From assembly GCA_965153285.1 (NCBI GenBank), contig OZ229129.1: a DNA stretch of 64,000 nucleotides. One strand, 5' to 3'. The translations under genes and the position numbers were made by a program. The notes below the pieces were generated by a model. That model was not told the origin of the DNA, made no database searches, and saw only the letters and a program-made list of their open reading frames with translations. The stretch is from Podarcis tiliguerta. Taxonomy: Eukaryota. Below, in pieces: positions 1 to 64,000 of the stretch. Each line of letters begins with the position of its first letter. Positions within the stretch are counted from its first letter, which is position 1.

Positions 1-1774
1 CCAGGTTTCCAGCCATTTGTGGAGGGGGGTATTTCCTTATTTTTTTTCCAGGAAACACCCTCATATCCATGTTTACTTAGAAGTAAGCTGCTCTGCGTCC
101 AATGAAGCTTATTTTCCAGTTTGTGTGTGTTTAGGACTGTAGCCTTAGAGGGAGCTAAATGGATTTGGTTGGCACATTATGACTGCAACATCTAGTAAAT
201 GCTGCAGTTGAAAGTGAGAAGGAGAAGAGAAAAAGCAAGAGATTCTACAAGATAAATCAGTGAAGATAAGGGACAATTTCCCATCATTTTTTTAAAAAGC
301 CTTGGCGCTATTTCTGATCTCCAAAACACTAACATTAGCTTTGGAATTAATCAGAGATTCTTCCCCGCCCCATGTAGTGGCTGTTGAGAACCATAATGAG
401 CTCTTTAACAGTGTAAATAAAAAGATCTAAAGATTCAATAAACTATCATGCTACAAAATGACAATCATTTTGGGTGAAAAGGGTTCGGAGTTTGAAAGCA
501 TCTCGCAGCTGGAGACAAATGATTCTGGATAACATTGTAAATAACCTCTAAGCCGCCTCCTAATTAAACGGATGTTTCCTTTTCTCCTGGGCATTGAATA
601 TATGAACCAATTAAGGAAAAGATTATTTCTTCTTTCAGAGACCTATGCCAGCCCTTCTTAACAGAGAAGGAAACAAAAAAAATATTTAAAAAGAAAGAAG
701 AGAAGATTTCCACAGCAGTGACTAAAGTGATGCGTTGGGTCCACAATAATGAAGCATTTCAGCTTTAAGCAAATTTTGCACCTGTAACCTGGAGAAATAT
801 AGCCGTAGCACTTGAAAAATTACTTCGATGCTGCAAAGTGCCATGAAAATTTATCTTGGAGATGATTTTATTGCATGGTTACCCCAGCCAATTAAATCAA
901 TAAATCTTGACTGTCAGGGAGGTTGGCCCCACGCCAGGAAGAAATGAAATGCACAGAATCGGTAAATAAAAGGTTTCTGACAACTCATTCCAGGAATTAT
1001 TTAGCAGCACAGTCCTTAAGTTGTTGATCTTTATTTTCCCCCTCCTTTCCCCTCCCTTTCCTCCCCTTCTTTTTTTAAAAAATAAAAAAGCAAGTTGCGT
1101 CTGTCTCCGACATTTATCGACATACTTTCAGAGGAATTATTATGTTAACCAACACAGAGGAAGTCGTTAAAAAACAGAACAGGGGAAAACAGGATTTCCC
1201 CCCAAGCTTATACATTACTCACCTATGAACACAGGATAACAGCGGCTTTGGGGGGCTTTTCTCTCCTTGCTTTGGGAGTTGGGAGCCAGCAAGTGCTCCA
1301 GAGATGGTCATTGAGATGTCATGGAAAGTGGAAACTACACCGGTGTCAGATTCCCCCAAAACAACCCCTTTCAGAAAGGGGTACCAGGAGGAGCCTGGTC
1401 AGGGCTATCCAAGGTTGTGAATCTTGACTGGGAGGGTGTCTTCTCCAAATGAAGGTCCCTGAGACCTGAGAATTGGAAGGGACCTCAGAACTCATCTAGT
1501 TCAACCTAGGAAACCCAGGTTACTAATGCGGGAACTATTCTATTACAGTATCTCTGATGGGCGGACAACCAGTCTATGCTTAAATTTAGGACAGTCTGCT
1601 ACCTTCTGGCTAATTTATTTAGTTAATTCATTTATATTTCACCATTCCTCGGGAAGGAGCCTTGTTTTTTGTTTTCTTTTAGAAAAGCATTCAAGCACTG
1701 AGGTAAATGGGCCGACAGCCTGGCTTTGTATAATGCAGCTCCCACTGTTCCTAATATAGTAACTAATTAAAGGG

Positions 1775-2290
1775 ATTGCTCTGTGGTAGAGTACTTGTTT
1801 TGCATGCAGAAGGTCCCATGTCTAGCAACTCCAAGTGGGTCTGGATACCCCCTATCTGAAGGCCTAGAGAACCATTGCCAGTGTGGATGATGCTGAGCTA
1901 GGTGTTCTCAGTATAAGGCATGTTCATATTTAAAATCAACCCTTTGTTCAGAACCATAACGACTAGAGTCAGTGGTAGAACACCTTATTTTCATGTAGAA
2001 AGTCTGAGGCTCAATTCCTGGTGGCATATCCAGGTAGGGCTGGAAAATGACCCATTTTGAAACCCTAGAGAGTGGCTGCCAATCAATGTGGACAATACTT
2101 TGCCAGATGGACTATTGATTTGTGTTGGTACAAGGCAAGTTCCTCTGTCAAATACCTATTCTATCCAGCTAAAGACTTTTCAGCTAGCAGGAATAGGAAA
2201 GATCTTCCTTGCTTTGTCTTGCTGGCAATACTGCCAGTCAGACAGGAGAACGGTGAGCAAGATGGCCCAATGGTCTGATCCAGTTCTAGA
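1775..2290 (+). mobile_element. Three tandem degenerate tRNA-derived SINE copies (Squam2-like)
   Basis: Recurring blocks gtggtaga..gcatgcagaaggtccc...ctagagag..gctgcca.tca.tgtggacaatact...agatgg..caaggca; same family as the copy at 25611. Confidence 0.6.
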
Positions 2291-3084
2291 GCATATTCTT
2301 AGGTGCAGAGCTGCTAGACTGGAGACCCAGAGATGGCTGTACCATCACGCTTATATAGCTGCCAAAGCAAGTCTTGATGCAGTAAAAAGTAAACACATGA
2401 AAATGGGGCATGCCTCCTCCTTCTTGCTGTTGGATTTTAAAAAATAACAGGTGCAATTTGCAAGGGCTATCCTCCAGCCTCCTTAGAAACAGACACTTGG
2501 CTCATCACAAGGACTGCAAGCTTGGTTTCCAGTTGTATACCATTGATTTGCATCCTTGGCTAATCCCATTCAGCTTTTATAACATTTGTTGGCAAGCAAC
2601 TTCCCATTGCAGATAATTCCCTGTCAGCCCATCAAGAACACACAGGGTGATTACTGTAAAATTAATGATTTGGAGCTCAGTAAGAGCCTTTTTATTGAGT
2701 TCTTGCTTGACAGGCAGAGAATGCAGCACTGCCCGTGAAAGGGTGCAAAGTCCCCTCTCCATTATGTACACTGTGGAGGACAAAATTTGCATGGCTTCCA
2801 GGGTTTATGCCAGGACCTATAGCACCATTCAACATGCAAGAGGTGGCATTCATAGGGATGGAAGATAATTTATGTTCAGTTTGCGTTTTGGTGCAAATTT
2901 ACCTACTACGCAGCTCCTAAGGCATCATGGGAAACCAACATATTTTGAAATTCATAGGTCTCTGAATTTTGTAATGCAGTTCTCCAACCAAATGATGTGT
3001 ACCAAATGAACAAACAGACAGACAAACAAACAAACAAACAATGCATATGCTAGGGGAAATTGAACCTGAAATACATACTGTATG

Positions 3085-3200
3085 ATTTGGTGACTGTACT
3101 CCATACTCTGGTAATTTCCATACTAGGGTATTGCAGTGCAATCTACATGGGGCTGTTCTTGAAGATGACTTGGAATCTTCAGCTGCTCCAAAATGCAGAC
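3085..3200 (+). mobile_element. L2 LINE ORF2 fragment
   Basis: Translates as TVLHTLVISILGYCSAIYMGLFLKMTWNLQLLQNA, close to the L2 motif LV.SRLDYCNALY.GLP.K...KLQL.QNAA. Confidence 0.7.
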
Positions 3201-3916
3201 ATGGATTACCAAGATACTCATCCAAGAGCCCTCTTGGTAGTTTCAAATCTCTCAGAAACCAAAGTGGTGGTGGGTGGCCTGTGAGAGGGCAATCTCAGTG
3301 GCAGCTTCTACATCATGAAATTCCTCCCACACAGAGGTACATATGGTACCTTCACTATCCCTTCACTATCCTGTTTTCAGCATATGCTGATGAGCCACCT
3401 CTTCAGCTTGGCCTATGACACATGAGAAATATTTTTTTAGGACTCACTATATACTTGTTTCTAATATTGCGTTTTAAACTGACCTGAATCATCCTTAGAA
3501 GCTTCGGGAGGGTAATCTGCAATGGCTGGAGATTCCAGTGCAGACCCAAATGATCCTTCCCCTCCCACAGAGCACACTGTATAGTAATTCAGTCTCATGG
3601 TTACGGAATCATAGACTACAGTGGCCAGGCTATCCTGATTGAGATTCAGCTTCCACCACGTCGTTCTGCCCTTGTGATTTCCTTCATAAACAACACAGGA
3701 TCTGGCTGTGTCACAATTAGAGTAGCACAGCATTTAAAATTAAAAATGGTGATATCTTGTTTTCTGCTGCTGCTGGGTTTGCAAATAAACAGAACCCATC
3801 CCGAGGACTAATTTACCTTATCTATGCACATGGCTTTCAAAAGGAAGCAGCTATAGCAATTTACCGTAAACCACAAGAGTGAGTGTGCAGTTGCAAGCCT
3901 GGTGTTTTGTGTGGCT

Positions 3917-4658
3917 AGGTCCCAAACTCTCCCGAGATGTTGGAATAAAGACACATGAAACCAGTATTTTAGGTTAATGGGCTAAAAAGGCCACAACTTT
4001 ATTGGTTACAGAATGTGAGTAGTATTGGCTTAGGCACGGGAAACAAACCCACTATATCAGACTCCTGCCCATCTGCAGGAGTCTTGGAAGGGTTAAGTAC
4101 CAGAAGGGGGAGCCCTGTTGATGCACATCAACTAGGAATTCCCCCAGGGTCACTGCTAGGGGTCATGCCATGGCCCTAGCCCCCCATCTGGGGCTTCAGA
4201 CAGAGACCATGCCCCTCAGATTCCTTTAATGGAATACCCTTGAATTGGTAGGTGATGGCCACTACCCCCCCTCCCCTCCAACTGAATACTCCAATGCCTA
4301 ACTGCCAAACTTTACAAAGTTGTGACGATTTGCTATGAGGTAGGCGAAAAACCAAATAGCTGGTGCCAATTTGCCAAGTGGAAAAAATTCCTACCAGGCC
4401 CCTTAACGGCGACCAACCGAGGTCTATAGCAAGGTCAAGAGAAAAAGAGCCAAACCTTGGGGGGGAGGGAGGGGGAGCGGGAAGCAAAAGGGGGTGAGTC
4501 CTTGACCACAGGCAGTTTAAATAGCCCAAGCCATGCCCCCTGACCATCCAGGGATGATGCGGCCGAGGACACTTAATGGCGTGGGGGCTATCCCGCCCTG
4601 TGTGTGTTGAGTCAGGCTTGCGACCAGCCCGCAACGTCATCTCCCCGGGAACAGGACA
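3917..4658 (-). mobile_element. Solo LTR (ERV/LTR-retrotransposon-like), 742 bp
   Basis: Flanked by a 5-bp direct repeat TGGCT (3912-3916, 4659-4663). Minus strand begins TGTCC, has TATTTAAA at 4516-4523 and AATAAA at 3998-4003. The other end (GGGACCT) is an imperfect TG..CA terminus. Confidence 0.6.
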
Positions 4659-5069
4659 TGGCTTTACCTTGCTGTGTATCTTGGTGGATATTTTCCCCTC
4701 TACCCATGTTGCCAGAGTTTCAATATGACCTGTTTATCAGGCATTCCTCCTGGAAACAAGAGGCAGTTAGTCTCTCAGTCTTAGCTGATATTCTGAACTG
4801 ATCAGGAATGAACACACACTGGAGGGGCTGATTCCAGAGCAAAACAAACAAGCTCCACCCAACAGATACCAAGCCCTCTACTATTCAAATTAAGCCCCAG
4901 TCTTTTTCTTACAATCCCCTTCTCACTGGGCCTAATTTGAATTAGTTCAGTTTAATTTTGCATGTAAATTCTCAAAACTTTCTTATTTGAACATTCAACA
5001 ATTTCTGTACAATCTTGTTTGTTCTCAGTACACAGAATTGTATCATCTACCTTGCTTTATACCTTTGTA

Positions 5070-5268
5070 GGAGATGCAGGTGGCGCTGTGGTCTAAACCC
5101 CTGGGCCTTTGGGGCTTGCTGATCAGAAGGTCGGCAGTTCAAATCCCCATGACGGGGTGAGCTCCCGTTGCTCTGTCTCAGCTCCTGCCAATCTAGCAGT
5201 TCAAAAGCACGCCAGTGCAAGCAGATAAATAGGTACTGCTGTGGTGGGAAGGTAAATGGTGTTTCTGG
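5070..5268 (+). mobile_element. Sauria-SINE-like element, 3'-truncated, inside the Copia element
   Basis: ggtggcgctgtggtctaaacc...gatcagaaggtcggcagttcaaatcccc...ggggtgagctcccgttg...agataaataggtac resembles the Sauria SINE head; A/B boxes are visible. Confidence 0.8.
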
Positions 5269-5272
5269 GCCA

Positions 5273-5800
5273 TATTTCATATCAAGTTTATCTTTAGTCT
5301 CTAGTGCATGCATCAAGGAACTGTAACTTTCCAGCAAACTTGACAGAATTAAAATCACTTCGTCCACTTCTTCAAATTTCCTGCCTATAATATTTAAATA
5401 ATCCATCAACTCTGTCACTTGACTTAGATGCTTTTCTAAATCTCAATTTTCTTTCCATTTTAAACAGCTTTCTTCATAAATATAAGTCTCTCACTCAGAG
5501 CATTTCTCTCATACAACTCTTTCAGACTTTGCCACAACTCTTTGGCAGTCTTAAAATCTCTTATGTGTCACTGTCACTGTCATTCACATACGTTGAAATT
5601 TCTGCTGTTGCCTTTCTGTCCTGCTTTTCTCACTTTACTTTTTCTGCCTCTTCTGCTGCTGCAGATTTTTCAATTGTTTCCCACAAATCTTTTTTCAGCA
5701 GCTCATTCTCCATTCAAAATTTCCATAAAGGATAGTTACTTGAAGTGAGAACAGGCACAGCAGGTTCTAGGGCTTTCACAGCTTATATACACGTGGCCAT
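5273..5800 (-). pseudogene. Copia-type gag remnant (UBN2/Retrotran_gag-like) with stops and frameshifts
   Basis: From ATG at 5798-5800: ...VLTSSNYPLWKF*MENELLKKDLWETIE...ELWQSLKELYE...ELMDYLNIIGRKFEEVDEVILILSSLLESYSSLMHALE. The NY..W...M...L...DLW and ILSSL.ESY motifs are typical of copia gag. Confidence 0.8.
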
Positions 5801-6528
5801 AATTTTTTCGTCTTCTCTTTGCCAAACTGGGCCTGTAACCCAATTGTTGTGTAGGTGCGGGGGGATGATTAACAAATTCAGTCCTCCTGGCAAACTGGGA
5901 ATATCTGCTCACTCAGCCAACTTTAGGATATTCCACCATTCATCACCACGGGTTTGTCTCTTTGAGAAAAATAAGTGGGTCATGTAAATGTAAACTAAGC
6001 TTTACTAATAAAGAAAACTGTAACAAAATAACATAAGGAGAGAAACTAAATACCGTATTTTTTGCTCTATAGGATGCACCCGACCATAGGACACACCTTG
6101 TTTTAGAGGGGGAGAACAAGGGAAAAAAATTCTCCCCCTCTCTGCTCAGCGCCCCTTCAGCAAAGCGGCAGGAGAAACGGAGCCCCTTCCATTTCTCCTG
6201 CCGCTTCGCTGAAGGGGTGCTGCACAGAGAGGGGGAGATATTTTTTTTCTTGTTCTCCCCCTCTAAAACAAGGTGCATTCTGTGCGTTCAAGGTGCGTTC
6301 ACCCAAAGCCTCCGGAGCGCAGTGGGAGTTCCTGCCGCACTCTGGAGGCTTCAGGCGGCTACCTTGGAAGCCTGGAGAGCGAGAGGAGTCGCTGCTCACT
6401 GACCCCTCTCACTCTCCAGGCTTCAGTGAAGGCAACCCGAAGCCTCAGGAGCACGGTGGGAGTTCCCGCTGGGCTCCGGAGGTTTCAGGTTCCTTTTGAC
6501 CTGCTCTTTGGGGCTGGCGGAGGTTTTG

Positions 6529-6948
6529 ACAAAGAACAGAGGTTTTGACAAATGGACTACCAAAAACGCGTGAGGCAAACGGTGGAAGTCTTTTAAAAAT
6601 ATTTTAATTAAGATAGATAAGGATATGACGAAAATACATGACTGAATATAAATATAGATTGGAAATGGCTGTGTATAGTGGAATACTTATCTAATTTTAA
6701 AATTCTCATTCTTGATCTTATTTCTTCCTTTTCTTTATCTTCTTCTTGTTCTTTTCTTTTATATTTTACCTTTCATTTCTTGTCTTTATTGTGAATATTG
6801 TTTTGTAGAGGTGTAAATAATTGTAAATATCAGAAGAGGTAAAATGTTTTCTAATTTTCTATTGGTTACATGTATTTTCCTTTTTTCCTATATTTGTATT
6901 TTTTTCTAATTTGTACTCAATAAAATTAATAATAAATAAATAAATAAA
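6529..6948 (+). mobile_element. 5'-truncated L1/Tx1-clade LINE 3' end with A-rich tail
   Basis: Short ORF end KRWKSFKNILIKIDKDMTKIHD* resembles an L1 ORF2 C-terminus, followed by a T-rich 3' UTR, AATAAA at 6919-6924 and an (AAAT)n tail. Confidence 0.6.
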
Positions 6949-7212
6949 GCTCATCTCCTCGTCCCACTTGGCAGCGTCAGGCAACTTCATGTTTTGTCAC
7001 ATGAAATCAAGGAACATGGAGGCCTGCAGTAACCGGCCCAGCCTCTGGAAGTGCCGTGTATGGTAAGAGAGACTCCACAGCTGCTTTGATCCCTTCGTAT
7101 TGCGAGAGGCTCTCTGGCGTCTCATGCTTGAGGAGGGTTTCCACCACTGCCTGAGCCTCGAGGTAGTTCCGCGAGTTTGTGTTCCACGTGATGGAAAACT
7201 TCAACACAGCCT
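6949..7212 (-). pseudogene. TBL3: TBL3 (UTP13) C-terminal gene fragment, disrupted
   Basis: AVLKFSITWNTNSRNYLEAQAVVETLLKHETPESLSQYEGIKAAVESLLPYT, frameshift at 7053/7054, then HFQRLGRLLQASMFLDFM*QNMKLP (TGA 6997-6999). Matches the recalled Utp13 domain of human TBL3 (..TWNTNSRH..EAQAVL..LLPYTERHFQRLSR.LQAA.FLDFLWHNMKLP). Confidence 0.9.
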
Positions 7213-7744
7213 CTGGAAGAAGGGGTTTGGGGAAGACACGTCAGGAAGGAGTGCAAGTTGCAGGCAGCGTGGCCACCTTGAACCAACACACCTCTCTTGC
7301 GAAGCGTGGCCAGATCTGGGCACACATCTGACCTGCGCCTTTCTTGAATGCAGGGAAGCAGATCCAACACCCCTCCACACCTAGTAGAAACAATTAATGA
7401 TGGGAGGGGTGACTGGGTTTATTCCAGACTACATGGCTTGCAGGAATGGGTTTTATAATATTTATAAAAGTACAACAACAACAACAATATGCATTATAAT
7501 CTTTGCTCTAGTATTACAGAGCTGGTGGAGCTAATTTGAGGCTGTGTACACACCATACATTAAAAGCATTATCGCTCTCCCCTGTAAGAATCCTGGGAAC
7601 TGTAGATTACCCTTCTACCGCATAGCTACAATTTGTAGCACCCTTTACAAACTGCAATTCCCAGGATTCTTTGGGAGAAATGTGCTTTTAATGCCTGTTT
7701 TTCCTGCAGCAGGCATGCTCAGCTACCCCTCTGGAAGCTCAATC

Positions 7745-8003
7745 CCACAGAAAGCTGTGACAACCACCAACTTGGATGGTTTTATGCAGGAAAGGCTATC
7801 AATGGCCACTAGGCACGATGGCTATGCTCTACCTCCACAGTCAGTGGCAGTAACCTTTGTGAATAGTAGTTGCTGGAAGATGCAGGAAGGGAATACAGAA
7901 TGCTCTTGTTTCCACAGGCCTCTGCTTGGCCACTGTGAGAACAGGGTGCTGGACTAGACAGGCCAATGTGGCCTCATCCAGCAGGCACTTCTTATGTCCT
8001 TAC
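7745..8003 (+). mobile_element. CR1 LINE 3' end (within the cargo)
   Basis: acttggatgg...ggccactgtgagaacagggtgctggactaga...tccagcaggcacttcttatgtcctta, the common squamate CR1 tail. Confidence 0.7.
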
Positions 8004-10324
8004 GTGGTTCAAGGGTTGAGATTGTGAGAAGGCATCTTCCAAAGCAATCCCACCCTGCAAATAGCTTTGGAGCCTTCTTGCCTCTAGCCTAGCCCTCACC
8101 CCTTTTCCTGTTCTTGCTGGAGTCTTCTTTTGCTTGCCACGCCTGCGGGCTCTCTTCCAGCCAACGGTGCCAATGACGGATCTTAAAAACTTGGGGTCGG
8201 TGAGATTCGGCAATCGCAGCACCTTGCGCCTGCTGGACCTCCTGAGCGGAGCGGGTTGTGTCTTGCTCCTCTTGAAGTAGGGTGAAATGTGAGGAGTGTT
8301 GCAAGCCGGTGTAGAGGCAGAAGGTCTGGCCGAGATGGTAGAGCACGGCTTCTCTGTCAGGGGCTTCTTGCTAACCCAGTGGAATACCTTCGGAGGTTTT
8401 GCGTTGCTATCACCGATGCCAAGGAGCCTGCATTCGCTCCATAGGACGCACACACATTTCCCCTTAATTTTGGAGGGGGAAAAGTGTGTCCTATAGAACA
8501 AAAAATACGGTACATCCCGAGGGAAGTCTGAGGCAAGAAGCAAGAAAAGGCAGTTGGTCTCTCTTAACTGACATTCTTAACTGAACATAACGGAACCCAC
8601 TGAAGGGAGGGGCTGATTCCGGAGCAAAACACAGAAGCCCCACCTACCAGATACCAAACATTCTACTATTCAAATTAGGCCCCAGTGTTTTCCTTACAAA
8701 GACACACTACAGTTTCCAGTGCATTTTCCTGTCACTATCCTTATTAGGAAAAGCCTGATGGTTCTTGCTTTATGTGTGCTTCAAAAGGCCAGGTTTTCTT
8801 TTATATAGAAAGGCATGAAAAATCCATATTTAAATTGTGCACACTTCCTGCTTATGTCCACATTTTCTACTTCTCCTAAAATATGCATTTTGGGGGCATA
8901 GTTTTCCCCTATTATATGCGTTTTGATGTGCATTGCTTAGGAACCAAAACTGCACCAGCAAGTTCAAAGTGTGTGTCTGACTGATAGCTGCGTTCTGACA
9001 TGCATATAATTCTAAACGCAAAGAATTATGTCAGTTTGCTTTAAATTTGCACTTAAAGAACCAAAGTTTCAGGACCAGGGGACGTGGTGGGACCAGTGAT
9101 GGGAGAATTCCTCCTCTTCAATTCCACTCCATTCACGCATTGTACACAGGTGTGTAGTTGTCCAAGGTTGAAGACCCATTACTATTTTTGCAGAAGGGTC
9201 ACAGCAGGGCCCCTGTCACCAGAGTCCCCTCCGCAATTGTTTCTATTAATTTTCCAAATTATTACGAATCAAACAAAATTACTTTAACACGATTTCTTAA
9301 AATCAGGTTTCCCGCTCCTGTTTCAAACATACGCCCATCATTTCCTCCCTTAGCTGCATCATTTCTTATTTAGTGTCCAGTTGTCATCCTTTACTTGCAT
9401 CCTGTCACCAGAGTCGTACAGCTGCCTAACTAACATGAACAGGGTTTTTTGTTTTGCCATTGAGAAGTCTTCTCCCTCTTTGTGCTGACTGGAGCCAGCC
9501 AGAATGAAAGGAAGTGAGTGAGCCAATGAGGATTGGTTGCAAGGGTGAGTTTGGAGAAAGCACATAGGAAGAACAGAGAGGAGTTGCTCCATATGCTTCA
9601 CAGCTGAACATTTAGGAGCACTGAAAACACAAGGTGCTTCAGTTTCATGAGAACAATGTGCAAGTTCTGTTAACATACAATGGAACTTAAAGGAAAACAA
9701 CTTAATCTACTCTGAAATAAGATACTGGAGCACTCCAAATCATTTCCCCCCATGTATATCCACAGAAAATAGTAGATCGAGCTGAAAGGCAACACATGGA
9801 GAACTGCACTGATTGTTGTAATGCCCCTTTAATTATTATTAAAGCACATGGATAAGACTATTCCGTAATCTTAGAATGGTGTGTTGCTGTGGCAGTGTGT
9901 GTAGGTATGAGTGGCGCATCGCTGTGACTGTCATGATGGAACCCTGCACTTCTGAATTTGTCACAACACTAGTAATTGTACTTTGGGTTCCTTGGGTTCC
10001 TTTGTACCAGCATTATCATGTCTATTGAGTTTTAGGCTATTAAAGTGTGATCTGTCTTGAATCCACAGGATTATATACTGATTGCATATTGAAATCCAGG
10101 TGAGCTGCTGCCAATCAGTGTAGACAATACTAAGCTAGATAGGCCAAAGATCTTAGTGTAAGGCAACTTTCTATACTCCTAGATTTAAATGAGAGAAAAT
10201 GGGTAGCAAATAAAACACAGATGGCAAGATATCTAGATTTCCACAAAGCGGTGAGTAGATGAGGCATTGATCAACTGCAGTGTAAAATTCAGGATTACAA
10301 ACAAAGATATGCTTTCATAAAAAT

Positions 10325-10330
10325 TTTATT
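10325..10330 (-). terminator. Poly(A) signal AATAAA (distal AFF2 3' end)
   Basis: Minus strand reads AATAAA-atttttatgaaagCA-tatctttgtttgt: hexamer, CA cleavage-like site and U/GU-rich downstream element. Confidence 0.6.
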
Positions 10331-12238
10331 TTCCTTTTTTTTAATAATTCAATGTGCTGGCAGTATAATTAATCCCTCTATGAGAGACATGAATGTACCA
10401 GTTCAACCAATATTATATTATACAGAGACAATTGCATTTAAAAACAACAAACAACATTGAAAATGTTTGTACAGAAAGTATTACTTTTTAGAAAGAAAGA
10501 AGAGAAATGTAAACAGAAGTGGATAATCTGTGCAACACATTGGTAATGCAAAAGAAACAAGCAGGATACTTCCCCCCCCCCCTTTACATAGAAAGAAAAA
10601 GAAAAGTAGCTTCAGAACTATACAACATTTCAGCAATTGCCAGACATGTTAACAGTTATTGTTTTTTATCTGTACGAAAACATCTCAACTTATACTTAAA
10701 ACTTTACAGGGATAACATGCTTGTTCTGAACAAAGACACATTGTGGAATTTCAGAGATTATGGAGCAGGTGGTTTCTACACATAAAAGGCGTCTATTTTG
10801 TATGAAATGCATGCTAGAGGAGGAGAGACCACTCTCTCCTCCCTGCTCTGCCCAAGTCAATTATCATTTAATTTCAGTGGGTAGATAGCTAAATGTGGAA
10901 AATAAATATGACTTTGGTTAGCTGGAGGACCAAGAGGTCTTCGTGTTGCTATTTCTCTATCCAGTAACTAGAACACAGCATACACAATTAATCCAGATGA
11001 CAACTGGAGTTACGTTTACATATATATATATGTGCACACAAAATGAATATTCAAGCCTGTTTTCTGTTTGGCACTTTAGAAGCACAGGTGCAAAAACCTC
11101 ACTATTAGCCAGACAAATCCCAACACCTCTAGAGGAAAGACAGAACAGCTCCAAAGAGGAAAGTTCTCTTTTGTCTGCCTTAACTGCTTTTCCTGTGACT
11201 TTATATATAAAACATACAATGGGATTCCTACCTTGCTGTGATTCAGACTGAACTGATCTCTCCCTCCAAGCCTGCCAAAGGTGAAACACATCCCACACTG
11301 CATAAATTGGCTTTTTGTTGATTTCAACTTGAGCTAGGTCTGATGAATGTGGTATAGTCCTCTGATCTGATTATACCTCCTCAGAACTCCTGAGAAGGTT
11401 GGAAGCTAATGGGAAGAAAATGTGTAGGACATGATTTTGTGTGGGAATGCATTCAAATGAGCCACCCCAAAGTGAAATATGAGATCTTAAGATGTTCCTT
11501 CAAGTACATATGAATGTGTGTGTGTAACTCCAATCCTTGCCTTCATGCATTCAAGGATTCTGGGTGTGGATGACCAGGGAGGGAGGTCAGCAGGTACAAC
11601 CTTGATATCCCTCTCCACAGTCCCATTGGCACCTGAACAGGACTACGCTGGCAAGAGAGGAATATACCATGTCAATAACAGTATTGGCTCTAAGTTCTCT
11701 ACATAAACAGGTCCTCATATACTAAAACCAAATTTCATTGCTACAGTTTGCCTTGCTACATGTAAATAAACAGATGGCAGAGGGATGGGCTTTAATTTAA
11801 CTTTCTTTCATGCACATCTTTTGTACGGTGAATTTCACCCTGCCCCAACCATGGTATTCAGTCACTTAATGAATCCCACTTTCTCACCTGCAGTCTGAGT
11901 GGCACAGTCTAGTAACCATTTCACCATAGGATGAACAAATTTGCTGAGAGAGCTTCTAGCTAAATAGGAATGAGAAATGCCAGAAATCAGAACCTGCTTC
12001 TTCAGTTATTTAAAGCCTTCTAAAAACTGGTGGGCTTTGAAATTACACCTCCCACTTCACATGGAGGATGGAACAAGCTTGTTTTTTTCCTGCTCTGGAG
12101 GGTAGGACTCAAAGCAATGGATTCAAGTTACAAGAAAAGAGATCTTGACTAAGCATCAGGAAGAACTTTTTGACTGGAAGAGCTGTCATAGAATCATAGA
12201 GTTGTGGAGCTGGAAGGGACCACGAGGATCATCTAGTC

Positions 12239-12374
12239 CAGGCATAGGCAAACTCGGCCTTCCAGATGTTTTGGGACTACAACTCCCATCATCCCTAGCT
12301 AACAGGACCAGTGGTCAGGGATGGTGGGAGCTGTAGTCCCAAAACATCTGCAGGGCCGAGTTTGCCTATGCCTG
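12239..12374. mobile_element. Palindromic hAT-type MITE (136 bp) inserted in a CR1 tail, in the AFF2 3' UTR
   Basis: TIRs CAGGCATAGGCAAACTCGGCC / GGCCGAGTTTGCCTATGCCTG; imperfect TSD ATCTAGTC / TTCTAGTC. Confidence 0.85.
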
Positions 12375-13939
12375 AATTCTAGTCCAACCTCCTACTGTGT
12401 CTCGCTCTTCCCCAGAACAAAAAGAGATATGAAGAGGGCAGAACAAAAAGAGACAAGGTGTTGGACTCTCAGATTACTCGGGAAGGACCTTGGGGAAGGA
12501 GGAGGCTTAGGAAGCTGTGGGAAGGTAGGGATCTTCAGTCCTCACAACAGTCTTGTTAGGACAAACTCTACTGGGAAGATTTTCTATGCTCACTAGGCCT
12601 GAGCTCTTTGTTTCTTTGAATAAAGAGTTCACTGATGTTGTGTGAGTTATTACTGACCTGCTCCTGGCACCTGCCCCTGACATAATCACATGAGAATCTC
12701 TGAAGTACTGAGAAGCTGGCCACTTCACCCAGTACAATAAATCCACAGGTAAAGAAATCAATGGGTTTAAAATACAAGAGAAATGAATGGAGTTTTCTTA
12801 ATTGGAACCTAATAGTTTGGTTTGTTGACCAACCCCTTTCTACAAATCTTCAAAAGCCTGGAGATATTTGTATTATGGAATAATTTATATTCCATTTGGT
12901 CATCTGCCTTGCCTGGCACCGTTGCCCTCTTTGCTTAGTGAATGCCAATAACAGGGCACTAAATTGCAAGGCCTGCAGAACAAATCAGAGGCTGTTGCAT
13001 CTAGATTCCTCCCCCAACAAGTCTCAAGCAAATGAATGAAGATTGTGCAGAAGTCACACTGGATGAATCCAATGTGGACTCCAGGAAGAGCATGGCTGGT
13101 AGTCTCAGCACACTTGCTTGGAAGCATGTCCCTTTGAAATCAGTGGAATTTTAAATCTAAGTAAATGTGTTAAGACTGGGAACAACTTTCACCAGCGGAA
13201 AGCCTCCAGCCTATCCCCATGATTCAGTGTGATAGTTTATTGGGGACTCGGTGGTGCTCATGCCTGAACATTTTTGTTCAGCGCCCACATGATGTAGTAT
13301 CCATTAAAATGTCATCCTGTATTATTTTCTCATTTAATCTAGGCTTAGCATTACTGCAAAAGATCAAATAACTAAACAAATGAACAACACAGGAAGACTA
13401 AATCTAGAGGCAGTGGGAAGTGGTGGAATAGGCAAAGCACTAATTCCCACAGTAAACTGCCATGTGGAAGCAACTGCTGTTTGTCTTCATGGTGAGTTCA
13501 CACATGCACACAGCCATTTTGTGGATCACAAACTCAAGTGCTGGCCTGTAAAATAGAGTCAAAATTGAAGCAATATGGGAGCCCCTTACTTTCCCCCCCT
13601 CTTTCTCAGAAAACAACAGCTAGGGCCCCCTATTTGGCTCTGGTCTGCTGCATGGGGTAAGAGGCATTTTTGTTTAGCTCTTTGCTCTTACATCGATTCC
13701 CTGACTTAAAACCGCTCTTTGAAGTTTAGGCCCAGGTTATATGGAAAACCATATCCTCCCATACAAACCTGCCTGGCTTCTGAGACTTTGGATGGATCTA
13801 CACACAAAAAAAGAGGGGGGTGGGAACCATGGAAAAATCACATCGAAAATTTGTTTGCTCTCCAGCACCATCTGGTGTTGCATATTTATAATGCATTCAA
13901 AGTATTTTTTTTTACTAATGTAGCTGAGACCCTTTAGGA

Positions 13940-14125
13940 AAGACTCTTCTCTCAGCCCCTCACAGACAGGTTTGGTGAGGATGCAGCAGCAGGCCCTATT
14001 GGTGGCTGTTCCCAGACAACCTTGGAACTCCCTCCCTAGAGAAGCTAGACTTTCTCCTCCCTCCTTGCTGTCCTTCTGTTGGCAAGCAAAGATTCTTTTG
14101 TTCCAACAGTCATTTGGGAACTGAC
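13940..14125 (+). mobile_element. L2-like LINE 3' fragment
   Basis: gtggctgttcccaga...ggaactccctccctagagaagctagact...ctccttgctgtccttct..gcaagcaaaga; same family as 39720-40240. Confidence 0.6.
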
Positions 14126-14705
14126 TGTTTTTGAAGGAAAGAGCTTTTAGGCTTTTGCCAGTGCTGTGATGTTTTTATTACTTGTATTTTAATATATTTA
14201 TTTTTAATTATTGCTTTAATTCTATTAGAGGTTGATTCCTTTGTAACAATGATTTTTAAACATTTTTAAAATGCTCTTTGTATTTACCTGTGTTTTTAAT
14301 CAGCAACATGGTCTATAGGAATACGTTCTGCACACTAATGAAGTTATGGACATTCACCTTCAGTAAGGTAAAGCTGGCAAAAAAGGGAAACTGTGCAGTC
14401 TTGAGGCCATTTTTCTCCCTTGCATGGCATATATTGGCAAAGCTTCAGAGCAAAGGCTATATACCGCAACTGATTTACACTTTCACAATTGACAGAAACT
14501 GCCATTCATTCGAAGAAAAAGAAGGCATGAGGGTGAATTCCACTTGGTTTGATGGGCCAATAATTCAAAGTAGTACCCTCCATCAATATTCCCAATGAAT
14601 TTTGCTGTAAGGTGAATGAGAAGTTTTATTTGAGTCAGGGTAGGTTTCAAGGTTGCCACCTTCCCCCCTTCTTTTTAAATGATCCCTGCTCTTGTGCTTT
14701 TAAAG

Positions 14706-14841
14706 CAGGCATAGGCAAACTCCAGCCCTCCAGGTGTTTGGGACTACAATTCCCATCATCCCTGACCACTGGTCCTGTTAGCTAGGGATGATGGGAATTG
14801 TAGTCCCAAACAGCTGGAGGGCTGGAGTTTTCCTATGCCTG
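14706..14841. mobile_element. Palindromic hAT-type MITE (136 bp), same family, opposite orientation
   Basis: Perfect 8-bp TSD TTTTAAAG (14698-14705, 14842-14849); TIRs CAGGCATAGG / CCTATGCCTG. Confidence 0.9.
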
Positions 14842-15792
14842 TTTTAAAGCATCCTAACTTTCAGAAATGTAGGAAATTAAGCACCTCATCCAGCGCAGAA
14901 AGAAAAAGCCCTGGTTTGGATGTAACACTATGGCATAGTGTTGCATGCAGAAGCCTTGAGCTCTTGTGTTCTCCTTCCTCTCTTCAAATGTGGCTACGAG
15001 GAAGGAATTGGCCACTTTCACTTCTATTTCAATTAACAGTGAATGCTAGTCCTACTTGGAGCAGACCTGCTGACATTAAGGGGTCCAACTAATTTAAGCA
15101 CGCTTAAGTAGAACCTTAGTGATAAACTATGATTAGTTAAAAATGGAAGACAAAGCTTCTAATCTCCTCCTAGTCATGCTGGGGGAAGAGAAATGAAGGA
15201 AGAATGCAGATGTTTGAGATTTGTGCTAATAATGCTTAATAATATTTTACTGTTGCATCCGAAGGTAGCCAAAGGCTTAGTTCGGACATCACACGAAACC
15301 ATATATTGTGGTAACCAAAATGATGGCTCAAATTTCCAAGTCATGCAAATCATAATTTAGAGTTCCTGTTTTCCTTCTGCACAACACTCCCATATCTAGT
15401 GTAGCAGATCATGCAGATGGAGCAACCGTTGTAACTATGGTTAGACAATTCAGACATCATACCAGACCATGGTTTGTAATCACCACAGATTGCAAACCTA
15501 CTTCAAACCATGTTTCTTGTGGCAAGTTCTAAAGATCTGAGGGCAGACTGCAGGGTGGCTTTCTAGGTCTAAGAAACACTCTCTGCAGCCCATGCTGGGC
15601 CTCAAACTGAGGGTAGGGTTCACACATTCATGCATATCACTTGATGACAGCAACATCAAGTGACCACTTTTTTGTGAATGGTCACCATGGATATTAATAG
15701 CACCAGTAGGAATTTAATATGACCTAAGATGCCAAATTCTTATGACATAAGTTCATACAGCTGCCTGTATGATTCTTCAAACATCTCCTAAA

Positions 15793-15794
<2 letters not shown>

Positions 15795-15833
<39 letters not shown>
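15795..15833. repeat. (TG)n microsatellite
   Basis: Direct reading. Further (TG)n tracts at 16740-16767 and 19502-19535 also fall in the inferred 3' UTR. Confidence 0.95.
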
Positions 15834-15835
<2 letters not shown>

Positions 15836-16735
15836 CAGGATTGTGCTTGCTGGTCCTCACTCCATGTGTGTTTATCAAAATCTGTGAAGATAACCACTGT
15901 ACACACAACCAAGGGTTCTACATCGGAAAGGTCCCCAAGTTGTGCACACAAGCAGAGATGGGGAACCTGTTTCAGTCTGAAGGCTACATACCCTTGTGAG
16001 ACACCTCCAGAAGTGGGGTGCATGCCAGTAGTGGGCTGGGCCAGAGGCAAATGTGGGTGGTGCCAGAGACCAAAATGGATTGAGCAATGGATATGACTTT
16101 GACTACTGAGCCACGGGTTACATTTGAGCCACACACAGAGCTCTCCTTCCTCTACACAGGCAGAGTTATTATCACAGTTCAAGGACACATTCCAGCCCAG
16201 CAAAAGCTTTTATGGATAGTGCAGGGGATTGCTAAGGGAGAGGGCATGTGGCTTGGGGATTGTTGTGACTTGGAAAGTGGCCTGACAGAAAGGCTAACAG
16301 AAGCTGAGATTTCACCACCTTGGTATAAAGCCCATGAGTGACTGCTTTGGTACAAACATAGGCTCTTTTTTCATAAGGAGTATTCCCACCTTGCATTCAA
16401 CAAGTGAACCCAAGAACACAGATTTTTGAGCTGTACTATTATATTCCACTGTTCACATGTAATGTTCAGTGAGTATACAGTCTGTGTACTTGTGCACACA
16501 ATAGCAGAGCAGCAGGTATGTCAGCACATACACTTTCCCCACACAAACACTAATACATGTGTGGAGACAGTGTGTGCCTGTGTTCAGGGTAACGTATGGA
16601 CAAGCCTATAGATTGCAACAGGTGCATGACAGGTAAGTGGTTCTGTCTTTCTCTCTGCACACCTTCCACGGAATATGTGAAATTTCCTCAGGGGCAGAGT
16701 TATCAAGTACAGAGAAATCAAGAGATACATGTTAG

Positions 16736-16769
<34 letters not shown>

Positions 16770-17139
16770 CCAGACCTAGGATGCACACCACTGAAAAATT
16801 AGACAGGCTCCCCTAACCTGCCTCGGTAACAGATATGTGGTTACAGGCTAAATTTGGAGACAGGCATCCATTTACTAGATGTTACCGGTAACGAAACCAA
16901 CACCGTGATCTCACTGAGTGGTTACAGATAACCCTTTGAAAAATGTCTTCTCTTTACGATAGGATTTCAAGTTGTAACTATCAAGTACACTGTGGTCTAG
17001 GATTTCTGTTCGCATTACACTAACAAGGAGGAACAATGCACTTAATTGGGCCAAATAGGCCAGTCAAAATCAACCGGCAAGGACCTAATGAAGAGGGTGA
17101 GAAACTCTGGTTACCTTCGCCCTTTCATAACTTTATTAT

Positions 17140-17452
17140 CAGGGATGGCCCAAGATGTTTTGCCACTTATGGCAAAGCAGAAAATGGCGCCGCCCTCACT
17201 GCTGTTGCTGCCTGAGGCAACGTGGGGATGCCCTGGCATGCTGAAGGTGATGCGGGGGAATGAAGGAGACCACAGAGGAGCAAGCAGCAGCTGTGGTCCC
17301 CTCTTCCCAGGCGACACACACATGACAAGCGAAGGTGGTGGCAATCAGGACGTTCCTGGGGCTCCAGGATCTGCTGATCCTCCCAGCTGCCCCCCACACT
17401 GCTGCCTTAGGCAACTGCCTCATCGAGTCTCATGGGTGTGCCTGCCAGCCTT
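17140..17452. mobile_element. Degenerate GC-rich hAT-like MITE
   Basis: Ends cagggatggc... / ...gccagccttg are imperfect inverted repeats, with internal gcctgaggc/gcctca motifs. Confidence 0.45.
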
Positions 17453-19498
17453 GCTTTATACAACAACAAAAATGTCTCTTTGTTCAGAAAATAACAATCA
17501 CCTTTATAGGTACAACTTGCTCTTGATTCTGTGATTCCGAAGTCAGATTTCTGATCTCCTTATAGAACACATATAAGCTGGCTAGTGCACCATCGTAGGG
17601 CAAACTGGCCCCAATCTAGAGATGCATATAGGCTTCAGTTTATTGTGAAGCCCCTGATGGTTGGCAAGAGAAGGGGTTTCCTGCACTGAGTTCACCCTCC
17701 TCCATTATAGGGTAGGAGGGATGGGGCAGGGGGCGGGAGGAAGCACAAACACAGCAGATGATCTCTGGATCAGAGCTGGAAACACAAAACAATGGGTGGA
17801 GGTGCAGAGTCCTCTTTCAAGCTGTAGCTTCAGAATAGTGGAAGGGGAACTATCTGTGGGTACCAGTTTTTGCACACAGAATGACACTTGCTGGGTTTGG
17901 ATATTGATGTTCTCTGTTCCTTAGACTCATCCAACATTATGCAGTATTTATTTCCCAATTGTGGGATCAGTTATGTGGTTTTACAGAGCAGAAATGCTCT
18001 GTTATGTGGATTTTTAAAAGCCCCTATTAACAGATGTCAATATAACGTTTTAAAAATAATAACGTAAATCAGGTTTAGAACTTGATCTGGGATAATATTA
18101 AGAATGTTCTTATCACACTTATGCAAGGCTTGTTTTCAAATCCTAGCCATGTAAGCCTAGTTACCAAGCAGTAGAGGATATTATAGGATTATATAAGAGA
18201 ATGTAGCTGCAATTAACTGTCCTCTTAATTATCTAATACATATGGAAACTTATTCCAGAGAGATGTCACAGAATGATATTTACATCAACATGGGATCAGT
18301 GAATTGTAAAATTTACAGTTAAAGTCATGAGGACTGCAGCGGAATGCAATACAGTTTATTAATTAGTATAACAAATTAGCTCTGTTTTGATGATCCGCAC
18401 TATTTGAAAATAATAACTTGATTAAAATCAATGTTGAAAGAAAGAGTGGAAATGAATTATTTAGGGGATGATAATTTTATTTATATTTTTATTATTTAAT
18501 TTTAAAACCCTCAAGGCAGTTAACAAAAAATTAAATTACGTTACTCTGTTCTGAAGTGATATGGAACACATTGGTCCAAATTTGTGACACTTGTGAGCCC
18601 TGTTTAATTTGTGGACAAAGATTTAACATCAGTCTGTCTGGAAAAAGTCACCCTCTGAACTTGAAACCCTCTTCCTCCTACTCCATGTGTATGTATGAAT
18701 CTCTGTAGTTATCTACTAGTAAAGGAAGAACATTCTGCAGGTACCCAGGAGAAATTCAGCTCTTCTTACTGCTTATTTCCCAGTCCATAGCTCTGGTACT
18801 GAAAACAGATGCTAGGGTGGCGAGCTGGCAAGTAGATGAGGAGGTTTGCTGAGCATGGCATCACAGTGAGCCAGCCCACTAGCCTTAGAAGCCAGTATCA
18901 AGATAGGCAGTAGAAGCTGGACAATTGGGATTGAAAGGGAAACTGCTCCATGAACCCCAATCTGTCCTTGACCAACTCCCACTTGCCTCCCTTCTTACTT
19001 TTAGCCAGTTCCTGGGATGGGAATTGTCTGTCAATGCTTCTGGCTCTGGCTCTGTACCTCCCTACCAGTCCTCATGGGCACCAGCCACCACTGCAGAGAG
19101 CAATGATGTCATCATGCTTGTCTCTAAAGGCTGGCATGTAAGCCTATCATGGTGGAACCCATACATTCCACTGGTTCCCTTCTCCATAACCTTGTCCCAG
19201 CGGCAGCCAAAAGTATGCACCCATATCGATCCTTGGTCATCCTATAGGCTGGTGGAGAAATAAATGGTTCAGGTAGGAAGCCATACATCCAGTTCCTCCC
19301 AGACGCCCCCCCTCCCCAAATCATGGTATCTAGATAAGCCATACAGGCAGCCAGATACCATTCAGTTCAAAATATAAATCGCACAGTCTAAAATGGATGT
19401 TAAACCTGCATCGTGTTGCAATGTTTAAAATTTCAAATCAAGTAAACATAATTGCTTGGGCATTAATAGAAATATCTCCCCAAGCTCATTGTGATCTC

Positions 19499-19538
<40 letters not shown>

Positions 19539-20088
19539 ACTCTGTATAAGGCATTTCATGTTTTGGTTCTTGAGGATTGATTTTAGCAATGACTTTTGGC
19601 CGAAAACTGGAACCAGGACTAAACTGAACAGCTCTCAGTCTGCATCCAAAGGGAAATACTGAATTGCATGGGTTGAACTGCTACACGTTTATTTTTGTTT
19701 AGATTCAAGACATTTTCACAAAAATGTATATATCTTCAACAAAGTGCAATACTGCAGGGAACTGCCCATTCCATAAAGCACGTTATGGAAGGCAAGAGTG
19801 GCAGAATTCAAGAGATGCAAGGCAAAAATAATAATAAAAAAGAGGAAGAATCCATACTGATTAAACCAGAACAAACAAATACCCTGCTCAGCATCTATAT
19901 TTTCAATTTATAGTGAATTCCACTTCTAACAGATAATTTTGTTTTGTTTTAAAGAAGGCAAAAAAAGGCAAAAAAAGAAAAAAAATCTCTATGAATACAG
20001 TCCCAGAAAAGAGTGGCTTTCCATCGGTGATCACCTGTGTGCCGGTGGAGGTAACAGGATGGAGCTGTGATGGACAGGATGGCAGTGA

Positions 20089-20210
20089 CTACGACAAGTG
20101 TGCTTCAATGCGAAGCCAATGGAGTCCTTGCCGAACGTAACGGACCAGGTGGGTCATACTGCTGTGTTGCGATAATGGAGCTATCACCAAGTCCAGCTCT
20201 GTGAAGAACT
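20089..20210 (-). CDS. AFF2: AFF2 terminal coding exon with stop codon
   Basis: Acceptor tattttgcag; phase 1. Encodes (E)[39 protein letters not shown], then TAG at 20089-20091. The [22 protein letters not shown] ending is AFF2-like. Confidence 0.96.
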
Positions 20211-20781
20211 CTGCAAAATAAAAACAAAAATAAGGAAGTGGACTCCTATCTGGGATAACTGAACAAATGCATTCACAAAGTATTATGATTATTTATTAAA
20301 TCTGTATACTACCCTTCCTCCAAAGATCACAGGGCAGTTTACAACATAATACAAAAGGAGAATACAAAATCCATAACAAAACAAAAAAACAACAACAACA
20401 CACACACCAATGTTAGCTGTGTCCATTAACTTTAATGGGTCTCCTCTGTGTAGGCTAGTATCAATGCTTTTTTCCAGTGTATCAGTCATGATTTGCAGAA
20501 CTGAGTGGGCTACACTTTTAAGGAGTCAAAAGATGGGGCTTATTAGAGTAACAAAGGTGGCTTGTTACAAAATATGCAATTTGGGATTTTCAGCAGCTTA
20601 TTATTTCTGCACTTACTTTAGGAATAATAATAGCTGGTTATGGTTTCTCTCTACTGGCTAAGCACCTGAGCTGCTTTGACTCAATTCCAAGCAAAATTGC
20701 TTGCGGGGGAAGAGAACCTGGTGATCTTTTAACATTCAGAGCATGAGGTAGAAAACAAAAACGTATGTACAACCAATATAT

Positions 20782-20836
20782 AACAAACAAACAAACAAAC
20801 AAACAAACAAACAAACAAACAAACAAACAAACAAAT
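20782..20836. repeat. (AAAC)n microsatellite
   Basis: Direct reading. Confidence 0.95.
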
Positions 20837-21530
20837 AATAGTACCAAGGGAACAAATAAAAGGTAAAACAAGTTATGCAGTTGACTAGGAAGTTGTGATT
20901 CTCACATTCCTCCCCTCATTTCTGACTTGCCATTCGAATCACCACATGTAAGCATATATGCAATCTCATGTTGCTTTACTTAGCACAGTGGGAGGGTGTG
21001 GCTGCTCTTTGCTTGCCTCCTGGTTCAGCCACTACAGACTGGTGCAAATGCACCAGTGGAACCAAGCCAGCTCTGTTGTCTGTGCGTTTATTCTGTGCCA
21101 AACTCCTGTCACCTCTCCCTCCAGGTAAGCTGCTGTGATGCCTTTGGCAGGAGACCAGGTAAGCGCTTGCCCCTCTTCCCCAGCAGCTGCCCCTCTTAGC
21201 ATGTCAGCCTTCCTCAACCAGATGCCTTTCAGATGCTTTGGAATGCTGTTCCCATCAGCCCCAGTCAAAATATCTAGAGGGAACCAAGTTGAGGAACACT
21301 AGCACAGATGCACTGGGAATCTACATTAGTTTGCTGGCACAAATAAATTCTATCAGTTTTTAGGGAGTCTCAAAAATGCAGAACTACCCATCGTGATTTG
21401 TTATCATTCCAAAGTTGACTGAACCATTTCCAACCTGGTTTGAATGACACAACATGGTTAACCACAGCCAATGTATGAATGGTTACAAGGTGTAACCTGG
21501 GTTGACTCCCACCTTTTGCCACAGACAGAT

Positions 21531-21561
21531 GCGCGCGCGCGCGCGCACACACACACACACA
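21531..21561. repeat. (GC)8(AC)n alternating purine-pyrimidine tract
   Basis: gcgcgcgcgcgcgcgcacacacacacacaca. Confidence 0.95.
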
Positions 21562-22957
21562 GAGCTTGCAAAAATATGTGCCCTGAAATGCAGGTGAATT
21601 GCAGCAATGACTTTAAAAAATAAATATATTGCAAGCTGCTGTGGAAATGTGGCAGACCAAATACTAAAATTAGAAAAAATGAGAAGCTGAAATTGGCTGA
21701 TCCACCTTCCCTATGAGAGAGTGAACCTGGGAGCTTCTTTAGGCAAAGGTTGTGCTCTATCACTGAGTTACAGTTGGTTGCTGCTTTCCAAGTCCAAACA
21801 TCAGTCATGCTCCTGCAGCTCCCTTCAAAGAAGCATCAGCCATCCATTTTTTCCCCCTCACCTACGCTTGTCAGTGTCGTCAACGGTGAAGAGTCTGCTT
21901 TAATCTGAATCCACTAGATGAGTCATGGACTCAAGGCAAACAGAACGACCTGGCTTTCAGCAAATTTGTCATAAGAGGCAGCTCCACATGAACACCATTA
22001 GTGTTGTAGATGCAATGTCCGCCCCCCCCCCAATTGACTTTTAAGCAAGCTGGAAAAGGCCAAAGCTGAGATATCATTCACAGTCTCAAATGTGGACCTC
22101 ATTTGCTCAGCTCCCACTTGTCGGTACTTGGAACTCAGCATTCACACAGCTCAGCTGTACCTAATTATGTTTGTCAGAAGAGTCCTTCAAATGTCACTCT
22201 TGCATTTTGTTCCCTACTACAAAATAAATGAATAGAGCACCAATTATGGTTAACCAACTTTAGTCATACTCAGTCTGTTGAAATCAATGGACTTACTCAG
22301 TGTTATTTTTATGGAAAAAGGTGTCAGAGCTCACCACAAATGTTCCCCTTGTTCTCTTATAAAGTCAATGGCGCCCACCTGAGAGGTGCACAGTTCTGGC
22401 TGATAGAAAGCCCTGGGCTTACTTAAGTCCATTTCTTTCAGTGGGTCTACTTTGAGTATGGTCACCTGCACAACATTCTTGAAAGGTGGTACAGGCAACT
22501 CTTAGCTTAAGTAGGAGTTATGTTCTGGATACAGCGAGTAAAGTCAAGATTGTGTATAGTCAAAACACACTGGATTCAATGGTGCGTGAGAGTGTCAAAG
22601 TCTCTCCCCCCTCCGACATCCACCCCCTTTTAATTTTTTAAGATTTTTTTTGCTGTGTGTAAAGCTGAACGTGAGCAGGTTACCTGCGCATAAGTTGCAA
22701 GCTACCTTTACAGAAATGTATTAAATACAAATAGGTAGGGAGCCCACCAGATGGTTCCTTTTCTACAGCCCCCCCCCCCCACTTGGAACTGGTTCTCGTG
22801 AGGACTAGAAATATCCTTTCATTTAAACAATAGAAAGGGAAGTGGACTTTCTGTGGTTCCTGCATATAGGGCCTTGGGAAAGAATGTAATAAGCAACTAC
22901 CACCAGAGACATTCACATTCTTTAGATCAGAGAAAGCATGGAAACAGTGTGAGGCAC

Positions 22958-23172
22958 CTTTGTTTTCTCTCGCCAGCTTGTCAGCCATGTCCCAGTGCTC
23001 ATAGCTTCGCAGGATGTTGTTGGTGATGTTGACGTGGCTGGCTGCCATTTGGTGGATGCGCTGGGGAATGCTTACGTTCCCTGACGAGGAGGATCCTGAA
23101 GCACCCATGGCGTTCCCAACTGAGCCAATGGGCGATGGGCTCAGAGACACGGGAGACGGTGTTCCTGTGCTC
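22958..23172 (-). CDS. AFF2: AFF2 coding exon (approx. human exon 20)
   Basis: Acceptor ctctttcccttttcccag, donor G|gtgcct; 215 nt, phase 2 to 1. Encodes [12 protein letters not shown]...[37 protein letters not shown]. Confidence 0.96.
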
Positions 23173-24645
23173 CTGGGAAAAGGGAAAGAGAATGAGGTTC
23201 CACCTTACGGGAAATTTTCTAGATGTTGACTTGGGCAGAGTTTGCTGAAACGCTTTGTGTTAGGTAGTGCAAGCTGGTCTTTTGAGACAAATGAGGCACC
23301 TCTGTCCCACCAGTCTGCCTTCAGCCACTTGAAACTTGCCTGCCTTCTTCCTTGAAAAGGGAGTGGCCTTGGCTATCAGCTTCCCCCTCCTTAGTTTTCA
23401 GTGCTGCCCCTTGTAGAACTCAGCAGGAAGGAGAATGTGGACATAATTACTGGCTCTGGCACTACCTACTGTTAGGCTCCCACCCTTTTGTCCCCACCAG
23501 TCTCAGGAGAGAACCAGCCACCACTGGAATTAAGAAGTGGAGGAGAATCAAACATTCACCAGAGAGGTATATTGGATCACACCTGTAAGAAGCTTTATGA
23601 AAGGGGCTGGAGGTGAATGGATGCGCCCAAGCCCTTTGAAGGAAACATATGCCAAGGCCCTCGCAGGATGCCAGCCAGCCAGCTGAAGAAGGCAGTTCAC
23701 AACACAGATCAAGGAATATGCGCCACCAGTGATGGTCTGTACAATCTCTGTGACCAAATATGAATTTGCCTTGTTGCCATGGGAACCTCAGGGAAGAAGA
23801 TTTCTTCCTCCCCCGCCCCAATGAAAGCAGTGGGGGCTTCCCCACTTTTTGCTTAGCACTCTAGCATGAAACCAACAGCAAAGGAAAGGCAGAATGCAAA
23901 CAAGCTTTTAGCTGCAGATTCTTCCTGTTGTAAGAAATGGAAGCTGAACTCTTTCAACTCAGCTGGGCTATGGTCTTAACACCCATTCCCTCCCCTGCTT
24001 GTTTGTAACACAGAATGCTGTGCACCTCACCAGACTACAATTTCAAGCATTCATTGGCTGACATAAGACTAAATTTGTCCATCTAGCCCAGCTATTGCAA
24101 GGACAGGGAACTTTTGACCCTTCTTATTTTGTGGGACTCCAAGTCCCATCAGCCTCAGCTGACATGGCTGATGGTCAGGGATGATGGGTGTTGTAGTCAG
24201 ACAACTTCTGGAGGGCTGAAAGATTTCAGGCAAAGTTCCAAGGAGAGAATTTTGGTAACTGGAGATGACTGAAAACAACAACATACATACATTTATTTTA
24301 AAAAAACCCTATTCATGCTATGAACACTATTTTTCAGATTGCTCAGTTAAGAAAGAATCAAGTTAATCAAGCCATACAACTCCCAAGATTCCCAACATAA
24401 ACTCATCATGAGCTGTAAGACTGTGGCTAATTTGCATATCTTATTAACATCATTACAATGTTTGACAATCTGCTGGTTCCCCCGCCCGCAACACCACTGT
24501 TAGTATTTGTCTATTCCTATTAAAAAAATACTGCTTCTCCCCAAAGCCACAGCCTACCTCTCAAAGCTGCTGTATAATCTGATAGTATTATTACTATTAT
24601 ATTTTTAGAAATTTCCTAGCAATGCACTAACATTATTGTATAATG

Positions 24646-25211
24646 CATAGCTGTCAAGTGTCCCTTATTTGAAGGGACAGTCCCTTATTCCAGCGCCCTG
24701 TCCCGCTGCTGTCCCTTATTGATGGATGTCCCTTAAATGTCCCTTAAATGATGTCCCTTAAATTTCAAAAGAAGCAGTTCCTTTCCCTCCCTCCCTGCCG
24801 GCCAGGGAGGAGGGTGGCTCCAACTGTGTTGCTTGGCTGTGTTGCTCACCCAATAAGAAGTCTAAGAACGACTGGGGGGGGGGTGGAGCTTGCATGCCTT
24901 GTGTGTGGCTAGTTAATGCAAGCTAAGGGTTTTTTGAATGCTGGACGCCATTTTGTTGCACGTGCTGCTGCAAACTTTGCAGTGCAAAGCCAGGCCGGCG
25001 AGCCATCTTAAGTTGAGGCTGCATAGGCCTTGTGGTGCATGTGATTCAGATTCTATTCAGTTGAACCTCTGGTTACAAAGTTGGTTGGACAGTGTTCTCG
25101 AAGCTACCAGCATGAGTTTGACCAGACTGCAGGAGGACAGGAAGACTGGAGTGCCTGGAACAGGTGAGGCTGCAGGTCCCTTATTTTCAAATCTGTAAGT
25201 TGACAGCTATG
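24646..25211. mobile_element. Non-autonomous hAT transposon, 566 bp
   Basis: TIRs CATAGCTGTCAA / TTGACAGCTATG, perfect 8-bp TSD GTATAATG (24638-24645, 25212-25219), and multiple subterminal GTCCCTTA motifs. Confidence 0.9.
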
Positions 25212-25610
25212 GTATAATGTTGCAAATGGACCGTTCTAAAGTTATTTATACACAATGAGAAACACTTTTGCTTCATTTTTGTAGAGACGGTACCCCAGGT
25301 GCAACTTTAGCTTACCTAGAATTAAACAAACTGGGTATAGATTTTGCATTAAGGTTGCAGGGAAAATGTTTGTGTGTTGTGGGGTGTGTGTGTGTGTTGG
25401 GGGAGTAGGTAGTAATTGCTGCCATTTTGCAGGGAACAGCAGAAATAAATATATTTCATAGCTACAATGATTTTCCAACCTGCTGTTAGAAAACATGTGC
25501 ATTATTGGCTTACTATCAAAGTATTTGGTAGAATGAACTAGGACTATTTGCTACAAAATCCAGCCCCTCTGCATAGTAAACAATGCACCATTTGGGAAGG
25601 CTCCCTATAC

Positions 25611-25808
25611 AGGAAGGGCCATAGCTCGGTGGAAGAGCATCTGCTTTGCAAACCTAAGTTCCCAAGTTCAGTCCCCTGTATTTCCAGATAGTGGTAGGAG
25701 ATTCTCTTGCCCAAAATCCTGCAGAGCAAATGCCAGTCAGTATATAGACGATACTGAGCTGGAACGACTGATGGTCTGACTCAGCATAAGGCAGCTTCCT
25801 ATGTCCCT
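25611..25808 (+). mobile_element. Near full-length tRNA-derived SINE (Squam2/Anolis SINE2-like)
   Basis: tRNA-like head aggaagggccatagctcggtggaagagcatctgctttgca..aagttcagtcccc and tail ataaggcagcttcctatgtccct. Related copies at ~41935-42080, 45225-45407 and 60835-60990 (-). Confidence 0.75.
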
Positions 25809-26582
25809 AAAGAGCACTGGGGTAAGCACAACTAAAAATACTTCTATAGATGCCCTTAAGAACTTCTGTGGCGGCTTGTTTCTATTTGGCACCGATTCAT
25901 CTGGGCAGTGTTTTACAAGAAGCTGTGCTTTAAGTTACCTACTTAGAGCTAAGCTAATGCTCTCATATGGATTTTCTTCTAATTCTAACACCAGCAATTA
26001 GGAAACATCTGCCAGCTGAAAGCCCCACTGTGGGGCCTGCCCTTGCAGTGTTGCGCACTCAAAGAGAGCTCAATAAATTCTGGTTTCTGGGAATACAATT
26101 AACACCCTAAACGTAAACATTTGGGGGCATATGCAAAATCCCAAACACCTGTGCAACACAGCCATGACTTCAATACTGTCTACTGTTTATTGTTTGCTTT
26201 GGTTTAGATATAGTAGGGTTTATTGTCATGGTCTCCCCCAAAATGACTTGGAATTTGGTGCGGATATTGAGAATTTCTGGTTAGAATTTTTTACCGCTCC
26301 CCCTTCATAGAATTACAATCCCCCATTTCCCTATGACAGGTGTGGAGAACCTTTCCAGCATAGGAACCATATTCCCTAAGAATCATAGAAACCTTGAGTA
26401 GGAAGGGACCTCAAGGGACATCTAGTCCAATTCCTTCCAATGCAGGAATCCTTTTGCCCAATGTGGGACCCACAACCCTGAGATAATCAGTCTCATGTGC
26501 TACAAAATGAGCTAAGCAACCTTCTGGGGAATCATCTGCAAACAAAGCATATGTGCTAACACTTAGCTGCAGTTGTCTAGTG

Positions 26583-26712
26583 CATGGGCGTAGACAAGGG
26601 CGCGGGGGGGCAGCTGCCACCCCAACAATAGGAATACTTAACTGACCAACGTCGGTTCTGCCCCCCCCCAAAAGTTCTGCCGTCCCCAACAAAAATCCTG
26701 GCTACACCCATG
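26583..26712. mobile_element. hAT-type MITE, 130 bp
   Basis: TIRs CATGGGCGTAG / CTACACCCATG; 8-bp TSD GTCTAGTG / GTCTATTG. Confidence 0.85.
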
Positions 26713-27589
26713 GTCTATTGGCAAATTCAGAAGTTCAGGCTCCTGTCATTACAGTTACAGCCACACTCCTTTTAGATTAGACAACTTTCTAAGATTATTC
26801 AATAATAATTTATATATATATATAAAAATTAGGGTTACATTGCAACCATCAATGCAGATCTCAGTGTGTTGCCTTTCAGCTAGGTCTGCTATTTTCTGTG
26901 CACGTACATGGGCAAATTATTTGGAGTGCTCCAGTATCTTGAGTGATTTAAGTTGTGTGTTCCGTAAAGTTGCATTCTACGTAACAAAACTTGCACACCA
27001 TTCTCTTGAAATAGAAGCCCCCCTGTGTTTTAAGTGTTCCTAAATGCTTAGCTTTGGAGCATGCAGGGGCTAAACAACACCCCTTTGATGTCAACTAGCA
27101 GCTCTGCTGCAGAAATAATAATGTTTCTTCAACCCTCTGTGGCCCCAGACCACTTAGCTGTGGTCCCTTCTCCGCTGTGTCTTCTGCTACACCCCCTAGT
27201 TGGATGCTACTCTGCTTAACTAGGAACAAGGAAAATCTTTCATATACACAGAAGACCAGTCCATCAATGACTGAAAAATAGCAACCAATTCACGCCATAT
27301 ATTAGTTCTCCTTTCTGTTCACAAGCATCACCTGCCCTGCACAACCTGTGACTCACAAAATCAAATGGCAAGGAATCAACAAGGCTGGTTAGTGACAACT
27401 CTTCCCGTTTCCGTCACAGCCGGACAACAGAAAAGAAGGTTTTATTAAGCTCCTGGTTGGCAACACCTGATGGGCTATTGGTTCAGTTCAGTTTGGTGGG
27501 TCTCAAGGTACACAGGCCTGGTCCACAGCATGTGCATGAGTTAGAAATGCAAGCCTGATTGATACTATATTGGTTGCAGATTTGTTACC

Positions 27590-27900
27590 ACACGAAGTTC
27601 AATGGGCTACTCTTGGTATATAAAGCCCTTAGCAAGTTTGAGACCCTTTACTTGTAGGATCACCTTACTCTATATGTGCCCACTCAGCCAATTTGCTGAA
27701 AGAAATCACTTGTTTAGTGTGGCAGCACTGACACTTTGGAATTCCCTGCCTATTGATATCAGGTGGGCGCCATCACTGTACTCCTTCTGGTGCCTGCTAA
27801 AACCATTTCTGTTTAGACAGGTCTACCCAGTTATTTAGAACGTTGATGCAAGTTCTAATCTATCTGTTTTTACGTCTACTGTTACTTTAACTTTTTAAAA
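27590..27900 (+). mobile_element. L2-like LINE 3' fragment
   Basis: tataaagccctta...tttagtgtggcagcactgacactttggaattccctgcc... Confidence 0.6.
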
Positions 27901-28472
27901 AATCTTAAATTATTGTTGTCTTTTTAAAATTGTTTTATCTTTTTGGTAAACCACTTTGTTAAACAAACAAAACAAACCACCCTCAATTTAGATTTGTATA
28001 AATTTTATTAAATAAAATAAAGCTGCTTTAGTGTTAATATAAGGGTCCAGTTAATCGGTTGAATAAGTGCATTCATGTATTCACCACTATTATGCTTCCA
28101 GTTTTATTAAACAGCACTTACCATTTATCAATGAAATATTCATTGGCCTTTCATTACTGAACAAATCTTTTTTTGAGGGGGGGGGGGGCTGGAATCATTG
28201 CCCTGGAGATTAACTATTTTGGCATCCTGGAACACCATGATACTTCCTACTCGATTAACAGCTCTTTTTATGCTCCTCATTTGGCTTTAAAAACCGCGCT
28301 GATGAAGAGAGTGGGATCGATCAATCCACACAAGGTTTCTCCTTGTTCTGCATGCCAAACTAACTCATGCAACATTTCATCGTAATATAACTACTTATCT
28401 TCATCAACGAATAAAGCCCTCACCCCTCTACCCCATTTAGCTGGTGGTTTCCCACAAAGAGAGAATACTCAC

Positions 28473-28522
28473 TTTCCATTGCCTCCCCAAGGAGAAGGGG
28501 CCTGTGAAACTTTGGAACAATT
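28473..28522 (-). CDS. AFF2: AFF2 coding exon (approx. human exon 19)
   Basis: Acceptor ttgtttttcttacag, donor AA|gtgagt; 50 nt, phase 0 to 2. Encodes NCSKVSQAPSPWGGNG(K). Confidence 0.94.
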
Positions 28523-30269
28523 CTGTAAGAAAAACAAGTTTGGGGGAAAAAGAAAGAAAGAAACAGGTCTTTGTTCACTCAGCAGCAGACACAAAGGAAG
28601 ATTTACATTGCATTAATATTGATCAGCGCAAAGGAAGGTATTACCTACTTCAGTAGCAAAGCAGAAGGTTATATATATATATCTCTAACCATACCAGCAT
28701 AATAATCCCTTCTAAACTAAAAATAAAAGGTGAGGGGAAAACCCGCAGGTTGGATAATTAGTGGGCTCTAACTAGGACGATAAAAGTCAACGAAAGATGC
28801 TATATACCAGAACTCCAGAATAAATCAAGCACCTTTTGTGAAGGTGGTTTAATTATCTTTATCTAAAATTCCTTCTGCAAGGGATGTTTTTCACCTTGCA
28901 AGGGAAATCAGCAAACTTTACATCTGGACACAAAAGCTCAGGATGATAACTTGAAATGAGGAGAAATTGTATCTCATAATTGAAAAATATTTGTAAACTT
29001 GCACTGAAGACTGCGGTCTTGCTTATATTGGTAGGCCTGGTCTTTTTTGGTTCAAGCTGCCAATATCTGTGCATGTGTCCATGTTACAGCGAATACTCAG
29101 TATTTAATTAGCATTAAAAAAATCCATATAAATCTGTGAATGCCCAGATATATTATGACTGTCAGCAGTGGTTGCTTACACACTAGGAAGCTTTAGCATT
29201 GCCAAGAGATTGCTATTCTACAGGGAGGCTGGAAATGACATTTAAATGATGTTTCCACATGGCATCAAATTTAGCATATATTTCTCATAGGCCCATGCTT
29301 ACAATATGTAACTCCAATAATATTTACTCAGAAGGAAGTCCCATTAACAAAGGACTTGCAACTAATTAAAGGTGGAAGAATCAAAGTAAAGCCACTTTAA
29401 GTAAAAGAAAGAAGGGCAAGGAGGAAGCTGAAAACTGATGGGCCAATTGCAGGAAGAAGCCTCAACAGAACTTTGCTAATCTATGATGAGCTTCAGTGTG
29501 TGTGAGGGAAATTCACTACACCTTGGGGCTGAAAAAACCATGGTTTAATACTACTACACGAATGAGCAGAAGTTACTCTTAGGCTTGCCTGGCTCCACTC
29601 CCCCCCCCCCCCGGTGTAGCCTGGAGGATGAAATAATAAGCATTTACTTCCAGAATTTATTGTAACAAGTCAAGAAGAAGATGTGGTTTATGACCCTGGC
29701 TTGTTAAACCAGAGTATCTCCAGTTCAGTTTAAAGCAGGCATCCAACCTCTCCTCATAGCAATGCTGGTGTAGGAGAGGGGAGTGGGAACTGCAAAACCC
29801 AAAGTCTCACTGTTGCTTATGCTCTAAAAGCCAAAACTTCAAAGCAGGCTAGTTTTCAAAAACACCATAAGAATTAAGTGGATGAAAATTTTCATTCCAA
29901 ATAAAGCAGGCAATGTGGATGCAACCACATGTCTTAATTGGCCCATAAGGATTATGTCCTACAACGGGGAGGGGACATAAACCAGTAAATGCTGCAATTC
30001 ACAAAATTCATATGGGATTGTCAATGTACACACATGAATATCAATACTGAGAATATTAAATGTAACACGCACAGGTGCTGCAATTGCCCCTCATACTGTT
30101 ATGGGCTGACATTTCCCACATGGGGCTTTTCACATGCTTCAGAAACACCATGGTCAGCTTACATAAGTAGTTGCCATGTGCAAACCAGTTGCCCATCTAG
30201 ATTCAACCATGGCTCAACCTGTGGTTTTCTGTGTGGCACTCAGTGTAAGAGAAACAAAATGATGCTTAC

Positions 30270-30363
30270 CTTAAAGTATTCCATAAGAGATCTGGAGTAC
30301 TTCATAGCATTCTCCCTCTTTAGTTTAAACATTCTCTGGTAGAGAAGGGATAAGCATCGGTAG
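30270..30363 (-). CDS. AFF2: AFF2 coding exon (approx. human exon 18)
   Basis: Acceptor tgtacacag, donor AAG|gtaagc; 94 nt, phase 2 to 0. Encodes [31 protein letters not shown]. Confidence 0.96.
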
Positions 30364-31564
30364 CTGTGTACAAGTTTTTTTTTTGGGAAAAAATACATTT
30401 CTTCTGTTTAATGAAATTGCAAACTAAACACAATCCAGTCCAAATCAAGCAGACCCAGAACCATATATCCTCATTCCCCATCAGACCGTCAGTTGCCCCT
30501 ACCATGGTGAAGCTGCAATTATCTTACAATAATTTTAATGAGCTTCAAATCTGTAAAACCAAGAAAAATACACGTGCATCGGTCTGAAGTGCAACTGATA
30601 CAAGTGGGAGAGACTGAGGCTGCAATCCTAACTCCATTAACTTGAGAGTAAGTCCCACTCAATTCAACAGCACTTACTCTTGAATAGACATGTTGGAATT
30701 GTGCTGTTAAGTGCATGCTTAATTCTCATTTCAATAAATGGGGATTCATAGAACCATAGAATTGTAGAGTGGGAAGGGACTCAGGGTCATCTGGTGCAAC
30801 TCCCTGCAATGCAGGAATCTCAACACACAGTCCCTCATCCAATGTGAAGCCATACCGGACCCTGCTTAGCTTTGCGAATGTGTAAGCAGTTTTATTGCTG
30901 CATAAGTGCATGGGTTTGGCTGGATCTACATATCGTTTCCTCTACATTCTCCTACAAGGAGTTCGGGGCAGTGCACATGGCCTTTTGTGACTATCCCCAC
31001 AACAAGCCTGTGAAGTGTGTGGGTGGGTGGGTGTAGGGGGGGCACAACAGGACTACTAATTGAGCTTCATGGCTGAGTAAGGATTTGAACCTAGGTCTCT
31101 CCCCAAACATAGCTCAGAACTCTAGCCACTTCACCACCATTTTGTTGCCTCTTTCCCTTTGGGTCCAGTCTTCAACCCCCCTTAGAGTGGGAACCTTTTT
31201 CCCTATGAAGGGCTGTTGACTCTTGGATAAGTGATGGTTATTGTATTTGAATTTGTTTAAAAACCACATACACACACAGAGAATGAAATTGTGTAAGAGG
31301 CCACATGAGAAACAAGTTGAGGGCCACATGCAACCCTTGGGCCACAGGTCCCTCTCCCCATGGCCACAGGGAGGGAGAGCAAGTTGAGTGGAGGTTGCCT
31401 TTCTTTGAACCTGGGCACTGCTCACGTGCCTTGTTCACGTTCCTAAACAAGGAGAAGGACCATGGACCCTCCCATTGGGTGAGGACCCTCAGTAGCTGCC
31501 CAACAATGTCTACCATGCTGTTATATCTAAGTTGTCTAAACCAGGGCTGAGGAAGACAACTCAC

Positions 31565-31636
31565 CATAGAACTGCCAGTTTCTTGTCTCCATCTGTGGCT
31601 GTAGAGCAAGTGAAGTTCTTCAGTCTCAAGGCATAC
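31565..31636 (-). CDS. AFF2: AFF2 coding exon (approx. human exon 17)
   Basis: Acceptor ctctccactaaag, donor TG|gtgagt; 72 nt, phase 2 to 2. Encodes YALRLKNFTCSTATDGDKKLAVL(C). Read by hand; not in the ORF track. Confidence 0.95.
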
Positions 31637-34600
31637 CTTTAGTGGAGAGAGATTTAAGGGGGGGAGAGGGGGGAGGAGAAAAAGGAGAAGAGAGCTGAAA
31701 TATTGAGTGTCAGCAAGGCTGCTTTGAGAAAAATGAGTGAGTCAAGCTATTGGTCCACCTAGACCTGGAGTGTTCTAATCCCCTTAGGAATTCAAAGGCA
31801 GAGATCTTTCCAGGTCTAGGCTCCTCAGGTGCATTCAAACTTAGGGAGACTAGCATGTGGGCAATGCACTCTCAAACAAAACAACTGTGTGGAGTGCATC
31901 ACCCGTGACACTGAACTGCAGGAGGGGGCCCCTTGCTGCTCAACCGTTTCCTGTCCTGGCTTGCGAATAATAAAGTTGGGCAATTTCCTTTCCTTTCCTT
32001 CTCCCCCTCCCCTCCTTCCCTGATGAAAGTGTTCCTCACCACCCGCAACATTCCGCACACTTAAGCCTTCTGAAAATCAAATCATCATAGAAAAACCATT
32101 GTTCTGAGCCTTAATACAATTTCACAGGTACTTGTGTTAGAGTAAGTAATAGAGTTCAGTGTTGCGTAAGGAGGTTTTAAGGTATCCGGGCGGTCTCATT
32201 TACAAGGGAGTAATGGAGTGCAGGAGAAATGCACTGCTTTTACCGCACTGGATCACTGCCGCCCCTGTCGTCATCACCATTATGTGCTTCATATATAAAG
32301 GACCCTTTTAGTTCAGCGCTTTCTTTCTTCATTTTCTTCCTCCCCTGCCCCTTCTTGTGCTTTACGACAGCTTCTGTCATACTTGGTGGCTCAGGACAAA
32401 TTAAGGTTTCGTATCCTTTGAGGATGTGCACGCTTAAAAAGGAAGGGATTTAAAGATACAATTAGTCTAAACAGCCTTGGCAGCCGTATTTCTGGCATCC
32501 TGAGTCACTGTGATGTGTTGCTCATTCTCACAAATCAATGTCATCTGCGTGCATCTGAGCCTTTGAATAGCTATAATTAGCAAAATGGATTAAAAAAAGA
32601 ACCCCCCAAAGGTCTGCTGGGAGGGAACACAGCAGGAAGAGACAAGGGACATCACTTGCTTACACTGTATCTTCCAGCTCTGACAAATCCCCCCCCCCCC
32701 GCTCTCTCTCTCCAGGGTAAAATTGTATGTGAGGGCAACAGACCCATGGCTTTAAAATGTTATGCACACCAATCATATGAACATAAGGAGAGCTGCTGGA
32801 TCAGGCCAATGGCCCATCTAGTCCAGCATCTTGTTCTCATGGTGGCGATCTAGATGCCTATGTGAAGCCTGAGCACAACAGTACTCTCCCCACTTGTGAT
32901 TCCCACCACCTGGCATCCAGAGTGCCACTGCCTTTAATAGTGCAGGTGGGACACAGCCTATGTGGCTCCCTCCCACAGTGGAGAAAAAGGGCAGGTTTAC
33001 GTATCCAAAAAGGTGCGCAAGTGGTGCTTGATGCTTCTCTGCCCACAGATTACCTCCCCACACCTGTTTCTCTGCACACTTCCAACAGCTAAGATAGCAC
33101 CTGGCATTGGAGCTCAGATAATGACATGCAACATGAAGCGAGGGGGGAAGCTGTGAACAGGGGTGAGGTTCAGCCCATCCAATGGATAGGTCTGGTTTAG
33201 TTGTGTTTTAGTATGTGATCATTCTGCTGCCCTGAAACCTCCTTTGTGATCTCCCCTTTCTGTTTAAACCAGAGCTGCACGCAAATACACATTCTGAAAT
33301 ATTTACAAGGCATATTATTTCCCCAAAGATAACAGCTTCTTTTCAAATCCGGTGCATTTCTGCTATGTAAACAAATACTCATTCATAATGCAAAGCATGT
33401 ACTATTTCCTCACTGATGCTTTCCTGACATTGAATTCTTTCATGTTATAAATATACGTTTCTAAGGGGAAATCCCACAACTGCTAGGGAAAGTTGGTTCA
33501 TATGCTGCGTGCACAATGCTTGGTCCTGCACATTTGGGTTGACACCTGACTTTTTAATGGCTTGCATGTGCAGATGAATGGCTGTTGCACACACTGCTCC
33601 ACAGATATCACCTCAAACACAATATATTTCGGTGGAATCAATTCAGATGCCAGCTAGCTTGTCAGGAAGCAACTCTGCTCCCTTGGTCCTTCACATGCAT
33701 TGCAGGGGATTCACAAAATCAAAGAATTGTAGAGTTGGCTTATACTGCACAACCCTTGTGGTCCCTTTCCAACTCTACAACTCTTTGATTCTATGGTCAA
33801 ACCATGGTTTGCTCATTGCAAACCATTGCAAACCACGTGAGGGGCTCATGTGCCTCCTCCTCTTCTACTGGTTCAAGGTAATCATGGCTGATATTCCCTT
33901 ATAGGGCAAGATATAGTGGCTGCAAACCATAGTTCGCCTCTACATCAGCACTGTAGTTCAAAACCAGTCCAAGGTCCTTGATGCAGAATCTACTTGAAAT
34001 TCAACAGGTAAAATAAAATAATTTCAATCCAGAGAACGGTTATGATCCTCCCTCCTTTGATTTTGGTGCCTATATAAGGCCCAATCTGTAGGGTTGGATT
34101 GCTCAATCTATTTCTGGTTTGTGTCAATTTCAAAACTGTTCATCCATCAGTCCATGTTTGCATTAGTATGCATTTTTTAAAATCCATTTGAAAATTTTTA
34201 AATAAACATTTTACTACAAAATGCATATTTAAATAGCAGTTTGTCTCGGTGCACGAATTTCTAAACTTTTACACACTTATCTTTTACACATTTTGATATG
34301 GCTTTAGAGCTGAAGGCTGGATTGCATAATCTGGCGAAGTGTGAAATCCGAAGGGTAACTGCACATTGGTGTGGGAGGTGCAAATCAGATCTGTTCACAT
34401 AAAAAAGCGGACTGAACAAAGATACTCCTCCATCCTTATCTATCCTCTGAGGCCTTTGGATCTGGCCAAACTTTGCCAACCTGGAGCTTTACGGCTACTG
34501 TTAGTTACTTTTATATAGATAAAGATCCATAGCTATTTTAAAGTTACACTGAGCTGCCTTAAGCATTATGGAAAAGCAGGCTAGCCATATTTCCCATAAA

Positions 34601-35662
34601 ACAAGTAAATAAATAAATGGCAACAGTTTTAATACCTGCCATGTTTCAGCTGCTATTAAAAAGTGTTCCCATATTAAGTGAGAGTTGTTGCAGCAAAGGA
34701 AATTGAATTGAAAACTGCTCTGGGGCAGAACCTATTAATAACTCCAGGATCTTCAAGGAAATCTCATATTTACCAGCCCATAAATAGAGCTGGGTTAACT
34801 GATCAATAGATCTATCTTTATCTCTGTCAAGTTGAATTTAGCCAAAGACTGCTGATCACAACCACTACATGGGAAAGATCCTGCAAACTCCTTTTGAAAT
34901 GAAGTCTTTGAAATTTAGCATGCACATAAGATAAGACCCTCTTGGTTGGATTCAGACTAAGGGCTCAACCATGCTTCTGTTTGTACTGTGATTTCTAGAT
35001 GTCATCCTATTCACTCTGATCACTGATTACCTTTTTGTAAAGAAGGACTGTCCCCCTCCCCTGCCAAACCCGTTTGACTCCCATGAAACAGCAACCACTG
35101 GAAACTGAAGCTAACAAAATTTTGGCATGCTTCTCTCAGCCAGTAATACACATCTATGCAAGTCAAAAAATTTTTTTGTGTATGTGTGCATATACATGCA
35201 AAACAGGGGCTGAAAAGCTGAAACGAACTGGCAAATTTCATTCTGGAACAATTTTTAACAGCCAAATTACAAACCTCTGGAAAACAGGGTTTATAACAGA
35301 GATCCCAGTGGGCTCCCTTTAATGTCTGGAATGATAAAACTATCCCTTTTAAAAGACAAGTGTCACTGCCAAATGGTGAAATTACTATGCTTTACTTCCA
35401 CCCACTACATTTCAATTTCAATTTTATGAATATTGCAAATTATATAACACACACATTATAACCTCTAACGGGGCTAATTTATAAGAGCAGTGTCCATCAA
35501 TTATAAATTTTCTGTGACATTAATAAAATGGCAAGAAGAACTAATTATGATGACTTCTGAGATGAAGATGCCTTGGACTAATCATTAATGAGGTCGAAAT
35601 GATACTTTTAAAAAGCGTAGCAAGTTCTAATTATGAGTGAAATGAGATTATGAGAATGATCA

Positions 35663-35875
<213 letters not shown>

Positions 35876-37059
35876 TCATACACAAGCCCAATGGTTCATA
35901 CATTTTTGTCAAAACCAGAGATGGTGAGCTCTTGTAGTCAGCAAGGAAGAGCCGCAGCCCTATATTTCAGCATCTGTAAGTGACTTAAATGAATGGTTCT
36001 AAAGCCATGAACTTCAAATGAAGGATCAAAGTCTTCATTCACAGGTATATCTGCATCAACTTTACACTTTTCAGCCTTATCCATGCATTCGTAAGTGGCC
36101 AAAATGAGCATGATAGCTCTGTCACCCTCTTCCACATTGTCCTCTACCAGTTGGAGGCAGACTGTTTGCAGCGGAAAATCCTCCTCTATTCTTTAACTCC
36201 TCCTCCCAAGTAGGAAGCAAACAGAAAACCATATCATTTTTAACCTCCCTGCCTCAAACCCCCACATTTAAAACATCCGAGAAAAATTTAAAAGTCACGT
36301 ATCTTCATAGCTGATAATTTTAAGGTTGCCACGAATTGTATTATACCTATCTATGCATAGGTTTTTATTTCCGCTGCTGAAGCAACAGTCAAGTCACAAA
36401 CCAATGTGAAGCAAAGCCAGGTAAGTACATGAGACACCCAAGGAACACCCATAATGAGGTTGTAGTATAGAAATCATTAATCTCCTTCAAGTTGGTGGCA
36501 GCATGTTTGGAAACTGCTATGAAATGGAAGACAGCCACAGGATAAGCCCCTGAAAAACAGTATCTTTCGGCCATCAAATGTTTCTGTGAACAGGACCTTT
36601 CTTATTTTTAAAATGCCTGCGAATGAGGGAGGCAGCCATACTGATCTTTCAGGGTTCTAGAATGCGTGGGGAGCTTCTTTGTGTAGCAGAGGCTCCCTTT
36701 GAGTAAAACCCTTGAAGGGTAACTGGAACAGCAACAGTGTGTGAAGCTAGCATGCATGCACTCCCTTCTCTCTGACATTTATGCCACTTATGAATGCCTG
36801 AAGACAGCTTCTGTGTGCAGCTGATGTGGATATACACATGAACAATCATGACTTAACCACCAAGAAAGATTTAATGTTTATTTGAAGGGCGGTTTGTTGA
36901 TTTTGAGCCTCACCTGTGCACCCGCCTCCTTCTACATTAGGATCAGTAAAGCCCTGAGGGGAACCCCTCTTCTGAAGACCCCTCTTCTGTAATCCTCTCC
37001 TCTCACATTGGGTGGAAATCCCTCACTGGTGCCAATGAAGAATAATGATGAAGATCAAC

Positions 37060-37390
37060 TGGCCCCGACTTGGTGGAACGCTCTGTCACAAGAGACCAGG
37101 GCCCTGCGGGACTTGACATCTTTCTGCAGGGCCTGCAAGACAGAGCTGTTCCACCAGGCTTTTGGTTTGGACTCAGTCTGACCCTTATGTTTCTCTCTCC
37201 TTATGGTTTCAATCTATGGGCTACTTTTAAAATGAGGCTGCATTTTAAATTGCATTTTAACCTGTATTTTAAATTGTTTTTCCCTCTATTATGTTTTTAC
37301 TGTAATTTTATTGGTGTTAGCTGCCCTGAGCCTGGCTCTGGCCGGGGAGGGGTATAAATAAATTTTGTTGTTGTTGTTGTTGTTGTTATT
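37060..37390 (+). mobile_element. L2-like LINE 3' end with (TTG)n tail
   Basis: ggccccgacttggtggaacgctctg...gccctgagcc...ggagggg.tataaataaa followed by (ttg)n. Confidence 0.65.
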
Positions 37391-39260
37391 AAATTTCACT
37401 CAAGACGAGGGGAGGAAAGTGTTAAATTCCCTCTCTGCGCATGTTCTGTTCCCATTATTTATCAACCACCCAAAACTGATGCAATTTGCACTGATTTTTA
37501 TATAAAAAAATTCAACCCTCCCAACACTAAATGCAAAGATGACTCTAATGTCACACACCTAGTTTGTCAGAAAGGTGACAGCTACTTGAGGTGACTTGAT
37601 TGGACATGGAGATAACAAATTGCAGGCAAATCCAGGAAAATAAAAGGGGGGCATGTGATGAGGGCCTTGGCAAGAATAACAGGAGGCTCAGGGATGGGGT
37701 AAAAAAATAGGGTCAAATACAGGTTGTTCCTTCGCCATGATGGATACGTGAGAGGTCTGTGATGGTCATGTGAGGCTGCTGTCAAGTTGTTAAATGGTGC
37801 TTGTCTCTGCATTCCAGTCAGAGCATAGGGGATATTCAGCAACGCCATGTGATGGGAAAGAGCTTCCTTCAGGCAGCAGCATGATGCACGGTGCCTTTTT
37901 GCATTAGTGCTGCATGAGAAACAGACTGAATTCTGCCAGACGCAGATAAAGGTAGCAAGATGAAAGGCTCATCAACATGCTGAGGAAATTGGGCAGTAGG
38001 GAGTGGAGCACAGGGTTGGGTAGGGTGGGGTGAACAAACTGGCATGGTGTGCAGAAGCGGCCATGAGCCATTGCCTCCAACTGTTTGCTAGTGGGCTCCA
38101 AGGGGTAAACAAATGTTCGAGCTCCTTTAAAGGTCAACTGGCCACGGTAAGGTGCTTTTGGAAATATTCATCAATGGATAGCTATGTTTATGAGTATGCT
38201 CGCCACAGTTCGGCGTCAGCAAATCAGCTCGGGTCCCCATCGTGGAACAGGCCCTTCAAGAAGTATGAATATGAGTTCAGTGACGAGCACAGGGCACAGT
38301 CCAAATTCTGAATTACGCCAGGAGCGGATCAAGGAAGGGAATGCAGCCAAGTGAGAGAGTGCCTTCTTTGCATGCAGAGGAACCCTGTTTCCACCCAAGG
38401 CACCTCCTTCCCAAGCTACAAAGGCAGCAGAGGCCAAGACCCTGGATAGTTACTACCAGCCAGAATAAATGCTGCACAAACAGGCTACATCTGCAATGTC
38501 CTCTTAAAGTACTTTTATACCACTCTCAACAGTAATCATAGGTTCCCCCAAATAATCCTGGAACTGTAGGTGCAGATGCTTCCTAGCAGAACCCCATTCC
38601 CCTTGCAGAGTTCCCTGGGAAGAGGGACTGATGTTAAGTCATGCCCACATCTGATCCACTGTACAGGGCTCAGTAACAGGACAGATGGAACAATGGGGTG
38701 CAACCTTCTACCTTCCAACAAGCCTTCCAAAATTTCCAGCTCTTTCAACATTAACCCAGTTGGTATCGGTTCTGGATAGGAGACTGCGGTCCCTTGGTCA
38801 TAGCTTTCCTCACTATGGTTAGATATACTGTCTTATTTAAATTACAGTAATTATTTCCAAATCTGCATCTATATGCATATATTAGCATATTCAACGAGGG
38901 CGAATCTGTGTCCTTGTTAGTGCTCTAGCTTTGGAGGGAGATGCATTTTCCATGGGGGGTGGGCACTGCCTAAATGGCTGCCTTGCAATTGATTGGTAAA
39001 TCCAACTTTGAACGGCCTGACTGCTGCCACTTGGCCAGAAGACATTATCTGGGAACACCCTGCGTTACTGCAGATGATGTGCAGATTCTGCTAATTAATG
39101 GTGCTCTGCGCCAATAATTAGAGTAATTAATTGCACACTTTAATACACCATGCAAATCTGAAGCAGCCCTCTGGCTTATCACGATACCTTTGCAGTTCTG
39201 AGCAAACTGCCTTACGAGGCACGGGGGTGGGGAGGGGGGGAGTAGAATGTGGAGACCTAC

Positions 39261-39324
39261 CAGGGCATCTGCTTTGTGCTTCAGCTTCTTGGCCTCTTGC
39301 ATGTAGTGATCTGCATTGCGAAGC
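39261..39324 (-). CDS. AFF2: AFF2 coding exon (approx. human exon 15), start of C-terminal homology domain
   Basis: Acceptor ttgttttctcag, donor CTG|gtaggt; 64 nt, phase 2 to 0. Encodes LRNADHYMQEAKKLKHKADAL. Confidence 0.96.
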
Positions 39325-39719
39325 CTGAGAAAACAAGGAGAACAAGAGTAAGCAGCAGCAGCAGCAGCAAATGAGGCTCCAGTGTCATCATCTGTTTAGT
39401 GAATGGGCACAGCAGGGTGCTGGCGAGGTTGGGACCATGTGGGCACACTGGGAGGAGTGTCGGATGGGCAATATTGGTGCCCTGGTCTGGCTCCAAGCTT
39501 GCCGCTGCCCCTTCCCCACACTGTCCAGGTTAGTGATGGTGATAAAGGTGTTGGCAGGCTGGCTTCTTGGTGACATCCCTCTGTGTTAGCTGCTCCTGTT
39601 TCATTGGCCTGGTTTAGACTTGGTTTTTACACCTGGTTAACACTTGTTTATCATACAGAATCGCAGCGAGCTTGATCACATATGTTTTATGTGGTGAAAA
39701 ACAAAATCCTCACAAATAT

Positions 39720-40240
39720 CCTTATGTATTTATACCCTGCCTTTTTCTTTGACAGGGACACCAGACAGCTTACGGACAAAATAAAAGCAGCTAAAAACAT
39801 AGGAAAAATAAATAAAACAATTAAACATTAACAGAATTAAAACTATATATAAAAGATAAAATTAGAAAAACAACAGACAGATCGTTATAAAAAAAAGACA
39901 GCAGCAACGCTGCACCAGGGCTTTCATGAAAAGCAGCCAGTTTCCCAAAGCCTGTTGGAATGAGAAAGTCTTCACCTGCTGGCAGAAGGACAGCAAGGAG
40001 GGAGCCAGTCCAGTTTCTCTAGGGAGGGAGTTCCAGAGTCGAGGAGCAGCCACAGAGAAGGCCCTCTCCTGCATCTCCACCAAGTATGCCTGCGAGAGTG
40101 GCAGGACTAAGAGAAAGGCCTCCCTGAAAGTTCTCAAAGCCCAGACAGGTTTCTATGAGGGAATATGGTTTTTCAAAGAGCTTGGACCTTTGTAGGGCTT
40201 TATAGGTCATAACCAGCACTTTGAATCGTGCCTGGAAACA
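39720..40240 (-). mobile_element. L2-like LINE 3' fragment
   Basis: Minus-strand ORFs LVMTYKAL... and ERAFSVAAPRLWNSLP are characteristic of the L2 ORF2 end. Confidence 0.8.
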
Positions 40241-42254
40241 AACAGACTGGGAGCTAGTGTGGCATAAAAAGAAAAAGGAAAGGAAACAAATTGTTCATCG
40301 ATACACATGGCTGTATTATGCTCTAGGGAAAGCTTAAGTGGTTTTTAGCTGATGTCTGAAGCTTAATACCGATAGGACTTGTTGCCCTGATCAGCTTTTT
40401 AAAAATTATTCCAAGAAACTATTGCCCTTGTACATGGCTTTCCAGTCCTGTTTTATCCTTGTCACCTTATCATGAAGCTAGGCTGAGAGTGTGACTGGCC
40501 CAAGGGCACTTGATGAGCTTTCTGGCTGAGCTGGGTCCCCTTTGTTCTTCTCGCCTGACAGTGTGCCCACTATCTGATACTGAATCTCCCTTGATTAAGA
40601 TCCAAAACATATAGTCAAACAATGTTTACTGTCATGATCTAAGTCCAGCCCCCTGGAGGGAGACACTGATGAGACCTAGAGATGCCAGAGAGCCGTGAGG
40701 CATGAGGGAATTATTGCAACCATGGCCTGTTCAGTGCAGATGTAATGCTTAACCGTGGTTAAAACAAATAATACTTAAAAACTCATGCCTCCACAAATAA
40801 GCTCTCTTCCTGGCTTGCAGCCAATTATTAACCACTGTTTAGGTATTTAGATACAACGCTTCACTGCAGTTAAGTGGAAGCCATGGCTAAGCCTTATGTT
40901 TGTAGAATGCTCTTGTATGTCAAATATCTGATAAAAAGCGCTGACTGGTTTCCAGGAGGAGAAGCGCCCATTTATTTTTGCTTCTTTCAGTCTTATCAGT
41001 GCTAAGCTGCTGGATGCAAAGAAGTGATTGATGAGCTGGCTGCAAAATGGCTAACTGTGGAAACCAGGAGCCCAAAGGGGCCTATTAAACTTTGCTGAAC
41101 AGAAGGAAAAGAGAAACAATTCAAAGTGATTAACCGTAACAAGGTTCCATTAGAAAAGCTAAAATGTAAAATTATGCAACAGGAAAAATAGAAGACGCAT
41201 ATAGTTCTAACATGATGGTCAAGCTAAAATTCCACACAAATACCTAAATGAGGATAGTGGCAAGAGTGGTAATGCAAAAGGGTATATGTTCAATCCCTGG
41301 AATCTCCAGTTAAAAGAGGCACAGGGAGAGAAGATGAGACATAGCCTTAAGGGCAAAACTAGTCATGATGCTAGCTGCAGGAATACTCTGAGCGTGCCTA
41401 GTTTTTGTAGTATAAATAGTCATTGTGGTGGTCATGGGGAGGATTGAGGCCATGGACCACATGGAGGGGTTTGATCAGGTATGAGGAAGTCTTACCCTGC
41501 AGATTTTTCTTAACTACAACTCACCATCTTCCTCCATTAGCCATGCTGGCTGGGGCACCAAGTCCTAACGAATTCAGTGGGGCTTACTTTCAGTTAAGTG
41601 CACATATAGGATTGCCATCCTAATCCACTAAGGTTCTAATTATGTCAGGTTCTTATACTCAAACATAGGAGATCTCTAATGTTTTGCCTCCATCAATATT
41701 TCCCAGCTACTACCTATACATCAGCTCTTTGGAAATACAGATGTTCCAAACATCTCAAGAATTGGAACTGAATTCTTGCAACATGTGCAGTAAGAATTCC
41801 CCATGCATGAAAATATTTCTTAACTTATAAAGTGCAGCAAGGAAAATCAAGGTGGTGCCCTCTGGATGTTGTTGGACTACAAATCCCATTAGCACCAGCC
41901 AGCATAGCCAATGGATTCAGGGATGCTTAGATTTGGGAAGGGCCATACCTTGCATGTAGGAGGTCCCAAGTTCAATCCCTGGCATCTCCAGGTATGGCTG
42001 GAACAGACTCCCTGTCTGAAACCCTGTAGAGCTGCTGCCAGTCAGGGTCTGATTCAGTGTAAGGCAGATTCCTATATTCCTAAGAACTGGAGTCCAGCAA
42101 CAAATCCATAGGGTACCATGTCAGATGCTGCTGCAGTTACAGGCAACTTCCACATTTTCTTAGAGTCTGTGCCTCAAATCTAGGCAATTGCAGGGCTCTG
42201 CCAATTTAAAGCATGAACAAGAAATGGCTGCGTAGGTTTGCTCTAACTACTTAC

Positions 42255-42391
42255 GTATCATCAAATGTTATTTTAGGTCTCCTTGGATCACGATTCCCAT
42301 TGGTGAAGGCAGGAGCGGCAGGCCAGATGCTACTCTCTGGGTGGCTGGTGTCAGGCAGAGCATTTGAGGACCTGCTGTGGGAATCTTCCTC
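42255..42391 (-). CDS. AFF2: AFF2 coding exon (approx. human exon 14)
   Basis: Acceptor tttctgcag, donor AC|gtaagt; 137 nt, phase 0 to 2. Encodes EEDSHSRSSNALPDTSHPESSIWPAAPAFTNGNRDPRRPKITFDD. Confidence 0.92.
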
Positions 42392-43507
42392 CTGCAGAAA
42401 GTGATTTTTAATTAGCGGCTTTGGTTTTCGTGCTAATAATATCTCTAGATGTCATGTTAAGCAAGTTTGTGTGTCTCAAAATTAAAACCAAGGCACATAT
42501 TTTGCATCTCGCAGCCCTTATGTCACAAGTCAAGCTCAATAGATTAATTAAGAACAAGCAGCTACATATTGCTCACACGCACGGTATCATTAACACCCAC
42601 TTCTAGGAAGGTGTAATGTCAGCATGGACGCCTTGTAGCATCGCTTGCTTATTAAAATAAAGTGGAAAGAAGATGAATGGCAAGTGAAAGACTCACAGGA
42701 TCCGATGATTAGGGCTGGAACTGGGGATAAGCAGTGGGACGGCCGCTGAAAAATAATTCACAAACTTCCTCCCCTACACATTTAAATCAACATCCATTAA
42801 AATAATGACTTAATTCTATTAAATTGCTATAGGACATTACAAAAAAGCATGCCCAGCCCAAGGCATTTTGCTTCCTGGGGTAAAGGACAATCTCCCTCTT
42901 GCAATTTTCCACATACAAACGCTGACCCGGGTTTTTTCTTTCTTTCCATTTTTGCAAAACTGAGCAAGGGTGAACTTACTGGTGGTGACCCTTTCCCCCC
43001 TTGTGGATGCCAAATGGCGGTTAACACTTCCCCCTCTCCCCGAACAACATCACATGATATAGTGCTGCTCTAATGGGGAGGGGAGCCAGTGGGGAAATGG
43101 TAGCAGCTGGTGGAGGTCAATATTTTCCCCTCCCACCTTGGAATGATCACTGTTGCAAAACAGGCATAGTAATAAAGGGAAGTCAATTCTGCACTCCCCC
43201 CCCCCTTGCAACCCTTTGCCAAAAAGTTCCCCCAAATTTGCCCCCAAGTTTTCCCTGGAACACTTTCAGCCCATCATTGACTCTGTTTGGCCAACCTGCA
43301 GCAAACAGTATAGATCCTATTTGGACATCCCCCCAACTCCCATCAGCCACACAGCCATCATGGCCCACAGTGAGGGATTATGGGAGCTGGAATCCATCAA
43401 CATCGGGAGAACGCCACATTGGCTACTCTGGGGACAGGGCATGGTGGAGCAACAACTTGCTCTGGTACAAGGGGATCCCTGTTCTCTAGTGTCCCTGAGT
43501 GACTTAC

Positions 43508-43724
43508 ACAGCTCCCCTTTGTGCTAGAAGCAGATTTGTTCTCATTTTTCCGGTGTTTGGAGGAGGTGCTGGCCTGCAAGGGATTTGAGAGGTTGTTCTC
43601 TTGGCCAAAGGAGCTGCCACTGCTGCTGCTCCGCCGGGCTGCCGTCTCATTGAGCAGAGGAGACAACGGGGGTGGAAACAGCTTCTCTTCCCTTTTCTTT
43701 GTTGCCTTTTTCGCTGAGCTGGTG
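43508..43724 (-). CDS. AFF2: AFF2 coding exon (approx. human exon 13)
   Basis: Acceptor ttctttctcgcttggcag, donor TGT|gtaagt; 217 nt, phase 2 to 0. Encodes TSSAKKATKKREEKLFPPPLSPLLNE...SSTKGSC. Confidence 0.92.
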
Positions 43725-44060
43725 CTGCCAAGCGAGAAAGAAGGACCTGTTGTTATAACCTGGGATGCGTTGACACCGGCAAATTCCAGCCAGATTCTTT
43801 CGTGCCTCCTGTTGAGTCAACAGGAGCTCCCGCTGGTCAAGTTCTGGGCCCTGGGTTTCCAAGAGTTTCCTGAAGCTGCTGCTGCTGCTACTGCAGCAGC
43901 AGCAGCAGCAGCTGCATTCAGAAGGCACATGTGTACCTTCCCTGCGAATATCAGGTGACAGTGCTGTGTGTAAGTGCTTGCTTTACATAGCTGAGGCACT
44001 CCAAAAGTATGCCCTGCAACTTGGGTCCATCAAAAATGGCTAATATAGTAATTGCTCTTC

Positions 44061-44575
44061 ACAGGCTCCAGTTGGTGCAAAACACTGCAGCTAGACTGCT
44101 GATGGGGGACCGATGATTGCCAGCACATTAGTCCAGTGCTCGAAATCTTGCACTGAATGCCGATCCACTACCAGCTCAGGTTTAAGATTCTTGTATTAAT
44201 TTATAAGGCCCTTAACAACTTGAGTCCAGTTTACCTTAGGGGCTGTCTTAACCCCTTTTCTCCCTGCCTATTTGGTGGGGGGTCACTGTTAGCGATTCTC
44301 CATGGCTCAGACATACAGTTTGTACCCAACAAGAACAATTTGCTTAATATTGTGGGTCCAATTTTATGAAACTTTATTTCAGTTAAGGTTAGAAAGGCCC
44401 CCTCTCTGTTGAACTTCTGGCACTAACTGAATACTTTGTTTTTTTCATTCTAACGGGCATTTTAATTGATGTTTGAATTTATAGTTTTAACTGTTGTTTT
44501 TTGGTATTGCGTTTTTGTAAGCTTCTTAGAGGCTATTGTGGTTAAGCAGCATAAAAATTGTTTCACTAAATGAAT
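44061..44575 (+). mobile_element. L2-like LINE 3' fragment
   Basis: LQLVQNTAARLL...HISPVL...MPIHYQLRFKILVLIYKALNNLSPVYL. Confidence 0.8.
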
Positions 44576-47199
44576 AAATGATCTAGTGCCTTGGAAATGT
44601 TTTCCCACCACCCCTAGGGGGAAAAAAGACTGACATTTAAACCTTAGCTGTTAAAAAAAAAAAAGGAGAGGCAAATATACCCAGCTGATTTCTTAACATG
44701 TTAATTTGACCATGGATTTTATTATTTTATTATTATTATTTTAGTTACTGCCCTAGTCCAGTCAATGAAGATTACTTGAATTTTAATTTTTCCTTAGACA
44801 ACTCATATTGCATTCTACAGCCATTTACTTTTCATGATTATTGACTCAAATTTTCAATAGCAAATTAAGTCAACAAGAATTTATGTCTCCCTCTTAGTCA
44901 ATTTAAGTCAGTGTCAGGCAGTTATAGATTTACAATACCTCAAAGCAACAAATCAAAGAGGAACAAGGAAAGCAAAGCAGCTTGATTTCTCGATTGGGGG
45001 AAATTCAATGGCCTCAGCTGGCAGTATGCTTCCCGAGCTTTCGCGATAGTAGCATCCATTCCAGTTATTCCCTAATTGTGGCCATTAGCAAATTAAAAAC
45101 CAGTTTCATCAAAATGGGCATTTAATTGCCCTTCTTCCTCACATGTTTTATCTATCTATCCATCTATCCGATTCTTAGCTAAGAATACATATTCAAGAGA
45201 ACCGAGTGCAAAATAATTTGCTATGGCAGGGGCAACAGCTTCGTGGTAGAGCACATCCTCTGCATGCAGAAGATTGCAGTTTCAACCCCTGGCATCTCCA
45301 GGGAAAGGTCACTGCATGAAAACGTGGAGAGCGGCATCCGGTCGGTGTAAAATGCTGACCTGGATGGATCAAGAGTCTGACTGGGTGAAATGTAACTTCC
45401 CATGTTCAACTTGCTTTAACCAGACCTTTGTAAGAGGGGGTTGAATGTGTGGCAAAGAATAGATTTCATTTAACCTTTCCAAGTATGTCTGTAGATGAGG
45501 GAAGGGCTTCTAATTTGTGTGAGAAACTCCTAAGCCCTAATTCTCATGTTGTCCCACAGTCCTTTGGGTGGATCCCAAGCCACTGCAGTAGCATCTGAAT
45601 AATGGAATCACAAAGTGTAGGAAGCTCCTGTACCCCATTAGCATTATATCTCTCTGGGGATGGTAAGTTCAGAATCAAAGAATCATGGAGTTGGAAGGGA
45701 CTATCACTGTCATCTAGTCCAACCCTTCTGCACTGCAGGAATCTCTTGCCCAATGCTGGGCTCAAACCCATGACATGGAGATCAAGACTCTCAAGCCTGT
45801 TGCACCTGCTGAGCTATCTAGCTTGAACATTAGCAGCCTTTAGATTTTTCCACTCCCTGTGATTCTACTATTCAAATATCACTTGAGCAGCATGGGAGCA
45901 GAGGGTGCATTTAGGGCAGTACAACTGGTTCTGCTGTACTGGGGACCAGGTCTAGGGGGCGCCACAGGGTGTCTGATGAATTGAACTGAGCAGAATAGAA
46001 GGTGAGAGGCAGGGAGGACACCAAATCTGGACCTGGCACAGGGCGCTGCTAGAATTTGAAAGACCAAAGTCTGCCCCTGATGGGAGCCATCTATGAATAA
46101 TTATTAATTCATATTTTATTGGTGGAGTCTCTGCTATATTTCTTTGCATTTTTGGTTATAAAATGTGTGTGTGCACACACAAACTTTCTTTTATAATGAT
46201 CTCATTGTGTTTTATATAGAGTGCTTAGGGATTTCACATATTATTGGCATATAAGTATTATTATTAATAACAAAAAACAGTAATTAAAAAGAAGAGATAA
46301 CTACATTGGATTGGTTCCTTAGCATGGAAGTAAAAGATGAGTAAATAGTCTGATTTGGTTTGCCCAGAGAGAACATTAATCCAGTTAGGAACTGAATCCT
46401 TGCAAAGTGTAGGGCTGTGCAGAGAGCTAGAAAACTGTGGTTCTGAGACTAAGAAATAACAGTAAAAAGAAGAACCTGAAGATGAATATTGGTGAAGTCC
46501 ATGAGCATGGAGAGTAAGCACTTCACGTTGCTGACAATGTCCAGCAATTGCTTTAGAAGTGTCCACCTATTAATTTACTCTGCATTCCTGCTCTCAATTT
46601 GAATTGATTTTATTTGCCCACAATGACACCATCGTATAGCACTGTGATGGGAGCACATTCACTACATCCTCCCAATTGGCTGAGGACATCCATCTGACTT
46701 GTCTATGAAGGGAAAAGTAATTGTGAACCCTCCTCCCCAACAATTGCACTGAAGCTGTAGCAACCAGTGAAAAGAGTGGTTATTTTCACAATTATATATA
46801 TTGGAGAAATAGTTCAACCTACTCTGAAATGGCTATTATTTGTTCGAAAATGAAAGTGGGGGAATAGTCAGTGTAGCCCATTATAATAACCTCAGCAAAA
46901 TCACTTTGCTGCCAGATATTCCATATATTCTTTTTGGTGGATATTCGCGATTCCTTGCTTTAAACTTTTGTATTTGTGTGCTCCTCTGGAACTAAGTTAT
47001 CAAAGTGGAATGGGTTAAATATTAACTTGGAGGAGATTAATAATAAACTGCAATGTGATCGTGGTCTTAGTTAAATATATGAGTTAAGAAAGTTGAAAAA
47101 TTTTGCTTGGCAACTAGGAGCATCTGGGATCAGGGGAATGGAAAGCTAGCATAGGGGAAATAACTATTGATGAGCACAATTATATTTTAACAGAAGATA

Positions 47200-47700
47200 C
47201 CAATGGTTTCAGAGCTCTAAGGAATCAAATTAATGACCTAGAAAACAAGCTCAAATTAAGAAACATCAGGTTGGGGGTAGATCCCTAAGGCTTGGAGGCA
47301 GGAAATAAAAGATTCATAAAAAATAATGTAAGTGTTAGAGAAAGATAAACTTATGCGTTTGAAGAAATGCCACAGAGAAAATTTGTATCATTTTAAAATG
47401 CATCTAACACCATCAAAACTATCAGTGTCTTTTTCAGACTTGAGAAATGGGGGATTTAAATATTGTAACTCTGCACTGTTGTCATTAAGTGGAAATAGTA
47501 ATTACATAGACATAAGCGAGTTTGGGAACTGGTTGATTTGGTTCACAGTGGGTTTAAAGGAGATGATTTACCTGTTTATTGTGGGATTATTTAATAACGT
47601 AAATATCTTTGCTATAATAAGTCCAAAGTAAGGGCTTTAAAATTAATAAAAGGATAAAGCTTGCACACGAGGTGGGGGATATTGATCCCTCCCACATGGT
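47200..47700 (+). mobile_element. Old, internally deleted L1-like element (ORF1 and ORF2 remnants)
   Basis: 47211-47297 reads RALRNQINDLENKLKLRNIRLGVDP*GLE (cf. L1 ORF1 DLENRSRRNN.RI.G.PEG.E); ORF 47332 contains FKMHLTPSKL (cf. late ORF2 Y.TP.KL). Confidence 0.5.
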
Positions 47701-48362
47701 GCTTGTAATAATAGTTATATATAGTATTAAGAATTGCCTCAACGAAGAGAGATATGGGGAAGAAGGGTCAACATGACTGGTAATGAGCTATATTGGTTTT
47801 GAGCCACTTTTAACTGGGACATCAGTTGAAGGTTCAAAAAGGTATTCATTCTCTTAAGTATTTTGATACTTAACAAATTATAAGGGTGTTCTTCCTTGTG
47901 CATGCTACAAACAGGGAACATGAACAATGTGACTGAAATGTTGCACCCATATTGTATATACACTATTCAGAATATTTGCAAAACTGTTGCTGACTCAGGG
48001 ATTGGGAACCTCTGGACGTCTGGATGTTTTGGACGATAACTCCCAGCGTCCCTGACCATTAGCCATGCTAGCTGGGGCTGATGGGACCAAGTCCAAAAAG
48101 ATTAACCCAATTAACATGAACAGTTTCAAATAGTTTCTAAGGAATTCCCACAATCCTCTCCTTAGCATTCTGGTTAGAAAGACAGGCAGCTCAAGAAATT
48201 CTTGTCACCTATAAAAGTATGCATTCCATTAGTGTAAGACAGAAAAGTCCACTGCGGCCATAAAGAGATGTTGTAAGATTATTTTGTATAACAGGAATAT
48301 TTAGGGCTGGCCCAACACTTCCTGTAGCTGAGGATGAACAGCAATCCACACCCACCCACCCA

Positions 48363-48395
<33 letters not shown>

Positions 48396-48623
48396 GTCAT
48401 AGTGCAAAGGTACCCAAGGCTGGCCATGAGACAATCACACAAGCACCTCTATTATTTTTGGCCATTTCATGACACACAAAGCCAGCTGACTGAGACAGCA
48501 ACTTAATTCAGCCTAATGGTAAAGCTGGCCCTATTGGTAAATGGTAAGGAGAGGCTTCCCTATGACAACTGGATCTGAACAACCATGCTGTAAAGGACCA
48601 TCTTAATATTAGGAATAACTTAC

Positions 48624-48745
48624 TCTTTAGTACTTGGTACTCTGTGGTTGGGTATTGGGGAGATGCAGGGTGGAAGCGAACACATTGCAGCAGCCTCCTC
48701 CAGACGCTGTTTCTTGTTTTCACCAATTGTGTCTTGGTTTTCAGA
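48624..48745 (-). CDS. AFF2: AFF2 coding exon (approx. human exon 12)
   Basis: Acceptor ...gaagcag, donor GA|gtaagt; 122 nt, phase 0 to 2. Encodes [40 protein letters not shown]. Confidence 0.93.
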
Positions 48746-50279
48746 CTGCTTCAACCACAAAAACAAAAACCAGTCAATTATGACTTTATAAACACAAAAT
48801 CTCATAACACCAACATTACCAACCATTTCAGAATGCAAGAAACCACAATGAATCTCTCAAGTAATTTTAAGCAAGGTTGCATCCAGACAGGCAGTTTCGG
48901 ATTGGTCAAAAAAATACTTAAAAAAATTCAATTTCCTCCTACACTGGTGAGAAATTACCAAGCCACACTTCTCTAACCAATATACAAGCCAAAACTCAAC
49001 GAAGTTATGAATTCCTGCATGTCTCTGAAATTTGTGATGCAGTTCTCTAAAGAGTCTGCACAAAATTGCATATATTAGTGTATATAAAAATGCACCATAT
49101 TTGGGTAAACTGTATATTATTCTTGCACCACCACTTTGTTTTTGTTTATTAAGTTTGTTATATCAATCAATAAAAATGTGTATATTAGTTATAACTGCAT
49201 ACAAAATGTGTATCTTAGGAGAAATTTGTACTGATGCTGATGAATTTTCATCATATAAAAATTACAGATGATTTGTTCCTGCCTACATCTCTTTCTTGAC
49301 AAAGAGCCAGCATTTTGTGACTCAAATGCATCCATATCAGTATTGCATATATTGAAGAGGAGGGCACACAGGCAAGTGGCACCTTTATTAAAGAGGAAGA
49401 GGCTCAAAGAGGACAAGCTCTGCAGCCAAAATTCTGCTTGAACCAAAGATGCCAAGTGCCTGAGAGTTGAACTCAAGCACTTCCTTGTTTGTCAAGCCAG
49501 GAAGACCAAGCTGCAACACAGGCTTCAGAGATGGATTCAACCAACACTATCACTCCCATATTATTCTGTGAAACAGACCAGGGAGATGGTGGTTTGCAAA
49601 CTCATTTCACTGATAGCACAGGGTTGAAGGCATGCCTTTTGCTTGGATTTCTTCTTTACACAGTTCTGAAGCTGGCATTCTCAGAAGACAAATAGTAGTG
49701 ATGGCTGACATCACATTTGTGGGAATTTCAACACCCCCCCCCCTTTAAAAACCATGAAGCTGTTTGGACTCTGATACCAGAAATAGAGCTGTCTCAGGCA
49801 AAGGGGGTGGGAGGGGGTGGAGATCCTTCAGACTCTGCAAATACTCATTTTTTGATATAAAACCCCTGCTTCCTTTCTAACAAACAAATTTCAGTTTGAA
49901 GCATGCTGTCATATCCCACACAACAGGATGTCCCTGGGCAAAAATAACATAGAACACATGATAAAGCATTGTCGTTTGAATCACAATAGATTCCACTTTA
50001 CAGGTAGTTGTTGCGGAAAGGGAGGACTGCGAGTTAAGTGAATGGCATTTTGATAAATCACAGCTGTTTATGTAGGAAAACCCATATACTCTCAAGGCAT
50101 AATTCGGCAACTGTCACAGCAAAACAGCAAAACCTCTGCTGGTTTTAATGGAGGCATTGCCCATTTAATTTGGAGCCAAATCTGGCCTTGATTCTTTGGG
50201 CACTTAAAATATATCGGCATCGGGCAAATCCCAGAATAGACATTTTACAGTCTTTTCTACAGTTCACCTCTCACCTAGA

Positions 50280-50660
50280 AAGCTAAGGAGAGCCCTGTTG
50301 TATTGGACCAAAGACTTATCAAGTCCACCATAGACACAAGGTCTATGACTAGTAGCCACTGATAGACTAACTCTCCATGAATTTGTCAATTTCCATTTTA
50401 AAGTTGGTCACAGTCACCATCAGTCATTTCCCCTGCTTGATGGACCATAATTCCTAAATTCCCATCTTTTTTTTTTTTTAAGCAAGTTTCTAGCAGTTGT
50501 AGAACCTGACATTTGAAGTCTTTCCTTCTGCCTGCTCTGAAGCTCTGAGCATTCAGCTTCATTGGATGACTAGGGGATCTAGTAACGTATGAAAGGGAGA
50601 AAGACCTCTTTCTATTCACTTCCTCCACATCATGAATAATTTTATCAAGTCCCCTGCCCC
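50280..50660 (-). mobile_element. CR1 LINE 3' fragment
   Basis: tagtagccactgatagac..ctccatgaatttgtc...ttcattggatgac.. is the reverse complement of the CR1 tail. Similar copies at 32780-32960 and 57200-57520. Confidence 0.65.
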
Positions 50661-50936
50661 CCAAACATACATGTACTCTAAACCAGTGGTTCTCAAAGGG
50701 TGTGGTGCACCACCCTGGTGTGGAACGGGATGAAAAGTGTGATGGGAAGATTCAAGGACAAACTGTCACAACACGTTAGTGTGTTGGGTGCAATGTGTAG
50801 GTGTGTTGCTTGAATGCTCTTATAAGGGGTTAGTTTAACTTCTGGTTTGCTAGTAAAACTGAATTACTAAAAAGTGTGTCACCAACATGAAAAGTTTGTA
50901 AACTTCTGCTTTAAACTTTCAGGGTAGTATAGTATA

Positions 50937-51210
50937 CAGTGGTACCTCGCAAGAAGAATGCTTCGCAAGACGAAAAACTCGCAAGATGAAAGAGTTTTTC
51001 GTTTTCTGAGTTGCTTTGCAAGACGAATTTCCCTATGGGCTTGCTTCGGAAGACGAAAACGTCTTGCGCCTTTTTTTAAAAACCGCCAATGCATTCCTAT
51101 GGGAAACCGTAAATGCATTTCCTATGGGAAACCGTGCTTCGCAAGACGAAAAATTCACAAGATGAAAAAACTCGCAGAACGAATTAATTTCGTCTTGCGA
51201 GGCACCACTG
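50937..51210. mobile_element. pogo/Tigger-type MITE, 274 bp
   Basis: TA TSD; TIRs CAGTGGTACCTCGCAAGA / TCTTGCGAGGCACCACTG; repeated GCAAGACGAA motifs. Confidence 0.9.
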
Positions 51211-51991
51211 TAGCATAGTATCAAAACAAATTTCTTTTCATTTGCAGAATATAGTTGGATATCTTTTCAAAATGAGAGAAAGTGTCAAGCTCTCACCTCT
51301 CACTGAGTTTGTATACATACTTAAGCTACGTATATAAGAGGCTCGTTTATAATTATATTTCGGGAACGATCCATAATTCATTGAGCTGCATTGTTTCATA
51401 CTTTCAGGAAGTCCCCATGAAGATATTACATAGTAGTTGTGTTATATGCTTTGAATCAAGCACTGCTAGGAGTTGTTTCTTTTTGTTTTCCAGTGCATCT
51501 CTTATCAGTTAAAAAAAAATAATTGGTGGGGAATGAGCAAATTTTTATTTTGAAGTTGTGGCCCAGAGAAAATGCTAAACCAAAAGGGGGGAAAAAGGGG
51601 GACACACACTCAAACATTGCAACCTTTATTATTTGACTGCCATCCTTCCTGCATGACAGCAGATACTTTGGGATGGTGGTGGTGATATTGGGGTAGCTGA
51701 GTGAGACACTTACCTGCAGAACACTACGTCATGTATGGATTGTGCTCCTCCCCCCCCTTTTTACTCTACTGATTACTTTGAGTCTGACTGATGTTTTAAT
51801 GTATTTTTAAATATTTTGTTGGAAGCCGCCCAGAGTGGCTAGGAAAACCCAGCCAGATGGGCGGGGTATAAATAATAAATTATTATTATTACAGTCACCT
51901 CACTATTTATCTGGAAACTGAAGTGGCAAATAACTGCAAGCCTGGAGAGAGAGAGAGAGAGAGTTAGAGAGAGAGTTTGTGTTTGGTTTAC

Positions 51992-53005
51992 CTTGTGCTT
52001 CCTCTTCAACTTAGGGTTGGGCTTTTCGGGCGCTGGTGTTGGGGACTCTCGGGACTGTCGCCTGTGCTTCGTGTTGGCCTCCCAGGGCTCCATTTTCCTG
52101 GGCATGGCCTCGAAGACACTTTGATTGGAGGCCTGAGAGATTAGATCCAGGTCTATCTTCACCCAGAGGTGCCTGCGCCCTTCAAACTCTCTTAGAGGAG
52201 AAATGGGTTCACTCTGCAGAAGTTGTATTGGGGATAGAAGCTCCTCCAAGTCATTGCTTTGGTCGACGGACACATTGCTGCTGTTGCTCGTTAGGCTGCT
52301 GACACTGAGAACGTTGCTGCTGGAGTTCTTGGCTTTGGTGCCACTGCTGAGGCCACTGCAAGACGGCAGGTTCTTGCCTTGTAAGCTTTCTTCCTGGTCG
52401 GTGTTTGAGTCGGATGTGGAGGAATCTGTTTCCACAAATTCCCGAGACTTGGGAACTGTTTTGCCAGGGCCTCTATACTTCTTCTTCTCGGGCGCTGGCC
52501 CTGTGGTCATTCTTGGCTCTTTACGTGGAGCAGTCTTTCCGGCAGTTATTTTTGGGCGGACTTTTGGCTGCTCTTGGGCTTCTTGTGTTTCCTTCTCTTT
52601 GGGTGTGCTGGTAATATTTGGTTTGGTCCAATTGTAGTCTTCTACACTGGAAGTCCTTTCTATCTTTTTGGGTTGCTTTTTCCCGGTAGTCCTTTGGGTG
52701 GTGGGTTCATTGTGAGCTGGTGATTTCTGCTTGGAACTCTTCACCTCTGGTGGAGCTTTCTGGGCGACACGGGGTTTGGCTTTCTCTGAAACGGGGTTAC
52801 GGAGCGCCCTGTCTTTGGATTCAGTCAGAGGCAGGGTGCTAGCCGCTTTCCCTTTGTTTTGTCCTTCAGCCTGTGAGTTGCTCTGAGGTTGAGAGCTGCT
52901 CTCACCATGACTCTCATGCTGCTTGCTGATGATCATTTTGTTGTGGGGATTGACTTTATTTAACCACTTCACCAACTGCCATTTGTTTGCTGAGGGAGGT
53001 TCAGG
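51992..53005 (-). CDS. AFF2: AFF2 large exon (approx. human exon 11), includes AF9/ENL-binding motif
   Basis: Acceptor ccttctgcag, donor AAG|gtaaac; 1014 nt open, phase 0 to 0. Encodes PEPPSANKWQLVKWLNKV...KKKYRGPGKTVPKSREFVETDSSTSDS...LWVKIDLDLISQ...KLKRKHK. Confidence 0.97.
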
Positions 53006-53942
53006 CTGCAGAAGGATGAAAGAAGGAGAAGTCTTGTTTCTGAAAAGTTACCAGCTTTTCTGGTAGCAAGTCTGAACCTGAGCAACATTCCTCACCCTGC
53101 CCCATCAACTGGCAACCCCAAGTGAATTGCATTATTGCTCTAAAAGCTTAAGAGCTTTAAACATTTGCAAAGAGATGTGAATATTTATTTGCAAAGACCA
53201 TGTCTGATCATCATAGTCACCATATATACTAGGAGCCAACTCATTTCTCTGGCCTGGTTCACATGTAACACTAAGCCATGATTGATAAACGAAGGTTTAC
53301 TGAACCATAGTTTAAACTGATCAGCTGAAGCCACCCCAACTATTTACACTGACCATAGCTTAACATTACATGAGGGCCGAGACTCTTAGTGCTGGTCCAG
53401 AAGTAGCCAAAGTGGGGAGAGGAGAAAAGGGGTGGGGGTTGAGGTGGAAATTATCAGCAGGTTTTGGGGGAATTTCTGAATTTGAAGAAATACAAAAAAA
53501 CTTTGATAAAAAATAATCTTAAGAGGGAGCACCTCAAAACAGCCTCAAAACATGGTTGAACATGCTCAGTGGCCATGGAATGCTTACAGGAGAGAAGGAA
53601 AATCAGAAGGCAGAGAGTGTATCATTTTGCTGCAATGTTTCATTTCAGGTCCCAGATGTATAAATGAATGAAATGAAATATAAATGAATTTTGGAGGGGA
53701 AGGGCGTCAGACCTTTGGTTTTTACCTCAGGCATTCAACTGCCTGATTAAGTTTTTACCTCTGGCATTCCTCTGTGGGCATGGAACGCTTTCTGACTGTT
53801 CAGGGGAGAAAGGACAGCCAGAAGGCAGAGGGAATGCCATGGAACATTACTTTGCTGCAATTTTTTGTTGCAGATCCCATATATAGAGAGATTTTGAAGG
53901 GTCACACTTTTGGACCTTGGGCTTTTGGTCTGTTTGTTTTAC

Positions 53943-54105
53943 CTTTGGTGTTTCATTGCATGGTTCTTTGTTGCATTCGCTGTCGCTGGAGCTGGTTTCA
54001 CTGTCTGAATCAGACTCCGAGCTGCTTTCAGATTCACTGGAGCTCCCAGAACCTCCACTGGAATGTATTAAGACTGGGTTGTGTGCTGCTGGCGACACAA
54101 GGCCA
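53943..54105 (-). CDS. AFF2: AFF2 coding exon (approx. human exon 10), Ser-rich
   Basis: Acceptor tttttctatttgcag, donor AAG|gtaaaa; 163 nt, phase 2 to 0. Encodes GLVSPAAHNPVLIHSSGGSGSSSESESSSESDSDSETSSSDSECNKEPCNETPK, matching the AFF2 SGGSGSSSESESSSESDSD block. Confidence 0.93.
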
Positions 54106-54514
54106 CTGCAAATAGAAAAAGACACATACCGGCTGTTAATGTTTCTGAGGAGACACCAGGTTGTCACTACTTGTGCTCTGGTTGATTTTAAAGGTACGTG
54201 AATTTCTCATTCATCTCTGACTCCCAGTTGACTCGGAAAAGAGAGTTTCAACAGAAATGATTCCAGGAAGTCAACTTTGCCTTTATCCAACTAGCTCACC
54301 GACCCATATTTATTTACTTTGCTTTTGAATTGCTTCCCATGAAACAATAAGCAATTAAAAAGACCCCCCCCCCCAATAAAAATATAAACCATAAGAACTA
54401 AACATGTATGCAAGCTGATTACATCCAACAATGAAAATGAATTGGACGACTTAACATTCAATGCAGATAGAATCTGGGATAAGAATGTGCACTAAGTTCT
54501 CCCGCCTCCTCATT

Positions 54515-54797
54515 CCCCACAACAACCCAGTGAAGTAGTGTTAGGCTGAGAGGCATTGACTGGCCCCTCAAGGTAAGTTTCACGGCTGAGTGGAGATTTA
54601 AACCTAGGTCTCCCAGGTCCAAATCTGACACACTAACCCAGGCTTCCTCAAACTCGACCCTCCAGATGTTTTTGGCCTACAATTCCCATGATCCCTAGTT
54701 AGCAGGACCAGTAGTCAGGGATGATGGGAATTGTACTATCAAAACATCTGGAGGGCTGAGTTTCAGGAACCCTTCTCTAACCACTACACCACACTGG
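54515..54797 (-). mobile_element. Squam3-like SINE interrupted by a palindromic hAT MITE (~54639-54775)
   Basis: Minus-strand head ccagtgtggtgtagtggttaga...; the MITE lies between the near-identical 8-mers CACTAACC and CTCTAACC. Confidence 0.7.
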
Positions 54798-57700
54798 ATC
54801 ATTCCATGTGATTTCATGTTACTAAAAAAATATGGGGGAAAGCCATGGAGAAACCATAACTCTGTCATTCTGTTCAAGCAATGATTGGCCCAAACCCATT
54901 CTTGGCCTATTCTATAAACCTAGAAGATTAGACTTTCAGTCATCAATCTCCATCTCCTGCGTACTCCCATTCAAATAAAAGGAGGCTACTACAGAATCAA
55001 TGGGGATGAGTATTTGCATGCTGTAATTTTTCAATTGGTCTCTGAGGTTTTTAAGCTAAGTAGGATGCAGGGATTATGAGCAAGTAGCCCAATAAAATGT
55101 AATTTATTGTCACATGTCCAAACCTGTTAGAATGCGGCTTCCAGAAACAAACAGCAATTGTTTAAATAATTTACCAACAGAAATGTACAGTCCTCGGGTT
55201 TTTTTTTTGAGCCACACATTCATAATTTATGCTCAGATGAAGGACATTAGGCAGCTCTAATATTTGCATGTAAACATTGTAAAAATTTATTTTAACTAAT
55301 GCTATGGTTTATTCCACCCCACCCCCCATCTCCCCCACACTGCAGCCAGGGTTGTATAGAAAGAGCAATAGGTGCATTACAATTCTGTAGAGATGCCCTG
55401 GGGAGTCTTCATCTGAAGCTAGTTATTCACTTGTGCCTTTGTAAAACACAGTACTAAAATAAAACATTTTTAGGGCCCCTCTGTTCCAAATTGCAACACT
55501 TATCCCATGTTTCTTTCCTCACCCTGTGCTACAAGTTATAGATTCAGGGTAAAGATCTGGATTTCCAGTGCAACAGATTTTGCTTTCTGCAGTGGTTGAG
55601 AAAGCAGTGCCTGTCTGCCATCACACTATGCAAGAATTTTGAATGCCTGACATACCTTAGTGTCCTTTGTTTTCCTCCCAAATCTTACTTTACTTCCTTG
55701 GTGCCATAAATGCTCATTCTTCCTGGACTTTGTTTTACACAAATGCTATCATTATTTTCTTGCAACATATGCTACACACTATTATTGCCCTTATATGCAT
55801 TGCCTATATTTTTGGGTGGGTTATTGGTTCCTCCCACCTGTAATAGGATGGGATCACTGTATTCCAATTTGATGTGTGTTAAGATTTTTTGAGAACAATG
55901 AAACTTGTTTACAACAGAAAGAGAATTATGTAGTACCATCAGGGATTGAACCTGGGACCATCTATCTACAAAGAAGATGTCCTTCCTCAAATAGAAAAGA
56001 TGCACTTGTTGCTTGCTTGTGGGTGTGGTGCCTATAGAAGTTTCCCCAGTTGTCACAAATGTTCTGACAGGCCCCCAAAGTTTGGAAACCCCTGTTATTT
56101 CCAAGGCCCAAAACAAATGGCTTGGTCCCATTGAATCGAAGAAGTCACCTCCATTTTTATGACCCAAGCTGATTATTATTTTTACGACTGAAGGTGCAGC
56201 ATTCTCTTAAGGGAGATATCCATGCACCAAGCCAGGAGAAAGTACTTTCCCTTGGGAGACAGATGCACGAGCCAGAACTCATGCATCTTCTGGAAGCAGA
56301 GCAAAACATTTTTCTCTGCACAGGCTTTTGTTGGCTACTAGCTATTAGGTAGAATATTATTATGTGACCCATCCTCCTAAGATGAGAACAGCTTTGAGTC
56401 CAAGGACATAACTGGCTGATAAATAAATAAGGAGCCTCTTTCATTAAGCACAAGCAAAATACTCATTAAAATGCAAGGGATACCTCTAGAGGGACATACC
56501 ACTTTCCATTGTAATGATGAACATGACCCACATGTGGAGCATGAAAAAGTTTGTGTGCTTGGCACTCTAGTAAAACTGACTTTAGCCTTATAAAAGCACA
56601 CAAATAGAATTTCTGACTTTCACAAGAGGTAGTAATTCACACTTCTGTATCCATCTGCCTGAATGAGAGGGAAGAAGGAGAGAGTGCCTGATGGTTGATT
56701 TTAAGTATGTGAAGCTGAGCCAGCAAAGCGTCAGAGAAGTGAGGTCATTTGATATTATTCCTTTACGCCTATTCAGCATATCTCATGGGAAACACATGTC
56801 CCCAATATCAAATTATCACCAAAAATAATTTGGAAGTCTTTTTTTTTTTTTTTAAGAGTTAGGCTCCATTGCTCCCTTCCCCACCACTAATCCCTTTCCC
56901 ATTATCCTTGACCATTGGCCATATTGGCTGGGTGCTGATGGAGTTCAAGTCCAGCAACATCTGGAAGATCAAAGGTCTCCCATCTCTGTCATATAAGATC
57001 TGCATTCTCATCATTATGTCCAATTTAGAAACAGTTATCTGTATGTTCCACCCACCTATGATCCCAGCATCTGCTTGGCGATATTCCCTGCAATGGGCTG
57101 AAATCTGAGTAATGCTGTTGTGGCTTTAACTTGACTGCCTGGATGTGAAAGCTTTATCATGGTCTGCTCATCTCTAAACTTGAAGAGGAAGAAGACCTAC
57201 ATATGAACCTAAGAGCCTATTGGATCAGGCCAGTGGCCCACCCTGTGCCCAATGGCTGACTACATGCCTATGGGAGACCTATAAGCAGGATGACAAGTGC
57301 ATCGGCACTCTCCAGCAAATGAAGCATAATGTCACCAGCTGTGAAGTAAGAACAGTCACCAGGATTAGTAGCGACTTATAGCCTTATATTCTATAAATTT
57401 AAAGCCATCCAAGATGGTGACCACCATTCCCTCTTGTGCAGTTTAACTACTGTATCTGCTTTGTGAAGCAGTGCTTTTTGTTCATTTGTCCTGAGTCTTC
57501 CAACACTCAGCTTAACTGGGTCTTCCAACACTGAAGCAATCACAACACTGTTCACCATATACACCCTGAATGGACTGTGAGTGCAGCAGCCTTGTAGTCC
57601 ACCTTAAAGTACTTCCGATAGAATATATAGACAACATTTTTTATATTCATAGTGGGATGGCTGCCACAGGGGCTCCCATTAGGAACACAGGAAGCTGTCA

Positions 57701-59947
57701 TACAACAAGCCATGCATTCTTTGCTCCTAGATATAAGGCATTGAACACCTGAGGGCTGGGGGCCAAATTCAATCCTCCAAGCCCCCACTCTAAAAGGCCC
57801 TTGGGACTTTCCCCTTGCCACATCCTCCTTGGGTGTTTCCCCCCATCTGGAATGTGTCATTGGAACTCTGATAAGGACTTGCTTGCAAAGGTGGAGGATA
57901 GAGATCAAGTGTGTGAAGAAAGTAGATTACTGTGCAAAAATAAAATCAACATGATTTGCTCCACCCTATTTGGCTTTTGGGCTTGCCCTCCATTAACATG
58001 TGAACCCCCCAGAAGGGAATGCAGCCTGAATGCAGGGCTGAAAAGGATTCGCCACACCTGCATTAAAGGATGCTCTTGGCTTACTCTGCATTCAAAACAG
58101 GGTTCATCCTGAACAGGGTTGGAGGAGAAGTTTTCTTGTTTTTAAGAAAACCAATCTACCTGCACATCTCAGACTATTGCAAGGTTCTCCACAGGCTTGT
58201 GTCATCTTTACAGACTGACAACAGCTCTACAGGACAGGTCAGATATTCAGGTGGGCTTTTTGGCAGAGGGCTTCCCCAACGCTACACGGAGGTGAAACCA
58301 GTCCAGAATTCTGCTTATGCAGTTTGGTTTCCTGGCATGTTTACAGCCACACATGGATCTATGGAAGATCTGTTTATTGTGAGGTTGTTAAAAACGACAA
58401 TGAAAAGCTAAACCTTGTGTCAGTAGCCACAGCACATTCCTGGACTAGGGCAGCACCAATTGCCAAGGCAGAAGCAAGCATGCTAGGAAATGTATGTATA
58501 GAGCAGCCTAAGCCTTTAATCGCCTGACAAAGAAAAGACCAAAATAATAGAAACAGACCCAGCGCGGCCTTAATTTCTTTCCAATCCAAAAATAATTCCA
58601 AGAAAACTACTTATATGCCAAATAGCATTGAAAAATCAACTTCTGAAAGATTACTGGTTTGCTCAAAATACCCCCTCCTTCTTTTGTCCGTACAAAATAC
58701 AATGGGGTCCTGTTTGCTTTTTCGTCTTGGGTAACAAAACTGACTTGATATATCTTGCAATTCTGCACTGAAGAACTCTTAGCCCTTAAATGGTCCACTT
58801 TTTCCCCTTTTTGTCACTTAGGTTCAACGTAAGAGTAGCTCCTGCTTTATCACCAGCCAAGATGAGAAAACCCTTTTATCTGCAATGTTCGTGCAAAGTG
58901 AAAGATAAAGGGCATCTTGCATACAGACAGATGCATGACTGATTCTGGGAAAAGCAGAAATAAACAGAATGAGGTACTGGTGCAGGGGAAGGGGATCCTT
59001 ATTTTGAAAGATGAACTGAAGTGGAGAGATTACAGGTTAAAAAGAAAGAAAGAAAAAGAACAGGTTGGTTTGAACCTCCACCTGGACACTAGGGTTTGGC
59101 CATGTGCTTGAAATGGTTTCCTACAAAGATCAAGGGACAGAAGATTGACTGATGGAAGTGCTGTTCTCTCTTTAACAGAGTCATGTTCACCCCAGTCTCC
59201 AAGCAGTGAGAGACTCCAGAGATGCCTGAGCCTAACTAGAGTTTGGTTTCCTTGTAATGAAGGTAAATGGAGACTTTAGGGTATATGGTTTCATTTACCT
59301 TTACCTTTACAATTTGAGCATGAGAAGCAAGGGCTCACAACACTCCACAGATCTTGCTGTTAGACTGCAACTCCCCTCATCCCTGTCCATTGATCGCACT
59401 GCCTGGGGCTGCTGGGAGTTAGAGTCCAACATCTGAAGGACACCACAGTGATGACACCTGACCTCTCATATCACATTCTGTCAACGCACCTCAAAAAGCG
59501 ATCTTGCGGATCTGGAAAAGTGATCCAAAATGATCAAGGGGGTGTAGCAACTCCCCTATGAGGAAAGGTTAAAATGGTTAGGGATTTATAGTTTGGGGGG
59601 GGGAATGTCAAGCAGGGGAAAACATGACAGAGGTGTATAAAACCATGCCTGCTGTTTAGAAAGGGGACAAAGTTTTTCTCCTTTCATCTGATGAAGCTCA
59701 ATGGCAATTCAGTAAGGACTCCTTCACATATTGCACAGTTAAAACTATCTGTTTGCTTCCAAAAGATTTGGTGATGGCCACTATCTTGGACAGCTTTAAA
59801 TTAATATTGGATAAGGCTATCAGTGACAACCAGCCATGATGTCTGCATTATTTCTGGTATCAGAGGCGGCATGCCTCTGAATAGGAGCTGCTGGGGATTG
59901 TGACTGGGAGAAGGCTGTTGGGTGGTCATGCCCTGCTTGTGGGATTG

Positions 59948-60267
59948 CAGATCCTCCAAGGGTCCCTAGTTTCCAGGGACACCCCTGATTTAGAGAAGCC
60001 ATCCCTGTTTCCAATTTGATCCCGTGACATCCCACTTTTCCTTAGGACGTCCCTATTTTCATTGGAGAAATGCTGAAGGGAATGGAGTTATCTGACCCCC
60101 TGAGCTGTCTGAAGGCAATCCTGTATAGGGAAGGTTTTTTAAATGTTTTATTATGTTTTTATGTGTGTTGGAAGCTGCCCTAGTAACAAGTGTGGGATAT
60201 AAATAGTAAAATTATCATTAAAGAATGGGATGTCCCTATTTTAAATGGAGAAATGTTGGAGGATATG
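59948..60267. mobile_element. Non-autonomous hAT element nested in a CR1 3' end (CR1 ~59580-60350)
   Basis: Ends CAGATCCTCCAA / TTGGAGGATATG, GTCCCTATTTT subterminal motifs, and CR1 sequence resumes after it. Confidence 0.65.
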
Positions 60268-61151
60268 GGGTTGCCATAGGCATCTAGTTGGCCACTCAGG
60301 GTACAGAGGGGCCAATGAACTGTTCCAGCAGGACTCTTCTTACGTTCCTACTAGAGTCTGGATAGTGGGGACAAGGGATGGGGAAGAAAATTAAAATACT
60401 TCTCAATTAAAGGTGCATCAACACCAGTCATCCTTCAAAAAATGCACCTTTCTTAATTTTGCAATGCAGTTCTGCATCCAAGTAATGTGTACAAAAATGG
60501 ATATACAGTAGGGCAAAATGTGCATGTGTATTATGTGTATTAGTGAAAATAGCAATGTATAAGGGGAATTGCATACAAAAATGAGTTTGTTTTGTGAAAT
60601 GCACACTGAAATTGCTGGTGAATTTTCATGAGAACTTTATTTTTTATTTAATCACAAATGGATGTGCAAATGCTGGAGAGGTGAACGTGAGACTGGAAAA
60701 ATGACAAATGGAAAGAAACCAAAGCTGATACCCATCGCTAGTGATGACTACAGGCCTTGGAGACCATGTCCATAAAAAGGCCTGCTTTCCCCTCATTTCA
60801 TGTGCACCTTAAGTCAATCAGATATAAACAAGTGAAGCTGCCTTATAGGAGTCAGAGCACTGGCCCATCTAGCCCACTGTTGTTTCCTTGGATCAGCAGG
60901 AGCTCGTCAAGGTTTCACCGATAGGCCCTTCCCAGCACCGCTAGCAAAAATGGAGAGTGAACCTGTGGCCTTCTCCACTCCACAAAACCTCCTGTTGCAC
61001 TAGGGCTATCTGCTTCTTTGTGCTAGATCTTTCATTTGCTGTTGGATCAAACACTCCATAGCTACCAAGAGCACTCCCTCCCCCAGTTCAGTAGTTTGAG
61101 GAAACAAGCCATCTGCTTTCCACGTTCAAGCCTCCACTTTTGCTTCATGTA

Positions 61152-61393
61152 CAGTGGTACCTCGGGTTAAGAACTTAATTAGTTCTGGAGGTCTGTTCTT
61201 AACCTGAAACTGTTCTTAACCTGAAGCACCACTTTAGCTAATGGGGCCTCCTCCTGCTGCTGCTGTGCCGCTGCATGATTTCTGTTCTCATCCTGAAGCA
61301 AAGTTCTTAACCTGAGGTACAATTTCTGGGTTAGTGGAGTCTGTAACATGAAGCGTATGTAACCTGAAGCATATGTAACCTGAGGTACCACTG
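61152..61393. mobile_element. pogo/Tigger-type MITE, 242 bp
   Basis: TA TSD; TIRs CAGTGGTACCTCGGGTTA / TAACCTGAGGTACCACTG; repeated TAACCTGA motifs. Confidence 0.9.
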
Positions 61394-64000
61394 TATTTCT
61401 TAAAGTTACAGATTCATTTCCAGACATTTCTTAAATGATTACAGATCTGTCATGAGCACGGCTTATTTTTCTGCACCATAAATGATGAACAAATGTGCAA
61501 TTCATGCATTGGTTGTGTCCCCCCCGCCCCACCCTGCTCACTGCTGAGACTGTTATTACATTATTTTCAACACATCATTTACCCTTAATATTTTAATAAA
61601 CCACTTTAAAGGTGAAGCAGAGTAGTTACAATAAATAACTACTGTATTACTGGCAATTATTATAATTTTGAGAACGAACGGTGCTGGATCTTCACATTGC
61701 AAATATATTCACAGCGCAATGGTAGGCATTGCCTACTCAGAAGGAAGCACTGTTTAGTTCAGTAGGACTTACTCTCAGGTAAGTATGTAAAGGACTAGTG
61801 CTGCAATGATCAAGAATGTCACTTGGCACTGGGGCTACCAACCAAGTAAAGAATGTTCATTTTTTTATTGGATAAATGGCAGATAATTAATTCATTGATG
61901 TATTTAAAGTAAATATACCCATTATACAAAGCAAACATTGGGTTGGATCCAGAGTCAAGATAAGCAGAGACAGGCAGCACTGAATAATATCCCAGCACTC
62001 AGACCTGTTTGGTGACATTGGGAAGTAGATGGGCTGTTCGATATCTGGACCCTTACCTGATGCAACACCAAACCCTGTGATGCTGCAATCAACAAACTGT
62101 GGCCATTTAAAACCCATCTTAGCCTATGTGCAATTATTTGCTTCCACATGCTGCATCCCTGTTGCGTGTGGGCACACTACCTACTGATTAAACTGATCTA
62201 GCTTTGACACCCTGGTTGATAAAAATGTGACTAGTCTTTTCCGAAAGGACAAAGACTGTCTGACGTCACTCCATGCAGGCTGAGCAAAATTTATCTTCCA
62301 AGCTGAGATTTATGTAGAAGGTGCCAAGTATCCAAAGATTTCATCCGTATCTTTTGGACTTGCCACCCATATCTATCTCTCTATCTGGAATGAAGTTTCC
62401 ATCATACAGTGTATCACAGACTACTAACTTCTTGCAAAGTATTTAAAAACAATCTGAATAGGATGATTTAATGATGGTGATAAGCTTGCTCATAACAGCT
62501 AGGTTGTGAGAAGGGTAACACAGGAAATCTCCAGAACCCCCTATTATTACAGAATAGCTAAGGAAAACCTGGGAAGCCGTCATATTACCCCAAACTGACT
62601 TATAATTCAAGTTCCAAGCAAAACACACAAAACTACAAGATAATAATTTCATTGAGTAATAGTCTTTAAATATAAACTATTGGAATGATAAAATTAATAA
62701 TATGCAACCGCATGTCTTTTTTAAAAAAATTCAAAACAAAAACTTGTCTCTTAAGAGCCACTGAGCTAAAAATCTACATGAGAGTTGAACTGATAAAGAT
62801 AATTGCTGCATCTGTCTTATTCGTTGCTTTGTCTTTATTTTAATATGCTGCTTGTTTGCACTTCTTATTCATCTTCATTAATGCTTCTATTTTTAACAAA
62901 AAACCCACCTCCCATTCTTCCTGTACATTCTGAGTTATTGAAAATATTTTAAAGAATGTTTTTAAAAGAGAAGGCCAGAAAGACAGAAACCTTCAGCTTT
63001 CTCAGCTGCTGGACTGAACCCAAGTCAGAGATGGGCTACATTTTGCAAACCATGGGCTGCATTGGGCCACATGCCATATGTAGGTGCGGCCAGATGCAGA
63101 AGTGGGCAGAGCAATGCATGCAAATTTTAATTTTGCACAGGAAGCAAGCTTACACACCCACCCACCCACCCACCCTGCATCCAGGCAAGCAAGACTCATT
63201 ATCAAACTACACCTTCCAGCCAGGTCAAAACATTTATGGAGGATCCAAAGCAGGACCAGTCAGGGGTGTGGTCTGGGGAGATTTCTGAGGACCAGAAAAG
63301 GAAGATTAAAGAGCTGCACTTGAAATTCCCCACCCCTGATCAAAGTAAATGCAACAGTAGGATTCAACAGGGCATTTCCTTCTTTTTATGTGCTTTTTTA
63401 TTACACATGTACCCCACCTTTCCTCCAAAGGAGTTCAAGGCAGCATTCATGGTTTCACAATGATAATATGTCAGGGTAAGATAAAATGGCTATCCAGATA
63501 TCCCCAATGAGCTTTGCCATTGACTGAGGACTGGAACCAGAGCGTCCCAAATCCTAGTTCAACAATTAAACCCAGTGGTAACCAACTACAGCCCTTCAGA
63601 AGTTGGGACTGCCATCACCTCTGACTTCAGTGGCCGTATTGGCTGAGACTGATGTGAGTCCTGCAACGTCCACAGGACACCACCATACTGGTAGCTCTAA
63701 CCACCATATTTTAACCTCCGTGTCCTACTGGCTCACGTGAGTGAGTGGTAAAGGGAACAGTGGAACAAGTGTCATTTGTAAGCATTTTGTAACAAGCATT
63801 TTGGTACAGAAAGGCAAGATGAAAAGATCATCTAAGTAAATGGGCAAACAGTGTCCCAAGCTATAAAAACAATGCAACTGTCCAACACAAAAAACCTCCT
63901 TCCTCCAATTCCCCGTTTTGGGGAAAATAAATAAATTCCCATATGGGAAACTTAGCATGTTCTCTCTGCATTACAATAATGGCTTCTGTTCATTATTACA

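Follow-up and report, generated by a model that had tools for sequence, protein, structure and literature searches.

The window, by which we mean the whole 64-kb stretch of DNA that was analysed, contained no N. Between positions 5,807 and 8,802 it carried a miniature transposon inserted in an older repeat. The transposon was bounded by terminal inverted repeats (TIRs) and held an interior, here called the cargo, that included a fragment of a TBL3 pseudogene. The features were as follows, with depths in raw reads.

5807-6050, minus strand: left flank of the insertion, within the host repeat (depth 20-25; copy number ~15-20, with 10-15% divergence from the window)
6051-6052: left TA of the target-site duplication
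6053-8510: the whole miniature transposon, bracketed by 22-nt TIRs and the TA duplication
6053-6074, plus strand: left TIR, 22 nt (differing from the right end at 1 position; chance expectation, 0 matches)
6053-6528, plus strand: left arm of the miniature transposon, with two long hairpins (depth 350-1,650 versus 1.4 for unique DNA)
6085-6181/6188-6284 and 6301-6390/6401-6490: arms of the two left-arm hairpins
6518-6528, plus strand: 11-nt direct repeat CGGAGGTTTTG, copy 1, at the left cargo border
6529-6948, plus strand: AT-rich stretch (GC 25%) with an AATAAA/(AAAT)n-type tail, resembling a LINE 3' end
6949-7212, minus strand: TBL3 pseudogene fragment (Pfam Utp13 and human TBL3 matches)
7213-8053, minus strand: stretch resembling an intron, upstream of the TBL3 exon (pyrimidine tract and acceptor AG retained, the latter at 7214-7213)
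8054-8388, minus strand: GC- and CpG-richer segment, open for reading on the minus strand (depth 50-68)
8389-8390: putative junction filler TT, absent from the family relatives and from the 11-nt repeat
8391-8401, plus strand: 11-nt direct repeat CGGAGGTTTTG, copy 2, at the right cargo border
8391-8510, plus strand: right arm of the miniature transposon (depth ~5,900)
8489-8510: right TIR, pairing with 6053-6074 as an inverted repeat
8511-8512: right TA of the target-site duplication
8513-8802, minus strand: right flank of the insertion, within the host repeat (80% identity between 8542-8699 and 4755-4914)

The miniature transposon and its insertion site

The initial annotation had described 2,458 bp bracketed by matching 22-bp TIRs and a TA duplication, and this description held. 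The TIRs differed at 1 of 22 positions, inclusion of the TA at 6051-6052 and 8511-8512 gave a 29-nt match at 90%, and none of 100 shuffles yielded any match. The right boundary was also visible in the raw reads: homology to the element family stopped at 8512, TA included, and in 2,250 reads it gave way there to unrelated sequence.

The two segments that had been called element-like (6053-6528 and 8391-8510) proved to be arms of one high-copy family. At a coverage of ~1.3x, at which the unique flank had ~1.4 reads, depth was 1,400-1,650 over 6021-6448, ~205 over 6449-6555, and ~5,900 over 8375-8481. Estimated from read depth, the family has ~1,000-4,500 copies per genome, and its copies end at TA. 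The standard form was ~460-600 bp long, with ~6430 joined to 8425. The last 86 nt of the right arm (8425-8510) were common to all subfamilies; many joints ended at 8425, and a loose end was found there in 5,209 reads. The left-arm DNA folded at -166.7 kcal/mol (z = -17.6).

In terms of coding capacity, the element had only ORFs of chance size, a protein word search with the longest left-arm ORF (91 aa) found no relatives, and no transposase was present in the window. The element was short, non-coding, and high-copy, with TIRs and a TA duplication, and it is best classed as a putative non-autonomous, TA-targeting MITE of Tc1/mariner type (Stowaway-like), the superfamily being read from the TA alone. 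The termini (CCGTATTTTTTG...) were not assigned to any named family, and no named Podarcis family of this type was found in the literature.

The insertion site was examined through other copies of the host repeat, which ran uninterrupted over it. Joints from 6053 to 8519 were seen in 4 of 4 runs, and a joint from 6053 to 8525 was seen as well. Because these copies are continuous across the site, we concluded that the two ends belong to a single insertion and rejected two independent insertions, each with its own partner. Beside the site, a weak match to a copia-type gag (PF14223, E 2.6e-4, below the Pfam cut-off; 5284-5418, minus strand) suggests that the host repeat may be a copia-type LTR.

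The cargo and its donor repeat

The cargo (6529-8390; 1,862 bp) was foreign to the element, and depth fell from hundreds or thousands of reads to 10-68 reads on entering it. Thus, the earlier proposal of ~1.9 kb of non-element DNA that included a gene fragment was correct. The gene fragment was indeed from TBL3, as had been claimed. In searches made exon by exon, the fragment matched Pfam Utp13 (PF08625; E 2.4e-12; profile positions 66-116 and 113-136) and residues 713-765 of human TBL3 (E 7.9e-15).

The TBL3 exon at 7212->7054 read AVLKF...LLPYT and was joined at 7054/7053, without an intron, to a downstream exon. The upstream exon ended precisely at the joint, and bird genomic ORFs continued into the intron straight after PYT. 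The downstream exon was without its first 5 nt, which shifted the frame, and a TGA replaced a conserved W codon. One intron was therefore missing while the upstream intron was kept, and all copies shared the same frameshift. Its sequence marks the TBL3 piece as a half-spliced pseudogene that was already dead, rather than a copy taken straight from the gene. Because every copy has this frameshift and is missing the one intron, the cargo family probably originated from a partly spliced RNA, a step that seems to date from the origin of the donor family and not from capture in the element.

The AT-rich stretch was multi-copy at a depth (10-23 reads) similar to that of the TBL3 part, and the 14-nt word GAGGTTTTGACAAA was present at both 6520 and 6540, on its left edge. 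High-copy interspersed repeats lay at ~7626-8053 (300-1,700 reads deep, with loose ends at positions 7637, 7912, 7958, and 7965), and a comparison within the window found that 7901-7997 resembled 32781-32875. A candidate exon picked by eye at 7293-7418 was dropped, its PDB matches being repeat-protein noise. In the case of the segment at 8054-8388, which had been described as CpG-rich and exon-like, the CpG richness was real (GC 0.56; CpG observed/expected 0.50 versus 0.13-0.31 in the intron-like part), but its two minus-strand frames had no Pfam or PDB match and no recognisable protein domain, and we dropped it as a TBL3 exon.

The initial annotation had viewed the interior as a mosaic of host sequence that included gene fragments. 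Assembly of this mosaic from host genes was contradicted by the copy number of its parts. The AT-rich, TBL3, and right-hand parts were all multi-copy (10-68 raw reads versus 1.4 for unique DNA), and four wall-lizard relatives carried the cargo in ~10-50 near-identical copies. Collapsed cargo contigs had ~10-25x single-copy depth in the 3 runs where single collapsed contigs were listed, with 11 differences from the window over ~1,330 nt of the listed contigs (~99% identity). At least 12 annotated ORFs of the family lay on four P. lilfordi chromosomes, and the family was annotated as small TBL3-like "genes" in both Podarcis lilfordi and P. muralis. Thus, the cargo is one stretch of a pre-existing repeat and was not assembled piecewise by the element from host genes. 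This donor repeat already held the LINE-like tail, the dead TBL3 piece, and other DNA, so the capture of gene sequence was second-hand.

We also considered whether the cargo had been amplified together with the host repeat, and we rejected this idea. The flank contig identical to the window had single-copy depth (44.6), and flank copies elsewhere were 10-15% diverged, versus cargo copies that were ~99% identical. It follows that the young cargo copies do not lie in copies of this host repeat.

The donor family resembles partly processed retrocopies in that the upstream exon is joined at its precise end and the upstream intron is retained, and it resembles LINE-associated chimeric repeats in having an adjoining LINE-like tail and many dispersed copies. 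It differs from both in that the tail and TBL3 stand tail to tail and no poly(A) was seen. One might go further and view the donor, with its ~10-50 copies, as an undescribed composite confined to wall lizards, in which a partly spliced TBL3 transcript and a LINE 3' end were joined tail to tail and which the MITE could now move. We regard this extension as improbable. If it were true, the TA-type miniature transposon that took up the donor could act as a mobile Pack element in a reptile.

Origin of the composite

The exact 11-nt repeat at the cargo borders was the longest word common to both junction zones, and a repeat of this length arose in 2 of 5,000 shuffles and in 9 of 5,000 random genomic pairs (a chance of ~0.0004-0.002). 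We consider it reasonably likely that the composite arose when a gap in a hairpin-rich miniature transposon was filled, in one event, by template switching. In a single insertion, a non-autonomous TA-targeting MITE from a family of thousands would have entered an old copia-like repeat. At its present site or an earlier one, the element would have been broken internally and mended from the wrong template; the break might have come from excision or from a replication fork stalled at the hairpins. DNA synthesis would have switched into a copy of the unrelated multi-copy repeat, copied ~1.86 kb, and rejoined the element. On this proposal, each side of the join kept the 11 nt of element sequence, which standard family members presumably carry once, so that the 11-mer now flanks the filler, and two extra letters were left at the right joint. 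The earlier suggestion of a Pack-TIR or a gap-repair capture was thus upheld in part: the 11-nt duplication of element sequence at the cargo borders was as predicted, and the derivation of the pieces from host genes was not sustained. The repair mechanism, and a composite present at one locus only, are what we infer from these data; nothing indicates that the element moved with its cargo.

The right border also bears on whether the ~10-50 copies could themselves be members of a multi-copy Pack-type element, formed by one capture and then transposed with its cargo, with a somewhat different right joint. Multiple young cargo copies occur in four species and on several chromosomes, and the TIRs and TA are intact, as such an element would have them. 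However, the relatives parted from the window at 8388 in one collapsed multi-copy contig and in tblastn matches. At least 12 Podarcis ORFs matching 8054-8388 (84-94% identical) all diverged at 8387/8388 and all read MSNPSKR..VFHWV. Neither these ORFs nor the collapsed contig continued into the right arm of the window; the sequence covered past 8388 amounted to 11 residues and 64 unaligned contig letters. Because the relatives leave the window at this point, most of them do not share its junction with the right element arm; rare copies may do so. The donor residues NPSK, 15 nt past the break, can be coded by DNA that matches 10 of 12 letters of the joint in the window. This likeness may reflect microhomology or chance, or it may hint that the relatives enter element-like DNA, which would favor a mobile element. 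A 15-letter insertion at 8388, however, was absent among the best-supported indels, weaker ones being listed. In addition, the P. lilfordi copies lay in local clusters with neighbouring accession numbers, an arrangement more suggestive of local or tandem duplication than of TA-targeted scatter, and copy number was uneven along the cargo (10-31 reads versus 50-68). A mobile Pack-type element is therefore an unlikely source of the cargo copies.

The 11-nt repeat could also be read as a target-site duplication left by a LINE-driven, RNA-mediated insertion into the element. LINE duplications usually span ~7-20 bp, a range that includes 11 nt. The repeat ends in TTTTG, near a LINE nicking site, the cargo has a LINE-like tail and an RNA-derived TBL3 piece with a junction without an intron, and one joint carries two untemplated letters. 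A 3' tail would be expected next to the duplication, but no A-rich or other tail lay beside either repeat copy, and the sole tail was internal (6930-6948). We tested both orientations. Read on the plus strand, the copy would lack 3' sequence that its family has, unlike LINE copies. Read on the minus strand, it would be expected to have its highest copy number at the left, but the highest copy number was found at the right. We rejected LINE insertion on these grounds and give it very little probability.

Finally, a transposon copy might have been wrongly joined to a TBL3-bearing repeat copy during assembly. Both parts are repeats, and none of the contigs listed spanned the internal junctions. 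Against such an artefact, the two arms pair as TIRs inside a TA duplication, the site is continuous in other host-repeat copies, and the exact 11-nt duplication at the cargo borders is a biological signature. An 11-nt overlap would also be far too short to fool a long-read assembler, and both unique flanks were matched without a single difference in one sequencing run. We view misassembly as highly implausible, and gap filling by template switching remains the reading that we prefer.

Comparison with known systems

The element resembles Stowaway-like (Tc1/mariner-type) MITEs in its TA duplication, short TIRs, lack of coding capacity, strong hairpins, thousands of copies, and many deletion variants. 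It differs from them in that no autonomous partner was found here.

Pack-MULEs of plants have 9-11 bp target duplications and long Mutator TIRs, often exist as many mobile copies, and take their cargo from genes. The composite is likewise a TIR-bounded element with a host gene fragment, but it has a TA target, is a miniature element, and gives no sign of movement with its cargo.

Abortive gap repair in P, Ac/Ds, and Mu elements usually leaves fillers of tens of bases from nearby. As in these cases, a cut-and-paste element is internally rearranged, its filler is foreign, and its joints carry short direct repeats. The filler here, in contrast, was 1.86 kb from an unlinked repeat, with no other cargo copy within the 64-kb window. 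The gap-filling model is cited in the work on animal Pack-TIRs (Tan et al. 2021, Nat Commun 12:4280, PMC8277862).

Pack-TIRs, as defined in that study (PMC8277862), are flanked by the two ends of one TIR element (10 bp or more of the termini) and have a foreign interior of 100-5,000 bp and one unambiguous parental copy (a unique best match of at least 90% identity), with retro-duplicates discarded. The same study described single-copy animal Pack-TIRs and proposed a fragile-site route to transposition-independent gap filling. The composite has 22-nt TIRs, arms from one high-copy family, a target-site duplication, and an interior of 1,862 bp, and it shares with Pack-TIRs a single-copy look, border signs of template switching, and a breakage-prone element. 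The two long left-arm hairpins (z = -17.6) fit the fragile-site route. It differs from Pack-TIRs in its parent, which is a repeat with ~10-50 near-identical relatives in four species rather than a single copy, in a TBL3 piece that is without one intron, and in a cargo that is partly repeat DNA.

The composite also carries a caution: a gene fragment borne by a transposon need not derive from the gene itself, and here it came from an amplified pseudogene repeat, which the P. muralis and P. lilfordi annotations count as small TBL3-like genes. The composite adds one example to a known kind of event, that of animal Pack-TIRs, and it is a clean reptile example of a cut-and-paste element gaining foreign DNA, with an exact 11-nt duplication at the joints of a hairpin-rich element.

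The terminal inverted repeats and the insertion site

The initial annotation had described a pair of terminal inverted repeats (TIRs) and a TA duplication around positions 6053-8510, and sequence comparison bore this out. The left TIR, 6053-6074, was CCGTATTTTTTGCTCTATAGGA, its reverse complement was found at 8489-8510 with 1 mismatch, TA lay immediately outside both ends, and none of 100 shuffles gave a comparable inverted pair. Two long hairpins made up most of the left arm of the element (6053-6528), whose single-stranded DNA had a folding energy of -166.7 kcal/mol versus -78.6 for shuffles (z = -17.6).

Contigs from three sequencing runs (X15, X2, and X18) were mapped onto 5700-8900 at 80% likeness, as were the raw Hi-C reads of a further run (X23). 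The X23 coverage was about 1.3x, assuming a genome of about 1.5 Gb, and the unique bin 5700-5806 had a depth of 1.4.

X23 read depth over the element
6021-6448: last bases of the flank and most of the left arm, 1,400-1,650
6449-6555: end of the left arm and first bases of the cargo, about 205
8375-8481: right junction and right arm (8391-8510), about 5,900
8482-8588: right TIR and flank, about 1,300

Relative to this coverage, the depths over the arms implied a family of roughly 1,000-4,500 copies. In 2,250 reads, homology stopped at 8512 with unrelated sequence beyond, and therefore the family ends at the TA. A common short form joined 6426/6430 straight to 8425 (more than 600 reads), and further deletion variants had the same boundary; position 8425 was the inner boundary of a right terminal domain common to almost all deletion variants. 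Inward of 8425, 5,209 reads followed another consensus than the copy in the window, so the largest subfamily has a different interior. Four window copies of a second palindromic miniature repeat family were also observed, in both orientations, with arms of about 57-65 nt that were 82-95% complementary and a 20-nt loop.

Window copies of the second palindromic repeat
12233-12374: palindromic miniature repeat
14699-14848: palindromic miniature repeat
24093-24223: palindromic miniature repeat
54633-54773: palindromic miniature repeat

The DNA flanking the element was itself a repeat, with 15-20 copies that were 10-15% diverged from the window. Some of these host-repeat copies joined 6053 to 8519 in all four runs and, given a 5-nt difference between repeat copies, were uninterrupted across the TA. 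Because the copies ran across the site, the element is a single insertion; two independent insertions at its ends, which the initial annotation had allowed for, were ruled out. X15 contigs matched both unique flanks with 0 differences at single-copy depth, and thus X15 probably comes from the species of the window.

The element had also been placed within a copia long terminal repeat (LTR). A copia-type gag match just left of the site (5284-5418, minus strand; PF14223, E 2.6e-4) was weak and under Pfam's cut-off, and 8542-8699 was a direct repeat of 4755-4914 (80-87% identity); 3.8 kb separate these two segments, or 1.3 kb once the insertion is subtracted. They may be the two LTRs of a copia-like element that has undergone extensive deletion, and the weak match and the repeat make the nesting plausible, if weakly supported. 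Beside the minus-strand gag match, the copia-like remnant contained an inserted segment (5058-5250) that was similar to the head of a tRNA-derived SINE and ended in a ...GGTTCAAATCCCC-like box.

The cargo and its TBL3 fragment

The foreign DNA between the arms (the cargo) was 1,862 bp long (6529-8390).

Features of the cargo
6529-6948: AT-rich stretch, 25% GC, with an AATAAA/(AAAT)n-like tail at its end
7212 to 7054, minus strand: TBL3 exon encoding AVLKF...LLPYT
7626-8053: high-copy interspersed repeats
8054-8388: GC- and CpG-richer segment

The tail of the AT-rich stretch adjoined the TBL3 fragment tail to tail, and the minus-strand frames of 8054-8388 that were searched matched no domain. 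In the intron-like part, 7901-7997 was 77% identical, in opposite orientation, to 32781-32875; both belonged to a very abundant short interspersed repeat (at least about 1,300 copies by read depth), and the second copy followed a possible AFF2 exon (32244-32432) at a distance of about 350 bp.

The exon product matched positions 66-116 of the Pfam Utp13 domain (E 2.4e-12) and residues 713-765 of human TBL3 (E 7.9e-15). An acceptor AG (7214-7213) and a pyrimidine tract lay directly upstream, so an intron end was kept. From 7053, right after the last base of the exon, the sequence read HFQRLGRLLQASMFLDFM in another frame, corresponding to Utp13 positions 113-136; this next exon lacked five letters at the 7054/7053 join. 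Genomic open reading frames (ORFs) of other sauropsids, apparently birds (the cuckoo Piaya cayana was the only named match), continued from PYT into GE.., the reading expected from run-through of a GT-GAG intron start, and a partial bird TBL3 terminated at PYT. Therefore, the real gene would have an intron there that is absent from the fragment. The exact use of the upstream exon end points to an RNA step in the origin of the fragment.

Cargo relatives outside the element

The claim that the element had captured gene pieces held in that it contained foreign, TBL3-bearing DNA; the main change was that the cargo was itself a multicopy repeat. Raw-read depths were 10-23 over the AT-rich part, 17-31 over the TBL3 part, and 50-68 over 8054-8374, compared to 1.4 for unique DNA. 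Single collapsed contigs (7028-7203, 7174-7364, 7417-7660, 7472-7687, 7658-7816, and 8219-8388) had 10-25x single-copy depth and differed from the window only 11 times over about 1,330 nt, and at every listed variable site the remaining copies were alike, against the window.

A word search with a 183-aa minus-strand ORF spanning the right cargo junction recovered at least 12 Podarcis lilfordi proteins ("hypothetical" or "beta 3") on four chromosomes, several with neighboring accession numbers. The same search yielded two ORFs in assemblies of public reads and a 175-aa P. muralis protein named "transducin beta-like protein 3". The three models that included the exon end (P0004, P0005, and P0014) read ...LLPYTALPEAGP and had a frameshift identical to that of the window; these models and the window fragment descend from one dead fragment. 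Wall lizards have about 10-50 near-identical copies of this half-spliced, frameshifted fragment, a family annotated as small genes (P. lilfordi CAI5788121/22, CAI5788283/84, CAI5793392-468, and CAI5761774; P. muralis XP_028571338/39), and several neighbored each other on one chromosome.

All family members started with MSNPSKR.MI.VFHWV or from the later MI.VF, whereas the window read ...DSNAKPPKVFHWV. Homology of the family to the window ended at 8387/8388 (tblastn), and an X18 contig (record 15; 234 nt, depth 1,292) matched 8219-8388 and continued with 64 letters foreign to the window. Thus, the relatives lack the window's junction to the right arm, and the cargo is a truncated part of a larger repeat that was already present. 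A mobile, multicopy Pack element that carried its cargo along is unlikely, because the bulk of the cargo copies lacked the window's junction, the copies were locally clustered in P. lilfordi, and copy number was uneven along the cargo.

Cargo borders and comparison with animal Pack-TIRs

Both borders of the cargo carried the exact 11-mer CGGAGGTTTTG (6518-6528 and 8391-8401); a word of this length or longer was shared by 2 of 5,000 shuffled pairs and by 9 of 5,000 random genomic pairs with the same geometry. The TT at 8389-8390 was in neither the cargo relatives nor the 11-mer, and a 14-nt word, GAGGTTTTGACAAA, occurred twice at the left border, 20 nt apart. A LINE-type insertion of the cargo into the element would account for the 11-nt duplication, but neither border had a tail and the truncation and copy-number pattern suited neither orientation, which makes this origin quite improbable. 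No contigs were listed across the internal junctions, as a misassembly of element and cargo would predict; we regard such an error as very improbable. The pattern of the joints fits repair synthesis with a template switch. Synthesis would copy the element from both sides, switch into an unlinked template, and then rejoin the element, leaving foreign filler between duplicated element pieces inside a hairpin-rich element.

Overall, the initial observation was confirmed and its interpretation partly supported. Tan et al. reported 370 Pack-TIRs among 100 animal genomes and attributed single-copy Pack-TIRs mostly to transposition-independent gap filling with breakpoint microhomology (PMC8277862). 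The window element has the structure of these Pack-TIRs but lacks the unique parental copy that their definition requires, and their retro-duplicate filter touches this case because the TBL3 piece of the donor was partly spliced (PMC8277862).
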